Assembly (NCBI RefSeq): GCF_008933605.1 | Contig: NZ_WBUS01000001.1 | Span: forward strand, 18,939 to 82,938 | Length of the DNA: 64,000 bases | DNA from: Albidovulum sp. | Lineage (GTDB): Bacteria; Pseudomonadota; Alphaproteobacteria; Rhodobacterales; Rhodobacteraceae | Direction of reading: 5' to 3' | Shown: positions 1-64,000 of the stretch, piece after piece | Numbering within the stretch: position 1 is the first letter of the stretch | How the letters are laid out: every line of letters begins with the position of its first letter | Program-made: the position numbers and the translations under genes | Notes under the pieces: generated by a model | Told to the model about the DNA's origin: nothing | The model's database searches: none | What the model saw: the letters and a program-made list of their open reading frames with translations, nothing else

Positions 1-203
1 TCGGGGATGTTGTTGTGCAGGGGGCAATGGGTCTGGCAATAGGGCACGCCGCACTGGCTGCAGCGGCCGGCCTGCTCGGCCGCCTTCTGGGCGGCGAACT
101 CGCGGTAGATCTCGTTGAAATCCTGCGCGCGGACACTGGCGGCACGTTTCTCCGGCATCTCCCTCGAGACGGTCACGAACTGGAGCATGCGTTGCTTGGC
201 CAT
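1..203 (-). CDS. gltD: glutamate synthase (NADPH) small subunit, N-terminal fragment running off the left edge
   Basis: My reverse-strand translation from the ATG (cat at 201-203) reads MAKQRMLQFVTVSREMPEKRAASVRAQDFNEIYREFAAQKAAEQAGRCSQCGVPYCQTHCPLHNNIP. This matches the conserved GltD N-terminus, including the Cys-rich Fe-S motif. It is absent from the ORF track because it is truncated. Confidence 0.8.
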   Translation of the reverse strand, partial: MAKQRMLQFVTVSREMPEKRAASVRAQDFNEIYREFAAQKAAEQAGRCSQCGVPYCQTHCPLHNNIP

Positions 204-362
204 GGGCAGGACTTTCCGGCGGAACACAGGGTGCGCATAGCTACCGCCGATCCGGCAAGAATAAAAGTCAGTATGGTTTACCTATTTCACCGTTTTTCGC
301 GGAGCTGCATGCGCCTGGTCGAAAAAAAACGAAAATTTAGGTAACTCGTTCTGACGTATTAC

Positions 363-1163
363 TCAGTAACCGAGGCTCAGCGCGGCAAGAACCGTAGCGC
401 CGACGATGATTCGCCACCATCCGAAGAGCGCATAGCCATGCCGGCTGACGTATCCGAGGAGCCAGTTGACGACGAGAACCGCCGTCACCAAGGCCGCCGC
501 AAACCCGACGGCGATCTCGCCCAGCGCGCTCCAGTCGAGAACGTCGCGGTTCTTCCAGAGGTCATAGGTGAAGGCAGCGGCCATCGTCGGCATCGAGAGG
601 AAGAACGAGAACTCCGCCGCCGATCGCTTGTCGGCCCCGAAGGCCAGTGCGCCGACGATGGTGGCGCCGGAGCGGGACACGCCGGGGATCATGGCCAGGC
701 ACTGGACGACACCGATGCCGAAGGCCATCCAGAGCGGGAAGCGGTCGGCGTCGTGATAGCGGGGGCTGAGCGGCAGGCGGTCCACCACGAGCAGCACGAC
801 ACCCCCGGCAATGAGCATCGTGGCGATGAGCCGGGGGCTTTCGAAGAGTACGTCCTTGATGAAGTCATGGGCCAGCACGCCCACCACGACCGCGGGCAGA
901 AAGGCGAGGAGGATTGACCCCGCGAAACGCCGCGCCTCGGGGTCCGAGGGAAGCCCCGCTATGGTGCGCGAGATCTTGGCCGCGTAGACCCCGAGAATGG
1001 CAAGCACGGCGCCGAGCTGGATCACCACCTCGAAGGTCTTGCCTGCACTTTCGAAGCCGAGAAAGTGCCCCGCCAGCAGAAGATGCCCGGTGGAGGAGAC
1101 CGGGATGAACTCGGTCAGCCCTTCGAGAAGCCCCAGAACGAGGGCCGTCAGCGTATCGCTCAT
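363..1163 (-). CDS. uppP: undecaprenyl-diphosphate phosphatase
   Basis: 266 aa. The N-terminus [21 protein letters not shown] and the [10 protein letters not shown] motif are typical of the BacA/UppP family. ATG at 1161-1163. Confidence 0.93.
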
Positions 1164-1238
1164 CCCGGGGCCTTTCCAATCGCACCGTCGCGCGCCGAGG
1201 TGTATTCGCGCGCAGGCGGAGTCACAAGGCCGGTTGGA

Positions 1239-2222
1239 TCAGCGCGCCGCCGCCAGCCGCTTCGCCGCCGAAGTCGCGGCCGCGGGCATCGGCACGGCAA
1301 CGCCGCCGCCGTATTCCGACAGGTCGAGGTAATGCCCCACGATCTTCGCAAGCTCACGGTTGCTGTCATCGAACCGCCCGCGGAACGTCCTTTCCACAAG
1401 GGCTGAGACGGGGTGGTATCCCTTCAGCAGCCACGAGAACGGCGGCCGTCTCAGCACGTAGCCGAAGACGCGGTAGAACCCGTCCGGCGTGGTTCCGATG
1501 CGGATTGTGGGCGCCGGAACGAGCACGCTCTTTTGCAGCTTGTTGATGCGGCGCAGAAGCGGCACGGCATATTCCGGGTAGCTCGGCGCATAGGCCGACC
1601 TGTGCGACGCAAGGACCCCGTCGAAGGATCCGTTGCCGGCGAACTCCGCGAGCCGGCTCGTCGCGCCGTCCATGTCCGTCTTTAGGCTCTCCTGCGTGAT
1701 CACGTGGACGTTCTCGGCGCCGAAGAGTTCCTGATAGAGCTTCACCAGACGGTGATACTCGAAATGCTCCGGCCGGAACCCGTAGAAGCCAAGCTCCGGA
1801 TCCCCTGCGAAGAAGAGTTCGGGGCTCATCGTGCCGCCGCGCAGCAGATACTGCATGTAGACCGACGTCAGGATACGCATCTGCGAACGGATGGAGATCA
1901 GGATCCTCGCATCTGGAGCGATGGCCTTGAGCCGCCGCGCAAAGTCGTCGCTGCCCATGCCGCCGAAGAAAGGATGGCCCGAGAGAATTTCGGACGAGAT
2001 CACCGGGACCTTGCCGGCCGGCACGGCGCGCATGCCCTCCGCGATGACCGCGCGCATCGCTTCGGGGTCGAAGAGAAGCCCATGCGGAGCGACGATATTC
2101 TCCCAGACCTCCCGGTGGCGGGCGATCTGGTGATAGCCGTGCTCATGAACGAAGAGACGTTGCTGCATCCAAGACGTGGCCGTCTTGTGGTAGCCTATAT
2201 GCAGCAAAAGACGAGCCGTCAT
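1239..2222 (-). CDS. sulfotransferase-family protein (putative)
   Basis: 327 aa. The N-terminal LLLHIGYHKTATSWMQ resembles the PAPS 5'-phosphosulfate-binding loop of sulfotransferases. The rest is not recognised. Confidence 0.5.
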   Translation of the reverse strand: MTARLLLHIGYHKTATSWMQQRLFVHEHGYHQIARHREVWENIVAPHGLLFDPEAMRAVIAEGMRAVPAGKVPVISSEILSGHPFFGGMGSDDFARRLKAIAPDARILISIRSQMRILTSVYMQYLLRGGTMSPELFFAGDPELGFYGFRPEHFEYHRLVKLYQELFGAENVHVITQESLKTDMDGATSRLAEFAGNGSFDGVLASHRSAYAPSYPEYAVPLLRRINKLQKSVLVPAPTIRIGTTPDGFYRVFGYVLRRPPFSWLLKGYHPVSALVERTFRGRFDDSNRELAKIVGHYLDLSEYGGGVAVPMPAAATSAAKRLAAAR

Positions 2223-2311
2223 TCGACGCCCTTCCCACGATCAATCAAAACCACTCCCGCCCGACACTGTCCCCCGTGAGGGCGGCGAGGTCAAACGATT
2301 CCGGAAAAACG

Positions 2312-2348
2312 ATTGAAAAAGAAACAATTCCGGCCCGGCAGGGCCGCC
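2312..2348 (-). terminator. rho-independent terminator candidate downstream of the 2365-3354 gene
   Basis: Hairpin cggccc-ggca-gggccg at 2331-2346. On the minus strand it is followed by a T-rich run (plus-strand tgaaaaagaaaca, 2314-2326). Confidence 0.5.
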
Positions 2349-2364
2349 GTTCCCACCCAGGCGA

Positions 2365-3354
2365 TCAGCCGTGGCCGCGGAGGTTCTTCGCGGAGGCCTT
2401 GATCGCCTCGTATTGGCCCGACGGGCGGAAGCGCCACAGATAGTCGGGCAGAACCGCCTCGGCCGGCGTTGGCGTGATCCCGAGATCGGCAAATCCCTTC
2501 GCTCCCGGTGCCACGACGTTGTCGCGGCGGAGCATCTTCACCTGGTCCCCGGTCAGCATCCGGTTGGCGAGGAGCCGCCCGGTCGCAAGGGAACCGAAGT
2601 CGAGCAGAGCGGCCATGATCCGCGCGATCCAGAACGGCAGATTAATCACGAGCCGACGCCGCCCGATGATGCGGAGCATCCTGCTCATCAAGCCTCGGAA
2701 CGTCTCGACGTCCGGACCGCCGAGCTCGTAAGTCCCTGCGGGCACTTCACCGTTCACGGCCTTGACCGCAGCGCGTGCGACGTCGTCCACATAGACCGGC
2801 TGGAATTTCGTGCCTGCGCCGACGACGGGGAGGATCGGACCCAGCCGCGTCATGCCGGCGAAGCGGTTGAAGAACTGGTCCTCGGGCCCGAACATCACTG
2901 ACGGGCGCAGGATCACGGAAGACCGGAACGCGGCCTTCACCGCCGCCGCGCCCGCAGCCTTTGTGCGGGCATAGGCGCTGTCCGACTCCGGATCGGCGCC
3001 GATGGCCGAAACATGGACGAGACGCGCAACGCCGCTCTCGGCCGCGATCCGGGCGATCCGCGCGGCGCCTTCCGCCTGCACGGCCCCGAAATTGTTGCGG
3101 CCGCCCTTGTCGAAGGTGCCGACGCAGTTGACCACCGCATCGGCACCGGCCATGGCGGCCCGGACGGAGGCGTCGTCGCGGATGTTGCAGAGCACCGGCT
3201 CGACCTGGCCCACCGCACCGTAGGGGCGCACGAACAGCGCCTCGTTCGGCCGCCGCACGGCGACACGGATGCGCCAACCCTCCTTGGCGAGCCGCCGGGC
3301 AATGTAACGGCCGAGGAATCCCGAACCGCCGTAGATCGTGACGAGCTTGGACAT
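2365..3354 (-). CDS. NAD(P)-binding complex I NDUFA9-like / NAD-dependent epimerase family protein
   Basis: [22 protein letters not shown] is a Rossmann GxxGxxG motif. Start chosen at ATG 3352-3354; the track ORF extends to 3435 with a non-homologous Arg-rich leader. Confidence 0.8.
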
Positions 3355-3450
3355 GGGCAGGCGCCTCCGCAGATTTCCGGCCCTGATTAGCGCCCCGCGG
3401 CACGGCGAACAAGGCGCGAATGCGCGCGGGGGCAATCCGGCGGCGCCCCG

Positions 3451-3477
3451 TTGACAGGCCCCGGCAGCCGCTATACA
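3451..3477 (+). promoter_or_regulatory. sigma70-like promoter candidate for tRNA-Leu
   Basis: TTGACA at 3451-3456 and TATACA at 3472-3477 (15-nt spacer, or 16-17 nt if the -10 hexamer is shifted). It lies about 20 nt upstream of the tRNA 5' end. Confidence 0.45.
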
Positions 3478-3495
3478 TCGCCCGTCACGACACCT

Positions 3496-3580
3496 GCCCA
3501 GGTGGCGGAATTGGTAGACGCGCTGGTTTCAGGTACCAGTGCCGCAAGGCGTGGAGGTTCGAGTCCTCTTCTGGGCACCA
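3496..3580 (+). tRNA. tRNA-Leu, anticodon CAG, class II with long variable arm, encoded CCA
   Basis: Folded by hand. Acceptor stem is GCCCAGG with tctgggc. Anticodon stem is ctggt/accag, loop ttCAGgt, anticodon at 3530-3532. T arm is ggagg-ttcgagt-cctct. Ends in A-CCA at 3577-3580. Confidence 0.9.
3565..3580 (+). repeat. attL core: direct repeat formed by the tRNA-Leu 3' end
   Basis: cctctTctgggcacca here versus cctctCctgggcacca at 9263-9278, a 15/16 match. Confidence 0.8.
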
Positions 3581-3590
3581 TTACTACCAG

Positions 3591-3633
3591 AAAAGTCCTG
3601 CAATCCTAATGGGTTGCAGGACTTTTGGTTTTT
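3591..3633 (+). terminator. rho-independent terminator for tRNA-Leu, supplied by the element
   Basis: A 13-bp perfect stem, aaaagtcctgcaa (3591-3603) with ttgcaggactttt (3614-3626), followed by ggttttt. Confidence 0.8.
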
Positions 3634-3635
3634 CG

Positions 3636-3680
3636 ATCCACCTTTCCATCCACCCTTGGGCGCTCGTGAAGGTGGATAGA
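3636..3680. repeat. three copies of ATCCACC(C/T)TT (two direct, one inverted) next to attL
   Basis: ATCCACCTTT at 3636-3645 and ATCCACCCTT at 3648-3657, 12 nt start to start. Inverted AAGGTGGAT at 3669-3677. The same motif pair recurs at 9115-9136. Confidence 0.7.
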
Positions 3681-3913
3681 GGCGTTCCTCCCGCCCCGAG
3701 CTACGAGTCCTAGCCCCGGATGTATGGACGGCGGCTTTCGCCCAGCATCGCCTTAGACCGCGTGCAGTGACTCACCCAGGCAGAACTTGTCAGAAGCCTT
3801 GCCTTGGAACATGCGCCCGTGTCCCATCGTAGAGAGGAGGTAGGCCTGAAGAGGGAACGAAGTCTAACGCCCCAAAGCCTAGTGGCATTCGCGCCCTCCA
3901 AGTCTGGCGCGCA

Positions 3914-5128
3914 GTGAAAATCGACTTGCCTTGTCCACTTCGCCGCTGCACTTCTGGGTTGAGGTGTTCGCGGGAGGTTGCTTTGTTGGTTCTTCTGGCA
4001 GTTGTTTCAATGGCCGCTCTGCTTTGGGCTGGGGTCTCGTTGCTTGGGGTTCTTTATCCCTTCAAGCCATTCCACACGCGCAAACGAGCATTGCGGTCCT
4101 TGGGTGGTTCGCTTGCGATATCTATCGCATCTTTGCTTTTTGTCGGTTTCAACGCCGAGTCAAAGCCCAAAGCGGCAAGTGAAGTTGCTGCAACACGGTC
4201 GGCTTCCTCTGCCGAAGTCGCAGTTGAAGAGGATAGGACTGCCGACGCGCCCGTAGAACCCACCGCTTCCCCAGAGCTTGACCAAGCCTCCACCGAGGCG
4301 GAGACATCTGTGCAAATGTCCGCGAATGCTTGCAGTGGCGGCACAGCCTCGCCGGGCGATGTCGTCGCAGTGTCCGGGGAATATGCGCTATATGTAGAGC
4401 CAGACGAAAGCTCCGCTCGGATCAAGAATGAAAAAGCTTCAAAGATACTTGGCGAGGCGCACTATCACCAGATCGACAAGTCAACGACTGTTCGCCGCCT
4501 TTGCGTGAAGGGGGATTGGACAGAGGTTCAGATCGTCACCCCCGAATGGCTGACCTTTGTAAAAGGCTGGGTGCCAAATGCGGCCCTAAGGGGGATAGAG
4601 CACTCGGGAGACGGCGCGCGGGTCTTTGTCGAGGACCACTTTTATTGGGATGACAGCACTTCAAAGTTTAAGGCGGAGATTGTGGCGGTCGTTAACAAGA
4701 TTGCCCGTGAGAACGCAAACTGCCCCAACCCCGACCCCGGCACAGTTTCCAAATCCGCCGACCGAAGTAAGCCAAATGATCCGGTATTTTTCGTCATGTG
4801 CGGGGAAGGGACCGACGTGTTCAATGTGTGGTTCAAGCCGGGCGACGCTTCGGGGGACACAACATTTGAAGCAGTCCTTCCCCTTTCACAAACCGCTGCT
4901 GTCGATGCCTGCGAAGTAGTGGCGAAAAGCGCGGCAACGCACCCATCCACCGTTGATTTTTCGCGCTTCGTGGACCTGTCATACTTCGCGCACAAGAACG
5001 GAAATGTGCGGGTCACTTCGACATTTACCGCAAAGAACGCGCTGAACCTCGAACTGAAGTATGACATCTACTGCTTCTTCGAGGGCAACAAGTTGGTCGA
5101 GCATTCCATCGCCGAAGCGTTGCAGTAG
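3914..5128 (+). CDS. hypothetical membrane-anchored protein with an SH3b-like segment (element cargo)
   Basis: About 404 aa. Two hydrophobic helices (VALLVLLAVVSMAALLWAGVSLLGVLYPF and LGGSLAISIASLLFVGF), then an Ala/Ser/Glu-rich linker. The segment GDVVAVSGEYALYVEPDESS...GDWTEVQIV...KGWVPNAAL resembles a bacterial SH3 domain. The Cys-containing C-terminal domain is unrecognised. The start is uncertain: GTG 3914, or a TTG about 5 nt after GGGAGG near 3972-3977. This gene has the lowest GC sampled in the window. Confidence 0.6.
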   Translation: MKIDLPCPLRRCTSGLRCSREVALLVLLAVVSMAALLWAGVSLLGVLYPFKPFHTRKRALRSLGGSLAISIASLLFVGFNAESKPKAASEVAATRSASSAEVAVEEDRTADAPVEPTASPELDQASTEAETSVQMSANACSGGTASPGDVVAVSGEYALYVEPDESSARIKNEKASKILGEAHYHQIDKSTTVRRLCVKGDWTEVQIVTPEWLTFVKGWVPNAALRGIEHSGDGARVFVEDHFYWDDSTSKFKAEIVAVVNKIARENANCPNPDPGTVSKSADRSKPNDPVFFVMCGEGTDVFNVWFKPGDASGDTTFEAVLPLSQTAAVDACEVVAKSAATHPSTVDFSRFVDLSYFAHKNGNVRVTSTFTAKNALNLELKYDIYCFFEGNKLVEHSIAEALQ

Positions 5129-5201
5129 GACGCAGGTGCCACACGGTTTTGGCTTGGCGACTTGATCCAGCGCCGCTTGCGTATGCAGCGCAGTGCGCTT
5201 T

Positions 5202-6521
5202 TTAGGAGCAGCTAGGGCCTTGGTGCAAGCGAAACCCTTGCAACAGGCGGGCTATCACCGCGCCTTCGGTCGTGGTTGGCGGATCGAAGACATGGGCGTG
5301 CAGGTCGGACAGGAAAGCGTTCTGCCTGCCGTCGAGCCAGAAGCCTGTCAATTCGGCACAGCGGTCAAGGTGGGCGTCCACGTCCCCCGCCGCGCTGAAC
5401 CCGTTGCGAAAGGTCCGCAACGCCTGCCAGATGGCCAAGGCGAAGGTCAGGTCGCCCAGCGTGTCGTCGTCTTCCAGATCGGCCAGCCGCTTTTCCAGCT
5501 TGGACAGGGCAGCTTCGGCAACGCTGATTTCAGGGCTGTCAGGGTCAAAGGCGTAGGACAGAAAGTCCAGAGGTTCCGTTCCCGGCCCCGCATAAACGGC
5601 GGGGCACAGGTTCAGCGGGCCTGCGGGGCAATCGCGCTGGAAATACGCGACCAAGGATTCAATCACCGCTTGCCTTGTGGTAGGGTCTGCGGCGGCAACG
5701 GCGATGTTGTCGGTGCAGATCAGAACCATCGCACCCTCGGGCATGGACATGTCGTTCAACAGCCATGCGAGGATGAGATTGGAAGCTGGCGAGCCTTGCA
5801 GCAGGCCCCGTGGCCCGCTTTCACTGTGAGAGTGCATAGGAATACCAGAGAGGCGTCGATTGGCCGTCGTCCCTTTCTGGGGTTCCCATTCTTCAAACGT
5901 CATGTTGCGCGTATCGAGCGCGCGGCGGATCACCTCCTTTGGCAGTGGCAGTTGATAAAGGCTGTCGGGGTTGATGCTCTGGAAGCAGTCCACGATGTCG
6001 AGCTTCGCAAGATAGGTCTGCCCCGCGTTCTGGGCTTCCTTGAGACGGCGGGCGGCTTCATCGCGGCCCCGACCCGTCACCCCGTAAATATGGTTGTTCG
6101 GCACAAACGCCGCCTTGAGCGCCCCGGCAATCACGTAGTGCACGGCTTTCAAGTCGGGCGGCAGCGCACAGATCGGGCGATAGCCGCCGCTTTTCTTAGA
6201 GTGCTTGTGCCACCGGATGGGCCGGTAGCCCTCGCGCCAAGGGTTTACAGTGGCGGCAAGGGCTTCGGCGGTCTGTCGGTCCGGTTCACCGCGCAATGCC
6301 GCCAGCGCCCCGCAGAAGCGCGCGGCAGCGGCGGAAAGATACTGTCTGATGTAAGGCTGCACCCGCTCCCCGCGCGCCTGCTTTTCACGCAGCCCGTTGG
6401 CCAACTTGGTGCGCGCGGCATGGGCAAGGCCCACCTCGCGCTTCCATTGCTTGGCAGAGGTGGATTTTGCACCCCGTTGCACGGGGCGGAGATTCGGGGC
6501 GGGACGGGGCGTGCCAGTCAT
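5202..6521 (-). CDS. reverse-transcriptase-like protein with a non-canonical active-site motif (CTDN in place of YxDD)
   Basis: 439 aa. Motifs 1/2: KKSGGYRPICALPPDLKAVHYVIAGAL. Motif 3/A: YLAKLDIVDCFQSINPDSL. Motif 4/B: GLLQGSPASNLILAWLLNDM. Motif 5/C position: MVLICTDNIAVAA. Motifs 6/7: PLNLCP...PLDFLSYAF. A helical C-terminal region of about 110 aa follows. I checked the translation against the DNA at 5706-5717. Confidence 0.8.
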   Translation of the reverse strand: MTGTPRPAPNLRPVQRGAKSTSAKQWKREVGLAHAARTKLANGLREKQARGERVQPYIRQYLSAAAARFCGALAALRGEPDRQTAEALAATVNPWREGYRPIRWHKHSKKSGGYRPICALPPDLKAVHYVIAGALKAAFVPNNHIYGVTGRGRDEAARRLKEAQNAGQTYLAKLDIVDCFQSINPDSLYQLPLPKEVIRRALDTRNMTFEEWEPQKGTTANRRLSGIPMHSHSESGPRGLLQGSPASNLILAWLLNDMSMPEGAMVLICTDNIAVAAADPTTRQAVIESLVAYFQRDCPAGPLNLCPAVYAGPGTEPLDFLSYAFDPDSPEISVAEAALSKLEKRLADLEDDDTLGDLTFALAIWQALRTFRNGFSAAGDVDAHLDRCAELTGFWLDGRQNAFLSDLHAHVFDPPTTTEGAVIARLLQGFRLHQGPSCS

Positions 6522-6820
6522 CAGAAAGAACCCCCTGCGACCTTCTCCACCTTCGACAGCAGGACGTAGCGGGCATGGGTGCCGGGATAGGCCCCGCCGT
6601 GCTTCTCCCGCTCGGTCTTGATGATCAGGCCACGGCAGCGCAGCTTGAAAATGTTGCCTGCCCAGCGCGGCGCGGGGTCATCGTAGAACGTGCAACCCGT
6701 TGCACCGCCCCGGATCAGGGCATCCAGCGTGTCACGTTCCCGACCGTGGCGCAGGGAAATAATGAAAGACTGTCCGTCTTGATCGGACACCCGATATTCT
6801 AAGCGCCCCTGATCACGCAT
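6521..6820 (-). CDS. small hypothetical protein, possibly winged-helix DNA-binding, coupled to the RT-like gene
   Basis: 99 aa. Its stop overlaps the RT start by 1 nt (tgatg at 6519-6523), and its start overlaps the alpA-like stop by 8 nt. The segment DALIRGGATGCTFYDDPAPRWAGNIFKLRCRGLIIKTEREKHGGAYPGTHARYVL recalls small winged-helix proteins I remember from alphaproteobacterial mobile elements. That is memory only, not verified. Confidence 0.5.
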   Translation of the reverse strand: MRDQGRLEYRVSDQDGQSFIISLRHGRERDTLDALIRGGATGCTFYDDPAPRWAGNIFKLRCRGLIIKTEREKHGGAYPGTHARYVLLSKVEKVAGGSF

Positions 6821-7073
6821 GGCGGGCCTTCAGGTCGGCAAGGTGGGCTTGAAGCATGGAACCAACCCAGTAGGTGCGCCGCCCGATCCGAAGCGGGCTG
6901 GGCATCAAACCCCCCTTGACCCAGCGCCAGATCGTGGAGTGGCTGACGCCGTAGAGGAAGCAGACCTCCTTGGTGCTGATCAGCTTTTCAACCGGGTATT
7001 TTCCGCCTTCGTTCGGCAGCTTCTGGACTGCCAAGATGGCAGGCTGCGTTTCAGGGATGATAGAAAGTGACAT
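6813..7073 (-). CDS. alpA: AlpA-family (prophage CP4-57-type) HTH regulator / excisionase-like protein
   Basis: LISTKEVCFLYGVSHSTIWRWVKGGLMPSPLRIGRRTYWVGSMLQAHL matches the AlpA/MerR-like HTH pattern. Start chosen at ATG 7071-7073 (86 aa). The track start is a GTG at 7121. Confidence 0.8.
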   Translation of the reverse strand: MSLSIIPETQPAILAVQKLPNEGGKYPVEKLISTKEVCFLYGVSHSTIWRWVKGGLMPSPLRIGRRTYWVGSMLQAHLADLKARHA

Positions 7074-7142
7074 TTCCTGCGACCTCTTGATTCGCGTTGA
7101 GATGTCATTTGATGCCGCCACATGCTGCGGCCAGCATTGGCG

Positions 7143-7901
7143 CTATTCCTTTAGGAATGGGTGCAATGCTTCGCCGTCGGCCCCGCTTTGCACCTCGTTG
7201 CACAGACGGTGAAACCATTGGCTGCGCTCGGCGCGGGCTTTCTGCATCGCCGCGACGAAACTGCGCTTGTGCCATACATTCATCGCGGTGTTCTGTTCGA
7301 GCGTTACGCCCCGTTCATCGACGGCAGGAATGCCCGCCTGTTTGAAAACCTTCTCAATGAGCGCGGATGCGCTCCACCTTAGGTCTTGCCTTGCTGGGGC
7401 GTCCGCATCCGTCGGAATGCCGAAGGTCGGGTTCAGGCCGAACTCGTCAACCAGTTCGTGCGTGAGATGGAAAAGCATGAAATTGCGTTTCCAACTCTTG
7501 GTGGCTGCCTTGGATTTTCGCTTGGGCCGCTTAACCGTTCCATCAAGCACGCCCGATACAAGGTTCCGAAATCCTCGGGGCACCGAGCCTTCTAGGCGAA
7601 CGGATGAGGCGCAGATGTCCATGACCAAATCGAAAACATCCGTGTCGTGCGCCGCCGCAGAGGCCATTTCGGGAACGAATTGCGGCACAAGCCTGTAACG
7701 ACGAACTTCAGACCCATCTTCTGTGGTCACATGGTCCAAAGTAAACGCAACTTCGTAGTAAACCTCCGCCACAGGCCCCCACCAGTCTGGAAAATACTGC
7801 GACATGAACAGCCGTGCGCGGTCCCAGACCAATTCCTCCGCCCTCGGGTCGGGTCCGGGTTTGAAAAACCCCTCTGTCTCTCTCTGCTTGATCTTTGCCA
7901 T
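7143..7901 (-). CDS. hypothetical protein (ORFan by inspection) translationally coupled to the integrase
   Basis: 252 aa from MAKIKQRETEGFF. Its ATG (7899-7901) overlaps the integrase stop by 1 nt (tgatg). No motif recognised. It has a basic patch, KRPKRKSKAATKSWKR. Confidence 0.6.
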   Translation of the reverse strand: MAKIKQRETEGFFKPGPDPRAEELVWDRARLFMSQYFPDWWGPVAEVYYEVAFTLDHVTTEDGSEVRRYRLVPQFVPEMASAAAHDTDVFDLVMDICASSVRLEGSVPRGFRNLVSGVLDGTVKRPKRKSKAATKSWKRNFMLFHLTHELVDEFGLNPTFGIPTDADAPARQDLRWSASALIEKVFKQAGIPAVDERGVTLEQNTAMNVWHKRSFVAAMQKARAERSQWFHRLCNEVQSGADGEALHPFLKE

Positions 7902-9103
7902 CACTGCCCGACGACCAGCTTGACGACCTCGCCCGAGGACTTCCCGGTGACGAAATCGGCCCAACGGTTCGTCAGGGCACGGCGCTGTTCCAAGAAGTCG
8001 GTTCGCAGGTAAGCCTTCACGACTGCGCTTCCAATCGAATGGGCGATGATAGTCTCCGCCACCTGATGCGGGGCGTCAGTGCAATCCGCCAGCCAGACAC
8101 GCAGGCTGCTCCGAAAACCGTGCGGCACGGCGTCAAGGCCGCGCGACTTCATCACCTTCCGCATTGTATTGTCGGAAATAACGGCTGATTTCTTCCCCGA
8201 ACTCGGAAAAAGGTAGCCGTTCCGCTCAAATGCTCGGGCCTGTTCGATGACGCGAAGGGCTTCCGGCGAGAGCGGCACGCGAAACTCGCGTGTTGTATCC
8301 AACCTTCCCTTCACCCCGTCTTCTGGAATGGTCCACACATCGCCGCTGATCTGGTCTTCTCTGATGAACCGGATCGGCTCGGACCTCATCCCGGTCAAGA
8401 TCAACAGGCGAAGCGCCAAGTGCGATATGCTTCCATCGTTCAAGCTCTGATAAAAGTCTGGAACCTCTTGCCACGACATGGCGGGGATGTGCTGCGCCTT
8501 GTGACGCCGCTTGCCCAGCAAAGCCTTCGCCTTGTCTGTCGCGTCGAGGTTCACATTCAGGTTCAACGCAGCGGCGTGCTTCAAGCAGATGCCGATGCGG
8601 TCCATCGCCTTGCGGGCTGTCTCCGCCTTCGTGTGCCAGATCGGGGCGAGGGTGTCGCGAATATCCATCTGGTCGATTTCAGAAACTGGCGTTTTACCCA
8701 GCTTCGGCAGCACATGAAGCTCAAGAGGGCTGAACCACCGCCTCGCTTTGCCATCCCGTTTCAGTTCGGCCTTGCGGCTTTCGAATGCATCGCGGGCAAC
8801 ATCCTCGAACAGGTGCAGGTTTCGAACGGCCTCCTTCCTCTGGCGTTCCCGGTCTTTGATCGGGTCAACGTTTTCGCGGCCCTTAGCGTTGGCCTCCTCT
8901 GCCTTCCGCCGCGCGTCCGCCAGTGAGACGCCGGGGTAAGGACCAAGACCCATTTCCCTCCGTCGCCCGTGAATGGTGAATCGCAGAACCCACTGACCGC
9001 CGCCGTCAGGACGCTTCACAAACCACAACCCGCCGCCGTCGCAATACTTGCCGGGCGCTGCCGCCGCGATACCCTTTGCCGTCAGCCTGTTCTTGGTTCG
9101 CAT
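7901..9103 (-). CDS. int: tyrosine-type site-specific integrase (P4-like, DUF4102-type N-terminal arm-binding domain)
   Basis: The N-terminus LTAKGIAAAAPGKYCDGGGLWFVKRPDGGGQWVLRFTIHGRRREMGLGPYPGVSLADARRKA is typical of P4/CP4-57 integrases. C-terminal catalytic-region residues include HGFRSS and IAHSIG...AYLR. Start chosen at ATG 9101-9103; the track uses TTG at 9115. Confidence 0.9.
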   Translation of the reverse strand: MRTKNRLTAKGIAAAAPGKYCDGGGLWFVKRPDGGGQWVLRFTIHGRRREMGLGPYPGVSLADARRKAEEANAKGRENVDPIKDRERQRKEAVRNLHLFEDVARDAFESRKAELKRDGKARRWFSPLELHVLPKLGKTPVSEIDQMDIRDTLAPIWHTKAETARKAMDRIGICLKHAAALNLNVNLDATDKAKALLGKRRHKAQHIPAMSWQEVPDFYQSLNDGSISHLALRLLILTGMRSEPIRFIREDQISGDVWTIPEDGVKGRLDTTREFRVPLSPEALRVIEQARAFERNGYLFPSSGKKSAVISDNTMRKVMKSRGLDAVPHGFRSSLRVWLADCTDAPHQVAETIIAHSIGSAVVKAYLRTDFLEQRRALTNRWADFVTGKSSGEVVKLVVGQ

Positions 9104-9114
9104 ATCGCTTCTCA

Positions 9115-9136
9115 ATCCACCCTTCTATCCACCTTT
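9115..9136. repeat. two direct copies of ATCCACC(C/T)TT in the integrase leader
   Basis: ATCCACCCTT at 9115-9124 and ATCCACCTTT at 9127-9136, 12 nt start to start, the same spacing as the pair at 3636-3657. They lie 12-33 nt upstream of the int ATG. Confidence 0.7.
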
Positions 9137-9137
9137 T

Positions 9138-9166
9138 ACGATACGCTCTTATGAAACCTTTTGAAA
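9138..9166 (-). promoter_or_regulatory. candidate sigma70-type promoter of the int operon
   Basis: On the minus strand, TTTCAA (rc of 9161-9166), a 17-nt spacer, then TATCGT (rc of 9138-9143). The -35 element overlaps one TGAAAC repeat. The match to consensus is weak. Confidence 0.3.
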
Positions 9167-9240
9167 CACAAAAACATCATATGAAACATGAAGATGCTTG
9201 TTTTCTTGGGGACTTGAAACCCTATGAAACCTAATGAAAT
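9151..9240. repeat. iteron-like array of six (A/T)TGAAA(C/T) motifs between the int promoter and attR
   Basis: Copies start at 9151, 9161, 9181, 9214, 9224 and 9234: ATGAAACC, TTGAAACA, ATGAAACA, TTGAAACC, ATGAAACC, ATGAAAT. Start-to-start spacings are 10, 20, 33, 10 and 10 nt. The segment is AT-rich. Confidence 0.75.
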
Positions 9241-9262
9241 TCGGTGCATTTTCGGTGCCCTG

Positions 9263-9278
9263 CCTCTCCTGGGCACCA
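9263..9278 (+). repeat. attR core: direct repeat of the tRNA-Leu 3' end
   Basis: cctctcctgggcacca is a 15/16 match to 3565-3580. Confidence 0.8.
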
Positions 9279-9280
9279 CA

Positions 9281-9321
9281 GGGCCGCCGGCATCCCGAGT
9301 GATGCGGCGGCCCTTGTCGTT
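9281..9321 (+). terminator. probable original (pre-integration) tRNA-Leu terminator hairpin
   Basis: gggccgccggcatc ... gatgcggcggccc forms a 13-bp stem with one bulge, followed by ttgtcgtt. It begins 3 nt after the attR copy of the tRNA end. Confidence 0.45.
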
Positions 9322-9779
9322 ACAGGGTCCGGCCCACAGATGCCTCTGCCGCAACAATCTGGCCGAAAACACCCGCTTCGTTGCCAAAACCCACCGAGGG
9401 ACTAGCCGAAAAAGACAAGTTCCAGAATCGCCGTCCGTTATGGTTCTCTACACGTGTAAGTGGTGGTCATTGTTAAGAATTCTACGTAAAGTATTTCCAG
9501 CGGATAGCATTTGTTTCCGGACTGACCCCCAATCGTCTCGGGTGGGCGATTGGGGGCAAGTCCGCGAAAGTCGCGCGGGCTGGGGGGCCCCGAGACCAGG
9601 AATGTTGAATCAGAGCGTGGTGGCAAGGTGCCGACGGCCGTCCGATGACCCGGGCGGCCGTTGCGCCTTTGCGCCGCCGGTCGTCGCCGTTCCGGCGTCG
9701 GCATTGAGCCCGGGCGGCAATTGGCCTAACTAGCAGGAAACCCGCGCGGGCAGCTGCCCGCCCGCCCCGCAGAGGCCCC

Positions 9780-10394
9780 ATGACGATACATCTTCACCAG
9801 CACGACCTGCCCGAGGGGCTCGATCTCGGCTCCGTTGTCGCAATCGACACGGAGACGATGGGACTCGATCCGCGGCGCGACCGGCTCTGCGTCGTGCAGC
9901 TTTCCGCGGGCGACGGGGATGCGCACCTTGTGCAGATTGCCAGAGGTCAGGCGAAGGCGCCCAACCTGACGCGGATGCTGGCGGACCCGCAGGTCCTGAA
10001 GCTCTTCCACTTCGGCCGCTTCGACATCGCTGCGCTCAGGGCTGCGTTCGGTGTGACCACGGCCCCGGTCTACTGCACCAAGATCGCCTCGAAGATGGTG
10101 CGCACCTTCACCGACCGGCACGGCCTCAAGTACCTCCTGCAGGAACTCCTGGGCGTCGATGTCTCGAAGCAGCAACAGACTTCCGACTGGGGCGCCGAGG
10201 CGTTGACCGAGGCGCAGCTCGACTACGCCGCCTCCGACGTGCTCTACCTTCACCGGCTCAAGGCCGAACTGGACGCCCGGCTGGAGCGCGAGGGACGCAC
10301 GGGCCTCGCGCAGGCCTGCTTCGACTTCCTGCCCGCGCGCGCCGAGCTCGACCTCATGGGGTGGGGCGACACGGCCGACATCTTTACCCATTGA
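9780..10394 (+). CDS. 3'-5' exonuclease, short RNase D-like (DEDD family)
   Basis: 204 aa. VVAIDTETMGLDPRRDRLCVVQL is an ExoI-type DxE motif, and YAASDVLYLHRL is an ExoIII-type motif. Confidence 0.8.
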   Translation: MTIHLHQHDLPEGLDLGSVVAIDTETMGLDPRRDRLCVVQLSAGDGDAHLVQIARGQAKAPNLTRMLADPQVLKLFHFGRFDIAALRAAFGVTTAPVYCTKIASKMVRTFTDRHGLKYLLQELLGVDVSKQQQTSDWGAEALTEAQLDYAASDVLYLHRLKAELDARLEREGRTGLAQACFDFLPARAELDLMGWGDTADIFTH

Positions 10395-10396
10395 CC

Positions 10397-11365
10397 ATGC
10401 CGGATCGCGCGACCCTCCTCGCCACCGCGCGCCGCGTCATCGCCACAGAGGCGCGTGGCCTCGCGGCACTTTCCGAAACGCTCGGCCCGAGCTTTGCCGA
10501 GGCGGTCGAAGTCATCCTGAAGGCCAAGGGCCGCGTCATCGTGTCGGGCATGGGCAAGTCCGGCCATGTCGGCCGCAAGATCGCCGCCACGCTCGCGTCC
10601 ACGGGGACGCCGGCGCAGTTCGTTCATCCGGCCGAAGCGAGCCACGGCGACCTCGGCATGGTGACCGAGGCGGACGTGGCCCTGGTGCTGTCCAACTCGG
10701 GCGAGACGCCCGAGCTTTCGGACATCCTCGCCCATACCCGCCGCTTCGCCATCCCGCTGATCGGCGTGGCCAGCCGGGCGGAGTCGACGCTGCTCAGGCA
10801 ATCGGACGTGGCGATCCTGCTGCCGGAGGCGGAGGAAGCCTGCGGGATCGGCATAGTCCCGACCACCTCCACCACGATGACGCTGGCGCTGGGCGATGCG
10901 CTGGCCGTGGCGCTGATGGAACACCGCCACTTCACGCCGGACCATTTCCGCACCTTCCATCCGGGCGGCAAGCTCGGGGCGAAGCTCCTCAAGGTCGCCG
11001 ATCTCATGCACGGGGGCGAGGCGCTGCCGCTGGTGGTCGAGGGAACGCCGATGGGTGAGGCGCTGGTCGAGATGAGCCGCAAGGGCTTCGGCGTGGTGGG
11101 TGTCACCGACGCGGCGGGCCGGCTGGTCGGCATCGTCACCGACGGCGACCTGCGCCGCCATCTGGCGGGCCTTCTCGACCGGACGGCGGGCGAGGTGATG
11201 ACGAAGGGTCCGCGCACCATCGCGCCCGACCAGGTCGCCGAAAGCGCCGTCGCGGTCATGCGGGACCGCAAGATCACCTGCCTCTTCGTCGTCGAACCCG
11301 CCGGCGACGGTCGCGCGGCCGGTATCCTTAACATCCACGACTGCCTGCGCGCAGGCGTCGTCTGA
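10397..11365 (+). CDS. kdsD: arabinose-5-phosphate isomerase (KpsF/GutQ family: SIS plus two CBS domains)
   Basis: The SIS motif VSGMGKSGHVGRKIAATLASTGTPA plus a CBS-like C-terminus. It sits upstream of lptCAB. Start chosen at ATG 10397. Confidence 0.88.
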   Translation: MPDRATLLATARRVIATEARGLAALSETLGPSFAEAVEVILKAKGRVIVSGMGKSGHVGRKIAATLASTGTPAQFVHPAEASHGDLGMVTEADVALVLSNSGETPELSDILAHTRRFAIPLIGVASRAESTLLRQSDVAILLPEAEEACGIGIVPTTSTTMTLALGDALAVALMEHRHFTPDHFRTFHPGGKLGAKLLKVADLMHGGEALPLVVEGTPMGEALVEMSRKGFGVVGVTDAAGRLVGIVTDGDLRRHLAGLLDRTAGEVMTKGPRTIAPDQVAESAVAVMRDRKITCLFVVEPAGDGRAAGILNIHDCLRAGVV

Positions 11366-11375
11366 GGGCGCGAGG

Positions 11376-11984
11376 GTGCGCGACAACATCCACTCGCGGG
11401 TGGTCTTCTGGCTGAAGATCATCCTGCCGCTGGTCGCGCTGGCGCTCCTCTCCACGCTCTTTCTCTTCTCGCGCCGGATCGACACCGAGGCCGCCCTTCC
11501 CTACGCCGAGGTGGATGTGGAGGACCTCGCCCGCAACCAGCGCCTAGCGGCCCCGGAATATGCCGGTGTGACCGAGGACGGCGCCGCCGTGACGGTCCGC
11601 GCCGCCGTGGCGAGGCCGGCGAGCGAGGGAGGTGCCGCAGTCGCCGACACGATCACCGCGCGCTATGAAACGCCGGACGGAATGGTGATCACGCTCTCCG
11701 CCGACGAAGGGTCGCTCGACGATGCTGCCGGGCGGCTGGTCCTTGCCGGCGCCGTGAAGATCGCGACCTCGACGGGCTATCACGTGACCGCGATGCGGCT
11801 TGACAGTGCCCTGGACCAGACAGAGCTTCATTCGGAAGGATCGGTGCGCGTCCTGGCGCCCTACGGAACGATTGACGCCGGACAGTTGGATATCCGCCAT
11901 GAGGATGCCGAAGTCCCGGGCTACGTGATGGTTTTCACCGGCGGCGTGAAGCTGGTATATGAGCCTGCGAAGAAGGACCCGTGA
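11376..11984 (+). CDS. lptC: LPS export system protein LptC
   Basis: 202 aa with an N-terminal membrane anchor ([23 protein letters not shown]). Positioned between kdsD and lptA. GTG start. Confidence 0.75.
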
Positions 11985-12484
11985 TGACCCTTTCCCTCCC
12001 TGCCCTCGGTGTCGCGCTGGTTGTGGCCATGGCCGCGCCCGGGCTCGCCCGCGCGCAGGGAGCCGAGGTCGCCTTCGGCGGACTCAAGGCCGATACGTCG
12101 CTGCCCGTCGAGGTGACGGCAGATGTCCTCAGCGTCAACCAGACCGACGGGACTGCGATCTTCAGCGGCAACGTGCTGGTGATCCAGGGCGAGATGCGGC
12201 TTTCGGCGGACCGCGTGGAGGTCATCTACGGCAATGCCGAGCGGAGCCGCATCGAGCGGCTTCATGCCAGCGGCGAGGTGACGCTCGTCAGCGGCATGGA
12301 TGCGGCCGCGGCGGCCGACGCGGTCTATACCATCGAGTCGGGCGCCGTGGAGATGACAGGCGACGTGCTTCTGACGCAGGGCGCCAACACCATCGCCGGC
12401 GAGAAGCTCGTGGTCGATCTGACCAGCGGCACCGGCAAGATGGAAGGTCGCGTGAAGACCATCCTCCAGCCCGGGGGCAACTGA
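11984..12484 (+). CDS. lptA: LPS transport periplasmic protein LptA (OstA-like)
   Basis: Signal peptide [24 protein letters not shown] followed by an OstA-like beta-rich sequence. 1-nt overlaps with lptC and lptB. Confidence 0.8.
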
Positions 12485-13245
12485 TGGCACGCGCGCATGG
12501 ACTGACGGTGGCCGAGGGCGGCGCGGGCCTGAAGGTCCTGCACCTGCGCAAGAGCTATCGGCGCCGGCCGGTGATCCGCGACGTCTCGCTGGAACTCGCG
12601 CGGGGCGAGGTGGTGGCGCTCCTCGGGCCGAACGGCTCGGGCAAGACCACCTGTTTCTACAACATCGCCGGCCTCATCGCGCCGGACGCGGGCCAGGTTC
12701 TGATCGACGGGCGCGACGTGACGGGCCTGCCGATGTACCGCCGTGCACGTCTCGGCATCGGCTACCTGCCGCAAGAGGTATCCATCTTCCGCGGGCTTTC
12801 CGCCGAGGACAACATCCTCGCCGTGCTGGAGATCACCGAGCCGGATGTGCACAAGCGGCGCGAGCGGCTCGAGGAACTGCTGTCCGACTTCTCGATCACG
12901 CACCTGCGCCGCGCGCCGGCCCTGGCGCTCTCCGGCGGCGAGCGGCGCCGGGTGGAGATTGCGCGCTGTCTGGCGGCTAACCCGAAGTACCTCCTGCTCG
13001 ACGAGCCCTTCGCGGGGGTGGACCCGATCTCCGTCGGGGATATCCGCACGCTTGTCCACGATCTCAAGACGCGAGGAATCGGCGTTCTGATCACCGATCA
13101 CAATGTCCGCGAGACGCTGGAGATCGTGGATCGCGCCTATATCCTGCACGACGGCGTCGTTCTGATGAGCGGGACGGCCGAGGAGGTCGTGCGCGACGAG
13201 AACGTGCGGCGGGTCTATCTCGGCCAGAACTTCCGCATCCTCTGA
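12484..13245 (+). CDS. lptB: LPS export ABC transporter ATP-binding protein LptB
   Basis: Walker [10 protein letters not shown], signature LSGGERRR, Walker B LLLDEPF. Start at ATG 12484; the upstream part of the 428-aa track ORF overlaps lptA in another frame. Confidence 0.92.
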
Positions 13246-13256
13246 GGGGACGGGCG

Positions 13257-14516
13257 GTGGCGCCGAAATCCGGTCTCGGACTCGTCCAGCGCCAGGGGAT
13301 CTCACTGTCCGCGGGGATGCGGCAATCGCTTGCGCTTCTCAGGATGCCGACGCAGGCCGCAGCCGAGGCGATCACGCGGGAGGCCGAGGAAAACCCCTTC
13401 CTGGTGGTCGAGGCCGGCAGCGGCGGCAGCGGCAGCGCTTATGACTATGCGCTGAGCGTCACCGCCGCGCACGAGAGCCTTGGCGAAAGCCTGAGCCGGC
13501 AGATCGCCATGCAGCGGCTCGATCCGGCCACGGCGGCCGCGGCCAACTATCTGGTCACTGAACTGCGCGAGGACGGCTATCTCGACGTGTCGCTTTCGGA
13601 ACTTGTCGCCGGTACCGGCGCGCCGCTTGGCGTTCTGGAGGCGGGGTTGCGGGCGCTGCAGGCCTGCGAACCGGCGGGTGTCGGTGCGCGCGACCTGGCC
13701 GAATGCCTGGAACTGAAGCTCGTCGATGCCGGCATCGACCGGACACTCGCCCATGCGGCCACGCGGAGGCTCGACGATTTCGCCGAGGGCAGATGGGCGC
13801 GGCTTGCCCGCGACCTTGGCCAGCCGCAGCCGGCCCTGGAACGGATCGCCCTGCTGCTACGCAGCTTCGGCTCCGCCCCGGTACACGAGGAAGACGCCTG
13901 GGTGGACGTCCTCATCCCCGAGCTGGCGGTGGAGGTCGGGCCCCACGGCGGGATCACGGTCTCGCTCCTGCCGGGCGCGCTGCCCGCGGTTTCGGTGATG
14001 CCGGTGGCACGGGGGTCGCTCGACGGCGAAACGCTGCGGTCGTTTCACGAACGCGCCCGGCGGATGGCCGCTGCCGTGACCGCCCGGCGTGACACGCTCC
14101 TGATGATCGGGCGGCACATCGCCGAGGTCCAGTCCGCCTTCTTCCTCGGCGGGCAGGAGACGATCCACCCCGTCACGCGGGCCGAGGCGGCCGCATCGCT
14201 TGCCATGCATCCCTCGACCTTCGGCCGCGCAATCGCCGCCAAGGCGCTTCTTTGCGGCACCAAGGTCCACCCGCTCTCGCTCTTCTTCTCGCGGGCGCTG
14301 GCCGGGCGGGCGGGTGCAGTGTCGCCGTTCGATGTGCAGCGCCGCATCCGCGAGATGATTGATCAGGAATCTGCGGACGCCCCCCTTGCCGACGAAGGCC
14401 TTTGCGCCCAGCTCAACAAGGAGGGCGTTGACATCGCGCGCCGAACTGTCGCCAAATACCGCAAATGCATGCGCATACCGTCATCGTTCGGGCGAAAGCG
14501 CCGGAGGGCCACCTGA
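13257..14516 (+). CDS. rpoN: RNA polymerase sigma-54 factor
   Basis: 419 aa. The N-terminus LVQRQGISLSAGMRQSLALLRMP is a region I pattern, and the C-terminal ARRTVAKYR is the RpoN box. Synteny lptB-rpoN-hpf-ptsN. Confidence 0.9.
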   Translation: MAPKSGLGLVQRQGISLSAGMRQSLALLRMPTQAAAEAITREAEENPFLVVEAGSGGSGSAYDYALSVTAAHESLGESLSRQIAMQRLDPATAAAANYLVTELREDGYLDVSLSELVAGTGAPLGVLEAGLRALQACEPAGVGARDLAECLELKLVDAGIDRTLAHAATRRLDDFAEGRWARLARDLGQPQPALERIALLLRSFGSAPVHEEDAWVDVLIPELAVEVGPHGGITVSLLPGALPAVSVMPVARGSLDGETLRSFHERARRMAAAVTARRDTLLMIGRHIAEVQSAFFLGGQETIHPVTRAEAAASLAMHPSTFGRAIAAKALLCGTKVHPLSLFFSRALAGRAGAVSPFDVQRRIREMIDQESADAPLADEGLCAQLNKEGVDIARRTVAKYRKCMRIPSSFGRKRRRAT

Positions 14517-14632
14517 GGGTCCTTTCCGCCTTGCGATTTCGGGCCCGAGAGCAATCCCCGCAGCCGGACCCAGAGGCGAGCCGCCACGTGCGGCGCAAGG
14601 GCTGAAGCCGGCTTTCAACCTATGGAGGTGTC

Positions 14633-15208
14633 ATGCGTTACAAGATCAGTGGCCGGCAGATCGATGTGGGCGACGCCTTGCAGACTCATGTCAAGGCCGA
14701 GCTCGGGCAGACGGTCGAGAAGTATTCGCAGCGTCCCACCGACGCCACCGTCGTCTTTTCCCGCAACGCCTACGAATTCCTTTGCGAAGCGACGGTGCAT
14801 CTGTCCACCGGCCTTACCGCCTCGGCGAAGGGCGGGGCGACGGAGATCTATGCGGCCTTCGAAGCCTGCCGCGAAAAGATGGACAAGCAGTTACGCCGCT
14901 ACAAGCGGCGGCTGAAGGACCATCACCGCGAACGCAGCGAACCAGTTGAATTCGCGGGGGCACCCATGTATGTGCTCGCCGCGAACGAAGGACCTGAGGA
15001 ATCGGAGCCCGAGAGCCTGCAGCCGATCATCATTGCCGAGATGGAGACGAAGATTCCCTCGCTCTCGGTCGGTGAGGCGGTGATGCAGATGGAGCTTGCC
15101 GGCGCGCCCCTGCTCGTCTTTCGCAACGAGAAGAACGGCGGTGTGAACGTGGTTCACCGCCGGGACGATGGGAACGTGGGCTGGATCGATCCGTCGGCCA
15201 GCAGCTAG
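14633..15208 (+). CDS. hpf: ribosome hibernation-promoting factor (long HPF)
   Basis: 191 aa starting MRYKISGRQIDVGDALQTHV, with a GGAGG Shine-Dalgarno sequence upstream. Conserved position after rpoN. Confidence 0.9.
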   Translation: MRYKISGRQIDVGDALQTHVKAELGQTVEKYSQRPTDATVVFSRNAYEFLCEATVHLSTGLTASAKGGATEIYAAFEACREKMDKQLRRYKRRLKDHHRERSEPVEFAGAPMYVLAANEGPEESEPESLQPIIIAEMETKIPSLSVGEAVMQMELAGAPLLVFRNEKNGGVNVVHRRDDGNVGWIDPSASS

Positions 15209-15244
15209 GACGCCGGGACGACCGGCGCGGGAAAAAGTAGCGAT

Positions 15245-15709
15245 ATGGACCTCACAACTCTGCTCAAGCCGGCGGCTGTCCGGGTGCTCGGACATGCCAC
15301 CAGCAAGAAGAGGCTTTTCCAGGATCTTGCCGAGATCGCGCATTCCGTCTACGGGCTGAATGCGACCGAGACGATCGACGCGCTGCAGGAACGCGAAAGC
15401 CTTGGGCCGACCGGTGTCGGACACGGGGTCGCGCTGCCGCACGCCCGGATGCATGGTCTCGACCATGTCGCGGGCGTGTTCCTGCGGCTGGAAAAGCCGC
15501 TCGACTTCGACGCGGTGGACCGGCAGCCGGTGGACCTGGTCTTTGCGCTCTTCGCGCCCAAGGATTCCGGCGTCGACCACCTTAAGGCGCTGGCGCTGGT
15601 GTCGAGGACCCTGCGCGACCCGGGAACCTGCGCGAAGCTCAGGGCGAACACCGACCCGGCGGCGCTGCACGCCGTGCTTACCGAGGCGCGGTCGAGTCAG
15701 GCCGCCTGA
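15245..15709 (+). CDS. ptsN: PTS-Ntr enzyme IIA
   Basis: 154 aa. RESLGPTGVGHGVALPHAR contains the phosphorylatable His. Confidence 0.9.
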   Translation: MDLTTLLKPAAVRVLGHATSKKRLFQDLAEIAHSVYGLNATETIDALQERESLGPTGVGHGVALPHARMHGLDHVAGVFLRLEKPLDFDAVDRQPVDLVFALFAPKDSGVDHLKALALVSRTLRDPGTCAKLRANTDPAALHAVLTEARSSQAA

Positions 15710-17126
15710 CGCGCTTCGGCGCCTTCCAGGCGCCAAAGCCGAAGCTCAAGAAATCCCGTCGGTAGATGTCCCGCACGAGGGCATCTAGGTCGCGGTCGTG
15801 GATCGCATCGAGCGGCACCGGCGCAGGGTCGGCGGGTGCGGCAGGCGGTGGCAGGGCCGCGATGCCGACGGTGTCGGCGAGGTAGCCCAGGTCCTCCGCA
15901 AGGCGGTCCTCGCGCACCAGGAGGTCGGGCGCGACGAACCCGGCGAGCCCGGCGACGAGCGACCACTGGGTGCCCCAGATCGCCTCCTGCCGGAGCCCGG
16001 TCTGGCCGGCGAGGTTGACCTTCACGAAGCCGAGGAAAGCCGCGAAGGCGGCCCGCCACTCCGCGGGCGTCATGCCGTCCGCCCCGCCGTCGGCCGGGAT
16101 CGGAACGGCGTAGTGCGCCCTCAGCCGACGGCGCAGGTCTGCGTGCTCCTCCGTCATCAGCACCGCCGCGAAGGCGTCGTGCACCCGCAGCAGCGGATGC
16201 CGCAGGACGGTGAAGCTGCGGTGACCGGTCGCGCCCCGTTTCCACTGGCGCAGCGTCTTCTGGGTGAAGCCCTCCTCCAGCCAGCCGGTGCCGAGTGCGG
16301 CAAGCCAGGCGCGTACATGCGCGTCGCGGAAGGGCGGCAGCGGCAGGTAGATCAGGGGCGCCCCCTTCGCCGCCACCGCGCGCGGAATGCCGGGGGCCCG
16401 GCGTGGCTCGAAATTCGGGGTGCGGGCAAGGCTCGCCCAGTCGATCCGCGCCAGCGCGTCCTCCATCTCGGGGAAGTTGCGCACCTTGTCGGCCATCTCC
16501 TCGGGGTTCTGGCGGACAAGGTCGGCCGAGATCGCTTCCACCCGGTCGTCGAGCCCGAGGTGGGCCAGCAGGCCGTTCACCACATCGACCCGCAGGGAAT
16601 CCTCGTAGTCGAGATAGAAGGCCGTCTGCCCGCTGACCTGAAGCGCGTTGAGGAGCCGGACCTGGAACGCCTGTCGTTCGGCGAGGAAGGCCTCGAACTC
16701 CGCGGGCTTGAAGGGCGGCTTCCAGACGATCCTGTCGATCACGTCGGTCAGCCGCCAGCGCTTGGTGTTATAGGCGATCTTGAGGCTGATGTAGCAATCG
16801 ACCGGGTTGCGGGTCAGCACGATCTTGGCGCAGCGCGGATCGGTCAGGATCGCGTCGAGAACCCGGGGCTCGTGGTCGAAGAAGAACCGGAAGCCGTTCA
16901 GCCCGGGCGCGGTCCGCACCCGGTCCAGCAGTACGGACGGATTGGCGATGCGGTCGGCCATCGTCACGCCGAGCACCTCTGCCACGGCCGGGCCGCCGAG
17001 GTGGTCGGGGTTGAAGATCTCGCCATGGCAGGCGATGCCCGGAACCTGCGCCAGCGTCGCCTCCAGAAGGTTCGACCCGGTGCGCATCTCGGCGAAGATC
17101 ACGAAGCTGTCGAAGCGACGGTCCAC
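15678..17126 (-). CDS. two-part sulfotransferase-like protein (NodH-like N-terminal half)
   Basis: 482 aa. FVIFAEMRTGSNLLEATLAQVPGIACHGEIFNP resembles the NodH PAPS-binding N-terminus. In the second half, FTVLRHPLLRVHDAF resembles a sulfotransferase-2-type motif. Its 3' end overlaps the ptsN 3' end by 32 nt, convergently. Confidence 0.6.
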   Translation of the reverse strand: MDRRFDSFVIFAEMRTGSNLLEATLAQVPGIACHGEIFNPDHLGGPAVAEVLGVTMADRIANPSVLLDRVRTAPGLNGFRFFFDHEPRVLDAILTDPRCAKIVLTRNPVDCYISLKIAYNTKRWRLTDVIDRIVWKPPFKPAEFEAFLAERQAFQVRLLNALQVSGQTAFYLDYEDSLRVDVVNGLLAHLGLDDRVEAISADLVRQNPEEMADKVRNFPEMEDALARIDWASLARTPNFEPRRAPGIPRAVAAKGAPLIYLPLPPFRDAHVRAWLAALGTGWLEEGFTQKTLRQWKRGATGHRSFTVLRHPLLRVHDAFAAVLMTEEHADLRRRLRAHYAVPIPADGGADGMTPAEWRAAFAAFLGFVKVNLAGQTGLRQEAIWGTQWSLVAGLAGFVAPDLLVREDRLAEDLGYLADTVGIAALPPPAAPADPAPVPLDAIHDRDLDALVRDIYRRDFLSFGFGAWKAPKRVRRPDSTAPR

Positions 17127-17137
17127 GCGCCGGCCTC

Positions 17138-18841
17138 CTAGCGCACGAGGTAGGGCCGACCACGGTCGCGGGCCGGCGGCTGCGGCTCATCCGTCATGGC
17201 GAAATCGCCCATCAGGGTCGGCATCATCCCCTGGTTCTTGAGGTTCTGCAGGAACTGACCGAAACCCGTGAGGTCCACGAGCTTCGGCGCCTCGGTCACG
17301 GGTCGCACGGAGCGCGGGCTGATCTCGTCCAGGATGGCCTGCAGCGGTTCCATCGGGTTCTCGATGAACTCCGCCATCGTCCAGATGCGGACGCGCGCCT
17401 TTACGTACATGGTGCGCAGGATCTTCAGGTGCTCCGTCTCGATGCGTTGCAGCCGCGCTGCTTCCCTCCGGATGTCTGAGAAATTCCGGTTGGCACGCGA
17501 CAGCGGCACCGCCCAGGTGCCGGAGACGACCGATATCTGGGCGTTGGAGTCGGTGGCCATGAACCAGTTGCAGTCCTGGTTGTCGCGCGGGCTGAATTGA
17601 AAGCACTGACGTTCGCCGCGGGTATTCCAGATGAGGTTGGTCAGGAAAGCCTTCGGATTGTAGTCCCTGAGCGCCGCGCTGTCGGATAGCGCGCCGTTGA
17701 ACACCGTCTCGCCGCCGGCGAACTCGGCCCTTCCGGGGGCGAAGAGATGGCCATGGACGCGGCCGCCGACGGACTTCGACAGCCAGATGTCGAAATTCTC
17801 GAAAAGATCGGAAAAGCCGTGGAACACGGAATAGGGCGCGCCGGTCTTGCCGTTCTCGTGGTTCTGCACCGGAAACCGGCTTTGCATGTAGAGGCCCGCG
17901 CGTCCGCGCGTCCTCCGCTCGACCGCCTTGGCGAAGAGCCGGTCGATCTTGCCGGGATTGGGTTCGGCCCGGGGCCCGCCCGGAGCCTGCGGGGCGAGGA
18001 AGGTGCGGTAGAGCCGATCCGCCTGCGGCCAGGCCTTGCGGGCGACGAAGCAGTCAGACCGGCGCAGAAGCTGGAGGTGGTCGTCGTAGAACGTGTGGGG
18101 CTTGCCCTGCACGTCGAACTTCGCCAGCGTAAGCGACCGGCTCTCGATCCGGGTGGAGTAGAGCCTTGCAAGGGTCTGGAAATAGCTTTCGTCGGGGATC
18201 CAGACGCGGCGGAAATAGGCGTCGTGCTCGGCCCTGTCGGGGTCCTCGAGGATGGCGGACAGGGTCCTGCGGGTCAGGCACCACCACTGGCTGCCGAGAT
18301 GGGGCACAAGGCCCTTCGGGACCGAGCGGCGGAACCCGATGCGGCGTTGCGCGCGTACGTAGAGGTCGAAAAGCCGGCGTTGCTTGCGCCACGAAAAGGG
18401 GAAGCGAAGCGTGAAGCGTTCCTCGGCCAGGCCGCCGACGGTCCAGGTGACATCGGCGGTGGTGACGCTTTCGATGAAGTCGGTCTGGGGTCGCGCATCG
18501 AGGTAGTCGATGAGTTCCTCCACCGGGCGGAGCGGCAGGCACGCGCCCGAGGCGAGGAAGACGTGGCGGACGTCCGGATGGCCGGCCAGGAGCCGGGTTG
18601 CGGCCGCCTGCGTCGCGGCGACGAGAGACCAGGTGCCCCAGTCGCAGGCATAGCGGCTGGAAAAGCTGATGATATCTATGTCGGCCAGGTCCTCGACAAG
18701 CCGGCGGTAATCCACCGCCGCGGTCCGACGGTCCACATGGATCACGACCGGGCAACCGGCCGCAGCCCAGAACCGCGCGACCTCCGCCGCCCGGTTGAGC
18801 GCCGTATGGCAGAGCATCACGAAACCGAGAGGCGCGGTCAT
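17138..18841 (-). CDS. glycosyltransferase family 14-like (core-2/I-branching type) protein with C-terminal extension
   Basis: Start chosen at MTAPLGFVMLCHTALNRAAEVARFW (ATG 18839-18841), which overlaps the upstream stop by 4 nt. The family call comes from memory of similar Rhodobacterales proteins. Confidence 0.55.
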   Translation of the reverse strand: MTAPLGFVMLCHTALNRAAEVARFWAAAGCPVVIHVDRRTAAVDYRRLVEDLADIDIISFSSRYACDWGTWSLVAATQAAATRLLAGHPDVRHVFLASGACLPLRPVEELIDYLDARPQTDFIESVTTADVTWTVGGLAEERFTLRFPFSWRKQRRLFDLYVRAQRRIGFRRSVPKGLVPHLGSQWWCLTRRTLSAILEDPDRAEHDAYFRRVWIPDESYFQTLARLYSTRIESRSLTLAKFDVQGKPHTFYDDHLQLLRRSDCFVARKAWPQADRLYRTFLAPQAPGGPRAEPNPGKIDRLFAKAVERRTRGRAGLYMQSRFPVQNHENGKTGAPYSVFHGFSDLFENFDIWLSKSVGGRVHGHLFAPGRAEFAGGETVFNGALSDSAALRDYNPKAFLTNLIWNTRGERQCFQFSPRDNQDCNWFMATDSNAQISVVSGTWAVPLSRANRNFSDIRREAARLQRIETEHLKILRTMYVKARVRIWTMAEFIENPMEPLQAILDEISPRSVRPVTEAPKLVDLTGFGQFLQNLKNQGMMPTLMGDFAMTDEPQPPARDRGRPYLVR

Positions 18842-19863
18842 GCCCAGTTCCCCTTTGACATGAGGCCGAGAATCTCGAGTTGCCGCCAGTTGATGTATTT
18901 TTCCGACCACTTGCACCAGAGGTCGCCGTTGTCCTTCAGCGTCTCGGCATAGGCGATGTACTCCCGGCTCTGGGCGAAATGCTCGCGCCGCTCCAGTTCC
19001 TCCGCGACCTTGGCGGTGAAGGGCGACAGGAACTTGGCGTGAAGCAGGCATCCCGATGCCCGCTCACCGCCCCATTCGTCGTAGACGAGATTCAATCCCC
19101 GCGGCAGGAGCATGTGGGTCGAGCTGACGAAGCAGTAGGACCAGTGCCATTTCACCAGCGGTATCTTGTTCAGGGAAGGCGCCTCGCGCGGGCGGTCGGC
19201 GAACATGGTCCGCGCCCGGGGCCCGCCCTGGATCCACAGGTTGCCGAAGGTCGGGTTGCGCGAGATCATGTAGTTGCCGCTGTCGAACCAGTTCGCGACC
19301 TCGAACGGGTTCGCGCCTTCACGATAGGGCTCGGCGTCGATGGGGCCTTTGGGATACATGTCCACGACCATTGCCGGGAAGCTGCGCCGGGTCGAGATAT
19401 CGAGCCAGTCGGTCAGGGCGCGGATCGGCCGGGTGTCGCAGAAGGGATAGATGAAGAACTCGTCCACGTCGACGGCAAGGATCCAGTGGCCGCGCCCGTG
19501 GCGCATCAGGAGCCAGTTCATCCAGTCCGCGCCATAGCGCGACCCGCGATAGCTTGCCCGCGTCGTCCAGAGCGACACGTCAGCCTCCGCGGCCAGATGC
19601 TCGCGCGATCCGTCGTCCGACCCGTTGTCGACCACGAGGAAGTGGCTGATCCCGAGATTGCGGTAGTAGCGCAGGAAGAAGGGCAGACGAACCCGCTCGT
19701 TGCGCAGGACGGTGACCAGAAGGATCGCGTCCCGACCGATTGTGGCAGTGCGGTCGGCGGCGGGCGTCAGTTCACGCCGCTTGCGGAATGCACGAAACCG
19801 AAGCCGCTTGCGCCGAAGTCTCAGCCGGTAGCGTTCCCAAAGGCGCATACGGTCCTTTCGCAC
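18838..19863 (-). CDS. glycosyltransferase family 2-like protein
   Basis: 341 aa. ILLVTVLRNERVRLPFFLRYYRNLGISHFLVVDNGSDDGS and VDVDEF are GT-A fold DxD-type motifs. Confidence 0.65.
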   Translation of the reverse strand: MRKDRMRLWERYRLRLRRKRLRFRAFRKRRELTPAADRTATIGRDAILLVTVLRNERVRLPFFLRYYRNLGISHFLVVDNGSDDGSREHLAAEADVSLWTTRASYRGSRYGADWMNWLLMRHGRGHWILAVDVDEFFIYPFCDTRPIRALTDWLDISTRRSFPAMVVDMYPKGPIDAEPYREGANPFEVANWFDSGNYMISRNPTFGNLWIQGGPRARTMFADRPREAPSLNKIPLVKWHWSYCFVSSTHMLLPRGLNLVYDEWGGERASGCLLHAKFLSPFTAKVAEELERREHFAQSREYIAYAETLKDNGDLWCKWSEKYINWRQLEILGLMSKGNWA

Positions 19864-20040
19864 TCCCTGTCCGGGTCGCCGGACAGGCCATCATCACGAT
19901 CCTAACACAGCCTAGAGGCACAGGAACTGGCCCGCGGTCAAGGTTCTTGATGTTGCGGCCTTCCCCGCGTTCGAAAACCGCAACCCGGGGCGCAGGATTG
20001 ACACTTTTCGCGCCATGGGCACGCCCCTCGCCGCGGCGGT

Positions 20041-21030
20041 TCAAGCCTCGTAGCGGCCCGTCTGGTGCCAGCGCCATGCGTCGGCAATCATCGTCGCCAG
20101 GGTGGAGCGCCCGGGCTTCCAGCCGAGCTCGCTCCGCGCACGTTCGCTGCCGCAGACGAGAGATACCGCGTCGCCGGGACGACGGTCGCCCCATACGACG
20201 GGCACTTCGCGGTTGGTCACGATCCGCGATTGCGCGATCACCTCGCGGACGGTGAAGCCCGTGCCGGTGCCAAGGCAGAAGACGCGGTTCCCGCGCCCGG
20301 ATTCCAGCCACCGCAGGCCCGCGACATGGGCATCGACGAGATCGGCGACATGCACATAATCGCGCACGCAGGTCCCGTCCCTGGTGGGATAATCCGTGCC
20401 GAAGACCGTCAGTGCCGGCCGCTTGCCGTCGATCGCGTCGAGCATCAGCGGGATCAGGTGCGTTTCCGGCCGGTGGAATTCACCGACCTCGCCCTCGGGG
20501 TCGGCCCCGGCGACGTTGAAGTAACGGAAGATGACGGAGTTGAGCCCATGGCTGGCGGAGAAATCGCCGAGCATCTGCTCGATCGCCATTTTCGACTTGC
20601 CATAGGCATTGAGCGGCGACTGCGCGGTGTCCTCGTCGAGCACCACGCCATCCCGGTCGCCGTAGGTGGCGCAGGTTGACGAGAAGACGAAATCCCGGCA
20701 GCCGGCGGCCAGCGCGGCCTCGATAAGGTTCAGCGCGCCGGTCACGTTCACGCGCCAGTAGATGCCCGGATCGCGCATGGCGTCGCCCACGAGGCTGATC
20801 GCGGCGAAGTGCATCACCGCTGCCGGCTGCCATTGTGCAAAGACCTCGGCAAGTCTTGCCGGATCGGCGAGATCGCCATGCTCGAAGGGCCCGAACCGCA
20901 CCGCATCGCGCCATCCGGTGGAAAGATTGTCGAACGTCACGGGAAGGTAGCCCGCAGCTTTCAGCGCCTTGCACGCGTGCGAGCCGATGTAACCCGCCCC
21001 CCCGGTGACGAGAACGGTGCGGTCGGTCAT
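20041..21030 (-). CDS. galE: UDP-glucose 4-epimerase
   Basis: 329 aa. VLVTGGAGYIGSH and the YGKSK catalytic motif. Confidence 0.92.
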   Translation of the reverse strand: MTDRTVLVTGGAGYIGSHACKALKAAGYLPVTFDNLSTGWRDAVRFGPFEHGDLADPARLAEVFAQWQPAAVMHFAAISLVGDAMRDPGIYWRVNVTGALNLIEAALAAGCRDFVFSSTCATYGDRDGVVLDEDTAQSPLNAYGKSKMAIEQMLGDFSASHGLNSVIFRYFNVAGADPEGEVGEFHRPETHLIPLMLDAIDGKRPALTVFGTDYPTRDGTCVRDYVHVADLVDAHVAGLRWLESGRGNRVFCLGTGTGFTVREVIAQSRIVTNREVPVVWGDRRPGDAVSLVCGSERARSELGWKPGRSTLATMIADAWRWHQTGRYEA

Positions 21031-21036
21031 CTTGCG

Positions 21037-21930
21037 CTATTCGGCTGCTTTGCGGACCGAAACCATCTCGTGCAGGAAGGCCGCAAACTCATCGTGAAGA
21101 TCGTCGCGGGCGAGCCCGAAGGCGACGGTCGCCTGAAGGAAGCCGGCCTTCGATCCGCAGTCGAACCGCTGGCCACGGAAGCGGAAGCCATAGACGTTGT
21201 TGGCTGCGGCGATCTCGGCCGCGATGGCGTCGGTCAGCTGGATCTCGCCCGCGGCACCGGACTTCTTCCTGTTGAGGTTGTCCATGATCTTCGGCGTCAG
21301 GATGTAGCGCCCGATCACGGCGAGATTCGACGGCGCCTCGTGGGGCTTGGGCTTTTCGATCATGCCGCTGACGGCAACCAGCGCACCCATGTCTTCGCGG
21401 ATGTCGAGGACACCGTAGGACGAAGCCTTTTCGGCCGGCACTTCCATGGCTGCCACCATGTTGCCGCCCGTCTCGGCGTAGGCCTCCATCATCTGCTGCA
21501 GGCAGGGCTTTTCTGCGGCGATCACGTCGTCGGGCAGGATCACGGCGAAGGGCTCGTCCGCGATGAGCCGGCGCGCGCACCAGACGGCGTGGCCGAGGCC
21601 GAGCGCCTTCTGCTGGCGGATATAGGCGATCGCGCCCGATTCCATGTTGGTCATCTTGAGGAGCTCGAGGAGGTCCTTCTTGCCCTTGCGGCGAAGCTCG
21701 GCTTCCACCACGGGGGCGGCGTCGAAATAGTCCTCCAGCGCAGACTTGCCGCGCGAGGTCACGAAGATGAATTCCTTAATGCCGGCCGCACGGGCCTCGT
21801 CGATCGCGTACTGGATGAGCGGACGGTCGACGAGCGTCATGATCTCTTTCGGGATCGACTTTGTTGCAGGCAGAAAGCGCGTCCCCAGTCCTGCCACCGG
21901 GAAAATGGCCTTCGTCACCTTGCGCTTCAT
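21037..21930 (-). CDS. galU: UTP--glucose-1-phosphate uridylyltransferase
   Basis: KAIFPVAGLGTRFLPATKSIPKEIM. Start chosen at MKRKV (ATG at 21930, with ggtgag upstream). An alternative ATG lies at 21957. Confidence 0.9.
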   Translation of the reverse strand: MKRKVTKAIFPVAGLGTRFLPATKSIPKEIMTLVDRPLIQYAIDEARAAGIKEFIFVTSRGKSALEDYFDAAPVVEAELRRKGKKDLLELLKMTNMESGAIAYIRQQKALGLGHAVWCARRLIADEPFAVILPDDVIAAEKPCLQQMMEAYAETGGNMVAAMEVPAEKASSYGVLDIREDMGALVAVSGMIEKPKPHEAPSNLAVIGRYILTPKIMDNLNRKKSGAAGEIQLTDAIAAEIAAANNVYGFRFRGQRFDCGSKAGFLQATVAFGLARDDLHDEFAAFLHEMVSVRKAAE

Positions 21931-22201
21931 GATCTCACCATCCGTTTCGGTCGTCATGCGACCGTGTAACCCGACCTGATGCCACATCCTAGGTGGCGGC
22001 CCTCGCCTAGCACAAACATAAGACGAATTAATGTTTGAACAGGGGGGAAAACGCCGAAATTTGAATCGCTTCGGCAACGGTATGCCTAACTCGCACCACA
22101 TTGTAGTCTGGATTACCGGAACAGACCGTAATCTGAGCGCGAATCTCCCTAAAGTCGCCGCCGAGGCGAAAGCGGGACAGAGAGCGCCGGCGGGTTTCCC
22201 G

Positions 22202-23002
22202 TCAGTTCATTCCCATCGCGGCGAGCATGGCCTCGATTCGCGGCACGTCCTCCGGGTTGTTCAACTCCCAGAACTGCCGGCCGCGGGCGGCGACCTCGAC
22301 GCAGAGAACCGGGCGGCCCTGTTCGAGGAACCGGAGCTGTTCGAGCCCCTCGAGCGTCTCGAGCGGCCCAATGTCCCAGCCCGGATAGGCGGCAAGCGCC
22401 GCAGGGCGGTAGGCGTAGACCCCGACATGGTGGAACACGGGGGTGTCCGCGTCATCGGCATAGCTCATACCGGTGTAGGGGATGACCTCCTTGGAGAAGT
22501 AGAGCGCGTGCCGGCCGGCACCGAAGACGGCGGTCGTGCCGCCAACACGGCCGGCGCGGCGGTCCGCAAGCAGCCCGTTCAGCGCATGCCCGTCACAGCG
22601 CAGGACCGGCGTCGCGATCTCGGCCTGCGGGTCGGCACGAAGGGCGGCGACAAGCTCCTCCACGAACCAGTGCGGGGTCAAGGGCGCATCGCCCTGCAGG
22701 TTCACGACGATCTCGTAGTGGCCGCCGACCGCCACGTGCGCCTCTGCGCAGCGCTCGGTTCCGTTACGGCAGGTGGTCGACGTCATGACGACCTCCGCCC
22801 CGAAGCCTTCGGCCTCGGTCCTGATACGGTCGTCGTCCGTCGCGACGACAACGCGGTCCACGCCAGTCACGGCCGTTGCGGCCTCCCAGCTTCGCCGGAT
22901 CAGGCTGCGCGCCTGCCCATCCGCGCCGCGAAGCGCGACGAGCGGTTTTCCCGGGTAGCGGGTAGAGGCATAGCGGGCGGGAACGACGACAAGAACAGAC
23001 AC
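22202..23002 (-). CDS. kdsB: 3-deoxy-manno-octulosonate cytidylyltransferase (CMP-Kdo synthetase)
   Basis: 266 aa starting VVVPARYASTRYPGKPL. GTG start overlaps the cysQ stop by 1 nt. Confidence 0.88.
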   Translation of the reverse strand: MSVLVVVPARYASTRYPGKPLVALRGADGQARSLIRRSWEAATAVTGVDRVVVATDDDRIRTEAEGFGAEVVMTSTTCRNGTERCAEAHVAVGGHYEIVVNLQGDAPLTPHWFVEELVAALRADPQAEIATPVLRCDGHALNGLLADRRAGRVGGTTAVFGAGRHALYFSKEVIPYTGMSYADDADTPVFHHVGVYAYRPAALAAYPGWDIGPLETLEGLEQLRFLEQGRPVLCVEVAARGRQFWELNNPEDVPRIEAMLAAMGMN

Positions 23003-23850
23003 TATTTCACCAGAAGTACGCCCGGAGCATAGGCGATGAAGAAGGGGTTTTCAAACCCAGCCTTGCCGTAGGTGAGGGTGACATGGTCGTCAAACCGCAC
23101 CACTTCGCCGCCTGCTCCGCGCAGGACCGCGTCACCGGCGGCAGTGTCCCATTCCATCGTCCGGCCGAGACGCGGATAGAGGTCGGCCTCGCCCGTGGCC
23201 ACGAGACAGAACTTCAGGCTCGATCCCGCGCTCGTCATGTCGCGCACGGCGTAGCGTGCGATGTAGTCGTCCGTTGCCTGGTCGCGGTGCGATTTCGACG
23301 CGACGACCATCAGCGCGCGGTTGTCGGGCACCGAGACGCCGACCGGACGCTGCACGCCCGGGGCGTCCTTGTCGAAGGGCCCGTCCTCCTCCACAGAGCG
23401 GCCGTCGGGGAGCGTATAGAAGAGCCGTCCCTTGGCGGGGGCAAACACGACGCCGCGCAGCGGAACGCCGTCCTCGACATAGGCGATATTGACGGTGAAG
23501 TCTCCGCGCCGCTGGACGAATTCCTTGGTGCCATCGAGGGGATCCACGATCAGGAAGGTGGTGACCGCTTGCGCGTGCGTGGCCGCCTGTTCCTCGGTCA
23601 CGAGCGGGATCTGCGGAAACGCTTCGGCGAGGCCCTCCGAGATCAACGCATCCGCCGCCTCGTCAGCTTCGGTGACCGGGCTCGCGTCCGACTTCGCGCG
23701 CACCTCGAAATCGGGCGCGTCGTAGATCTGCATGATCCTCTCGCCGGCGTCGAGGGCGAGACGGCGCATCACGTGGGTCAGATGGTCGAAGTCCAAGTCA
23801 GGCTCCTCCTCGCGCGGGCGCCGCTGGCGGCGTTGATCGGCGGAACGCAT
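23002..23850 (-). CDS. cysQ: 3'(2'),5'-bisphosphate nucleotidase (inositol monophosphatase family)
   Basis: SPVTEADEAADALI, FLIVDPLDGTKEF and WDTAAGDAVL are IMPase/CysQ motifs. Start set at ATG 23848-23850. The exact start is uncertain, and the longer 547-aa track ORF is rejected. Confidence 0.8.
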   Translation of the reverse strand: MRSADQRRQRRPREEEPDLDFDHLTHVMRRLALDAGERIMQIYDAPDFEVRAKSDASPVTEADEAADALISEGLAEAFPQIPLVTEEQAATHAQAVTTFLIVDPLDGTKEFVQRRGDFTVNIAYVEDGVPLRGVVFAPAKGRLFYTLPDGRSVEEDGPFDKDAPGVQRPVGVSVPDNRALMVVASKSHRDQATDDYIARYAVRDMTSAGSSLKFCLVATGEADLYPRLGRTMEWDTAAGDAVLRGAGGEVVRFDDHVTLTYGKAGFENPFFIAYAPGVLLVK

Positions 23851-23937
23851 CTCCTTATGATCGCGGGGTAAAGGAACGGCAAGGTTTGCCTGCGAAAAAT
23901 CGGGCGGCGCGAGCGGGATCGGCGGACGGCACGGGCG

Positions 23938-24759
23938 ATGTTCAGAGTCGAGACACGGAAATCCGGGCTGAACTCGGCGCTTGCGATCCTTGACCTCATC
24001 TTCCATTCGACAGTCCGCGCGATCCGCCGGGGACATCGTCACGCATTGCTTGGGCTTCTCAGCAACGTCCTCCAGACGCTCATCTTCATCGGAGTCTTCT
24101 ACGCGATGATGACGCTCTTGGGGATGCGGTCGGCGGCGATCCGCGGCGATTTCGTCCTCTATCTGATGTCCGGCATCTTCCTCTTCATGACCAACGTGAA
24201 GGCGATGGGCGCGGTCGCCGGGTCCGAGGGCCCGACCTCGGCGATGATGCTCCACGCTCCGATGAACACCGCCATTGCGATGAGTTCGGCGGCGCTCGCG
24301 GCGCTTTACATCCAGGTACTGTCGATCATCGTCGTGCTTGGCGGCTACCACATCGCGGTGACGCCGGTGCACATCCACGATCCGGTGGGCGCCATGGGGA
24401 TGGTGCTTCTGGCCTGGGCCAACGGATTTGCCACCGGGATGGTCGTTCTGGCCGTGAAGCCCTGGTGGCCGGCAGGTGCCGGTGTTGCCCAGACCGTCTA
24501 CAGCCGCGCCAACATGATCGCGTCCGGAAAGATGTTCGTGGCCAACACGCTCAGCTACACGATGTTGAAGGTCTTCGACTGGAACCCCTTGTTCCATATC
24601 ATCGACCAGGCGCGCGGCTTCGCGTTCATCAATTACAACCCGCACAATTCATCGATGATGTACCCGGTCTACGTGACGCTCGTCCTCTTTGCGATCGGGC
24701 TCATCGGCGAATACCACACCCGCAAGCATGCCTCGGTGAGCTGGGGGGCAGGGCGCTAG
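23938..24759 (+). CDS. ABC-2 type polysaccharide export permease (KpsM-like)
   Basis: 273 aa with multiple hydrophobic helices and an ABC-2 permease pattern. It sits next to kdsB and cysQ. Confidence 0.7.
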   Translation: MFRVETRKSGLNSALAILDLIFHSTVRAIRRGHRHALLGLLSNVLQTLIFIGVFYAMMTLLGMRSAAIRGDFVLYLMSGIFLFMTNVKAMGAVAGSEGPTSAMMLHAPMNTAIAMSSAALAALYIQVLSIIVVLGGYHIAVTPVHIHDPVGAMGMVLLAWANGFATGMVVLAVKPWWPAGAGVAQTVYSRANMIASGKMFVANTLSYTMLKVFDWNPLFHIIDQARGFAFINYNPHNSSMMYPVYVTLVLFAIGLIGEYHTRKHASVSWGAGR

Positions 24760-25406
24760 TCGACGACCCGGAGGGTGAGGTTGATCCGCCCGCCCTTGGG
24801 CAGGAGCGTCGAGGTGCCGGCGCCGACCCTGTCGACCCCGTGGTATGCGAGCCGCGCGGCACCGCCGAGAACCAGCACGTCGCCTGACCGCAGCCAGACG
24901 GTTTCGGTCGGCGCGCTTCGCTCGGTCCCGCCGATACGGAAGCGTGCGTCGTCGCCGAGGCTGATGGAGAGGACCGGCCAGCGGAAGTCGGCCTCGTCCC
25001 GGTCCTGGTGCAGGCCCATCCTCGCACCATCGCGGTAGAAGTTCACGAGGCAGCAGTCCGGCATTCGCTCGGCGTCCACGATCGCACGCCAGATCGCCAG
25101 GACCCGGTCCGGGATTGGCGGCCATGACGTGCCGGAGGGGTGGCGATCGACGTAGCGGTAGCCCCTGCGGTCCGAATACCAGCCATACCTGCCCGCCGAG
25201 GTCATCCGGACGGACATGGGCTTGCCCCAGGGGGTGAGCGGCGAGAAGAGCGGGGCCGCCTCCACGACCTCGCGGATGTCGGCGACGATCGCGGCCTGCG
25301 CATCCGGGCCGAGCCAGCCGGCATGGAGCGACGCCCCCCGCACCTCGGCCGTGGGCCGGGGTGCAACGGCCCCGGTGGCCTGCGTCCAATCCTTCGGATT
25401 TTCCAT
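24756..25406 (-). CDS. alkB: alpha-ketoglutarate-dependent dioxygenase AlkB
   Basis: 216 aa. LVNFYRDGARMGLHQDRDE (HxD motif) and INLTLR near the C-terminus. Confidence 0.88.
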   Translation of the reverse strand: MENPKDWTQATGAVAPRPTAEVRGASLHAGWLGPDAQAAIVADIREVVEAAPLFSPLTPWGKPMSVRMTSAGRYGWYSDRRGYRYVDRHPSGTSWPPIPDRVLAIWRAIVDAERMPDCCLVNFYRDGARMGLHQDRDEADFRWPVLSISLGDDARFRIGGTERSAPTETVWLRSGDVLVLGGAARLAYHGVDRVGAGTSTLLPKGGRINLTLRVVD

Positions 25407-25438
25407 GGGTTTGCCCCGACTTTTGCCCGCTCCCGACG

Positions 25439-25468
25439 CTTGCAGCGTCCCTGACCCCTCCTTATATA
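25439..25468 (+). promoter_or_regulatory. sigma32 (RpoH)-type heat-shock promoter candidate for dnaKJ
   Basis: CTTGCAG at 25439-25445, a 14-nt gap, then CCTTATATA (25460-25468). This resembles the CTTG...CCTATNT heat-shock consensus. It lies about 100 nt upstream of the dnaK ATG. Confidence 0.5.
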
Positions 25469-25570
25469 CCCGACGAACCGGCCGGACGACCCGGCCAGTG
25501 TCAAGGGATCGGGGCCAGGGGCCGCAATCGGACCTGACCCCAGCACATCGCCGAAGGAAAGGTTACACAT

Positions 25571-27484
<1,914 letters not shown>

Positions 27485-27556
27485 CGCGACCGGAACCAAG
27501 GGGCCGGCCTGACCTTGGGTCGGGCCGGCCCGCGCGTTCCCCCCAAGGGGCAGCAG

Positions 27557-28714
27557 ATGGCGAAACGCGACTTTTATGAGGTTCTGGGCGTCTCCCGCGG
27601 GGCTTCCGCCGACGAGATCAAGAAGGCCTATCGCGGCAAGGCCAAGGAACTCCACCCCGACCGCAACAAGGACAATCCCGAGGCCGAGGCCCAGTTCAAG
27701 GAAGTGAACGAGGCCTATGAATGCCTGAAGGACGAGCAGAAGAAGGCGGCCTACGATCGCTTCGGCCACGCGGCCTTCGAGGGCGGCATGGGCGGTGGGC
27801 CGCGTGGCGGCGCCCGGGGTGGCTACGGCCAGGGCGATTTCGCGAGCGCGTTCTCGGACGTGTTCGAGGACCTTTTCGGAGATTTCATGGGCGGCCGCCC
27901 CGGTGGGGGTGGCGGGCGGTCGCGCGCGCAGCGTGGATCGGACCTGCGCTACAACCTTCGCGTGACGCTGGAAGAGGCCTACAAGGGCGTCCAGAAGTCG
28001 ATCAACGTGCCAACATCGGTCGCCTGCACGGCCTGCAACGGCACGGGCGCGGAAGGCGGCGCGGAACCGCAGACCTGTCCGACCTGTTCCGGCATGGGAA
28101 AGGTCAGGGCCAGCCAGGGCTTCTTCACGGTGGAACGCACCTGCCCGACCTGCGGCGGCGCCGGCCAGACGATCAAGAATCCCTGCAAGTCCTGCCACGG
28201 TGCCGGCCGGCTGGAGAAGGAGCGCCAACTCGCCGTGAACATCCCGGCGGGCGTGGAGACCGGCACCCGCATCCGGCTTGCCGGCGAGGGTGAGGCGGGG
28301 CTGCGTGGCGGGCCGGCGGGCGATCTCTACATCTTCATCGAGGTCCGCGAGCATGCGCTCTTCCAGCGCGACGGGGTGCACCTGTTCTGCCGCGTGCCTG
28401 TCGCGATGACGGTGGCCGCAATGGGCGGCGAGGTGGAGGTGCCGACGATTGACGGCGGCCGCAGCCGTGTGAAGGTGCCGGCGGGCACCCAGACCGGCAA
28501 GCAGATGCGGCTCAGGGGCAAGGGGATGCCCGCGCTCAGGGGCGGCGGGATCGGCGACATGCTGATCGAGGTCGCGGTGGAGACGCCGGTGAACCTGACG
28601 TCCAAGCAGCGGGAACTCCTCAAGGAGTTCGAGCGGCTGAGCGAGGACAACAACCCCGAAGGCTCCACCTTCTTCTCCAAGGTCCGCAACTTCTGGGACG
28701 GCATGAAGGGCTGA
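27557..28714 (+). CDS. dnaJ: molecular chaperone DnaJ
   Basis: Starts [12 protein letters not shown], with the HPD motif, a G/F-rich region and four CxxCxGxG zinc-finger repeats. Confidence 0.97.
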
Positions 28715-28847
28715 GGGACGATCAGGCCGGCATGCCCGATCCGTCGCTCCGGTGGATCGATGGAGGTCCCGAACGCCCGAAGCGCAAGCGGCCTTGCGGG
28801 CCGGGGACGGTTGCGCCCGTCGGCGGCATCCTGCGCGACAACGGTCT

Positions 28848-28880
28848 GCGAAAGAAAACGCGCCCCTGTGGGGCGCGTCC
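28848..28880 (-). terminator. rho-independent terminator after petC
   Basis: Hairpin acgcgcccc-tgt-ggggcgcgt at 28858-28878. On the minus strand it is followed by a T-rich run (plus-strand gaaagaaa). A second perfect palindrome, gtctcggccgagac, lies at 28885-28898. Confidence 0.6.
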
Positions 28881-28906
28881 TGCAGTCTCGGCCGAGACCC
28901 TCGGTG

Positions 28907-29695
28907 TCAGGCGGTTTCCTTGCCCTTGATCGGCGCCCAGAGCCGCTTGTTGGTGAGGTAGAGAAGCACCGTCAGCAGACCGAGGAACAGCACCGCGACG
29001 AAGCCCGCGCGCTTGCGGTCCATCATCTTCGGTTCCGCCGCCCACATGAGGAAGGCGCTGACATCCTCGGCCATCTGGTCCACCGTCGCCGGCGTGCCGT
29101 CCGCGTAGGTCACGAGATCGTCGCTGAGCGGCGGGGGCATGGAGATCCAGCCGGTCGAGAAGGCGTGGTTCTCGTAGAAGGTCGCGCCCGCCTCGTCCTT
29201 GGTTTCCTCGGTGTAGCCGGTCAAGATTGCATGGATGTATTCCGGCCCGCCGATGCCGCGGAAGAACTGGTTGATGCCAAGCCCGTAGGGCCCGTGGAAT
29301 CCCGCCCTAGCCTTCGCCATCAGCGAGAGGTCCGGAGCGCCGGCATCGACGTTGTGCGGGAAGTTGTCGGTTTCCTTGCCTTCGCGGTCCTCGCCCGTCT
29401 CCTTGTCAGTGATGGTGAACTGCTTGGCATAGGCGCGGACCTGGTCTTCCGGCAGGTTCGGCCCGCCTTCGTCGGCGAGCGTCCGGATCGGGACATAGCG
29501 CAGCCCGTGGCAGGCCATGCAGACCTCGGTGTAGACCTGCAGGCCCCGCTGGAGCTGATGCTCGTCATAGGTGCCGAACGGCCCCTCGAACGAGAAGGCG
29601 ATGTCCTCGATATGGGGCGCCTCCGTTCCCGCGGCGAAGGCCGTACCCGTCAGCGCGAGGACGGAAGCGGCCGTGATTGCGATTCTCTTCAGCAT
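28907..29695 (-). CDS. petC: cytochrome c1 of the bc1 complex
   Basis: 262 aa with a signal peptide, the heme motif CMACH and a C-terminal membrane anchor. Confidence 0.93.
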
Positions 29696-29713
29696 CTCGA
29701 TCGGTCCTTTCCG

Positions 29714-31036
29714 TTACTCGGCCGGATGGGTCTTGGCGCCGTAGTGGGCGTTGAAGTCGTCCTCGATCGTCGCGGGCGGCGTCGTCGGCTTCTCGATGAC
29801 GCCAAGGATCGGCAGGATCACCAGGAAGTAGGCGAACCAGTAGGCTGCACCGATCAGCGAGATGATCGAGTAGGGCGGCTCGGCCGGCATGGCGCCGCAC
29901 CACATCAGGACAACGAAGTCGATGATGAGGAGGTAGAACCACCAGCGGAACATCGGCCGGTACTTGCCCGAACGGACGTTCGACGTGTCGAGCCAGGGCA
30001 CCAGCGCCATGACGATGATCGCGCCGAACATCGCGATGACGCCGAAGAACTTGGCGTCCACGATGCCGAAGGTGACCCAGTTCGCCAGCATGACGATCCA
30101 GACGTCGGAGGTGAAGGCGCGCAGGATCGCGTAGAAGGGCAGGAAGTACCATTCCGGCACAATATGCGCGGGCGTCACCAGGGGGTTCGCCTCGGTATAG
30201 TTGTCGGGGTGGCCGAGGTAGTTCGGCATGAAGCCCACGATCGCGAAGAAGACGACGAGAACGACGCCGAGCGCGAAGAGGTCCTTGATCACGAAGTAGG
30301 GCCAGAACGGCAGGGTGTCGCGCTCCGCCTCGGTCTTCGAGCCGCGGCGCACTTCAACACCCGTCGGGTTATTGTTGCCGGTGGTGTGGAAGGCCCAGAT
30401 GTGCACAGCCACCAGCGCGGCGATCACGAAGGGCAGGAGGTAGTGCAGCGAGAAGAAGCGGTTCAGCGTGGGGTTGTCCACCGCCGGCCCGCCCAGCAGC
30501 CAGGTCTGGATCGGCTCGCCGATGCCGGGGATCGCGCCGAAGAGGCCGGTGATCACGGTGGCGCCCCAAAACGACATCTGGCCCCAGGGCAGGACATAGC
30601 CCATGAAGGCCGTGCCCATCATCGCCACGAAGATCACGATGCCGATGAGCCAGGTCACCTCGCGCGGGGACTTGTAGGAGCCGTAGAAGAGGCCGCGGAA
30701 CATGTGGATGTAGACGGCAAGGAAGAAGAGCGACGCTCCGTTCGCGTGGAGGTAGCGCAGAAGGTGGCCGCCGTTCACGTCACGCATGATGTGCTCGACC
30801 GAGGCGAAGGCCATGTCGACATGCGGCGTATAGTGCATCGCCAGAACGATGCCCGTTGCGAGCTGAAGCACGAGGCAGAAGGCGAGGACGATACCCCAGA
30901 TCCACCACCAGTTGAGGTTCTTCGGCGTCGGGATCATCAGCGTGTCATAGGCGAGCGAGACGATCGGCAGGCGGCGGTGAAGCCACTGTTCGAAGCCCGA
31001 CTTCGGCTCGTAATGGTCGTGCGGAATACCAGCCAT
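29714..31036 (-). CDS. petB: cytochrome b of the bc1 complex
   Basis: 440 aa from [26 protein letters not shown], with NLNWWWIWG and [14 protein letters not shown]. Confidence 0.95.
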
Positions 31037-31047
31037 GGTCAGTCCCC

Positions 31048-31611
31048 TCAGCCCAGCTTGATCGTGGTTTCGTCGGTGAAGGCCGCCACCGGAATGTCGA
31101 GGTTCCGCGGTGCGGGACCTTTGCGGATACGGCCGGAAGTATCGTAGTGGGACCCGTGGCAGGGGCAGAACCAGCCGCCGAAGTCGCCTGCGCCGTCGCC
31201 GAGGGGCACGCAGCCGAGATGGGTGCAGACGCCCATCATCACCAGCCATTCCCCGGCCTCGTCGAGCGTGCGGTTCGTGTCCGAGGCGTCGGCGTCCGCG
31301 GCGATGTTGGCGTTCTCGGCCAGGGGGTCGACCAACTCGGAGATCTGCACGGCGCGCGCGGCGTCGATCTCCTCCTGGCTGCGGCGGCGGATGAACACCG
31401 GCTTGCCGCGCCATTTCACGGTGAGCTGCGTTCCCACCTCGACGCCCGAGACATCGACGAAGATCGACGACAGCGCCTGAACGTCGGCCGAGGGGTTCAT
31501 TTGGTCGACCAGAGTCCAGACGGCGGCCCCGGTGGCAACGGTGCCGGCCCCGGCCGTCGCGTAGTAGAGGAAATCCCTCCGGCTGCCTGCGTGATCTTCT
31601 GCGTGGGACAC
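31048..31611 (-). CDS. petA: ubiquinol-cytochrome c reductase Rieske iron-sulfur subunit
   Basis: GTG start giving (M)[20 protein letters not shown] (TAT-like), preceded by GGGAGAAAGG. CTHLGC and CPCHGS form the 2Fe-2S motifs. Confidence 0.93.
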
Positions 31612-31768
31612 GTACCTTTCTCCCTTTCTCTGGCCGAAGGACGGCCTGCGAAAACGGGGCCGCGGTCGCCCGCAGCCTTCAGACGCGGTTATTAGCCGCC
31701 AATGGCGGGGTCGTCCAGCGGGCAAACGGGCGCATCGGGGCTTGGCCGGGTACTGTGTCGTCGCCGCG

Positions 31769-32407
31769 TCAGGCGGCGAGGCCGCCTGCGAGCTTTGCCG
31801 CGAAGGCGATGAAGAAGAGGCCCACCGCCGCCGAGATCGCGGGGGCGAGGCGTGCCCAGAGGCGGGCGGCAGGGGCGGTCGAAAAGGCGAGCGCGTAGAC
31901 CGCGTGGATCGAGAAGGCGAGCGTGGCCGCGCCGAGGCCGAGAAGGGCGATGTCGCCGGCGCGGGCTTCTGCCACCGGGAACAGCGACAGGATCACGACC
32001 CAGGTCGTCAGTGCCTTGGGGTTCGTCGCGTTGACCGCGAGCGAGCGGAGGAAGGACGCCCGCGCGGCTAGTCCCGCACGCGCGTTCACGCGATCCGCTC
32101 CATGGCGCCAGCCGGCCCAGGCCGTGCGCAGGTACCGGCTCGCGAACCACAGGAGGAGGCCGATGGCGAGGACCGTCAGCGCGGTCCGCGCGACGGGGAG
32201 GGTCTGAAACAGAGCAGCCAGGCCCAGCGTCATCGCAAGGCACCACATCCCGATGCCCAGCGCCACGCCGGCCGCGGAGGCAAGTCCGGCGCGGCGGCCC
32301 GACCCCATGGCCGAAGCGATCGTGTTGAGCACGTTCGGCCCCGGTGAGGCGATGTTCATGGCGAGGAACGCCCAGACGGTGAGGAAGGGCGCGAGCGTCA
32401 GCGTCAT
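31769..32407 (-). CDS. LysE-family amino-acid translocator
   Basis: 212 aa from [27 protein letters not shown]. Start at ATG 32405-32407. Confidence 0.8.
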
Positions 32408-32408
32408 T

Positions 32409-33017
32409 TCATCCCTGCGGCACGGTCGCCGCCATGCTCTCGCGTGCGGCAATCCGCTCGTGCCAGGCGGCGAGGCGGGGACGGCCCTGGCGCCAGTCGC
32501 GCGCGGCGTGGCGGAAGTCGAGATAGGAAAGCGCGCAGCCGAGTGCGATCTGGCCCATGTCGAGTGGTCCGGAGAGGTGGTCCTGCCACCGTGTCTCCAG
32601 CAGGTCGAGTGCACGGGCAATCTTGGCCCACTGGCCTTCCACCCAAGGGGCGAAGCGGATCTCCGCGGGTCTGAGGCGCCCCTCGTAGACCATCAGGAGG
32701 GCCGCTTCGAGGATGCCGTCCGCCGTCGCCTCCAGCGTCAGGGTGCGCCAGAGGCGGGGCGCTTCCGGATAGAGACCCGCCCGGGCGCGGTCGTCGAGGT
32801 AGCGGCAGATGACCCGGCTGTCGTAAAGCGCACTGCCATCGTCAAGCACCAGCGCCGGGATCTTTCCCAGCGGGTTCACCTCGAGCGGCTGGGTGCCTGG
32901 GTCGAGCGGCGTACCGGAGGCGGGGACCACCTCCACCTCGCCGACCTGCCCGGTCTCGAGGAGCAGGACCATCACCTTGCGCCCGTAGGGCGTCGTCGGG
33001 GAGTGATAGAGCCGCAT
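32409..33017 (-). CDS. glutathione S-transferase family protein
   Basis: 202 aa starting MRLYHSPTTPYGRKV, with NPLGKIPALVLDDGSALYDSRVI. Confidence 0.85.
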   Translation of the reverse strand: MRLYHSPTTPYGRKVMVLLLETGQVGEVEVVPASGTPLDPGTQPLEVNPLGKIPALVLDDGSALYDSRVICRYLDDRARAGLYPEAPRLWRTLTLEATADGILEAALLMVYEGRLRPAEIRFAPWVEGQWAKIARALDLLETRWQDHLSGPLDMGQIALGCALSYLDFRHAARDWRQGRPRLAAWHERIAARESMAATVPQG

Positions 33018-33023
33018 CGGCCG

Positions 33024-33302
33024 TCAAACCTTGCGGATGCGCAGGCGGCCGAGGGCGGCGACGTCGATCTCGATTGCGGTCTCGCCGAAGCGGAACACCC
33101 GGCGGAACCGGGCGGCCGTGCTGGTCTGGCCGCGATCTGGCGGACGATGAACGGCGAGTCCCTCGTCCACGTCATCGAGCGCATCCTCGGCCCGCTGGTC
33201 GATGCGGCCGGGGCGCAGGGCGCGTTTCACCCCGTAGGCCACGAGAGCGACCGCGCCGTAGCGGATGGCGACGCCGGCAAGCGGGGCGAGGGGAAGCGGC
33301 AT
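33024..33302 (-). CDS. small hypothetical protein with one N-terminal hydrophobic helix
   Basis: 92 aa from MPLPLAPLAGVAIRYGAVALVAYGV. The ATG at 33300-33302 is preceded by CTGGAGGG. No family recognised. Confidence 0.5.
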   Translation of the reverse strand: MPLPLAPLAGVAIRYGAVALVAYGVKRALRPGRIDQRAEDALDDVDEGLAVHRPPDRGQTSTAARFRRVFRFGETAIEIDVAALGRLRIRKV

Positions 33303-33398
33303 GGAACCCTCCAGTGCGAAGACGCGACGGATGCTAGGCGCGGGGCGGAAGCCTGTCCATTCAAGTTTCGTCATGGCGCGCGGACCGCCCACACCGGC

Positions 33399-34184
33399 TC
33401 AGTCGGGCTTCCGGCCCTTGAGATGCGTCGGGCAGTGTTCACCCGAATCGAGCACCGGGATCATCCGGCTCCAGATGCCGATATTCTCCTCCACGAAGGC
33501 CTGGCCGACGATCTTCGCCGCCGCCGCGCCGACCGGGCCCTTCAGCCGATCGAGTTCGGTGCGGGCCTGCTGCCGGTACCAGGCGTTGCGGCTGACGACC
33601 TCGATCTCCTCGAACCCCGCCAGCTTCATCGCCGCGCGGTAGCGGCCGGGGGAAGCCATGCCGAAGTCGAGCCCCTCGGCCGCGATATAGGCGGCCATCT
33701 CAGGCGAGGGCGGGCCGTCCACGCCGATGAGCCAGTCGGAGGCGACGAAGCGGCCGCCCGGTTTCAGGACGCGGAAGACCTCGGCCATCAGGGCGGCCTT
33801 GTCCGGGATGTGGACGATGGAGTCCTTTGAAAAGACGATGTCGAAGCTCGCGGGCGGGAACGGCAGCGGACCCGGCGCGACCTTGAGGCAGCCGATCCGT
33901 TGCCCGAGCCCCTCGCGCGCGATCAGCGCCCGGGCGTGGGAGAGCACGGTATCTTCCACGTCGATGCCGCAGACGTAGCCGGCACCGTGGTTCTTCACGA
34001 GCGCAAGGTCGATCCCGCCCGCGCCGCAGCCGATGTCCAGCACGGACTTGCCCGCGAAGTCGGTGCCGGCGACGAGACGGGCGACTTCTTCCGGCCCTCC
34101 GGGCGAAAGGAAGCCTTCGCCCCAGATCGCCTCCAGCATCCCGATCATCTGCTTATGGTAGTGCTCGCCGGCGACTGGTTCCAT
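33399..34184 (-). CDS. class I SAM-dependent methyltransferase
   Basis: 261 aa. VLDIGCGAGGIDLAL is motif I, with LKPGGRFVASDW downstream. Confidence 0.85.
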   Translation of the reverse strand: MEPVAGEHYHKQMIGMLEAIWGEGFLSPGGPEEVARLVAGTDFAGKSVLDIGCGAGGIDLALVKNHGAGYVCGIDVEDTVLSHARALIAREGLGQRIGCLKVAPGPLPFPPASFDIVFSKDSIVHIPDKAALMAEVFRVLKPGGRFVASDWLIGVDGPPSPEMAAYIAAEGLDFGMASPGRYRAAMKLAGFEEIEVVSRNAWYRQQARTELDRLKGPVGAAAAKIVGQAFVEENIGIWSRMIPVLDSGEHCPTHLKGRKPD

Positions 34185-34187
34185 CGT

Positions 34188-35063
34188 TCAACCTTCGATC
34201 CGCAAGGCTTCGAGTTTCGCCCAGTCACCGGCCGGGATCACATGAGCGGGCTGTCTGGTATCCCTCGTCCAGCCGAAGACGCAGAGGAAGGGGGTGGGAC
34301 CCACCTTTGTCAGATGCGGCGCTTCGGGAAGGTTCCATACCGGCTCGTGCGGCCCCTTCACGATCAGCGGGGAGCCGGGGCCGAAACGCCAGCCGTGCGG
34401 GCCGGTCAGCGGGGCGTAGAGTTCCGGCGCCGGGTGGGCATGGTCGCGGTAGAGCACATGCGGCGCAATGAGGAAGAGGCCAAGGTCGAAGTCCTCGGCC
34501 GGGATAGCCGCGCCCTCGCCGACGAGCGAGGCGAAGGCATGCCCTTGCCGGAAGGATGGCCCGATCTGCTCGGGCGGGTAGGAGTCGTATGTGACCCAAG
34601 GGAGATACGGCGCGCCGGCACGGATCGCGGCCGCCAGTGCCGGGTGGGTCTGCGCGAGGGCGGCCAGTGCCGGGGGAAGGTGTTCGCCGACGACCACATT
34701 TGCCGCCGACGCTGGGGTGACAGGCCCGTCACGCCAACGCGCAATCAGGCTCCGCACCTCGGCCACGCCGGGGCCGGGCAGGGTGGCGAGGTAACGGTCG
34801 ATTTCCTCGACGAGAAGCCGGATCGCGAGATCCGGGGTGTCGGGCGGCGGCAGGTCCAGGGTGAGACCCCTTGCGGCGAGGAGACCGGCCGGATCCTCCC
34901 AGTCCTGCGGCGAGCAGGTGCGGTAGACCTCCAGCACTTCGGGCGCGATCAGTCCCTTGCGGTGGAAATGCATCGCGGCCGCGTAGCGCAGCCGCCCGGA
35001 GCCCGGCTGGCCGAGGGCCGCATGAAGGTCTGCCCTCGCGCGGAGATCGTCCACCCTGGTCAT
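34188..35063 (-). CDS. cupin protein of the DMSP-lyase (DddL-like) family, function uncertain
   Basis: 291 aa. The C-terminal YRDHAHPAPELYAPLTG matches the YxxHxHxAxExY cupin motif of DMSP-lyase-family proteins. Its start overlaps the upstream permease stop by 4 nt. Confidence 0.55.
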   Translation of the reverse strand: MTRVDDLRARADLHAALGQPGSGRLRYAAAMHFHRKGLIAPEVLEVYRTCSPQDWEDPAGLLAARGLTLDLPPPDTPDLAIRLLVEEIDRYLATLPGPGVAEVRSLIARWRDGPVTPASAANVVVGEHLPPALAALAQTHPALAAAIRAGAPYLPWVTYDSYPPEQIGPSFRQGHAFASLVGEGAAIPAEDFDLGLFLIAPHVLYRDHAHPAPELYAPLTGPHGWRFGPGSPLIVKGPHEPVWNLPEAPHLTKVGPTPFLCVFGWTRDTRQPAHVIPAGDWAKLEALRIEG

Positions 35064-35899
35064 TGGTTGGCCTGATAGGCCATCCGGGCATCGCGGTCGC
35101 GCCGCTTCTCGGCCCGGTTCAGGATGACGCCGGCGATGGCCACGCCGGTGCCGACGATGCAGACGGTGATCGTCGCCAGCGCGTTGATGTCGGGCGTGAC
35201 ACCAAGCTTCACCTTCGACCAGATCAGGATGGGCAGCGTCGTGGTGCCGGGGCCGGTGGTGAAGTTGGTGATCACCACGTCATCAAGCGAGATCGTGAAG
35301 GCCAGGAGCCAGCCCGAAACGATGGCGGGCGAGATGATCGGCAGGGTGATGTCCTTCATCACTTGCCAGGGGCGCGACCCGAGGTCCATCGCCGCCTCCT
35401 CCACCGCCGCATCGGCTTCGGAGAGGCGCGAATGGACGATGGTGGTGACGAAGACCATCGAGAAGGTGATGTGGGCAAGCGTGACGGTGGTGAAGCCCCG
35501 GCTCGCCGGCCAGCCGATCCATTCCGCCATCAGGATGAAGAGCATCAGCGAGGCGATGCCGGTGATCACCTCCGGCATGACGAGGGGGGCGGTGACGAGG
35601 CCGGAGAAGAGCGTCCGGCCCCGGAACCGCTTGAACCGGGCGAGCGCGATCCCCGCCATCGTGCCGAGGATCGTCGCCATCGTCGCGCTGAGAAGCGCGA
35701 TCTTCAGCGACAGGAGCGCGGCGTTCAGGATCTGCCGGTTCGAGAGGAGCGAGACATACCACTTGGTCGAGAAGCCGCCCCAGACGGTGGCGAGCCGCGA
35801 GCCGTTGAAGGAATAGACCATCATCGACAGGATCGGCACGTAGAAGAAGGCGAAGCCGAAGCAGAGCATGGTCACGAGGAAGGTGGAGCGGCGGCGCAT
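35060..35899 (-). CDS. polyamine-type ABC transporter permease (PotC/PotI-like)
   Basis: 279 aa, multi-helix, with an EAA-like loop (EAAMDLGSRPWQV). Confidence 0.85.
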   Translation of the reverse strand: MRRRSTFLVTMLCFGFAFFYVPILSMMVYSFNGSRLATVWGGFSTKWYVSLLSNRQILNAALLSLKIALLSATMATILGTMAGIALARFKRFRGRTLFSGLVTAPLVMPEVITGIASLMLFILMAEWIGWPASRGFTTVTLAHITFSMVFVTTIVHSRLSEADAAVEEAAMDLGSRPWQVMKDITLPIISPAIVSGWLLAFTISLDDVVITNFTTGPGTTTLPILIWSKVKLGVTPDINALATITVCIVGTGVAIAGVILNRAEKRRDRDARMAYQANQ

Positions 35900-36837
35900 C
35901 AGGCCCCCTCCTTCCGTTTTTCGTGCGATTTCCCTTCGAAGTGCGTGTAGAGCATGATCGGCACCACGAGCAGCATGAGAAGCGCAACCGAGACCGCCGA
36001 GGCCATCGGCCAGTCGCGGGCCGAGGCGAATTCGTCCGAGATCACCCGCCCGATCATCGGCTGGCCCGCATTGCCGACGAGCGAGGGGATGATGAGTTCC
36101 CCCGAGGCGGGAATGAAGACGAGAAGCCCGCCCGCAATGATGCCCGGCACCGAGAGCGGCAGGGTGATGTCAAGGAAGACCCGGAAGGGCCGCGAGCCGA
36201 GGTCCATCGAGGCCTCGTCCAGCGTCCGGTCGAGCTTTTCGAGGTTGGCATAGAGCGGCAGGATCATGAAGGGCAGATAGGAATAGACCATGACGAGCAC
36301 GACGGCGAAGTTCGTGTTCATCATCGGGATCGACCTCAGCGCCCAGTCGGTCGGAACCAGCCAGTTCCACGAGGCCGTCAGGAGCTTGTTGAACCAGCTG
36401 TTCGTTCCCATCAGCCCGATCCAGGCGTAGACGCGCAGGAGGAACGAGGTCCAGAACGGCAGGATCACGAGCATCAGCAGGATGTTTCGCCAGGCGGGCG
36501 AGACACGCGTCAGGCCGAGCGCCATCGGATAGCCGATGAGCAGGCACAGCAAGGTGGCAAGGCCCGCGTTCGCAATCGAGGTCAGGTAGGCGCGAATATA
36601 GAGGTCATCCTGAAAGAGCCGCGCATAGTGGGCGGTGTTGAGCACCGGGTGTTCGCCGCCGAAGGAGAAGGGCGGGGCCGTCGGCGTCCGCGTGGCGAAG
36701 CTCATCGCGATGACGATGACGAAGGGCAGGAGGAAGAAGAGCACGAGCCAGACGTAGGGCGCAGCGATGGTGACGTTGATCCAGCCCTTGCGGTTGAACC
36801 AGCGCTGCAAGGAGGTGTCGGTGTGGGCGCCGGCCAT
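35899..36837 (-). CDS. polyamine-type ABC transporter permease (PotB/PotH-like)
   Basis: 312 aa with EASMDLGSRPFRVF. 1-nt overlap with the next permease gene. Confidence 0.85.
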   Translation of the reverse strand: MAGAHTDTSLQRWFNRKGWINVTIAAPYVWLVLFFLLPFVIVIAMSFATRTPTAPPFSFGGEHPVLNTAHYARLFQDDLYIRAYLTSIANAGLATLLCLLIGYPMALGLTRVSPAWRNILLMLVILPFWTSFLLRVYAWIGLMGTNSWFNKLLTASWNWLVPTDWALRSIPMMNTNFAVVLVMVYSYLPFMILPLYANLEKLDRTLDEASMDLGSRPFRVFLDITLPLSVPGIIAGGLLVFIPASGELIIPSLVGNAGQPMIGRVISDEFASARDWPMASAVSVALLMLLVVPIMLYTHFEGKSHEKRKEGA

Positions 36838-36840
36838 GCC

Positions 36841-38022
36841 TCAGTCCTTCAGCAGGATCGCGGCGGCGGGATCGAACGACAGGAAGACCGCGTCCTCCCA
36901 GTCCGCCACCCTCTCGTGCTCGCCTGCCCTGCGTGCATTGACGGAATTGACGAGCATGACATGGCCCGAGGGCAGGACGATCCGGTAGAGACTATCCTTG
37001 CCGAAATAGGCCAGGCTCTGCACCGTGCCGGGAAAGGTGTTGGGCAGATCGTGCCGCTTCCGGGCGAGGTGGACCTTCTCCGGCCGCACGGCAAGGGTGA
37101 TCGGCTGGCCGGGAGCCAGGCCCGGAATCGCACGGGCGGTGACGTTGCCGCCAAGGTCGGGCACCTCGACCTCGGCCGTCTCTGCGCCCGTGGTCCGCAC
37201 CGTTGCCTCGAAGAAGTTGATCGAGCCGATGAACCCCGCCACGAAGCGCGAGTTCGGGTATTCGTAGACGTCGGTCGCGGTGCCGATCTGCATGATCCGG
37301 CCCTTGTCCATCACCGCGAGGCGGGAGGAGAGGGTCATCGCCTCTTCCTGGTCATGGGTGACGACGATGAAGGTGGTGCCGGTCTTTTCCTGAATCTCCA
37401 TCAGCTCGAACTGGGTGTGCTCGCGAAGCTTCTTGTCGAGCGCGGCGAGCGGTTCGTCGAGGAGGAGAAGCTTGGGCTGCTTGGCAAGTGCGCGGGCCAG
37501 CGCCACGCGTTGCCGCTGCCCGCCCGAGATCTGGTGCGGCTTGCGCTGTGCGAACTCGGTCAGCTGCACGAGATCGAGCATCTCGCGCACCCTCTCGGCG
37601 CGCTGGGCCCCGGTCATGTCCTCGTGCTTCAGCCCGTAGGCCACGTTCTTCTCCACCGTCATGTGCGGGAAGAGCGCGTAGGACTGGAACATCATGTTCA
37701 CCGGCCGCTCGTAGGGCGGCAGGTCGGTCATGTCCTGTCCGTCGATGAAGACGCGGCCCTCCGTCGGCGCCTCGAACCCGGCGAGTACCCGCAGCAGCGT
37801 GGTCTTGCCGCAGCCGGAACCGCCAAGGAGCGAGAATATCTCGCCCTTCTGGATCTCCAGCGTCACGTCGGATACGGCGGTGAAGGTGCCGAACCGCTTG
37901 GTGACATGCTCGATGCGGATGAACGGCGGCGCCTTCACCGAGGTCTGCGGCAGCTGGGCGCCGGGAAAGGCCGCCACCGTGGTGGCGGCCCGCTGGTCGG
38001 CTGTTCGGGCAGGTTCGGGCAA
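36841..38022 (-). CDS. polyamine-type ABC transporter ATP-binding protein (PotA/PotG-like)
   Basis: Walker A GGSGCGKTT, signature ISGGQRQR, Walker B LLLDEPL. The TTG start at 38022 is uncertain. Confidence 0.88.
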   Translation of the reverse strand: MPEPARTADQRAATTVAAFPGAQLPQTSVKAPPFIRIEHVTKRFGTFTAVSDVTLEIQKGEIFSLLGGSGCGKTTLLRVLAGFEAPTEGRVFIDGQDMTDLPPYERPVNMMFQSYALFPHMTVEKNVAYGLKHEDMTGAQRAERVREMLDLVQLTEFAQRKPHQISGGQRQRVALARALAKQPKLLLLDEPLAALDKKLREHTQFELMEIQEKTGTTFIVVTHDQEEAMTLSSRLAVMDKGRIMQIGTATDVYEYPNSRFVAGFIGSINFFEATVRTTGAETAEVEVPDLGGNVTARAIPGLAPGQPITLAVRPEKVHLARKRHDLPNTFPGTVQSLAYFGKDSLYRIVLPSGHVMLVNSVNARRAGEHERVADWEDAVFLSFDPAAAILLKD

Positions 38023-38067
38023 GGTCAGTCTCTCCGGTTCAGGTATCGCGCGAACGGAGGCCCGTTC

Positions 38068-39171
38068 TCAGCCCGACTTGATTTCCTGCCAGGCGCGGGT
38101 CATCGCGCGGTCCTGCTCCTCGGAGAAGGGCTTCGGCGCCCACATCCGGCCGATTGTCTCGGCATCCGGGTAGACGGCGGGATCCTCGAGGATCTCGGGC
38201 AGGATGAACTCCTTCGCCGCGAGGTTCCCCGTGGCGTAGTAGGTGAAGTTGGTGCAGCCCGCCGCGACCTCGGGCTGCATCATGAAGTCCATGAACTTGT
38301 AGGCATTCTCGCGGTTCGGCGCGTCCGACGTGATGCACATCACGTCGATCCAGGCCGGCGCGCCCGACTTCGGAACGAAATAGGCCAGGTTCATCTCGAC
38401 TCCGGCCTCTGCCGCGCGGGTCGCTGCCGTCGCATAGTCGCCCGACCAGTTGTTGATGACGCAAAGCTCGCCGTTCGGAATCGCGTTCAGGTAGTTGGTG
38501 TTGTCGAAGGTGCGGATGTAGGGGCGGATCGGTTTGAACGCCTCGACGACCTTCTGATAGTCCTCGACATTGGTCGTGTCGCCGTCGAGCCCGAGATACT
38601 TCAGCACCATCAGCATGATGTCGGTCGGGCTGTCGAGAATCGAGATGCCGCAGTCGGCCAGCTTCTCGGCGTTCTCCGGCTTGAAGATCAGGTCCATGGT
38701 CGTCATGTCGGCATCCGGGATGCGCTCCTTGACCATGTCCACGTTGAAGGTGAACCCGACCGAGCCCCACATGTAGGGCACGCCGTACAGGTTCTCGGGG
38801 TCCCAGCCCGAGAGGATGCGCACCACCTCGGGGTCGAGGTTCTTCCAGTTCGGCAGGAGCGTCTTGTCGAGCTTTTCGTAGAGGCCCGCGGCGATCGCCC
38901 GTGGCATGTCGATGCCGGCATGGTCCACCACGTCGTAGCCGGTGGAGCCGGCGAGCATCTTGGCCTGCATCTCCTCGGCCGAGGAATAGGTGTCGTAGAC
39001 GACGCCGATTCCGGTCTGCGCCTCGAAGTCGGCGAGCGTGGTCTCGCCGATGTAGTCGGCCCAGTTGTAGACGTTGACGGTGCCGGCCTGGGCCCAGGAG
39101 GGACGAACGTACGGCACGGCAAGCGCCCCGCCGAGCGCCGTGAGGGCGGTTCTTCGCGTGAGTCTGGTCAT
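38068..39171 (-). CDS. periplasmic polyamine/opine-type substrate-binding protein (PotD/PotF-like)
   Basis: 367 aa with the signal MTRLTRRTALTALGGALAVPYVRPSWAQA, then NVYNWADYIGE. Confidence 0.85.
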   Translation of the reverse strand: MTRLTRRTALTALGGALAVPYVRPSWAQAGTVNVYNWADYIGETTLADFEAQTGIGVVYDTYSSAEEMQAKMLAGSTGYDVVDHAGIDMPRAIAAGLYEKLDKTLLPNWKNLDPEVVRILSGWDPENLYGVPYMWGSVGFTFNVDMVKERIPDADMTTMDLIFKPENAEKLADCGISILDSPTDIMLMVLKYLGLDGDTTNVEDYQKVVEAFKPIRPYIRTFDNTNYLNAIPNGELCVINNWSGDYATAATRAAEAGVEMNLAYFVPKSGAPAWIDVMCITSDAPNRENAYKFMDFMMQPEVAAGCTNFTYYATGNLAAKEFILPEILEDPAVYPDAETIGRMWAPKPFSEEQDRAMTRAWQEIKSG

Positions 39172-39210
39172 CCTCGGTATCTCCCCATGAGTGCGCCTTT
39201 TCCTTCGAGC

Positions 39211-40428
39211 TTAGGACGGATTCGCGCCGGCGCTACGCAAATCTTCGTTCAGGGCAGCGATCCGGTCCTCCTCGGGTGCCTCGCTCAGCCGTGTGACCGG
39301 CAGAAGCCGGCGGAGTACGTCGTGGTGGGCGCGCACGCCATACTCGAGGTCGGAGAGGTGGAAATCGTCGAAGGCGGTCGACTTCATCGACTCGTTCGAC
39401 CAAATCGACAGTTGCCGGTCCTCGACCGATGTCGCGCGGTCGATTCGCGCGGCCAGGTAGCGCGCCGCGCGGGTTACACGGTTTTCCTCCGGCTGGCGGT
39501 ACATGCGCCCTGCCAGCCGGGTTTCGTCCTTCGTGAGCGGGATGTCGTGGTAGTACTGCGCCCCTTCGGGCGTGAAGGCGAAGACCGTGTTGGGGAAAAG
39601 CCCGTAGTAGGTCCAGGACCGGCGCAGCCGCGGTGGCAGATGCTCCGGCCGCGGCGTCAGTTTCAGGTAGTTGCGCACCGACCAGAGGCGCCCGCCGGTT
39701 TCGCCGAATTCGCCGTGAGAATGCGAGATTCCGCCGGGATAGACTATGTCTCGGTAGCTCCGGCCATAGAGGTCCTGCAAGGCCGGATGGGCCATGGCGA
39801 CATGGTAGCCCTCGTTGTCGACGTCGCGGACGGATTTCCAGTTGACCGGCAAGGTCGCCGTCTGCCCGCCGGGCATCTCCGTGGGCAGCAGTGCCTCGGC
39901 CCGGTAGGTCGAGAAATCCGCGTCGAAGGGTTGCATGAGCCGGGCGACGGCGGGTTGCGGACCGGGCAGGAACCGCAGGAAGAGAAAGCCGTGCCAAATC
40001 TCCATCTCGACCAGTTTCAGTCCGAAGGCAGCACGGTCCATGTCGCCGAAGCTCTCGGGGCGCGCCGCGCCGCGCAAGGTGCCGTCGAGGTTGTAGACCC
40101 AGCCGTGGAAGGGGCAGACCATCGCCGACTTGCAGTGCCCGGACGCGCCATCGGCCAGCCGCGCGCCCCGGTGGCGGCAGAGGTTGTGGAAGGCGCGTAC
40201 CGCGCCGTCGCGTCCCCGGATGATCAGCGCGCGTTCGCCGAGCAGATCGAATGTCAGCCAGTCGCCCGGCGCGGGCACGTCCGAGACGTGCCCGGCGACC
40301 TGCCAGTGGGTAAGGAAGACCTCGCGTCGTTCAAGCTCGAAGAGCGCCTTGGAATGGTAGGTCCAGCCGGGCAACCCCCGGCGGTCCCAGTCGTTCGGCA
40401 CTGCGATCGGCTTTCCTGCCGCAGTCAT
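39211..40428 (-). CDS. Rieske [2Fe-2S] non-heme-iron oxygenase, alpha-subunit type
   Basis: 405 aa with CRHRGARL...CPFHGW. Confidence 0.85.
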   Translation of the reverse strand: MTAAGKPIAVPNDWDRRGLPGWTYHSKALFELERREVFLTHWQVAGHVSDVPAPGDWLTFDLLGERALIIRGRDGAVRAFHNLCRHRGARLADGASGHCKSAMVCPFHGWVYNLDGTLRGAARPESFGDMDRAAFGLKLVEMEIWHGFLFLRFLPGPQPAVARLMQPFDADFSTYRAEALLPTEMPGGQTATLPVNWKSVRDVDNEGYHVAMAHPALQDLYGRSYRDIVYPGGISHSHGEFGETGGRLWSVRNYLKLTPRPEHLPPRLRRSWTYYGLFPNTVFAFTPEGAQYYHDIPLTKDETRLAGRMYRQPEENRVTRAARYLAARIDRATSVEDRQLSIWSNESMKSTAFDDFHLSDLEYGVRAHHDVLRRLLPVTRLSEAPEEDRIAALNEDLRSAGANPS

Positions 40429-40460
40429 CGCTTCCTCCCGTCAATCGGGCTGGGCCGGAC

Positions 40461-41585
40461 TCAGCTGGCGTCCATCTGCGCCCGCACCCAGTCGTGAAAT
40501 CGCAGGATGTCGAATTCCTGCGGCATGAGTCGGCCACCTCCGTATCGTTCCGACTTCAGGCCGCGCTGGTTCATCTCGCAGGCCGCGCCGTCCTGCTCGA
40601 GGACGATGGTGGCGAATCGCGCAACCTCGGCCGCGTCGAAGCCCGGTTGCGAAAGCGTCTCCTCGGAGAAGAGCCATTCCGCCGTCAGGCGCGTGCGCTC
40701 GGGGCCGAGCGGCGTGACCGTGACGGCCCGGACGTAGTCCACGTGGGCCACGACGAACATCGACGGGTAGAGCGTCACGAAGTTGAAGCCGTTCGCCCGC
40801 TGCTCCGCTGTCAGGTCGGGGAATTCGGGCCCACACGGGGCCCCGGACATGGTCCAGGTCCGCGCACCCTCCTTCAGCACCGGAGCGGAGGGCGTCGCCT
40901 TGCTCCAGCCCGGTGCCTCGTTCGCGGCCATCACGCCCTGCCGGTAGATAGGCACCATGTCGCACAGTTCCGGGTGGATGCCCGGGCAATGCAGGCACTC
41001 GTTGTAGTTCTCCCAGAAGATCTTCCAGTTGCAGTCGAGCTCCTTCACCAGCCGGTGCCCGGTCTTGAGGCGATCCATTGGCCAGGCGTCGAGTGCCTCG
41101 AGTCCGAGGTCAGGCCTGAGCGCGGGCGGCGTATCGGCGAGGCAGAGGAAGAGGAAGCCGTTCCAGTCGCGCAGATGAACGGGGAAGAGCCCGTTGTCCG
41201 CCTTCACGAAGTCCGGGGTGGGTGTGGCGAAGGCCGTCGAGACGAGCCGGCCGGAGGTGTCGTAGGCCCAGTTGTGGTAGGGGCATGTGATGAGCCGGCC
41301 GAGGGGCTTCTCCGCCACGGAACAGAGTTCCGCGCCACGATGGCGGCAGGTGTTGTGAAAGGCGGTGACACGGCCGCCGCCGTCGCGGCAGAGGACGACG
41401 TTCTGCCCGCCCGCCTCCACCCGCCGCATCGTGCCCGGCGGAAGGTCGTTCAGCCGGCCGACATGCACCCAGTTCCGCCGCCAGATTGCCCGTTCCTCGC
41501 GCGCATACCAGTCCGGGTCGCGGTAGGCCGCTGCCGGAAGCGTCTCCGGGCAGCGGTCAAGCAGCGGCGAGGCATTGTCCGTCAT
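40461..41585 (-). CDS. Rieske [2Fe-2S] non-heme-iron oxygenase, alpha-subunit type (second copy)
   Basis: 374 aa with CRHRGAEL...CPYHNW. Confidence 0.85.
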   Translation of the reverse strand: MTDNASPLLDRCPETLPAAAYRDPDWYAREERAIWRRNWVHVGRLNDLPPGTMRRVEAGGQNVVLCRDGGGRVTAFHNTCRHRGAELCSVAEKPLGRLITCPYHNWAYDTSGRLVSTAFATPTPDFVKADNGLFPVHLRDWNGFLFLCLADTPPALRPDLGLEALDAWPMDRLKTGHRLVKELDCNWKIFWENYNECLHCPGIHPELCDMVPIYRQGVMAANEAPGWSKATPSAPVLKEGARTWTMSGAPCGPEFPDLTAEQRANGFNFVTLYPSMFVVAHVDYVRAVTVTPLGPERTRLTAEWLFSEETLSQPGFDAAEVARFATIVLEQDGAACEMNQRGLKSERYGGGRLMPQEFDILRFHDWVRAQMDAS

Positions 41586-42931
41586 GCGCGCTTCTCGGCC
41601 TCAAAGTGTTCGAGCGTCAGGTCCACGGCAGTCTCGACGGCCCGCAGCGTCTCGGCAAGGCAGGCAGCATCGGTTCCGTGGGCCTCGCAGATGAACCAGG
41701 GTTCGCGCGAGTCGGGCTCGCAGATCACGCCGAGGTCATGCAGGAACCGGGCCATCTGGTCGTAGAAGGAATAGTCCGAGGTCTTCCAGTCCCGGTAGTT
41801 GTCGGGTGGCGTGTCGGCGAAGAAGAGCCCGAACATCGACGAATGCCCGGCGTAGGAATGGGCGATGCCTCGGCGCGTGAGGATCGCGGATATGCCGGCC
41901 TTCAGCGCCTCGCCATATCGCGCGATCGTCTCGAGCGCGGGCGTTTCGTCAAGGATCCGCAGGCACTCCTCGGCGGCAGCGAGACTGACCGAGTGGGCGG
42001 TATACGTGCCGCCATGTGCGGCGCCGCCGTGGCGGAAGGTCCGCATCACCTCGGCCCGGCCGGCCACCACCGAGATCGGATAGCCGTTCGCCACGGCCTT
42101 GGCGAAGGTGCAGATGTCGGGCGTCACGCCGTAGAGCGACTGCACGCCGCCCTTGGCCACGCGGAAACCGGTCTTCACCTCGTCGATGATGAGCAGGACG
42201 CCGTAGCGGTCGCAGAGCGCGCGTGCCAGGCGGACGTAGTCGACGGATGCCGTGATGCCGCAGCAATTGCCCTGGATCGGCTCGATCAGCATTGCCGCCA
42301 TGCTGTTCCCGTAGCGGCGGAACGTGTCTTCGAGGCGCTCGAGGTCGTTCATCGGCACCAGATGGGCGAGCGCCTTCAATTCCTGCGGGATGCCCTTGGA
42401 GTAGGAGACGACCTCGGGGTCGCGGTTGGAACTGCGTTCCCACCCCTCGACATTGGCCATCCACATCGCGGCGTCGAAGAGCCCGTGGTAGGCGCCTTCG
42501 ACCAGGAGGTAGCTGTCGCGTCCGGTATGGGCGCGCGCAAGGCGCAGCGCCGCCATGACCGCCTCGGTGCCGGAGTTGGAAAAGCGCACCATCTCGGCCG
42601 CCGGCACCATCTTCGCGATGCGATCGGCCACGATCAGTTCGCGTTCCGTCGAGAGCGCAAAGACGCCGCCCACCTCCATCCCCCGCCGCGCCGCGGCATC
42701 CACGCGGTCGTCGGCATAGCCGAGGATCGCGGGGCCGTAGGCGAGCCGGTAGTCGATGTACCGGTTGCCGTCGATGTCCCACATCCTGCCGCCCTTGCCG
42801 TGGTCGACGTAGATGGTGCGTTCATCGCCCCAGTAGCGGAAGGTGGAGGAAACGCCGAGCGGCAGGCGCTCGGACGCCCGGGCGAACTGGGCGTTGGATT
42901 TTCTGAGATCCCGGCTGGGAAGCGGGCGCAT
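41582..42931 (-). CDS. class III (HemL-like) PLP-dependent aminotransferase
   Basis: 449 aa with DGNRYIDYRLAYGPAILGY, LIIDEVKTGFR and TFAKAVANG (PLP-binding Lys). Confidence 0.85.
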   Translation of the reverse strand: MRPLPSRDLRKSNAQFARASERLPLGVSSTFRYWGDERTIYVDHGKGGRMWDIDGNRYIDYRLAYGPAILGYADDRVDAAARRGMEVGGVFALSTERELIVADRIAKMVPAAEMVRFSNSGTEAVMAALRLARAHTGRDSYLLVEGAYHGLFDAAMWMANVEGWERSSNRDPEVVSYSKGIPQELKALAHLVPMNDLERLEDTFRRYGNSMAAMLIEPIQGNCCGITASVDYVRLARALCDRYGVLLIIDEVKTGFRVAKGGVQSLYGVTPDICTFAKAVANGYPISVVAGRAEVMRTFRHGGAAHGGTYTAHSVSLAAAEECLRILDETPALETIARYGEALKAGISAILTRRGIAHSYAGHSSMFGLFFADTPPDNYRDWKTSDYSFYDQMARFLHDLGVICEPDSREPWFICEAHGTDAACLAETLRAVETAVDLTLEHFEAEKRA

Positions 42932-43120
42932 GATGTGACCTGTCGGATTCGGGCGGCGCCGGCAATCGGCGGCAGCCGCATTTTAATGTACGATCATTCA
43001 TTCATATTCTGACTGAACTGTCAATCAAGATGAAGACGTGCCCGGCCGCCTTGCGTGACGCCGGCAATACTCTATCTCTTCATTGATCGGCGGCGCGCCT
43101 TGTGGAGGACGGAAACGGCC

Positions 43121-43783
43121 ATGGACGACACCGGCGGGATTGCCAAGCCTGACGCGACCCCGCGCAAGCAGAGCCGTGCCGCGCGTCGCCAGCAGCTCAT
43201 CGAGGCGACGATCGAGACAATTGCAACGCAGGGCTTCTCGCGCACGACGCTGACCGACGTCGCGCGGCAGGCGGGCATATCGCACGGGCTCGTGAACTTC
43301 CACTTCGAGACGAAGGAGCGGCTTCTGACCGAGACGCTGCAGTATCTTGCGGCGGAATACCGGCAGAACTGGACCGCCGCACTCGAGGCGGCAGGCCCCT
43401 CGCCGGCCGAACAGCTCGATGCGGTGCTCCGCGCCGATTTCGACCCCCGGATCTGCACTAAGCCGCGGCTTTCGGCCTGGTGCGCCTTCTGGGGGGAGGC
43501 ACAGTGCCGGCCGATGTATCAGGCCCTCTGCGGATCGAACGACGACGACTACACCCGCACCCTCGAAAGCATCTGCGCCCGGCTGGTGGCCGAGGACGGG
43601 CAGGGCGGCGATCCGGTACGGATCGCGCGCGTTCTCAGGATCACGACGGAAGGCGTCTGGCTCGACATGATGACGATGACGGAACCCTATTCCGCCGCCG
43701 AGGCGATGCGGACGACCTTCACCTGCGCGGCCGCCTTCTTCCCCCGCCGGTTCGACGAGAACGGATTGCTTTGCCGGGAATGA
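43121..43783 (+). CDS. TetR-family transcriptional regulator (BetI-like)
   Basis: RRQQLIEATIETIATQGFSRTTLTDVARQAGISHGLVNFHFETKERLL. Start chosen at ATG 43121. Divergent from the catabolic operon. Confidence 0.85.
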   Translation: MDDTGGIAKPDATPRKQSRAARRQQLIEATIETIATQGFSRTTLTDVARQAGISHGLVNFHFETKERLLTETLQYLAAEYRQNWTAALEAAGPSPAEQLDAVLRADFDPRICTKPRLSAWCAFWGEAQCRPMYQALCGSNDDDYTRTLESICARLVAEDGQGGDPVRIARVLRITTEGVWLDMMTMTEPYSAAEAMRTTFTCAAAFFPRRFDENGLLCRE

Positions 43784-43889
43784 CGGGGGCTTAGCCCGGA
43801 CCGGGAAAGACGACGGCGGCGGGATCTTGTATCGCCGTTCGTTCGGTCTCAAAGATCGGGCAGTTGCCGTCTGACCGGGGAGAAGGGCA

Positions 43890-45149
43890 TTGATCGCGCG
43901 ACCGGATGTACTCGTCATCGGCGCGGGGGTGATCGGCCTTTCGGCCGCCCACGCCGCCCTTGCGCGTGGACTCAGCGTGCATGTCGTTGACCGCGAAGGG
44001 CCCGCGGCGGGGGCATCGGCCGGGAATGCAGGTGGCTTCGCCTTTGCCGAGGTTCATCCGCTCGCCTCGCCAGAAACGCTTCTTGCATCGCCGCGCTGGC
44101 TGCTCGACCCGCTCGGGCCTCTGGCGATTCCGCCGCGCTATGCGCCGCGCATCGCCCCATGGATGGCACGCTTTGCTTGCGCGAGCCTTCCCCACCGGGT
44201 TGCCGCTGCCACGGATGCCCAGGCGGGCCTTATGCGGCTCGCGCGTGCGACGCTGGAGCCGTTCATGTCGACGACGGGCACCCTGGCCATGCTGCGCAAG
44301 ACCGGCCAGTTGCAGGTCCATGAGACCGCCCACGCCTTCGCGGCCGACTGCCGGGGCCGGGAGGAGGCCGCGCGGTTCGGGTTCGGCTGGCGATCGCTCA
44401 TCGGCCCCGATGCCATTTCCGAAATCCAGCCGGGACTGTCGCCGCGCTTCACCCATGCGACTTTCACTGAGGATTGGTGGGCCATCGCGGACCCGAAGCT
44501 CTACGTCTTGGCGCTGGCCGCCGCGCTCGAAGCGAAGGGGGCGACGGTCGGCGTGGGCGAGGTGCGCAGGATCGCGGTCGGAGGGAACGGCGTGACCGCC
44601 CACCTGGCGGACGGGCGGGCGCTTCCCGCCGGACAGATCGTGCTGGCGGCCGGCGCGCACTCTCATCGAATAGCCCGAAGCCTGGGCGACCGCATCCCGC
44701 TGGAGACCGAGCGCGGGTACAACACGACCCTGCCGCCGGGCGCTTTCGGGCTACGCTGCCACATCACCTTTGCCGCGCACGGATTCGTGGCCTCGCCGCT
44801 GTCCACCGGCATCCGGATCGGCGGAGCCGTGGAACTCGGCGGGCTCAACCTGCCGCCGAACTACGCGCGGTCCCGCGCGATGCTTGCAAAGGCGAAGGAT
44901 TTCCTGCCGGAGCTGCGGACGGAGGGCGGCACCGAGTGGATGGGCTTCCGGCCCTCCCTTCCCGATTCCTTGCCGATCATCGGGCGCTGTGCGAAAGCGC
45001 CCGACGTCCTCTACGCTTTCGGCCACGGCCATCTGGGGCTGACGCAATCCAGCGCGACTGCGACGCTCGTGGCGGAGCTTCTGATGCGGCAGAACCCGAG
45101 CATCGATCTTGCCCCATTCGATCCGGGGCGCTTTCGCTGGGTCCTGTGA
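43890..45149 (+). CDS. FAD-dependent oxidoreductase (D-amino-acid dehydrogenase/DAO family)
   Basis: 419 aa. DVLVIGAGVIGLSAA is a dinucleotide-binding motif. TTG start. Confidence 0.8.
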   Translation: MIARPDVLVIGAGVIGLSAAHAALARGLSVHVVDREGPAAGASAGNAGGFAFAEVHPLASPETLLASPRWLLDPLGPLAIPPRYAPRIAPWMARFACASLPHRVAAATDAQAGLMRLARATLEPFMSTTGTLAMLRKTGQLQVHETAHAFAADCRGREEAARFGFGWRSLIGPDAISEIQPGLSPRFTHATFTEDWWAIADPKLYVLALAAALEAKGATVGVGEVRRIAVGGNGVTAHLADGRALPAGQIVLAAGAHSHRIARSLGDRIPLETERGYNTTLPPGAFGLRCHITFAAHGFVASPLSTGIRIGGAVELGGLNLPPNYARSRAMLAKAKDFLPELRTEGGTEWMGFRPSLPDSLPIIGRCAKAPDVLYAFGHGHLGLTQSSATATLVAELLMRQNPSIDLAPFDPGRFRWVL

Positions 45150-45150
45150 T

Positions 45151-46227
45151 TCAGCCCATGCGGTAGCCAGGGGTCGATTGCGACAGGGCGCGCTCCTCTT
45201 CGTCCATATCCTCGGCAATGCCGTCGAAGAGCGGGGTGGAAAGATAGCGCTCGCCCGTGTCGGGCAGCATCACGAGGATGACCGAGCCCGGCGCGGCCGC
45301 CTCCGCCACCTTGATTGCCGTCGCAAAGGTCGCGCCGCCCGAAATCCCCGTGAAGATCCCCTCCTTCCGCGCCAGTTCGCGCGACCAGTGGATCGCGTCG
45401 GGCCCGGGAACGGGGATCAGTGCATCGTAAAAGCCGCGGTCCAGCGCCTCCTGCAGGACGGCCGGGATGAAGTCCGGGGTCCAGCCCTGGATCGGATGCG
45501 GCTGGAAGGCCGGGTGACTGACGGCCGGGGCACCGTCCGCGCCGCGTTCCTGCGCGACCCCGCTCTGCACCAGCGCGGCGTTCGCGGGTTCGCTGAGGAC
45601 GATCCGAACCTCCGGCCGCTCCTTCCGCAGGACCCGCCCGATCCCTGTCACGGTGCCGCCGGTGCCGTAGCCCGTCACGACAACGTCGAGCCGCTGACTC
45701 GCGAAGTCGCCAAGGATTTCCTGCGCAGTGGTCGTCTCGTGGATGTCGGCGTTGTCCTTCGTCTCGAACTGGTGGGCAAGGAACCAGCCGTGCCGCTCGG
45801 CCAGTTCCACGGCCTTGTTGTACATGCCCGTGCCCTTCTCGGTCTTCGGGGTCAGAACGACCTTCGCCCCCAGCAGCCGCATCAGCCGCCGACGCTCGAC
45901 CGAGAAGCTTTCGGCCATCGTCACGACGAGCGGATAGCCCTTCTGGGCGCAGACCATCGCCAGCCCGATGCCGGTATTGCCCGATGTCGCCTCCACCACG
46001 GTCTGGCCCGGCTTCAGCCGACCCTCGCGCTCCGCCGCCTCGATGATGTTGACGGCAAGCCGGTCCTTCACCGAGGCGCCGGGGTTGAACGCCTCGGCCT
46101 TGACATAAAGCGTCACATGGTCGGGGCCGAGGTTGTTCACCCGGATCGCCGGCGTATCGCCGATCGTGTCGAGCACGCTGTCGAAAAGCCGGCCCCGGCC
46201 TTTCGTCGTCCTGATTCCCTTGGCCAT
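45151..46227 (-). CDS. cysK: cysteine synthase A-like PLP enzyme
   Basis: TIGDTPAIRVNNL, KAEAFNPGASVKDR (PLP-binding Lys) and SGNTGIGLA. Start at ATG 46225-46227 after GAGGGA. Confidence 0.85.
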   Translation of the reverse strand: MAKGIRTTKGRGRLFDSVLDTIGDTPAIRVNNLGPDHVTLYVKAEAFNPGASVKDRLAVNIIEAAEREGRLKPGQTVVEATSGNTGIGLAMVCAQKGYPLVVTMAESFSVERRRLMRLLGAKVVLTPKTEKGTGMYNKAVELAERHGWFLAHQFETKDNADIHETTTAQEILGDFASQRLDVVVTGYGTGGTVTGIGRVLRKERPEVRIVLSEPANAALVQSGVAQERGADGAPAVSHPAFQPHPIQGWTPDFIPAVLQEALDRGFYDALIPVPGPDAIHWSRELARKEGIFTGISGGATFATAIKVAEAAAPGSVILVMLPDTGERYLSTPLFDGIAEDMDEEERALSQSTPGYRMG

Positions 46228-46392
46228 CTCGGTCCCTCGCGTCTGTTGCACTGCCATCCTATCAGACATGTGCACGGAACCGGAAAGGGACACGGGACCG
46301 GGTACCCGCGGCGACGAAAAAGGACGGAATCCGGCCTGTATCGCTGCGGACGGAACCATAGCGCCGCGCCGGACGACCCGCGCGGAACGCTG

Positions 46393-47469
46393 TCAGCCGC
46401 GGCGGCCACGGTGGCCGACGTTGTAGTAGTTGCCCGTCCTGGTTTCGAGGTAGGGCATCAACGGAATCTCCTCCTGCTTCAGGAACCCCTTCTGCGGCAG
46501 AAGCCCGGCCTGCACCATCTCGATCACGGCCACGACAGAGGCGGAGGTCGTCCAGGCAATCGCCGTCCGACGCCGACCGCCGATTTCCAGCGGATAGTAC
46601 GAACGGACGAACTCGCGGCGCTTCAACTGCCCTTCCTTCCAGCCTTCGGCGGCGACATGGACATAGACCACATCCTCGTCCACCGGCGGCTTGGCGTGGG
46701 TGAGGATCTTCCCCGCGGCCTCGCGGTTCTCGCGCATCAGGAGCTCGTGGAAGAAGAAGTTCATCAGCTGCACGTGGCCGGGATAGCGCATCGTCTTGTA
46801 GTCGATGTTCTCGACCCGGCCCGCATAGGTCTCGCACATCGTGCCGAGCCCGCCCGAGGTGGTGAAGGCCTCCAGATGCACGCCGTCGATGTAGATCGTC
46901 TCGATCCACTCCATGGCGGAGACGGTCTTGTGGACGCCCTCCTCGATCACCTCGCAGTCGTTGAGGTATTCGTTGACCACGCCCTCCGGCGACCAGTTGA
47001 AGGCATAGCCCAGGAGCCCCGTGGGGTTCTGCGGCAGCGCGCCGACACGAAGGCGGATGGAACGGACCTTGTCGAACATCTCGGCCAGATGCGCGCCGAC
47101 GATGCCGACGAACCCCGGGGCGAGGCCGCATTGCGGTGCCATGATGCCCTTGGCGGTCTTCGCCAGTTCGCGGATGTGCCTGGTCGTCGGCACGTCCTCG
47201 GTCAGGTCGAAATAGTGCAGCCCGAGTCGATGGGCGGCCGAGGAAACGCCTTTGTTCAGGTGATAGGGCAGGCAGGAAAGGACTGCCTCCTGCCCGTCCA
47301 GCACCGCGTCGAGATCGCCGGTCAGGTCGGCGACCTTCACCGGGAACGGGCAGCCTGAGACAGCGCGGGAATCGATCCCGGTCACCTCGAACCCAGCCTC
47401 TGCCAGAAGCTCGGCCGCCAGATGGCCGACCTTGCCAAGCCCCAGAACCGCAACCTTCGTGAACGCCAT
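46393..47469 (-). CDS. saccharopine dehydrogenase family protein
   Basis: 358 aa from MAFTKVAVLGLGKVGHLAAELL (Rossmann motif), with AGGAGG upstream. The family call rests on overall resemblance. Confidence 0.7.
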   Translation of the reverse strand: MAFTKVAVLGLGKVGHLAAELLAEAGFEVTGIDSRAVSGCPFPVKVADLTGDLDAVLDGQEAVLSCLPYHLNKGVSSAAHRLGLHYFDLTEDVPTTRHIRELAKTAKGIMAPQCGLAPGFVGIVGAHLAEMFDKVRSIRLRVGALPQNPTGLLGYAFNWSPEGVVNEYLNDCEVIEEGVHKTVSAMEWIETIYIDGVHLEAFTTSGGLGTMCETYAGRVENIDYKTMRYPGHVQLMNFFFHELLMRENREAAGKILTHAKPPVDEDVVYVHVAAEGWKEGQLKRREFVRSYYPLEIGGRRRTAIAWTTSASVVAVIEMVQAGLLPQKGFLKQEEIPLMPYLETRTGNYYNVGHRGRRG

Positions 47470-47632
47470 CGCATCCTCCTGCCTATCCGAATTGCCATCA
47501 CAATCGCCGGGGTGGCTGTCGATTTCGCGCGTAAATTCGGCGAATTGGTGAGCGGCTCGCAGAAAAGTAACGGTACGGCCGGTCAAAGTGACGGGCCGGG
47601 CCTTTTCGCGTGACGCGGCGAGGAAACGCCCG

Positions 47633-49132
47633 TCAGATGTCGAACTTCACGCCCTGTGCCAGCGGCAGCGCATCGGAATAGTTGATCGTGTTGGTCTGCC
47701 GCCGCATGTAGCCCTTCCAGGCGTCGGAACCGCTTTCGCGGCCGCCGCCGGTTTCCTTCTCTCCGCCGAAGGCGCCGCCGATCTCGGCGCCCGAAGGGCC
47801 GATGTTGACGTTGGCGATACCGCAGTCGGAGCCCACGGAGGACAGGAACGTCTCCGCCTCGCGAACGTTCAGCGTGAAGATGCAGGACGACAGGCCCTGC
47901 GGCACGTCGTTCTGGATCGCGATGGCCTCCTCAAGCGTGTCGTAGCCGAGGACATAGAGGATCGGCGCGAAAGTCTCGGTGCGCACCGTGTCGGTCTGCT
48001 CCGGCATCTCGGCGATGGCGGGCTCCACATAGGCGCCGCCCTGCGGCACGCCTTCAGCCACCGTCTTGCCGCCATGCACCTTGCCGCCCTCGGCCCGCGC
48101 CTTTTCCAATGCCGCCTGCATCCGGTCGCGCGCGCCGTGGTCGATCAGCGGGCCGATCAGCGTCGTCGCCTTGCGCGGGTCGCCGATGGGCAAGCTTGCG
48201 TAGGCCTTCGCCAGCCGGGCGACGAGGTCGTCCTTGATCGAATTGTGGGCGATCAGCCGCCGCAAGGTCGTGCAGCGCTGCCCCGCGGTGCCGACGGCGG
48301 AAAAGACGATGGCGCGGACCGCCATGTCGAGGTCGGCCGAGGGCGCGACGATCATCGCGTTGTTGCCGCCCAGTTCCAGGATCGGCCGTCCCCAGCGCGC
48401 GGAGACCTTCGGGCCCACGATCCCGCCCATCCGGGTCGAGCCGGTAGCCGAGACGATCGGCACGTCCTTCGAGTTGACCAGCGCCTCGCCGATCGCCGGG
48501 CCGCCGATGACGAGCTGGCAGAGACCCTCCGGCGCGTCGCCGAATCGCTTTAGCGCACGCTGCATGACCTTCATCGTGGCGATGGCGGTCAGCGGCGTCT
48601 TCTCCGACGGCTTCCAGATCACCGGGTCACCGCAGACGAGCGCGAGCGCGGTGTTCCACGACCAGACCGCAACGGGGAAGTTGAAGGCCGTGATGATGGC
48701 ACAGGGTCCGAGCGGGTGCCAGGTTTCCATCATCCGGTGCCCGGGGCGCTCGGAGGCGATGGTGAGGCCGTAGATCTGGCGGGAGAGGCCCACGGCGAAG
48801 TCGCAGATGTCGATCATCTCCTGCACTTCGCCCAGGCCCTCGGAGGTGATCTTGCCCGCCTCCAGCGTCACCACGGCGCCGAGTTCCGCCTTCGCCGCGC
48901 GCAGTTCCTCGCCCAGCAGCCGAACGAGTTCGCCCCGCCGCGGCGCCGGCACCTTCCGCCACTCCCTGAAGGCGGCCTGCGCCTTCGCGATCACCTTGGG
49001 CATCTCGGCCGGATCGGTTTCGCGCACCCTCGCGACCTCGGCCCCGTCGATGGGCGAATGCACGGCCAGCATGCCGCCCTCCAGCTCCGCTTCGGTCAGG
49101 CCCGCGGCCTTCAGAATGTCCTTGTGGCTCAT
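47633..49132 (-). CDS. aldehyde dehydrogenase, ALDH7 / alpha-aminoadipic-semialdehyde (piperideine-6-carboxylate) dehydrogenase type
   Basis: 499 aa with ITSEGLGEVQEMIDICDFAVGLSRQIYG, ELGGNNA and AGQRCT (catalytic Cys). Confidence 0.8.
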   Translation of the reverse strand: MSHKDILKAAGLTEAELEGGMLAVHSPIDGAEVARVRETDPAEMPKVIAKAQAAFREWRKVPAPRRGELVRLLGEELRAAKAELGAVVTLEAGKITSEGLGEVQEMIDICDFAVGLSRQIYGLTIASERPGHRMMETWHPLGPCAIITAFNFPVAVWSWNTALALVCGDPVIWKPSEKTPLTAIATMKVMQRALKRFGDAPEGLCQLVIGGPAIGEALVNSKDVPIVSATGSTRMGGIVGPKVSARWGRPILELGGNNAMIVAPSADLDMAVRAIVFSAVGTAGQRCTTLRRLIAHNSIKDDLVARLAKAYASLPIGDPRKATTLIGPLIDHGARDRMQAALEKARAEGGKVHGGKTVAEGVPQGGAYVEPAIAEMPEQTDTVRTETFAPILYVLGYDTLEEAIAIQNDVPQGLSSCIFTLNVREAETFLSSVGSDCGIANVNIGPSGAEIGGAFGGEKETGGGRESGSDAWKGYMRRQTNTINYSDALPLAQGVKFDI

Positions 49133-50166
49133 GTCGCGTCTCCCTTCGTGACGATCGCGCGCTGGTCCTCCATTCCCATGGAGACGAGAAGCGGCGCCGT
49201 CTGTTGCCGTGTCTGGAAATCGGTTCTCGACCCCATGCCGCGCCAGCCGGCAAGGATCAAGCTCTGTGCCACCGCGCCGCCCAGCGTGGTGCCGGGGCCG
49301 GTGACGATGAAAAGGTCGGGCGCGAACTCCCGCGCCGCGATCCGGATCGCATCCGTGAAGTCATAGCTTTCCGTGACCTGATGGCCGAGCGTGTAGTCCC
49401 AGAGCGCCCCGGTATCCGTGGCGCCCGGCCACCAGATCGCGCCCCGCCCGTCGATCATCGGCAGCTTCGGCTGACTGAACAAGTCGGGCGAAAGCCGCGC
49501 CCGCCCGCGTTCGGCCACCGGCGCCTGAAGGTGCGTATGGAAGGCGGCGTGATTGGAAAGCCGCATCGGGAATCGACCCTGTTCCGGCGGAATCTCGGCC
49601 TCCCACGCCTTCAGCCCGGCGTCGTCTCCGGCCAGCACCAGGAGCCCGCCGAGGTCGATGGAGAGGGCAAGCACATGGCCCGGTCGCGCGTCGATCTCGG
49701 CGGCCTTGGCTAGAAGCTCGGCCTTGCGTCCAGGGTTCGGCGCCCAGTCCTCGCCCATGTGCGGATGCACGAGTTGGCCGCCGATCAGCGCCTCCTGCAT
49801 CAGCGTGCCCATGGTGTTCACCACCCCGAACCCCGCCTCGGCGGTGAGCGCCCCGCCACAAGCGAGCGCCGAATACCAGCCCATCGAATTACCGGTGACG
49901 GCGACGACCTCGACCCCGTCGATGGCACGAAAATCACCGAGGGTTGCCGCGTAGATCAGGGCAGAGGCATTGTCGCCCCGCGTGTGGCGCGCGACCGAAT
50001 AGGCCGCGGCCCCGTCGAGCGCGGTAAGGGTCTCCTGCCCGAGGGCCGCGCGCGCGCCGTCGAAGGCGGCAAGAAGCGCCCGGTCGGCAAGATGGCGTCT
50101 CAGATAGCCAAGCTCGGTCTTGGTATAAGTGCCCCTCCCGGGGCAGATGACGACCGCCGTCTTCAT
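49129..50166 (-). CDS. acyltransferase-domain protein (malonyl-CoA:ACP transacylase-like fold)
   Basis: 345 aa. VTGNSMGWYSA is a GxSxG nucleophile elbow comparable to FabD GHSLGEY. 4-nt overlaps with both neighbours. Confidence 0.6.
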   Translation of the reverse strand: MKTAVVICPGRGTYTKTELGYLRRHLADRALLAAFDGARAALGQETLTALDGAAAYSVARHTRGDNASALIYAATLGDFRAIDGVEVVAVTGNSMGWYSALACGGALTAEAGFGVVNTMGTLMQEALIGGQLVHPHMGEDWAPNPGRKAELLAKAAEIDARPGHVLALSIDLGGLLVLAGDDAGLKAWEAEIPPEQGRFPMRLSNHAAFHTHLQAPVAERGRARLSPDLFSQPKLPMIDGRGAIWWPGATDTGALWDYTLGHQVTESYDFTDAIRIAAREFAPDLFIVTGPGTTLGGAVAQSLILAGWRGMGSRTDFQTRQQTAPLLVSMGMEDQRAIVTKGDAT

Positions 50167-52352
50167 CGCTTCGCCCCTATCAGTGTCATCGCCGCGTCGA
50201 ATATGCCCTGTGCCGAGGGCATCGTCGCGGCATAGGCTGGACCGGTGGCGATGAAACTGTCCTCCGCCGTCACCCTGGCCAGAGGCACATCCGTGCGCTC
50301 GGCGAAGAGCGCCATCAGCGCCTCGGCCACACCGCCCGACCGACGCGTCTCATCGACCACGAGGATGCGTTTCGCGCCCTTCACGGCCTCGACCAGCGCG
50401 TCCGCGGGCAGCGGCGAGAGCCAGCGCATGTCGATCACCCGCGCCTTCACGCCCGCCCTGGCGAGCCGCTTCTCGGCCTGGCGCGAAAGATAGTAGCCGT
50501 TGGCGAAGCTCACGATGGCAAGGTCGGTGCCCTCGCCGTGAACGCCCACCTCGCCGAGCGGAATCATCTCGTTCCGGGCCGGATAGAGCCGCATCCAGCC
50601 CGCGTCCTTCTCGGCGTGGAGATCGCGCATCGGGTAAAGTGCGATCGGTTCGAGGAACACCACGACCCGCTGCTCCTCGCGCGCCAGCCGCACGCATTCG
50701 CGCAACATCTTCGCCGCATCGGCCCCGTTCGAGGGGCAGGCAAGGATCAGGCCGGGAATGTCGCGCAGGACCGCCACCGAGTTGTCGTTGTGGAAATGCC
50801 CGCCGAAGCCCTTCTGGTAGCCGAGCCCGGCAATCCGCACCACCATCGGGTTGGTGAATTGCCCGTTCGAGAAGAAGGGCAGCGTCGCCGCCTCGCCCCG
50901 CAATTGGTCCTCTGCATTGTGCAGATAGGCAAGGAACTGGATTTCCGGCATCGGCACGAAGCCGTTCTGTGCCATGCCAATGGCCAGCCCGAGGATCGAC
51001 TGTTCGTCGAGCAACGTGTCTATCATCCGATCCTGGCCGAACCGCTGGACCAGCTTCTGGGTGACGCCGTAGACACCTCCCTTTCGGCCCACATCCTCGC
51101 CCATCATGACGATCTCGGGATGCTCCAGCATGAGGTCGGTCAAGGCCCAGTTGATGAGCCGCGACATGATCTGCGGCTCGTCCATCGCCTTCAGGTCAGG
51201 CCCGAAGGCAGATGCCCGCGCCTCTGGCGTCGGTCCGTTCGAGGGCCGGCAGGTGCGTCTTGGCGGCACGAGGCTCGCCATCACGTCGCGCGCGGTCCTC
51301 AGCCGGGGCCGCGTCACGGCCTCGGCCGCGACGCGCGCGACCCGCGCGTTGGTCTCCTCGTAGATCGCCAGTGCCTCGGCCGGCGTCAGCGCGCCCGCCT
51401 CGCGCAGGAGTCGGATGGCATGCAGAAGCGGGTCGTTCGCCTCCTCGGCCTCGACCTCCTCGCGGCTGAGATAGGTGGTCGGCACGTCGGCCCCGGCATG
51501 GCCGTAGAGGCGGACGGTGCCGACATGGAGGAAGGCGGGTTTCTTCCGCGTTCGGACGTACTCCGCGACCTCGCGCGCCACGCGGAAGGTCTCGTAGATG
51601 TCGAGTCCGTTGCAGGCGAAATACTTCAGCCCCGGCCGGTGCGCGAAGCTGGCGGCGATCCAGCCCTGCGGGGTCTTGGTCGAGATGCCGATGCCGTTGT
51701 CCTCGCAGACGAAGAGAAGTGGCAGCGGGATCGACTGGTAGGCGGTCCACTGGGCGGTGTTGAAGGCCCCCTGCGCCGTCGAATGATTGGCCGAGGCGTC
51801 GCCGAAGGAGCAACAGACGATGGCGTCGTCGGGCAGTTCCTGATGCTCGGGCCGGTGCCGGCGCGCCGCGCCGATGGCATAGGCCGCGCCCACTGCTTTT
51901 GGCAGATGCGAGGCGATCGTCGAGGTCTGCGGGGGGATCGACAATGCCTTCGAGCCCAGCACTTTGTGCCGCCCGCCCGAGATCGGGTCCTCGGCCGAGG
52001 AGGCAAAGCTCAGAAGCATGTCCCAGGCGGGCGACTGGCCCGGTATCTGCCCGGCCCGCGCGATCTGGAATGCGGCGTCGCGGTAATGCAGGAAGGCCAT
52101 GTCGGTCGGCCGAAGCGCCGCCGCCACCGCTGCCATCCCCTCATGACCCGAGGAGCCGATGGTGTAGAAGCCCTGACCGGCCCTTTGCATCTCCCGGCTT
52201 TGCCGGTCGAGCGCGCGCGACAGGCAGGCCGCCCGATAGACCGAAACCGCCGCCGTTGCCGACAGCGGACCCGACGGCGCGGCACCAGCGGGCAGGTCGC
52301 CACTGGCGACCCGCCTCAGGAAGTTCTCGTGAACGATGTCGGCTCTATCCAT
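50163..52352 (-). CDS. fused alpha/beta E1 component of a thiamine-diphosphate-dependent 2-oxoacid dehydrogenase
   Basis: 729 aa. The N-terminal half resembles E1-alpha (GDASANHSTAQGAFN is a TPP-binding-type motif). The C-terminal half resembles E1-beta (VMMGEDVG...GGVYGVT). Confidence 0.75.
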   Translation of the reverse strand: MDRADIVHENFLRRVASGDLPAGAAPSGPLSATAAVSVYRAACLSRALDRQSREMQRAGQGFYTIGSSGHEGMAAVAAALRPTDMAFLHYRDAAFQIARAGQIPGQSPAWDMLLSFASSAEDPISGGRHKVLGSKALSIPPQTSTIASHLPKAVGAAYAIGAARRHRPEHQELPDDAIVCCSFGDASANHSTAQGAFNTAQWTAYQSIPLPLLFVCEDNGIGISTKTPQGWIAASFAHRPGLKYFACNGLDIYETFRVAREVAEYVRTRKKPAFLHVGTVRLYGHAGADVPTTYLSREEVEAEEANDPLLHAIRLLREAGALTPAEALAIYEETNARVARVAAEAVTRPRLRTARDVMASLVPPRRTCRPSNGPTPEARASAFGPDLKAMDEPQIMSRLINWALTDLMLEHPEIVMMGEDVGRKGGVYGVTQKLVQRFGQDRMIDTLLDEQSILGLAIGMAQNGFVPMPEIQFLAYLHNAEDQLRGEAATLPFFSNGQFTNPMVVRIAGLGYQKGFGGHFHNDNSVAVLRDIPGLILACPSNGADAAKMLRECVRLAREEQRVVVFLEPIALYPMRDLHAEKDAGWMRLYPARNEMIPLGEVGVHGEGTDLAIVSFANGYYLSRQAEKRLARAGVKARVIDMRWLSPLPADALVEAVKGAKRILVVDETRRSGGVAEALMALFAERTDVPLARVTAEDSFIATGPAYAATMPSAQGIFDAAMTLIGAKR

Positions 52353-52455
52353 GGAATTCCCTGAATTTCATCTTGCCCGAAATTACCTCCGCCGGAGGCA
52401 TCAGGTGCAGGGGCCGGGCGCATCCCTCGACGGAAGCGCCCGCCCGGCGCGTGGA

Positions 52456-53664
<1,209 letters not shown>

Positions 53665-53695
53665 GGTATCCTCGCAGGGCGGATCGACGTTGCTA

Positions 53696-53736
53696 TGCAC
53701 TATGCGCCATTGCACGCGGCCGGAATAGCGCTATTC
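53696..53736. promoter_or_regulatory. candidate LysR-type operator in the gcdH / lysR divergent intergenic region
   Basis: TGCA-N11-TGCA at 53696-53714 (T-N11-A type), plus the perfect 14-bp palindrome GAATAGCGCTATTC at 53723-53736. Confidence 0.4.
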
Positions 53737-53765
53737 TCGCCATGTAATATGCGCTGAGGTCATAC

Positions 53766-54683
53766 ATGGCGACACCGCGCCGCCTCTTGCCTTCGACTTC
53801 GCTTCTGACCGCCTTCGACGCGGTGGTCCGTACCGGCTCCACGCTCGCAGCGGCGCGCGACCTTGACCTGTCGCAGGGGGCCGTGAGCCGGCTGATCCAG
53901 ACCCTGGAAGCGCAGCTCGGCGTCACGCTCTTCTTGCGCGAGAGGCGGCGGCTGGTGCCGACCGATCCGGCGCTCGCCTACGCGCGCGAGGTGGGCAAGG
54001 CGCTCGACCTGATTTCGCGCGGATCGATGCGCGTGCGGTCGAACGCCGGCGGCGGGACGTTCTCGCTCGCGATCCTGCCCACCTTCGGAACGCGCTGGCT
54101 TGCACCACGGCTTCCGCGGTTCCTCGCCGCGCATCCGGGCGTCACGATCAACCTCGGCACGCGGCTTAAGCCTTTCGACTTCGCGGAGGAAGGGTTCGAT
54201 GCAGCGATTCATTTCGGGCGCGACGACTGGGCGGAGGCCGGCGCCGTCCGGCTTTTCGACGAACGGCTGGTTGCGTGCTGCGCGCCGTCGTTCCTTTCTG
54301 CCCATCCGATCTCGCGGGCGCGCGAACTGATCGGGCTGCCGCTCCTCCAGCTCGAAACCCGGCCCGATGCCTGGGCGCGCTGGTTCGCCCATCACGGGGT
54401 GGCGGGGCCGGTGCCGCAAGGGATGGTCTTCGACCAGTTCGCGCCGATGATCCAGGCGGTGATCCACGGGCTCGGCGTGGCGCTTCTTCCGGAGTTTCTC
54501 GCCAAGCCCGAGCTTGCCGACGGACGGTTGGTCTGGGCCTTCGGCGAGCCGGTCGCCGGGTCGGAAGGCTACTACCTGGTCTGGCCCGCGACCGGTGCCT
54601 CCTACCCGCCGCTCATCGCGTTTCGTGACTGGCTGACCGCCGAGGCGGCCGATCCGGATGGCGAGGCAATGCTGCCAAGGTAG
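53766..54683 (+). CDS. LysR-family transcriptional regulator (divergent from gcdH)
   Basis: 305 aa. LLTAFDAVVRTGSTLAAARDLDLSQGAVSRLIQTLE is the HTH region. Confidence 0.88.
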   Translation: MATPRRLLPSTSLLTAFDAVVRTGSTLAAARDLDLSQGAVSRLIQTLEAQLGVTLFLRERRRLVPTDPALAYAREVGKALDLISRGSMRVRSNAGGGTFSLAILPTFGTRWLAPRLPRFLAAHPGVTINLGTRLKPFDFAEEGFDAAIHFGRDDWAEAGAVRLFDERLVACCAPSFLSAHPISRARELIGLPLLQLETRPDAWARWFAHHGVAGPVPQGMVFDQFAPMIQAVIHGLGVALLPEFLAKPELADGRLVWAFGEPVAGSEGYYLVWPATGASYPPLIAFRDWLTAEAADPDGEAMLPR

Positions 54684-54723
54684 TGTCGATTCCGCAAGAA
54701 CAGAGCCTGTCAGGGAGTGTCTC

Positions 54724-55881
54724 GTGCCGTCAGATCTCGCCCGTCACTTTCTTCTGGACCCCGGCTTCGCCTTCCTCAACCACGGTTCCTATGGCGCCTG
54801 TCCCCGGCCGGTCATGGAGGACTATCGCCGCTGGCAGGAGCGGCTCGAACGCCAGCCCGTTGCCTTCATGGAGCCCGCGCATCTTGCGGATTGTTTCACC
54901 GAGGTGGCCCGGGTGCTCGGGCCCGAACTGGGCGCGGAGGCGGACGATCTCGTCTGGGTCACCAATGCCACGGCAGGGCTCAATGTCGTCGCGCGATCGC
55001 TCGATCTGAGACCGGGCGACGAGGTGCTGACCACCGATCACGAGTATGCGGCCCTCGAGAAGACCTGGGCCTTTGTCGCCGCGCGGACGGGCGCCGTGGT
55101 CCGGACGGTTGCCGTGCCTCTTCCGCTGGCCGCCGAAAGCTTCACCGACGCGCTCCGCGCCGGGATGAGCGGTCGCACGCGCGTTCTCTTCCTCAGCCAT
55201 GTCAGCTCGCCCACCGCGCTTTTCCTGCCGCTCGCCACCATCGTCGCCGAGGCGCGAGCGCGGGGCATCGTCACAGTCGTCGATGGTGCGCATGCGCCGG
55301 GGCAGGTGCCGCTCGACCTGACGGCCCTTGGCGCGGACTACTACGTCGGCAATTGCCACAAATGGCTGATGGCCCCAAAGGGCACGGCCTTTCTCCATGC
55401 CCGACGCGATCGCCAGTCCCTCTTGTTGCCGCCGGTCATCAGCCATGGCTGGATCGAGGATCGCGACGCGCCCGGCCCCTTCGGCGGCACCGCGTTCCAG
55501 GATGCATTCCGCTTCCAGGGCACGCGCGATCCCGCCGCCTGGCTCGCCGTGCCTGCCGCGCTGGCGTTCCGGGCAGAGCACGGCTGGACGACCGTCAGCG
55601 CCGCTTGCCAGCGGCTCGCATGGGAGATCGCGGGCGAGGTGGCGGCGGTGACCCGCCTCGCGCCCCTGGCGACGCCGGAGACGAGCGCGCCGCAGATGAT
55701 CGCGCTGCCTCTGCCGGACTGCGACACCGGGGCGCTGCACCGAGAACTGCGCGCGGCCGGCGTCGAAATCCCCTGCTATCGATGGCAGGGGCGGCCCTTC
55801 GCGCGCCTTTCCGTGCAGGGCTACAACGGCCCGGACGATGGAGCGCGGCTCGTGGCGGAGCTTGCGCGGTTGCTGCGGTGA
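54724..55881 (+). CDS. class V PLP-dependent aminotransferase (isopenicillin-N epimerase / cysteine desulfurase-like)
   Basis: FLNHGSYGACPRPV and YYVGNCHKWL (PLP-binding Lys). GTG start at 54724 after GGGAG. The track ORF begins inside the lysR gene. Confidence 0.75.
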   Translation: MPSDLARHFLLDPGFAFLNHGSYGACPRPVMEDYRRWQERLERQPVAFMEPAHLADCFTEVARVLGPELGAEADDLVWVTNATAGLNVVARSLDLRPGDEVLTTDHEYAALEKTWAFVAARTGAVVRTVAVPLPLAAESFTDALRAGMSGRTRVLFLSHVSSPTALFLPLATIVAEARARGIVTVVDGAHAPGQVPLDLTALGADYYVGNCHKWLMAPKGTAFLHARRDRQSLLLPPVISHGWIEDRDAPGPFGGTAFQDAFRFQGTRDPAAWLAVPAALAFRAEHGWTTVSAACQRLAWEIAGEVAAVTRLAPLATPETSAPQMIALPLPDCDTGALHRELRAAGVEIPCYRWQGRPFARLSVQGYNGPDDGARLVAELARLLR

Positions 55882-55894
55882 GCCGCCGGGCGGG

Positions 55895-56638
55895 TCATCC
55901 CATCGCGTGCGGAACGACCACAAGCCCGCCGTCCCGTGCCTTCAGGAATTCCGGCGCGACGTTCCAATGATCCTCGATGAGGCCGCTGGCGAGGGCCGCG
56001 GCCGGCCTGTCATCGCGAACCGCCGCGCCCCCGGCGAGAACGAGGATGCGGTCGCAGAACCGGGCGGCGAGCGTCAGGTCGTGGAGCGCCGCCATCACTG
56101 CCATCCCGGTCTCGCGCGCATGGTCGCGGATCATGGAGAGTGCCGAAAGCTGGTGGTGAAGATCGAGCGCCGAGGTCGGTTCGTCGAGCAGGAGGAGATC
56201 GGGGTTGCGAAACAGCCGCTGTACGAGAAGCACGCGCTGCTGCTGGCCGCCCGACAGCGAACACATCGGCCGCCCGCCGAGTTCGGCAAGGCCGAAGCGG
56301 TGCAGGAGGCACCGCGCTTCGTCCCTTGCGCGGACCGGCACACGCCAGCCGAGGTCTTCCCGCCTGCCGAGGAGGATGCAGTCCGTCACGCTGAGGGTCG
56401 AGGCGACGAAGAAGGCCTGCGGCAGGAAGCCGATGGCACGTTGCGCGAGCGGCTCGCCTCCCCTGCGGACCGCCACCGACTCCTGTGAAAGGCCCGCAAT
56501 CGCACGGAGCAGGGTCGATTTTCCCGCCCCGTTCGGGCCCACGACCCCGATCATCGAGCCCGCCGCCAGCGCGAACGAGGTGCGCTCCAGCACCTGGACG
56601 CGGCCTCTGAACAGGGTTGGGACATCAATGTCGAACAT
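55895..56638 (-). CDS. iron-siderophore/cobalamin-type ABC transporter ATP-binding protein
   Basis: Walker A GPNGAGKST, signature LSGGQQQR, Walker B LLLDEPT. Confidence 0.88.
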   Translation of the reverse strand: MFDIDVPTLFRGRVQVLERTSFALAAGSMIGVVGPNGAGKSTLLRAIAGLSQESVAVRRGGEPLAQRAIGFLPQAFFVASTLSVTDCILLGRREDLGWRVPVRARDEARCLLHRFGLAELGGRPMCSLSGGQQQRVLLVQRLFRNPDLLLLDEPTSALDLHHQLSALSMIRDHARETGMAVMAALHDLTLAARFCDRILVLAGGAAVRDDRPAAALASGLIEDHWNVAPEFLKARDGGLVVVPHAMG

Positions 56639-56639
56639 C

Positions 56640-57686
56640 TCAGATCTCCTTCTGTCGGAGGATGACGGCGATCAGCATCGGGATGCCCGCGATCGCGGTG
56701 ACGATCCCCACCGGGATGGCGGCGCCGGAGGAGAGGAGCTTGGCGGCGACCGAGGCGATGATCAGGATCAAGGCGCCGGCCAGCGCCGCCATGGGCAGGG
56801 CGAAGCGGTGATCCTCGCCCACGGCCGCGCGGGCGGCATGGGGGGCGATCAGGCCCACGAAGCCGATCGTGCCGGTGAAGGATACCGCCGCGGCGGTGAG
56901 AGCGGCGGTGAGAAGGAGGATGCGGCGGCGCAAGCCATGGGTGTCGAGGCCAAGGCTCTGGGCATTCGCCTCGCCCATCCTGAGCGTGGTCAGCGCCCAG
57001 GTGTCGCGAGCGATGAACGGCAGGCAGAGCAGGGTGATCGCGCCCGAGACCTGCACGGTCGTCCAGTTGGCCTTGAGGAGCGAACCGAAGAGCCAGAACA
57101 CGATCTGCTGCAGCACTTCCGGCGAGGCGAGAAACTGGAGGAGTGACTGCAGCGACTGGAAGAAGAAGAGGACGGCGATCCCCGCCAGCACCATGATCTC
57201 CGGCTGGCCTCCCCGTGCGCGGGCGACAACCCAGACGAGCAGCGTGGCGGCGAGCGTTGCGGCGAAGGCGCCCGCGGGCGTCAGGAGATGGCCCGGCAGC
57301 GGCAGTCCGAGCGCGGCACCGAAGAGGATCGACGCGGCCGCGCCGAAGCCCGCCGCGGCCGAGAACCCGAGCGTGAAGGGCGAGGCGAGGGGGTTGGCGA
57401 GGATCGTCTGCATCATCAGCCCGGCAAGCCCGAGCGCAGCGCCGACGATCAGCGCCATAGTGGTCTGCGGCAGGCGGATCTGGAAGAGGATCGCGGCGGC
57501 GGCGCGGTCCTCGCCGCCGGGGCCGGCCCGGAAAGTCCGCCAAAGTTCCCCGGCGCCCATGCCGGAGGGCCCAATCATGAGGTCGAGGAGGCAGAATATC
57601 GCGAGGATCAGGAGGGCGGCGACGAGCGCCACCCCCCGCTGTCCGACCCGTGCCCGCCAGGGCAGCGTCCGGTCAGTCGCGTTCAT
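56640..57686 (-). CDS. FecCD-family ABC transporter permease
   Basis: 348 aa, highly hydrophobic, with GTIGFVGLIAPH typical of FecCD. Confidence 0.88.
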   Translation of the reverse strand: MNATDRTLPWRARVGQRGVALVAALLILAIFCLLDLMIGPSGMGAGELWRTFRAGPGGEDRAAAAILFQIRLPQTTMALIVGAALGLAGLMMQTILANPLASPFTLGFSAAAGFGAAASILFGAALGLPLPGHLLTPAGAFAATLAATLLVWVVARARGGQPEIMVLAGIAVLFFFQSLQSLLQFLASPEVLQQIVFWLFGSLLKANWTTVQVSGAITLLCLPFIARDTWALTTLRMGEANAQSLGLDTHGLRRRILLLTAALTAAAVSFTGTIGFVGLIAPHAARAAVGEDHRFALPMAALAGALILIIASVAAKLLSSGAAIPVGIVTAIAGIPMLIAVILRQKEI

Positions 57687-58777
57687 TTCAGTTTCGTGAC
57701 GAAAAGGCCGTCGGCCGCGACCGGCATCCAGGTCTTGTAGTACTCGGCCAGTTCCGCTGTCGGGTCGACGTCGGCAAAGGCATCCGGGTAAAGCGCCTTG
57801 GCAATGGCCCGGGCATAGACGAAGTCCGAGAGCGTGCGGTTTCCGCCGTGGTAGATACCGTAGATCTCACGCGACTGCACCGCCGGCAGATCGGACCAGC
57901 CGGGCCGTGCGGCATAGGCCGCCATCTTCGGCTGCGCCGCCTCGTCTGTCGCGCCGAACCCCAGAAGCACGGCCTCGGGCTTGTTCAGCCATTCCGATCC
58001 GGCGAGAAGGATCACATCGGGCTGCTGGGCGATGACATACTCGGGCGAAAGCGGCCCCCAGTTCTCGATCTGCCCCTTGGCGATGTTCGACCCGCCGACG
58101 AGGTCGATCACCCCGGCCCACATGCCCTTTCCATAGCTGTTGCCGATCTCTGCCGGTCCTTTCTGGGCAAGCTCGACGTAGATCTTCTTGCCCGAGGCCC
58201 CCGCCCCGGCAACCCGCGCGAGCGTATCTTCGGTCTTGGCCTGATACATCGAGGCGAGCTGCTCGGCGCGCTCGGGTTCCCCCATCACAGCGCCGAGAAC
58301 GCGCGTGGACATGAGATGCCGCTCCAGCGTTTGGGCGTTGTAGTCGATGGCGACGACCTTGATGCCCGCATCCTCGATCTGCTTCACTCCCGGCTCGCCG
58401 AGCGAGGCTGTCTGCCAGCTTGCGAGGATTGCCACTTCGGGCTTCGCCGCGATGAGCGCCTCGGCCGAGAACGTGCTGTCGTCGGTGTTGCCGAAGTCCG
58501 GCAGGGCGTCGAGGTCCGGGAAGACGGCGGTGTAGGCCGCCCACTGCCCGGGCCGCCAGTCGGCCCAGGGCGCGCGCGAGAGGGCCACGATCTTGTCCGC
58601 GCCCGCCGGCCCGGTCACGGCAAGGTAGTCTTCGTAATAGAAGCCGAGTGCCACGCGGTCGGGCACATCGTCGAGCGTCACGGTCCGACCGTCGAGATCG
58701 GTCACGGTGATCCCGGCGAAGGCCGGGGTTGCTGTCAGCATCAGCGCGGCAAGTGCCGCGAGCTTCATGGTCTTCAT
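57683..58777 (-). CDS. periplasmic substrate-binding protein of the Fe-siderophore-type ABC transporter
   Basis: Signal peptide MKTMKLAALAALMLTATPAFA. The ATG at 58775-58777 follows GGAGA. 4-nt overlap with the permease gene. Confidence 0.8.
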   Translation of the reverse strand: MKTMKLAALAALMLTATPAFAGITVTDLDGRTVTLDDVPDRVALGFYYEDYLAVTGPAGADKIVALSRAPWADWRPGQWAAYTAVFPDLDALPDFGNTDDSTFSAEALIAAKPEVAILASWQTASLGEPGVKQIEDAGIKVVAIDYNAQTLERHLMSTRVLGAVMGEPERAEQLASMYQAKTEDTLARVAGAGASGKKIYVELAQKGPAEIGNSYGKGMWAGVIDLVGGSNIAKGQIENWGPLSPEYVIAQQPDVILLAGSEWLNKPEAVLLGFGATDEAAQPKMAAYAARPGWSDLPAVQSREIYGIYHGGNRTLSDFVYARAIAKALYPDAFADVDPTAELAEYYKTWMPVAADGLFVTKLK

Positions 58778-58907
58778 TGATATCTCCAGTCTCTGGGAAA
58801 CCTGCACCCGCGCGGTCGCGGGGATGCACTCGTTACGCATGGTTGGGATGCCGCCCGAACGGCCCGGCCCAAGGGGCGCGGGATCGGCCGCGTCAGGCGT
58901 CGGTGAC

Positions 58908-59360
58908 TCAGGCGAGAGTGGAGACAGGGGGCGCCCGTGCGGCGCGGCTCAGATCGACGGCGAAGCCGGGCCGGTGTGCCGTCGTCAGTACCGGGCGGAA
59001 CCGCGCGAACGCGGTGCGGGTGGCGTCGGCAAGGAACGCGGCTTGCACCGCGGCGATGGCCTGCGTGACCGCAAGGCACTTGCCGACTTCCTGGTTGGAC
59101 TCGGGCAGCGGCGCCTGCCCTGTCACGCTCCCGTCGGCAGAAAGCCAGAGGTCGCGCGGGCCTTCCTCGGTACACAGGACGAGCCGGACACCGTCCTCGC
59201 CCGCCGCCCGCATCATCCCCTGGGGAACGATGCCGGAGAGAACGAGCGAAAGGAGGAGAAGTATGAGGGAGGCAAGCCGAGGCCAGGGCAAAACTTCCAC
59301 GGCGCCCGCACGGCGGGCGGTGCGGGCGACCCTTCTCCCATTCGTGCACCGCGACATCAT
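58908..59360 (-). CDS. hypothetical small membrane protein (possibly DUF2946-like)
   Basis: One hydrophobic helix, LASLILLLLSLVLSGIV. Start uncertain (ATG 59360 or TTG 59408). The family guess is from memory only. Confidence 0.35.
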   Translation of the reverse strand: MMSRCTNGRRVARTARRAGAVEVLPWPRLASLILLLLSLVLSGIVPQGMMRAAGEDGVRLVLCTEEGPRDLWLSADGSVTGQAPLPESNQEVGKCLAVTQAIAAVQAAFLADATRTAFARFRPVLTTAHRPGFAVDLSRAARAPPVSTLA

Positions 59361-59423
59361 GCTTGCTGCATAGCGCACCGATCCAGGGTCGTACTTGACT
59401 TGGCTCAAGCGTCGTCGGCTGGG

Positions 59424-60554
59424 TCAGACCGCGGTGACAAGCCGCATGTGCTGCGCCTGATGCTGCGTCGCCTCAAGCCAGCGCGCGACCAGACGCGGAT
59501 CCTGCGGGGCGCCGTGCAATCCCACCGCAAACTCGCGCCGCATCAGCGCCTCGATGGCGAGCGCAACAGTGCCGGACACGAGCCGCGCCATGGCCGAGCC
59601 GCGCACGTCGCCGTGGGCGTCCAGCGTCCAGGTTCGATGCCAGACAGGCCGGCCGTCGCGCTCCGCCTTCAGTGCGACGCAGAGGACGACCCTGTCGGGC
59701 TCCCCCTCTGCAAGCGGGTATCTCGCCCAGAGGTCGTCTGCGAGGGCCTCGAGCGTCTCGGGCGAGGGGCCAGCCGCGAGGGTCTCGAAGACCGGCGCCC
59801 AAGCCTCGGCCCAACCGTTCAGGCGGAGCGTGCCGCGGACGAACTCCTTCACCTTCCAGCCCGGTTCGAACCCGTATTCGGCGAGGTATGGCACGGAATC
59901 GCGATTGGGGTAGACCTCGAAGGTCTCGGGCGCGCGCAGCGGCGCGATGTAGGATCGCACCGCGTCCCAGGGATGGAGAACGCGCAGCTCGGAATAGTCG
60001 CGGATCGAGCGCGCAGGCGACAGGAGCGCCTTGAGGACGCCGAGCGGCGACCAGGAGAACTTGTAGCGGAACGCGTTCGGCACCGCCGGCACGCCGCCGC
60101 AGTAGGAGGTGAACGACAGGACGTTGTCGCGGTGAAAGGCCGGCGAGGCGCGGTAGGCCGCGATCAGGTCGTGCGCCATGACATGATCGATGCCGGGATC
60201 GAGCCCCACCTCCGACACCACTGCGACGCCTGCCGCGCGCGCGGGGGCGTCGAGCGCGCGCAGCTCATCGGTCACATAGCTCGACGCGACGAAATGCGCG
60301 CGGTGGGCGACGCAGAGCCGCGCGATGCCCGCGTGAAGGTGCGCAGGCAGCATCGAAACGACGATGTCGCCGGCCGCGACCGCCGCCGCGAAGGCCGGGG
60401 GCTCCATCGCTCGGATGTCGTCGGTGATGTCGCCCACCGCCACCCGGGCCTGGTCCACCGGCAGGTTCCAGACCGTGACCGGGTGGCCGTCGAGGATCAG
60501 CCGGCGCAGTCCGGGGATGGAGGAAAGGCCCGTGCCGCACCAGTGGATCCGCAT
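59424..60554 (-). CDS. saccharopine dehydrogenase-like NAD(P)-binding protein
   Basis: 376 aa from MRIHWCGTGLSSIPGL, with EVGLDPGIDHVMA. AAAGGAG lies upstream of ATG 60552-60554. Confidence 0.65.
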   Translation of the reverse strand: MRIHWCGTGLSSIPGLRRLILDGHPVTVWNLPVDQARVAVGDITDDIRAMEPPAFAAAVAAGDIVVSMLPAHLHAGIARLCVAHRAHFVASSYVTDELRALDAPARAAGVAVVSEVGLDPGIDHVMAHDLIAAYRASPAFHRDNVLSFTSYCGGVPAVPNAFRYKFSWSPLGVLKALLSPARSIRDYSELRVLHPWDAVRSYIAPLRAPETFEVYPNRDSVPYLAEYGFEPGWKVKEFVRGTLRLNGWAEAWAPVFETLAAGPSPETLEALADDLWARYPLAEGEPDRVVLCVALKAERDGRPVWHRTWTLDAHGDVRGSAMARLVSGTVALAIEALMRREFAVGLHGAPQDPRLVARWLEATQHQAQHMRLVTAV

Positions 60555-60589
60555 GGCTTGCTCCTTTCTTCGGGCGGGCCGCGCCCGCG

Positions 60590-61243
60590 TCAGTAATGCG
60601 TTCGGGCCGCGTGGCGGTCGGGATGGTCGAGGTGCGGGGTGGCACCGAACTGGATCAGGTGCAGGCCCTCGCCGTCGATCGCGAAGCGGTGGACCGAGGT
60701 GTTGAGTATCCGCAGGAACATCCGCGCCTTCACCACGGTCTCCAGTCCCAGCGCCAGTGCGCAGAGCGTGGCGATGACGCCGGTCGAGGTGACCAGAACC
60801 GCGCCCGACCCCTCGGCCGCGGCGTCGTGGATTGCGTCCAGCACGCGGTCGCGGAAGGCGTCGTAGCTCTCGTGGTCGGGGCCGGCGTGACCGGCCCGCC
60901 ACAGCTCCAGAACCTGCGGAACATGCGCGGCAAAGCTCGCCGTGTCGGTCGGAAAGGGGATGCCGTCGCGCGCTTCGAGAGCATGGGACAGGCGGAAGTA
61001 GTCAAGCTCGTTCAGCCGCGGGTCCCGTCGGTGCGGACGGCCGCCGCGATTGACCAGCGCCGCCGTCTCTTGCTGCCGGCGCAGCGTGCCCGAGATGACG
61101 CGATCGAAGCCGCCGACGCTCAGGAGATGCTCGCCCAGCCATTCTGCCTGCCGGCGACCGAGGTCCGAGAGGCGGTCGTAGTCTTCCTCGGTGCGCGCGC
61201 CGGTGTTGGCCTGGCCGTGGCGGATGAGCGTGATCTCGGACAT
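60590..61243 (-). CDS. histidine phosphatase (phosphoglycerate mutase) family protein
   Basis: 217 aa. ITLIRHGQ contains the catalytic RHG motif. Confidence 0.85.
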   Translation of the reverse strand: MSEITLIRHGQANTGARTEEDYDRLSDLGRRQAEWLGEHLLSVGGFDRVISGTLRRQQETAALVNRGGRPHRRDPRLNELDYFRLSHALEARDGIPFPTDTASFAAHVPQVLELWRAGHAGPDHESYDAFRDRVLDAIHDAAAEGSGAVLVTSTGVIATLCALALGLETVVKARMFLRILNTSVHRFAIDGEGLHLIQFGATPHLDHPDRHAARTHY

Positions 61244-61255
61244 GCGGCCCCTGTT

Positions 61256-61975
61256 TCACCCCCAGCGCACGTCGCCGAGGAAAATGTAGCCCGCGCCGTA
61301 GATCGTCTTGATCAGGCGCGGATTCTTCGGATCCTCGCCGAGCTTCGTCCTGAGCCGCGAGATGCGCACGTCCATCGCCCGGTCGAAGCTTTCGCCCGCC
61401 GCGCCGCCGAGGATTTCCTGCATCTGCGCGCGCGAGACGAGCCGCTTGGGGCTATCAAGGAAGAGTCTGAGAACCTCGCCCTCGGCATGGCTGAACGCCA
61501 CTTCCTCGCCCGCCTCGCTGACCAGCAGGTAGCGGTCGAAGTGCGCCGTCCAGCCCGCGAAGTGCGCGACGGTCGCGGTGCGGTCGGTGTCGGAGCGGGT
61601 CTTCCGCAGGCGGGCGCGAATGCGGGCGACGACCTCGGCCGGGTCGAAGGGCTTGATGATGTAGTCGTCAGCGCCAAGCTCCAGCCCCGTCACCCGGTCC
61701 TGCACCTGCGCACGGCCCGAGATGATGATGATCGCCGCCCCGGATTCCAGCGCCAGCCGATGAACGAGCGCCAGCCCGTCGCGGTCCGGCAGGCCGAGGT
61801 CGACGAGGCAGACATCCGGCGCGGTGCGCTTCAGCGCGGCCTCGAACTCCGTCGCGCGGGAAAAGGTCGACGTGCGAAACCCCGCCTCCTCCAGCGTGTC
61901 CGATAGCATTCGGCGAATCTCCGGCTCGTCGTCGAGGATGGCGACATGTGCGCGGGCGTCCCGGGCCGGTGTCAT
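61256..61975 (-). CDS. OmpR-family response regulator (receiver plus winged-helix domains)
   Basis: 239 aa with VAILDDEPEIRRML and DVCLVDLGLPDRDG. The C-terminus is IKTIYGAGYIF. 4-nt overlap with the kinase gene stop. Confidence 0.9.
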   Translation of the reverse strand: MTPARDARAHVAILDDEPEIRRMLSDTLEEAGFRTSTFSRATEFEAALKRTAPDVCLVDLGLPDRDGLALVHRLALESGAAIIIISGRAQVQDRVTGLELGADDYIIKPFDPAEVVARIRARLRKTRSDTDRTATVAHFAGWTAHFDRYLLVSEAGEEVAFSHAEGEVLRLFLDSPKRLVSRAQMQEILGGAAGESFDRAMDVRISRLRTKLGEDPKNPRLIKTIYGAGYIFLGDVRWG

Positions 61976-63912
61976 GCGGCCCTCCGGCGCGAGAGGGCGG
62001 CGGCGAGGTCGCCGACCGCGAATGGCTTCGACAGGACCGGGATGGGTCCGGCACGGGCGCGCTGGGCGTCACCGGGCGGCAGCGACGTCATCAGCACGAT
62101 CCGCGCCGGATGGTCCCGCGCACCGAGCGCCACCGCGAGGTCGACCCCGCTCATGGTTCCGGGCAGGCCGATGTCTGACAGGATGAGGTCGAGCCCTGGC
62201 AGGTCGCAAAGCTCCATCGCTTCGTCCGCGCTCGCCGCCTCGATCACATTGTGGCCGAGCGAGCGCAGCATCCCGCGCACGTCGGCGCGGATTTCCTCCC
62301 GGTCCTCCACCAGAAGTACGAGCAGCGGATCTGCGGATTCGGTGCCTGGGGCGCGGCGGAACGGCAGCCGAAGGGTCACGGTCGCGCCGCCCTCGGACCG
62401 GTTGGCGAGCTTCACCGTGCCGCCGGAGAGCTTGGTGTGGTCGTAGACCATTGAGAGCCCGAGCCCCGAACCTTCGCCGCCCTTGGTGGTGAAGAACGGA
62501 TCGAGCCCGCGTTCGAGCGCCTCGGACGAGAAGCCCGGTCCGGTATCGGCCACCGAGATTACCAGCCAGGTGTCGCGCAGGGGGCGCACCGCAACGGTGA
62601 TCCGCCCCGCCCCGGACTTGCCTGCCACGATGGCATCGCGCGCGTTGAGGATGAGGTTCAGCAGCGAATCCTGCAGCGAACCGGCATCGAGCATCACCGG
62701 ACCGCCCAGGTCGGCCACGAGAAGGTCGAGCCCGATGCCGGCCGGCAGCGAGGGCCGCGCCATGATCCGGAGGTCGGCCAGGAGGGCGGGCAGATCGGTG
62801 GGCAGCGGCCTTACCTCGCGCGGGCCCGAGATCGCGGCGATCCGGTCGAGAAGATGGCCGCCTCGACGCGCCGCCGCGAGCGTCGCGCGGGCCAGCGCGG
62901 TCGCGTCCCCGGGCAGGCCGGGCAGCCGTTCCAGCCGGCCCTGCAGCCCGAGGATGATGGTGAGAAGGTTGGCGAAGTCATGCGCGAGGCCCGAGGTCAG
63001 CTGCGCCGCAAGCTCGCGCTTCGCGGCCTGGCTCAGGGCCGCGCGGGTCTGCGCCTCCTCGGTCACGTCCATCGACAGGGCATAGACCCCGTGCGCCCCG
63101 CCGGCTGCCCCCTGGTCGGGGGTGAGCGCGATGCGGATGCGCCGCCCCGAGGGCTCGTGCGTGATCTCGAAGACATTCGCCTCTCCGGCGATGGCGCGGC
63201 GGAGCCCGGGCTCGATCCTGGCGAAGGTGGCTTGCCCCAGGACCTCCTCGACAGGGCGGCCGACGATGTCGGACAGGCTACCGGGCATGATCGCCGACAG
63301 ACGGCGGTTGGAATAGGTGTAGACAAGATCGCGACCCACATGGGCGATGTGGGCCGGCATCATTTCGGTCACGAGCCGGGTGCGCGCCTCCATCTCGGTC
63401 AGTTCGCGCTTGGCTTCCTCCAGCGCGGCGTTCGTCGCGGCAAGCTCGCGGTTTGCCTGGGCGAGCCGTTCCGTGCGGTTCAGCACTTCCTCCGAAAGCT
63501 CCGCCGAGCGCCCGCGCAGCAGTGCCTCCTGCGCCTTGATGCCGGTGATGTCGGTATAGACGGTGACCCAGCCGCCCTGCGGCAGCGGGGAGCCCTCGAC
63601 CGAGATGGTGCGGCCATCGGGCCGGCGCCGTTCCATGTAGTGCGGCACGAAGGCGCGGGCCTGTTCGACGCGGACGCGCACCGCCTCCTCGGGGTCGCTG
63701 ACCGTGCCGTATTCTCCGCGCAGGACCAGGTAGCGGATGGTCTCCTCGAACGAGGTGCCCGGCCGGGTGAGGGCGTCGGGCAGACCGAACATGACCTGGT
63801 ACTGGCGATTGGACACGGCAAGCCGGAGTTCGCTGTCGAAGATCGACAGGGCCTGCTGAATGAGGTTCAGCCCGGCCTGCGTGAACTTTGTGCGCGGATC
63901 CTCGCGGTCCAT
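61972..63912 (-). CDS. hybrid sensor histidine kinase (PAS-type sensor regions, HisKA, HATPase, C-terminal receiver)
   Basis: 646 aa. H-box SGLAHDFANLL, G-boxes DTGPGF and GSGLGLS, and a receiver domain (LLVEDREEIR...ILSDIGLPG). Confidence 0.88.
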   Translation of the reverse strand: MDREDPRTKFTQAGLNLIQQALSIFDSELRLAVSNRQYQVMFGLPDALTRPGTSFEETIRYLVLRGEYGTVSDPEEAVRVRVEQARAFVPHYMERRRPDGRTISVEGSPLPQGGWVTVYTDITGIKAQEALLRGRSAELSEEVLNRTERLAQANRELAATNAALEEAKRELTEMEARTRLVTEMMPAHIAHVGRDLVYTYSNRRLSAIMPGSLSDIVGRPVEEVLGQATFARIEPGLRRAIAGEANVFEITHEPSGRRIRIALTPDQGAAGGAHGVYALSMDVTEEAQTRAALSQAAKRELAAQLTSGLAHDFANLLTIILGLQGRLERLPGLPGDATALARATLAAARRGGHLLDRIAAISGPREVRPLPTDLPALLADLRIMARPSLPAGIGLDLLVADLGGPVMLDAGSLQDSLLNLILNARDAIVAGKSGAGRITVAVRPLRDTWLVISVADTGPGFSSEALERGLDPFFTTKGGEGSGLGLSMVYDHTKLSGGTVKLANRSEGGATVTLRLPFRRAPGTESADPLLVLLVEDREEIRADVRGMLRSLGHNVIEAASADEAMELCDLPGLDLILSDIGLPGTMSGVDLAVALGARDHPARIVLMTSLPPGDAQRARAGPIPVLSKPFAVGDLAAALSRRRAA

Positions 63913-64000
63913 CTCTCCTCCGTCGCCCTATCGCTAGCACCGCCGGCGGGGCGGGCGGAAGGGGCAAGCGCTGCCTGTTACAATTCGTAAGGTTTACGCA

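Follow-up and report, generated by a model that had tools for sequence, protein, structure and literature searches.

A predicted reverse transcriptase of group II intron-like type in the integrase-alpA operon of a tRNA-Leu island, and a palindrome common to its relatives and to phages

Introduction

What does a reverse transcriptase (RT) gene do in the same operon as an integrase and an alpA gene? The question is raised by a 64,000-nt stretch of the Albidovulum sp. genome (contig NZ_WBUS01000001.1; hereafter the window), in which an earlier note, made from the letters alone, described five tightly packed genes running from an integrase to an RT-like gene. That note proposed that the RT-like gene might be an anti-phage module partnered by its small neighbours, a polymerase for the element's own replication or transfer, or a decaying gene.

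Integrative island at tRNA-Leu

Together the five genes make up the conserved backbone of an AlpA/CP4-57-type integrative island, 5.7 kb long, which is inserted at tRNA-Leu through a P4-type integrase with arm-type sites. The tRNA-Leu(CAG) gene lies on the plus strand at 3496-3580 (ARAGORN and Rfam tRNA). Its last 16 nt (3565-3580; direct repeat D14) form the attL core and recur at 9263-9278 with 15 of 16 positions identical (attR core); the island therefore spans about 3581-9278. Homology with the islands of loci L001 and L027 begins exactly at the attR core, and the G+C content is 55-62% within the island versus 65-70% outside. The tRNA-proximal arm (3581-3719) is 92% identical to the equivalent arm of L001 despite different cargo. 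It contains a terminator hairpin (3591-3626; terminator scan) and, by motif scan, three integrase arm-type sites ATCCACC (3636 and 3648 on the plus strand, 3671 on the minus strand). The integrase-proximal arm (9104-9262), a probable control region of the operon, carries tandem ATCCACC sites at 9115 and 9127 in the same scan and five TGAAAC repeats (9152-9230). The same pairs, read as GGTGGAT with 12-nt spacing, are found directly upstream of int in five related loci (L007, L008, L012, L022 and L109). An island in a Tabrizicola MAG is 95% identical to that of the window over 4.06 kb, with unalignable flanking chromosome (megablast), and related islands occupy five different tRNAs.

Operon organization and conservation

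ORF calling and direct reading of the junctions bore out the head-to-tail arrangement of five minus-strand genes with overlaps of 1, 8 and 1 nt. The P4-type tyrosine integrase gene int (7901-9103 from an ATG or 7901-9115 from a TTG; Arm-DNA-bind_3, Phage_int_M, Phage_integrase, PRK09692) meets the gene of a 252-aa protein (ORF252; 7143-7901) in a 1-nt TGATG overlap (CAGTGATGG, 7899-7903). Next is an AlpA/excisionase-type helix-turn-helix gene (6813-7121 from a GTG or 6813-7073 from an ATG; HTH_17 4.9e-7, Phage_AlpA 3.5e-3, phrog_66 excisionase), of which the likely start is the ATG at 7073, preceded by AGGA. It overlaps by 8 nt (ATGCGTGA, 6813-6820) the gene of a 99-aa winged-helix protein of the HTH_91 family (6521-6820; Pfam PF22324, 5.7e-29), whose stop in turn overlaps the RT start by 1 nt (TTCTGATGACT, 6519-6523). 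These are all the minus-strand genes of the element; on the plus strand it has a sixth gene, ORF404 (3914-5128; ORF calling).

The order int-X-alpA-(small genes)-RT was found in about 19 of 20 informative Rhodobacterales loci, which were picked by RT homology, a choice that partly accounts for the RT's constancy. In these loci the RTs are 31-94% and the integrases 32-97% identical to those of the window, and the tRNAs differ. The int-to-orfX and small-gene-to-RT overlaps are repeated in L022, L110, L111 and L112. Since the same order and stop/start coupling recur in independent loci, the arrangement exceeds chance and is not a one-off juxtaposition. The RT gene, as had been supposed, is wired into the int/alpA operon: translational coupling ties it to the small gene in front of it, and it is therefore co-expressed with int and alpA. 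Values of dN/dS were 0.07-0.38 across the five genes (window versus two relatives), indicating purifying selection on all of them.

Profile searches gave no family match for ORF252, and its AF2 model was unusable. It is not a strict ORFan, as formerly described, having relatives at 80-97% identity and weak ones in L007, L057 and L058; at its position other loci encode proteins unrelated to it, 226-277 aa long (490 aa in L003). The idea of the 99-aa and 252-aa proteins as partners specific to the RT found no support, both being general AlpA-island backbone that is also present in RT-less islands.

ORF404 is variable cargo, with a two-helix membrane anchor at the N-terminus followed by a C-terminal domain and a weak match to phrog_29597 (2.9e-7). 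Its N-terminus is similar to membrane proteins encoded distally in L003, L012 and L013, and in L001 a type III restriction-modification (RM) system stands in its place. A terminator-like hairpin (5177-5198; terminator scan) separates the convergent ORF404 and RT genes. Cargo downstream of the RT varies among the relatives and is frequently RM: type III RM, type I RM or a methylase, and in further loci GmrSD/Z1/DUF4420 or DUF4411/Peptidase_M78. In several loci the RT shows translational coupling to a small protein with two transmembrane helices (2-TM).

In RT-less relatives retrieved with HTH_91, a primase/helicase or another replication gene comes next downstream, as had been proposed for P4-like elements; the RT thus sits in the replication slot of the island. 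The genes following HTH_91 in about 50 loci included DUF3987 (7), Toprim_3 (6), HTH_36-type (11-13) and DnaB (1), with RVT_1 in only 2. The order is int-alpA-like-HTH_91-Toprim_3-DUF3987 in L023 and L024, and intA-yfjH-alpA-yfjI(DUF3987)...abpAB in Escherichia coli CP4-57. Like CP4-57, P4-like elements and PICMIs, the window island has a P4-type integrase at a tRNA, then an uncharacterised gene, alpA, the replication slot and variable, often defensive cargo, and its size is similar to that reported for PICMIs (PMC10803314). Unlike them, it has an RT in place of a primase/helicase, five unidirectional genes with overlapping stops and starts, and no capsid-hijack or packaging genes.

Reverse transcriptase

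The 439-aa protein (5202-6521, minus strand) is a genuine RT by profile and structural model: Pfam RVT_1 scored 35.9 bits against a cut-off of 29.6, and the AF2 model had a pLDDT of 92. D175 marks motif A, with F180 as the steric gate; QGSPAS (242-247) represents motif B and CTDN (D271, N272; a YxDN-type active site) motif C, and residues 336-433 form a thumb/X-like helical C-terminus. All 109 family sequences have D175 and D271, 107 of them keep an aromatic residue (F/Y180), and motif B and R115 are conserved. The second position of motif C varies, with DN in 77 and DD in 30 of the 109 sequences, and N272 is invariant in the 40 closest relatives. The invariant catalytic residues and a dN/dS of 0.34 for the RT speak against the former reading of a decaying gene.

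With the family profile, matches to group II intron RTs lay between 1e-33 and 6e-24, that to G2L4 was 1.5e-18, and those to Drt3a and UG15 were no better than about 1e-4. The top Foldseek matches of the model were GsI-IIC and G2L4 (9d4s at E = 6e-11), and Rfam detected no intron RNA at the locus. Profile and fold thus identify an intron-less, group II intron-like RT in the sense of the G2L enzymes. A retron or a UG/Abi/DRT enzyme was rejected on this profile and fold affinity. The earlier note could assign the RT to no named class by eye, which is borne out insofar as no class-specific PADLOC profile (UG/DRT, retron or Abi) passed E = 1e-4, the best match there being the generic RT profile (1.3e-6), and no NCBIfam RT model reached its cut-off; the family is missing from PADLOC. 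The RT can, however, be placed as group II intron-like, with a DD-to-DN change as in G2L5. Room for an msr/msd-type RNA was rightly denied, and there is no sign of one: Rfam was empty, folding was ordinary (z = -1.1), and the upstream regions of relatives contain no conserved sequence.

Like the G2L RTs (G2L5, Simon and Zimmerly 2008; G2L4, Park et al. 2022), the window RT is free-standing, lacks intron RNA, and combines RT motifs 1-7 with an N-terminal extension and a thumb/X-like domain. The DD-to-DN change was reported for G2L5 in the 2008 survey and read there as loss of polymerase activity (PMC2602772). However, the G2L5 references are planctomycete, some being about 930 aa with a 500-aa N-terminal extension, and form no supported group in later trees (PMC4244168). 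Unlike G2L4, the window RT lacks both YIDD, the G2L4 hallmark (PMC4244168), and a chromosomal repair context. Neither G2L4 nor G2L5 has been described in an int-alpA operon or with an associated palindrome. As a bacterial RT that stands alone, carried by a mobile element beside RM and other defence genes, the window RT resembles retrons, DRT1-10 and AbiA/K/P2, and the 2-TM coupling of its relatives recalls DRT10 with SLATT. It differs from these systems in having no adjacent ncRNA and in its affinity to group II introns rather than UG/Abi.

Palindrome in RT loci and phages

The first reading overlooked a 14-bp palindrome, TGCAAC-NN-GTTGCA, in the island. The three matches in the whole window are all confined to 735 bp of the operon: S1 (TGCACCCCGTTGCA, 6468-6481; one mismatch) in RT codons 14-18, S2 (TGCAACCCGTTGCA, 6691-6704; perfect) 170 nt upstream of the RT start and within the HTH_91 gene, and S3 (TGCACCTCGTTGCA, 7189-7202; one mismatch), which precedes the alpA ATG by 116 nt. 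S2 is kept at the same place in L001, L002, L022, L027 and L110. The palindrome is specific to RT loci: 31 RT loci hold 75 perfect copies, and 82 RT-less sister loci hold none. There is always a copy between -46 and +73 relative to the RT start (within the 5' UTR for L014 and within coding sequence elsewhere); others are spread along the islands, some near the ends. The palindrome goes with the RT in sphingomonad loci too, where the backbone is different and the RT stands alone, with a resolvase and RM genes beside it and no int-alpA operon around it. A variant, TGMACC-CG-GGTKCA, is confined to exactly one subclade of the RT and tracks neither the integrase nor the c11/c27 genes. The RT is the sole protein common to all motif-bearing loci. 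The flanks of the palindrome showed no covariation and no extended stem.

The palindrome is also present in multiple copies in a lineage of large alphaproteobacterial siphophages (lytic-looking, 40-96 kb), at one per 1.4-3 kb and typically at gene 5' ends. In phage RcTiptonus, about half of the copies of a sister motif lie 4-64 nt upstream of annotated starts. Multi-copy phage operator sites are known as the stoperators of cluster A mycobacteriophages, which are likewise short conserved sites repeated tens of times per genome and enriched just upstream of genes. The present site differs in being a perfect palindrome, common to siphophages and to small chromosomal islands with almost no shared proteins.

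Proposed role of the RT

Because the island's palindrome otherwise recurs in certain phages of the same bacteria, the most likely role of the RT is in a conflict with palindrome-bearing phages. The explanation that we tentatively prefer, as plausible though short of probable, is a satellite-like island that responds to phage and uses its RT to interfere with it. During infection, a palindrome-recognising factor would alter expression of the operon, with excision by Int and AlpA and production of the RT as the outcome; as a dNTP-using polymerase, the RT would make DNA that interferes with the phage, and the variable downstream cargo, often RM, would give added protection. Several observations count against this explanation: RT relatives were found in no phages, plasmids or IMG/VR contigs, the palindrome phage contigs and the islands have no protein in common except for a weak c11 match, none of the four small RT-bearing contigs examined (L110-L113) was an excised circle, and the 2-TM partner of many relatives is not in the window island. 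ORF404 was not a recognised defence gene in the PADLOC search, which also weighs against an anti-phage role.

It is rather unlikely, in our estimate, that the RT is instead the enzyme by which the island replicates or propagates, a functional substitute for the Toprim/DUF3987 module of sister islands. For the excised 5.7-kb circle, which has no primase and helicase, the RT would then do the priming or copying, starting from a transcript or from palindrome hairpin/snap-back primers. The position directly after HTH_91 in the replication slot would suit this role, as would palindromes along the island and near its ends, and Pfam, NCBIfam and phrog profile searches recognised no other replication gene in the island. 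Moreover, the RT is constant where the downstream cargo varies (breakpoint at 5225, inside the RT 3' end), and group II-like RTs have DNA-dependent and snap-back activities according to PDB entry 9d4s and published work. Many AlpA islands, however, do without their own replicon; a closed circle (8.4 kb) was recovered for a primase-type relative and for none of the four small RT-bearing contigs examined (L110-L113). The absence of relatives from IMG/VR, the sphingomonad RT outside any int-alpA operon and the frequent coupling to a 2-TM protein, ill-suited to a replicase, argue in the same direction. We are similarly doubtful that the palindrome is the RT's own recognition site, a relic or analogue of the binding of group II intron proteins to DIVa at the start of their own ORF, which would serve autoregulation and primer/template entry and would make the palindrome phages targets of the RT rather than inducers. 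The copy fixed near the RT start, the persistence of the motif on the sphingomonad backbone and the RT being alone common to all motif-bearing loci agree with this, and the variant that follows one RT subclade would be explained no less well by the RT as the recognising protein than by a phage factor. On the other hand, the flanks offer no extended stem, the RNA from S2 to S1 shows no unusual structure (z = -1.1), and an RNA hairpin with a 6-bp stem and a 2-nt loop is a poor one. Perfect symmetry over 14-16 bp typifies the site of a dimeric dsDNA-binding protein, and the phages place the motif at many gene starts but do not encode this RT.

An Asn at the second position of motif C inactivates some RTs, for example HIV-1 D186N. 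A catalytically dead, purely nucleic-acid-binding or regulatory protein would agree with the invariant N272 of the closest relatives and with the 2008 interpretation of DN, and a non-catalytic role was proposed for G2L5 by Simon and Zimmerly (PMC2602772). Yet both remaining catalytic Asp are kept throughout the family, 30 members retain DD on the same scaffold, and the steric-gate aromatic, motif B and R115, that is the whole dNTP pocket, are conserved, which is unexpected of a dead enzyme; we regard this reading as improbable. Very improbable is a DNA-repair enzyme of benefit to the host that is simply carried along by the island and acts in microhomology-mediated end joining like G2L4, which is likewise intron-less and group II-like and resembles the window RT in profile and in fold. 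The family is nearer to bona fide intron RTs than to G2L4 and has no YIDD, and a repair role leaves the strict int-alpA linkage and the phage-type palindrome unexplained. The RT-linked palindrome common to phages thus changes the most likely reading of the RT module, towards an island that may respond to phages and whose RT may interfere with them.

Structure and ends of the island

The five minus-strand ORFs that the earlier note had described as packed head to tail were found at the positions it claimed, as read directly from the ORF list and the junctions. They encode a P4-type tyrosine integrase (Int; 7901-9103 from an ATG or 7901-9115 from a TTG), a 252-aa protein that matches no family (ORF252; 7143-7901), an 86- or 102-aa protein of the HTH_17/AlpA/excisionase type (AlpA; 6813-7073 or 6813-7121), a 99-aa protein of the Pfam winged-helix family HTH_91 (6521-6820; 5.7e-29) and a 439-aa reverse transcriptase-like protein (RT; 5202-6521) that matches Pfam RVT_1 with 35.9 bits against a cut-off of 29.6. 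The overlaps between them, TGATG at 7899-7903 and 6519-6523 and ATGCGTGA at 6813-6820, were likewise read in the sequence. A sixth island gene on the plus strand (ORF404; 3914-5128), also without a family match, is convergent with the RT gene, and a terminator-like hairpin lies between the two. The last 16 nt of the tRNA-Leu(CAG) gene (3496-3580) are repeated at 9263-9278 with 15/16 identity, so the element is a 5.7-kb island extending from approximately 3581 to 9278. Its G+C content is 55-62%, compared with 65-70% outside.

ATCCACC repeats occur in both island arms, as a tandem pair at 3636/3648 (12 nt apart) with an inverted copy at 3671, and as a second tandem pair at 9115/9127 overlying the int start. 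A GGTGGAT pair with the same 12-nt spacing is found directly upstream of int in five related loci. These repeats fit candidate arm-type sites for the integrase, which carries an Arm-DNA-bind_3 domain. TGAAAC occurs five times on one strand (9152-9230) in the stretch that separates the attR core from the integrase arm sites. Related loci have TGAAATTTCA, ATTTCATGG or TGTTTCA repeats at this position, spaced by 10 nt. The TGAAAC-type repeats may be AlpA/excisionase sites or an operator of the operon.

As in phage satellites of the P4-like, PICI and PICMI kinds, an integrase and an AlpA-type excision/activator module are combined at a conserved chromosomal site. As for a primase/replicase of its own, the island genes contain no primase or helicase domain, and the RT is in that position. 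Sequence searches against the PDB gave no match for ORF252, ORF404, HTH_91 or the c10 protein, and a single-sequence structure model of ORF252 reached a pLDDT of 40. A small-terminase identity considered for c10 was unsupported. Elsewhere in the window, a Ruegeria cis2 sRNA (RF02645; 24501-24656, minus strand; 53.6 bits) matched above the Rfam gathering score, as would fit an origin of the window in the Rhodobacterales.

Conservation of the gene order and mobility

Related loci were collected from a scan of one genome per species (21 loci), with more from exact-protein look-ups. Of the 20 Rhodobacterales-type loci whose upstream sequence was long enough, about 19 have the RT gene downstream of, and co-oriented with, int, a gene at the ORF252 position and an AlpA-type gene. 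The order is thus conserved in other genomes, as the earlier note had proposed to check, and a one-off juxtaposition by chance is excluded. The exception is L108, an apparently truncated island. The proteins at the ORF252 position are mostly 226-277 aa long (490 aa in locus L003), and their families differ by locus. Directly before the RT gene stands HTH_91 in the window clade and a member of a family with an IQWIIQR motif or another small ORF elsewhere, usually 0-10 nt from the RT start or overlapping it.

Integrase identity to the window ranged from 32 to 97% across related loci and did not track RT identity (Int 66% and RT 86% in L002; Int 69% and RT 38% in L010), so the island modules recombine. 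The tRNA genes of the related islands are Leu(CAG), Leu(GAG), Phe, Ser(GCU) and Thr. In comparisons with two relatives, L001 and L027, dN/dS was, respectively, 0.11 and 0.07 for Int, 0.21 and 0.14 for ORF252, 0.31 and 0.38 for AlpA, 0.17 and 0.17 for HTH_91, and 0.35 and 0.34 for the RT. The window island and that of a Tabrizicola metagenome-assembled genome (MAG) are 94.9% identical over 4.06 kb (9278 to 5225), and the tRNA-proximal arm (3495-3719) is 92% identical in the same MAG. The chromosomal flanks of the two gave no megablast alignment. A near-identical island between unalignable flanks indicates a recent horizontal transfer of the window island, as judged from these alignments.

The homology ends at window position 5225 (9297 in L001), 23 nt before the RT stop. 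The C-terminus of the RT is therefore not shared: its final seven or so residues read HQGPSCS in the window, against PKHRNNNC in 95%-identical relatives. The alignment therefore places a cargo swap inside the 3′ end of the RT gene. No member of the RT family was found in plasmids, cultured phages or IMG/VR, and none of the four small contigs checked was a circular RT island.

Affiliation and active site of the reverse transcriptase

The earlier note had proposed a search with RT-class profiles. Run here with Pfam, PADLOC and NCBIfam models, this search gave the RVT_1 match and yielded no named class: none of the PADLOC retron, DRT/UG and Abi models or the NCBIfam models matched the window RT significantly, and a retron, DRT or Abi assignment was dropped. 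The best UG/Abi matches, all non-significant, were UG26 (0.0026) and UG4 (0.0043), and the retron profiles remained at E ≥ 0.007. More distant family members match UG4 (9e-21) and UG17 (2e-16), which puts the family at the border of class 2 and outside its named groups. Neither an msr/msd RNA with flanking inverted repeats nor intergenic space beside the RT gene was found. There is indeed no upstream room for such an RNA, as the note had observed, because the RT start overlaps the upstream stop. The RNA between two palindromic sites, S2 in the HTH_91 gene and S1 at the RT 5′ end, is no more stably folded than its shuffles (z = -1.13). The upstream regions of six diverse loci were unalignable (38% column identity) and gave no upstream non-coding RNA.

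A true group II intron was also rejected. No ribozyme was found, since an Rfam scan of 3000-10000 shows the tRNA only, and the overlapping RT start leaves no room for group II domains I-III. The model TIGR04416 (group_II_RT_mat) scored 13.4 bits, far from its cut-off of 300. The protein itself is nevertheless nearest to group II intron RTs. Against PDB sequences, the family profile matched 6me0_C best (1.2e-33, profile positions 11-396, including the N-terminal extension and the thumb/X region), followed by GsI-IIC (6e-24), RT-Cas1 (2.7e-23) and G2L4 (1.5e-18), whereas UG/Abi enzymes were far weaker at about 1e-4. The AlphaFold model (pLDDT 92.3) had GsI-IIC and G2L4 as its best Foldseek matches among PDB structures. 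With this profile and fold proximity and no ribozyme, the RT is an intron-less group-II-intron-like RT in the sense of the G2L class, which has kept its thumb/X domain and has no intron RNA.

In an exhaustive HMMER search, 548 representatives of the family were found at E ≤ 1e-3, of which 202 passed E ≤ 1e-10; most have a length of 370-450 aa. A profile search aimed at distant members with genomic context recovered the close clade alone. In an alignment of 109 sequences, D175 of motif A and D271, the first Asp of motif C, are invariant, motif B (QGSPxS) is conserved, and at the steric gate 87 sequences have F, 20 have Y and two have H. As the second residue of motif C, 77 of these sequences have N and 30 have D, and D271-N272 is invariant among 40 close relatives. 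Motif C thus reads CTDN in the window and Y/F/C-x-D-N/D in the family, and the YIDD active site of G2L4 is absent from the window RT. The window RT shares with G2L5 the DD-to-DN change in motif C (domain 5) by which that class was defined and for which a loss of activity was suggested (Simon and Zimmerly 2008; PMC2602772). In later work G2L5, whose reference sequences come from Gimesia/Planctomyces maris and Blastopirellula, was not robustly placed and formed no supported clade, and the G2L lineage is uncharacterised except for G2L4. Since the whole dNTP pocket is conserved and DN interchanges with DD inside a single family, the RT is probably active as a DNA polymerase. A decaying gene, one of the readings in the earlier note, is excluded by the dN/dS of the RT and its invariant catalytic Asp.

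The position of the replication genes

An HTH_91 homologue with 51% identity is encoded in an element with the order int, 60-aa ORF, HTH_91, 32-aa ORF, Toprim_3/DUF7146 primase and DUF3987 helicase. This primase-type sister island was recovered from two sequencing runs (L023 1-8453 and L024 1-8449) as the same sequence, circularly permuted, with terminal overlaps of 30 and 26 nt. It closes to a circle of 8.42 kb, so the backbone exists in an excised or replicating form.

An HTH_91 alignment searched against metagenomes gave 80 loci, and 110 ORFs downstream of HTH_91 were typed in about 50 of them. They included winged-helix proteins of the HTH_36/HTH_Crp_2/MarR_2 type (11-13 ORFs), DUF3987 (seven), Toprim_3 with DUF7146 (six), DUF3631 (two), and DnaB_C, DUF1376 and AAA_25 (one each). 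RVT_1 was found in two ORFs, both from close relatives of the window. At least 17 further loci have an AlpA homologue ahead of HTH_91, and two RT-less loci contain weak homologues of ORF252. The CP4-57 element of E. coli has the same backbone (intA, yfjH, alpA and yfjI, a DUF3987 gene), followed by the AbpAB defence genes. Therefore int, ORF252, alpA and HTH_91 are generic, and on the gene content of these loci the RT is the gene that distinguishes the lineage, placed where a primase/helicase sits. This agrees with the remark in the earlier note that the RT sits roughly where P4-like elements have a primase/replicase.

Cargo and neighbouring genes

The genes downstream of the RT are variable and often defensive. 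Beyond 5225, the window has ORF404 and the Tabrizicola MAG has a type III restriction-modification (RM) system. Across the RT loci the cargo includes type I RM, type III RM, a C5 methylase with a 288-aa partner, GmrSD/Z1/DUF4420, DUF3800 and DUF4411/Peptidase_M78. The start of a small protein with two transmembrane segments (2-TM protein, about 75-100 aa) often overlaps the RT stop and is followed by an HTH_28 protein (2-TM genes at L003 7319-7570, L004 1633-1872, L010 9341-9577, L107 9367-9597, L108 9215-9439 and L112 4429-4686). It accompanies the RT in many loci and usually begins at the RT stop codon or overlaps it; in L002 (7446-7703) and L022 (7754-8008) it lies between alpA and HTH_91, and it is missing from the window island. 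Four loci, which come from two bacterial orders, encode close to the RT, in varying orientation, a conserved 203-227-aa protein with the motif FFxRDFLHSEI...RSxYRS...IWD (L107 10028-10711, L014 9086-9727, L016 9206-9823 and L008 15801-16412). On the metagenomic contig L022, a second, unrelated RVT_1 protein of 503 aa (2857-4368) is encoded 1.2 kb upstream of the RT-island integrase. Distant sphingomonad RT relatives are standalone and adjoin a resolvase, RM genes and a different integrase.

A palindrome that tracks the reverse transcriptase

A repeat finder detected TGCAxCCxGTTGCAC at three places in the window. With up to two mismatches, the 14-bp palindrome TGCAAC-NN-GTTGCA has just three copies in the 64-kb window, and each falls within 735 bp of the operon: at 6468-6481 (S1, RT codons 14-18), at 6691-6704 (S2, a perfect copy inside the HTH_91 gene) and at 7189-7202 (S3, 116 nt upstream of the alpA ATG). 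The 31 RT loci (390 kb) contain 75 perfect and 34 one-mismatch copies, and 82 HTH_91 loci without an RT (508 kb) contain no perfect and three one-mismatch copies. At least one perfect copy is present in 28 of the 31 RT loci. In loci with placeable ends, copies lie between int and the tRNA, with none in the flanks. L005, L006 and L007, which form one RT subclade, have no TGCAAC copies and carry TG(A/C)ACC-CG-GGT(T/G)CA instead, four to six times each at equivalent places.

One copy lies at -46 to +73 of the RT start in most loci, and others are 5-35 nt upstream of gene starts. The copy at the RT start encodes an apparently conserved N-terminal peptide, [LV]Q.VA, which 35 of the 156 full-length family representatives share, distant members among them, and which falls in the low-confidence tail of the structure model. 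The equivalent copy is in the 5′ UTR in L014, and elsewhere copies lie in other reading frames or between genes, so the palindrome is a nucleic-acid element and not a peptide motif. An extended hairpin was rejected, as flanking positions showed no covariation; this and the ordinary stability of the S2-S1 RNA point to a short symmetric site and not a long stem.

In L012, direct repeats of about 95 nt with two palindromes each (9795-9895 and 11543-11640) flank a cassette encoding a small 2-TM protein and a 367-aa membrane protein. A similar repeat pair in L109 (13629 and 15305) flanks a 416-aa membrane protein. The palindromes may mark module boundaries or recombination points. Arrays with 53-71-nt spacing and non-repeated sequence between the copies lie some 400-500 nt beyond the RT stop codon in L011 (4271/4337/4403), L012 (9795/9848/9919) and L013 (2893/2949).

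Occurrence of the palindrome in phages

In an exact 16-mer scan of IMG/VR, single matches were about as numerous as expected by chance on a rough estimate. Several contigs of 37-96 kb carried many copies, with densities of 17 perfect copies in 36.9 kb, 10 in 23.5 kb, nine in 28 kb and nine in 12.6 kb, mostly at or near gene 5′ ends. These multi-copy contigs are tailed phages, with terminase and portal proteins that share 42-47% identity with those of Rhizobium phage L338C and, for the portal, with Rhodobacter capsulatus RcF phages. In the portions compared, they shared no protein with the islands except for a weak match to c11, and no RT relative was found in them.

The first 50 kb of Rhodobacter phage RcTiptonus (MW677527.1) lack TGCAAC..GTTGCA and contain a sister site, (T)GCAATCGATTGC(A), with nine perfect copies and 23 at up to one mismatch. 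About half of the 23 sites lie 4-64 nt upstream of annotated starts. The paper describing RcTiptonus-type phages does not mention the motif, and GCAATCGATTGC appears to be a so far undescribed regulatory site in multiple copies.

Possible roles of the reverse transcriptase

The island belongs to a mobile, intact and selected family in which a lineage-defining RT occupies the replication slot, and its palindrome tracks the RT and is common to the island and a phage lineage. RTs of this branch (G2L, with the DN of G2L5) and islands of this type (AlpA/CP4-57-like) are both known kinds. Our literature searches did not find the combination of such an RT with an AlpA island, the replaced replication module or the one-way coupled operon, nor an RT-linked palindrome common to phages.

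The reading that we tentatively favour is that the island is wired to the palindrome-bearing phages as a satellite-like element that responds to them, and that the RT, expressed together with Int and AlpA, would make DNA acting against or upon the phage. The cis palindrome shared with a phage lineage gives an indirect hint that a helper phage may induce, package and transfer the island; no RT island was found in IMG/VR. It is rather unlikely that the RT instead stands in for the primase/helicase in the island's own propagation, as its position would suggest; the circle that demonstrates an excised or replicating backbone comes from the primase-type sister. We are similarly doubtful that the RT itself binds or primes at the palindrome, a role that the co-variation of motif variant and RT clade supports; the multi-copy phages carry the same sites and no RT relative. 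A combination of RT and palindrome into a sequence-addressed reverse transcription, in which the sites on island and phages would serve as entry points for DNA synthesis, is a distinctly improbable reading.

Less likely again are two readings that concern the enzyme itself. A dead RT-like protein would agree with the activity loss suggested for the DN change, but is very unlikely beside the conserved dNTP pocket. A repair role like that of G2L4, to which the fold is close and from which the active site differs, is highly improbable.

The biochemistry of free-standing bacterial RTs has repeatedly been surprising; retrons, DRT2, DRT9, DRT10 and G2L4 are examples. The group-II-like DN branch has been without an assigned function since 2008, and this locus adds to it a reproducible context, in which the RT belongs to the fixed core of a mobile island at a tRNA gene and fills the replication slot, together with a candidate cis-element and candidate partner phages. 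A 5.7-kb clone and cultivable Rhodobacter or Paracoccus hosts now make the question testable. If reverse transcription is addressed by the palindrome, a small island could dispense with primase and helicase and replicate or transfer through RT-made DNA, and the same mechanism could attack phages that bear the site. Either way, a domesticated group II intron RT would be the core enzyme of a phage-satellite-like element. Should the RT respond to the palindrome or act on it, group II intron domestication would be linked with satellite biology and with the regulatory signals of phages.

Follow-up and report, generated by a model that had tools for sequence, protein, structure and literature searches.

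Is a reverse transcriptase (RT) whose catalytic box reads C-T-D-N a gene in decay, or a protein with an active site of another kind? To our knowledge, three aspartates are retained in the active site of almost every RT studied, and the 64,000-nucleotide stretch of DNA analysed here (the window) encodes an RT-like protein in which one of them is an asparagine. A sequence-only reading of the window had proposed either recent inactivation or a conserved, functionally distinct active site. The gene and the motifs on which the question turns are:

5202..6521, minus strand: RT-like gene, 439 aa (open reading frame list, Pfam RVT_1, AF2 model, Foldseek)
6177..6197, minus strand: fingers K109...R115 (RT motifs 1 and 2; triphosphate-binding Lys and Arg)
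5982..6002, minus strand: motif A, L-D-I-V-D-C-F, residues 174-180, with D175 the catalytic Asp and F180 at the steric-gate position
5787..5798, minus strand: motif B core, Q-G-S-P, residues 242-245
5706..5717, minus strand: motif C box C269-T270-D271-N272, replacing Y-x-D-D (sequence and profile alignment)

On the minus strand, GTT CTG ATC TGC ACC GAC AAC ATC GCC GTT is translated as V-L-I-C-T-D-N-I-A-V, with the codons of the box at 5717-5715 (TGC), 5714-5712 (ACC), 5711-5709 (GAC) and 5708-5706 (AAC). Alignment of the RT-family profile with solved RTs set l-c-f-D-n opposite R-F-A-D-D of Cas6-RT-Cas1 and the R-Y-A-D-D that T.el group II RT and GsI-IIC RT share, so C-T-D-N is correctly assigned to motif C. 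Profile alignment also matched motif A with DMDLEKFF of GsI-IIC RT and the Q-G-S-P core with PQGSP/PQGGP of solved RTs. In the protein, a helical extension at the N terminus (residues ~21-91) is followed by the fingers and palm (~100-335) and then by a helical thumb (~336-430); the AlphaFold model (pLDDT 88.6) has strands at 264-269 and 272-277. The sequence-only reading had suggested a structure prediction, and this model has D271/N272 at the turn of a classic motif C hairpin. The only other 'DD' is in L-E-D-D-D-T (~346-351) of the helical thumb, so there is no alternative YxDD in the protein, a possibility that the reading had raised. Its description of motif C is therefore borne out by the codons, the alignment and the modelled hairpin, and the motif A Asp that it saw in LDIVDCF is D175. 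It had also called the reading frame intact and translationally coupled. The frame is indeed intact, and coupling to the upstream winged-helix (wHTH) gene is plausible: the stop codon of that gene shares one base with the RT start codon (TGATG), and a G-rich ribosome-binding site lies ahead of the overlap.

For a view of the family, 184 sequences were aligned to the RT-family profile, with the motif C position scored in 172 and D175 in 178. At the second motif C Asp position, 129 of the 172 relatives have N, 41 have D, one has S and one has E. The surrounding catalytic residues scarcely vary: D271 is conserved in 172/172 and D175 in 178/178, 175/177 have F or Y at position 180, R115 is retained in 171/172, K109 is K in 152 and R in 16 of 172 (K or R in 168/172), motif B keeps Q in 149/174 and G in 173/174, and the primer grip LGY is fixed. 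All but the most distant of 43 first-pass homologues read x-x-D-N; close homologues (76-94% identical) are all C-[TA]-D-N, and relatives down to ~31% identity are mostly x-x-D-N. On a rough neighbour-joining tree of 162 sequences, D and N interchanged ~14 times. The YADD members at L016, L019 and L024 (related loci are given L numbers) occupy the same int-alpA-small gene-RT-cargo islands, with the same palindromes, as the xxDN members. Between the RT genes of the window, L001 and L002, dN/dS comes to 0.26-0.36 for the gene as a whole, with lower values (0.19-0.29) in the RT core. Clustered at 50% identity, the family amounts to 158 clusters under E<=1e-30 and 800 under E<=1e-10, with ~1,465 relatives in all. 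By these alignments, the D-N state is almost certainly conserved and under selection: C-T-D-N is what motif C usually looks like, and is selected to look like, in a large family of intron-less RTs that resemble those of group II introns and have not been named before.

Recent inactivation, which would make the window gene a YADD RT in decay, had two observations in its favour. Each of the three deviant codons is one transition away from TAC GCC GAC GAC, and the C-terminal 10-20 residues of the protein are unlike those of its nearest relatives. The codon arithmetic is true but carries no information, because the D-N state is ancient and family-wide, and the C-terminal difference coincides with a cargo recombination junction at ~5225. 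The earlier reading had named as the mark of decay a copy that alone has CTDN among close homologues with YADD; when the homologues were aligned, C-T-D-N or C-A-D-N proved common to all those of 76-94% identity, and D-N to most of the family. These homologues are not copies of one dead element, as they span 31-94% identity and several genera. Together with the intact, coupled reading frame and the purifying selection (dN/dS 0.26-0.36), these data refute the proposal, and we consider it extremely improbable that the window copy is decaying.

The place of the protein among known RTs was then judged from profiles and structure. Pfam RVT_1 matches residues 109-291 (E 7.9e-9; 35.9 bits vs a cutoff of 29.6), and the finger and palm motifs 1-7 occur in order, as expected of the RT superfamily fold. 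Foldseek gave a probability of 1.00 to many RTs, with GsI-IIC group II RT, G2L4 RT and T.el group II RT as the best matches, thumb included. The full catalytic triad (the motif A Asp and both Asp of Y/FxDD) is incomplete, with D175 and D271 present and N272 as the third residue, a departure common to 129/172 family members. No group II intron RNA (domains I-VI) was detected around the gene, an Rfam scan of 3300-9900 returning the tRNA alone, and the gene lies between overlapping protein genes, unlike an intron-embedded reading frame; against TIGR04416 (group II RT/maturase equivalog) the protein scored 13.4 bits vs a cutoff of 300. Retron models fared no better (NF038233, 15 bits vs 235; PADLOC retron models, E 0.007 or worse), and there was no non-coding gap adjoining the RT gene and no Rfam match for an msr/msd ncRNA. 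Of the resemblance to group II intron and retron RTs that had been noted earlier, the group II comparison is thus right and the retron comparison weaker, by profiles as well as by Foldseek. Among UG/Abi/DRT profiles, the best UG matches of the window RT (E 0.0026-0.013) covered 40-60 residues and do not place it there. For distant relatives of the RT the best UG/DRT match was UG4 at 72 bits, with weak PADLOC similarity to UG4, UG17 and Drt3a. When the RT and its neighbours were scanned with PADLOC, NCBIfam, Pfam and PHROGs, nothing beyond generic RT, HTH and integrase matches came up, and a literature search on YxDN motifs or on RTs in AlpA satellites found nothing relevant. DRT3 was considered as an earlier example of an altered motif C and rejected, both DRT3 RTs being YVDD.

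The nearest described systems each share part of these features. The G2L5 class has a conserved change of DD to DN in RT domain 5 (motif 5/C; Simon & Zimmerly 2008, PMC2602772), as does the window RT. That class was drawn up from three Planctomycetes proteins that are extended N-terminally by ~500 aa (PMC2602772); it later formed no robust group (PMC4244168). The window protein is alphaproteobacterial, is carried by an integrase island and totals 439 aa with ~100 aa before the RT domain, and G2L5 looks unrelated to it. G2L4 RT (PDB 9d4s/9d5x), among the best structural matches, is a domesticated, intron-less group II-like RT for double-strand-break repair (PMC11761039) whose motif C also deviates family-wide, to YIDD rather than YADD (PMC4244168). 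It differs from the window RT in keeping both Asp and in being a chromosomal repair gene, not part of an island backbone, at ~15-17% identity. The RTs of group II introns (GsI-IIC, 6ar1; T.el4h, 6me0) are the best fold matches over fingers, palm and thumb, and share an RT0-like N-terminal extension and an RT3a-like segment (LPLPKEVIRRAL vs IPLDKEVLRKWL), whereas the window RT has no intron RNA (Rfam), no D/En domain and CTDN in place of YADD.

The RT family is carried by site-specific-recombinase islands of Alphaproteobacteria, and the window copy lies in one of 5.7 kb at a tRNA-Leu, with these features:

3496..3580, plus strand: tRNA-Leu(CAG) (ARAGORN and Rfam)
3565-3580: attL core, the 3´ end of tRNA-Leu, CCTCTTCTGGGCACCA (direct repeat D7)
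3914..5128, plus strand: orf404, a cargo gene convergent with the RT, with N-terminal membrane helices and a C-terminal domain
6521..6820, minus strand: winged-helix gene (wHTH), 99 aa (Pfam HTH_91, E 5.7e-29)
6813..7121, minus strand: AlpA/excisionase-type HTH gene, 102 aa (Pfam HTH_17, Phage_AlpA; PHROG excisionase/regulator families)
7143..7964, minus strand: orf273, island backbone gene between int and alpA
7901..9115, minus strand: P4-type tyrosine integrase, 404 aa (Pfam Arm-DNA-bind_3, Phage_int_M, Phage_integrase)
9263..9278, plus strand: attR core, a repeat of the tRNA 3´ end, CCTCTCCTGGGCACCA (repeat D7)

The attL core at the tRNA 3´ end and its repeat at attR indicate that the island spans ~3565-9278. 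Its GC content is 55-62%, vs 66-70% outside, and its genes run int, orf273, alpA, wHTH, RT and then cargo, the RT being the last gene of the backbone. The island is 95% identical to that of L001 (a Tabrizicola MAG), the flanks only ~72%. Homology ends exactly at 9278 (attR). At the other end, where the two islands differ in cargo, it stops 23 nt short of the RT stop codon: orf404, which matches phrog_29597 weakly, is absent from L001 and a type III restriction-modification (R-M) system is in its place. The orf273 protein, 97% identical in L001, matched no family in Pfam, PADLOC, NCBIfam and PHROG scans. Proteins of 235-280 aa hold its position in L002, L034 and L038; a search for an orf273 homologue in L002 gave no match, and there was no similarity to the 270-aa proteins of L021 and L024. 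A recombinase adjoins the RT in most loci with enough flank, and no RT copies were found in the plasmids, phages and viral contigs searched. As in the P4-like, PICI and PICMI satellites (PMC6092414, PMC10803314), a P4-type integrase and AlpA stand at one end of a small, tRNA-integrated element with att repeats at the tRNA, and one enzymatic 'replication-slot' gene is followed by exchangeable defence cargo, the 5.7 kb being the size of a minimalist satellite. Those satellites, however, carry a primase or primase-helicase (pri-rep, alpha), whereas in the window island, where no primase/replicase homologue and no origin was found, the RT holds that position. The island also differs in having no packaging or capsid-redirection genes (none of its six genes matches such families in Pfam or PHROG), no known helper and no copy in the viral contigs searched.

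The gene preceding the RT is where the comparison with replication modules arises. HTH_91 homologues in the RT-less loci L033, L035, L031 and L032 are followed by Toprim_3 and DUF3987, by Toprim and AAA_25, or by a DnaB-like helicase, so that the RT sits where related islands have primase and helicase; Toprim, DUF3987, DnaB and AAA_25 homologues were found neither in the window nor in any RT-bearing locus. The wHTH and RT are exchanged as one block, with 89.6% DNA identity to L002 over 5225-6768 only. The idea that the wHTH is a universal partner of the RT was rejected, since it is present only in the window, L001, L002, L008 and L038; in other RT clades its place is taken by an unrelated 94-aa protein that had no Pfam or PHROG family, no plasmid matches and no homology to the wHTH by hhalign.

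Copies of a palindrome, TGCAAC-NN-GTTGCA, always accompany the RT, one of them at or just inside the 5´ end of the RT gene. The window island holds three copies:

6468..6481: copy C, TGCACCCCGTTGCA, with one mismatch, within codons 14-18 of the RT (V-Q-R-G-A)
6691..6704: copy B, TGCAACCCGTTGCA, without mismatch, in the wHTH gene, whose frame translates it as A-T-G-C
7189..7202: copy A, TGCACCTCGTTGCA, with one mismatch; the alpA start lies 68 nt downstream

No others occur elsewhere in the 64 kb (0.09 expected), and 79 were counted in RT loci vs one in 63 kb of RT-less wHTH islands. The position of copy C (+40 nt from the RT start) also holds a palindrome in L001-L004, L008, L009 and L021, and copy B is conserved in L001, L002, L008 and L038. 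The RT and the strictly conserved palindrome travel together across two unrelated island backbones, in which the RT is the only common gene, and the sequence (TGCAACGGGTTGCA) is a candidate target of the RT, the wHTH or AlpA. The half-sites show no compensatory changes. As single mismatches stay uncompensated, the palindrome looks more like a double-stranded DNA operator than an RNA hairpin. A parallel to its place at the RT 5´ end is offered by group II RTs, which bind DIVa at their own start codon.

Whether the conserved D-N protein still catalyses is a separate matter, on which the sequence-only reading had offered a non-polymerising protein as well as altered metal use. Mononegavirales L protein and birnavirus VP1, with G-D-N/A-D-N at motif C, are active natural right-hand polymerases; as RNA-dependent RNA polymerases, they are no more than distant relatives of RTs. 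The identical chemical change, second D of YXDD to N, was engineered in Ty1 RT as D211N, which kept processive polymerisation with kpol down 223-fold, a preference for Mn2+ and an unchanged Kd for dNTP, whereas D to E at the same Asp or changes at the other two Asp abolished activity (PMC2148107). That mutant, of a eukaryotic LTR-retrotransposon RT, was non-functional in vivo; the window state is natural and selected. With the other catalytic and dNTP-binding residues invariant and the position limited to D or N, the Ty1 precedent favours altered catalysis over loss, and we place the chance that the D-N enzyme is still catalytic somewhat above even. It would then be a nucleotidyl transferase working with two carboxylates and an amide, probably slow in DNA synthesis and Mn2+-favouring like the Ty1 mutant, and probably dNTP-specific because the F/Y steric gate is kept. 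HIV-type RTs are intolerant of changes at the second Asp (PMC2148107).

Alternatively, the protein may be a non-polymerising RT-fold pseudo-enzyme that retains nucleic-acid, perhaps nucleotide, binding and acts as a sequence-specific binder or regulator, for example at the palindromes with which it travels over two backbones as their sole shared gene. Simon and Zimmerly interpreted the DD-to-DN change of G2L5 as loss of polymerase (PMC2602772), and in retroviral RTs a change at any of the three Asp inactivates (PMC2148107). In addition, the window's clade has no motif D lysine (GPLNLC vs GPxxLK in distant members), the position being K in 14/39 DD members vs 12/125 DN members, and has Cys in place of the Tyr/Phe that precedes the D-N box, so catalysis in this clade may be very weak or absent. 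A mere binder, however, has no cause to fix K109, R115, D175, F/Y180, Q242 and D271 over >170 clusters (50% identity), or to hold the deviant position, without drift, to D or to the one substitution shown to be catalytic in Ty1. Repeated N/D reversion, with DD and DN members in identical contexts, suggests moreover that both do the same job. We regard the pseudo-enzyme as rather unlikely; of the earlier proposal of a conserved, functionally distinct active site, conservation is upheld and, of the two options it left, the evidence favours altered catalysis. DD/DN switching with all other catalytic residues frozen amounts to a natural experiment in which the second aspartate is dispensable, or tunable, for the product made, and G2L5, the only bacterial class earlier noted without one Asp, was dismissed as inactive. 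An inactive protein would be the bacterial equivalent of Prp8 and similar RT-fold pseudo-enzymes; an active one would represent new RT chemistry and possibly a new replication route for small islands.

The role that we favour for a catalytic RT is in the life of the island itself. After AlpA-driven excision the RT would fill the island's replication or priming slot, possibly recognising the palindromes, and would work for the island rather than as a retroelement or stand-alone defence gene. The whole chain, from a selected D-N state through residual catalysis to a role in island replication or priming, we put at somewhat less than an even chance, and its weakest step, that the RT serves island replication or priming, we hold to be less likely still. 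A bolder form, in which an RT-like polymerase with a DD/DN-toggling site has replaced the primase-helicase module of a minimalist satellite-like island and, with the wHTH or 94-aa partner, starts DNA synthesis at the palindromes, we think quite improbable; a more extreme version would be a DIRS-like or retroplasmid-like bacterial element copying an island transcript. Several observations bear on the slot from the other side. The argument draws on only four RT-less wHTH loci; in a fifth, L034, neither RT nor replication genes follow the wHTH. Part of the RT family is without the wHTH, and an RT has no helicase or known primase activity.

An anti-phage (Abi/DRT-like) function is likewise possible, though doubtful, for a conserved and catalytic RT. 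The RT and its small upstream partner would be the first and most frequent defence cargo, making some DNA product upon infection that is unconnected to island replication. Of the prokaryotic RTs that stand alone, the majority of those studied to date serve in defence (PMC8632793, PMC9226505), about 25% of G2L RTs have defence systems nearby (PMC8632793), and distant members of the present family have the weak PADLOC similarity to UG4, UG17 and Drt3a noted above. Type III R-M genes directly follow the RT in L001, L002 and L008, ThsB-TIR and XhoI/Eco57I R-M follow it in L024 and L025, type I R-M genes lie just upstream of it in L027, and the wHTH-RT cassette moves between islands with different int-alpA modules. 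Yet the RT stays in one position, next to alpA, in islands whose cargo behind it changes, no effector gene proved to be linked to it consistently, and the window RT has no ncRNA-sized gap or Rfam match beside it. No PADLOC or NCBIfam defence model claims it either, generic RT models being the best (E 1e-6), and the RT is absent from the phages, plasmids and viral contigs searched, where defence RTs such as AbiP2 and UG2 are common (PMC9226505). The family is absent from current defence and annotation profile libraries. Its place in the backbone is constant, and the mobile islands concerned carry restriction and TIR defence systems from one alphaproteobacterium to another.

Finally, the palindrome also occurs beyond these islands. 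Scanning metagenomes for pairs of palindromes spaced 15-45 nt apart returned at least 120 loci; among the matches listed, none had this RT, and most were 10-nt tandem repeats, arrays with a ~59-nt period or an unrelated operator-like pair. The occurrence of the palindrome in unrelated metagenomic contexts without this RT suggests that a host factor could bind it.

The box at the motif C position of the RT-like protein, read as C-T-D-N from sequence alone, was confirmed in every detail by the sequence, profile alignment and structural model. The codons TGC ACC GAC AAC (minus strand of 5706-5717), inside ...V-L-I-C-T-D-N-I-A-V..., encode residues 269-272 of an intact 439-aa ORF (5202-6521, minus strand) that scores above the Pfam RVT_1 threshold (E 7.9e-9). 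In alignments of the family profile with solved structures, l-c-f-D-n matched F-A-D-D in Cas6-RT-Cas1 and Y-A-D-D in two group II intron RTs, LDIVDCF aligned with the motif A strand, and F180 paired with the steric-gate Phe of the GsI-IIC RT. The AlphaFold2 model (pLDDT 88.6, pTM 0.83) places D271 and N272 at the turn of the motif C strand-turn-strand. A better alignment might have placed a canonical YxDD elsewhere, but none is present in the protein, where the only other Asp pair lies in the helical thumb. The proposed translational coupling is made plausible by a TGATG, in which the stop codon of the upstream winged-helix gene (wHTH) overlaps the RT start codon, with a G-rich ribosome-binding site ahead. 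The C-terminus (5202-5235) reads ...GFRLHQGPSCS here vs ...GFRLPKHRNNNCVNATKSAE in the closest relatives; as this divergence begins at the cargo recombination junction, where homology to the Tabrizicola MAG (L001) and Gemmobacter aquatilis (L002) loci ends at 5225, the last ~8 RT codons are chimeric.

In a Foldseek comparison with the PDB, two group II intron RTs (GsI-IIC and T.el4h) and the domesticated G2L4 RT matched best, their alignments spanning ~385-420 columns and taking in the thumb; DGR, retron and DRT RTs ranked next. The protein sequence further includes an RT3a-like segment that closely resembles its counterpart in the T.el RT. Assignment to a group II intron was rejected, as intron RNA is absent, TIGR04416 gave 13 bits vs 300, and the RT is packed among overlapping protein genes. 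A retron or known UG/Abi/DRT class was rejected as well, given that generic RT models were the best matches and UG models matched short stretches at E>=0.003; the UG4 match of the most distant relatives topped out at 72 bits. The most fitting description is an RT family of group-II-like (G2L) type, as yet unnamed. On metagenome contig L038, a second, different RVT_1 gene (1857-3368, 503 aa), just outside the island and upstream of the island integrase, may be a group II intron.

The first homologue search returned 43 Rhodobacterales proteins with 35-94% identity to the window RT, all with x-x-D-N except the most distant one, so the box is not unique to this copy; among them D271 is invariant and N272 is kept in at least 90%. 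A profile search covering 1.84 billion cluster representatives detected 1,465 relatives at E<=1e-3, of which 800 reach E<=1e-10 and 158 reach E<=1e-30. The motif A Asp noted in LDIVDCF is D175, present in every aligned relative.

Residue counts by position in 184 relatives aligned to the family profile
Second motif C Asp (272): N 129, D 41, S 1, E 1
Motif A Asp (D175): D 178/178
First motif C Asp (D271): D 172/172
Fingers R115: R 171/172
Fingers K109: K or R 168/172
Steric gate (180): F or Y 175/177
Motif B Gln (Q242): Q 149/174
Primer-grip Gly (322): G 154/172
Primer-grip Tyr (323): Y 156/172

Parsimony on a neighbour-joining tree built from 162 near-full RT cores gave ~14 D<->N changes, an approximate count because the tree is rough. 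Between the window RT and its two closest genomic relatives, dN/dS was 0.26-0.36 and lowest in the RT core (0.19-0.29). With D-N found family-wide, these changes and ratios show that C-T-D-N, with its three one-transition codons, is an old, maintained state; recent inactivation is thus refuted, and we regard decay as highly improbable. Locus L018 has a single 507-aa ORF (5344-6867) in which an integrase arm-binding N-terminus is fused to RT sequence, namely its C-terminal two thirds with YSDN; the ORF was probably left behind by a deletion within an int...RT island.

The phenomenon itself has a precedent: in the RT class G2L5, a change of 'DD to DN' was noted and loss of polymerase activity inferred (Simon and Zimmerly 2008, PMC2602772), though the architecture of this class (Planctomycetes, ~500-aa N-terminal extension), going by the published description, is unlike that of the window RT. 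Yeast Ty1 RT with N for the second D of YXDD remains a processive polymerase and binds dNTPs as tightly as before, with kpol down 223-fold and a preference shifted to Mn2+, whereas D-to-E at this position abolishes activity, as do all changes at either of the remaining Asp (PMC2148107). Like Ty1 RT, the family accepts D or N at 272 (the singletons S and E aside), and it shows no variation at the other two Asp. YADD members (loci L016, L019 and L024) and xxDN members share the same int-alpA-small gene-RT-cargo context and the same palindromes, and the two forms therefore evidently do the same job. The suggestion of a conserved, functionally distinct active site is supported as regards conservation, with both N and D kept at 272. 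Given these parallels, we lean towards the RT being a slow, probably Mn2+-assisted, dNTP-specific nucleotidyl transferase. We doubt full activity, since the motif D lysine is lost in the window's clade (GPLNLC vs GPxxLK in distant members) and Cys replaces the Tyr of YxDD; the lysine is found in 14/39 DD members vs 12/125 DN members. The same two losses, and the inactivity inferred for G2L5, would suit the main alternative, a non-catalytic RT-fold binder, which the Ty1-like D-or-N restriction and the invariance of the other two Asp make unlikely.

The RT lies in an island bounded by a tRNA gene and a repeat of its last 16 nt at 9263-9278 (one mismatch), between which GC drops from 66-70% to 55-62%.

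Features of the island
3496-3580: tRNA-Leu(CAG)
~3565-9278: island, 5.7 kb
7189-7202: palindrome, upstream of alpA
6691-6704: palindrome, inside the wHTH gene
6468-6481: palindrome, inside RT codons 14-18
3632-3657, 3669-3685, 9119-9136; 9150-9166, 9213-9239: short repeats adjoining the att cores

The minus strand encodes a P4-type integrase, orf273, an AlpA-type HTH, the HTH_91 winged-helix gene and the RT, tightly packed or overlapping, with a single convergent gene, orf404, as cargo. The L001 island is 94.9% identical from attR (9278) to 5225, 23 nt before the RT stop, past which orf404 gives way to a 149-aa gene plus a type III R-M system; the chromosomal flanks are only ~72% identical. 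This shows that the island was recently transferred horizontally and that a cargo junction lies at the 3´ end of the RT. The close relationship to L002 is confined to the wHTH-RT block (5225-6768, 89.6%), which is joined there to a different int-alpA module. In 20 genome loci and in several metagenome loci, P4-type integrase and AlpA lie upstream of the RT, and in Sphingomonadales and more distant relatives the RT adjoins a DUF6538-type integrase, a resolvase and an XRE regulator. IMG/VR contigs, PLSDB plasmids and GenBank phages yielded no RT relatives. Cargo behind the RT includes ThsB-TIR and XhoI/Eco57I and type III R-M, and type I R-M genes lie immediately upstream in locus L027. Such neighbours would fit a DRT/Abi-like defence module, a possible but doubtful reading given the short, marginal matches to known UG/Abi/DRT classes. 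In the orf404 product (3914-5128), predicted N-terminal membrane helices are accompanied by a low-complexity linker and, at the C-terminus, a domain weakly matching phage family phrog_29597; ORFs that lie behind the RT in L003, L011 and L012 show weak similarity to the N-terminus of orf404. Beside the att cores, TTCGATCCACCTTT-like short repeats (two direct copies near attL, one near attR, plus an inverted copy) and three copies of TATGAAACC..TGAAA beside attR are probably integrase arm-type or excisionase sites.

All three window copies of the palindrome TGCAAC-NN-GTTGCA, or in its longer form (T)TGCAAC-NN-GTTGCA(A), fall in the island, with 0.09 expected by chance. With one mismatch allowed, 79 copies were counted in the RT loci (among L001-L025 and L038), and almost every locus has a copy at -300 to +40 nt of the RT start, often exactly +40; RT-less wHTH islands (63 kb) hold one imperfect copy. 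Only the RT gene and the palindrome are shared between the window island and Sphingomonadales islands. The palindrome is translated in different frames, as Q-x-V-A in the RT and A-T-G-C in wHTH, which places the constraint on the nucleic acid, and the disordered peptide that looks 'conserved' at the RT N-terminus is the palindrome site itself. The half-sites lack compensatory changes, which suggests a dsDNA operator. As the identical palindrome occurs, among the matches listed, in unrelated metagenomic contexts without this RT, its binder may be a host factor. A recurrent pair, TATGCAACCAGTTGCATA, ~26 nt, TATGCAACTGGTTGCATA, also found in many unrelated contigs among the matches listed (metagenome loci L041, L073, L076-L078, L083, L086, L089 and others), looks like the operator pair of a widespread regulator sharing the island palindrome half-site.

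Outside the RT clade, HTH_91 homologues 50-57% identical to wHTH lie directly upstream of replication genes in RT-less islands or plasmids.

HTH_91 and the replication genes that follow it
L033 (Paracoccus versutus pTAV4), 4920-7788, and L035 (metagenome), 1702-4482: DUF7146-Toprim_3 primase and DUF3987 helicase
L031 (Microvirga plasmid), 5935-8416: Toprim and AAA_25
L032 (Shinella), 5001-7128: DnaB-like helicase

HTH_91 thus looks, from its neighbourhoods, like a replication-module accessory protein. In a Sinorhizobium locus (L034), int, a 280-aa gene, alpA and wHTH are followed by unrelated small genes. RT-bearing loci contain no Toprim, DUF3987, AAA_25 or DnaB-like replication genes, so the RT fills the slot held by primase and helicase in related islands. 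The mechanism we propose builds on what was shown: the active site is under selection and toggles between DN and DD while every other catalytic residue stays fixed, and the RT sits in the backbone of mobile, defence-carrying islands, is coupled to a replication-associated winged-helix gene and travels with palindromes. The nucleotidyl transferase would still add dNTPs, slowly and with Mn2+, and, in the weakest step of the proposal, may serve the excised island in the slot for replication or priming, with the palindromes as possible starting points. A large alphaproteobacterial RT family with repeated D/N toggling, a fixed island-backbone position replacing primase and helicase, and a linked palindrome appears undescribed in the libraries and papers searched.

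Two further proteins accompany the RT. A ~205-227-aa protein without a Pfam or PHROG match (R-[IV]-R-L-S-x-x-F-[FWY]-x-R-[DE]-F-L-H-S-E-I) adjoins it in L008, L013, L015, L021 and L027 and is present in both island backbones. A ~94-aa protein, for which no family assignment was found anywhere, lies just upstream of the RT in L004, L006, L008, L009, L011, L012, L016, L019, L021 and L024; it carries the motif F-R-[VI]-I-x-C-[KR]-D-x-I-Q-W-I-I-Q ... W-x-A and replaces or accompanies wHTH as the upstream partner in most other clades.
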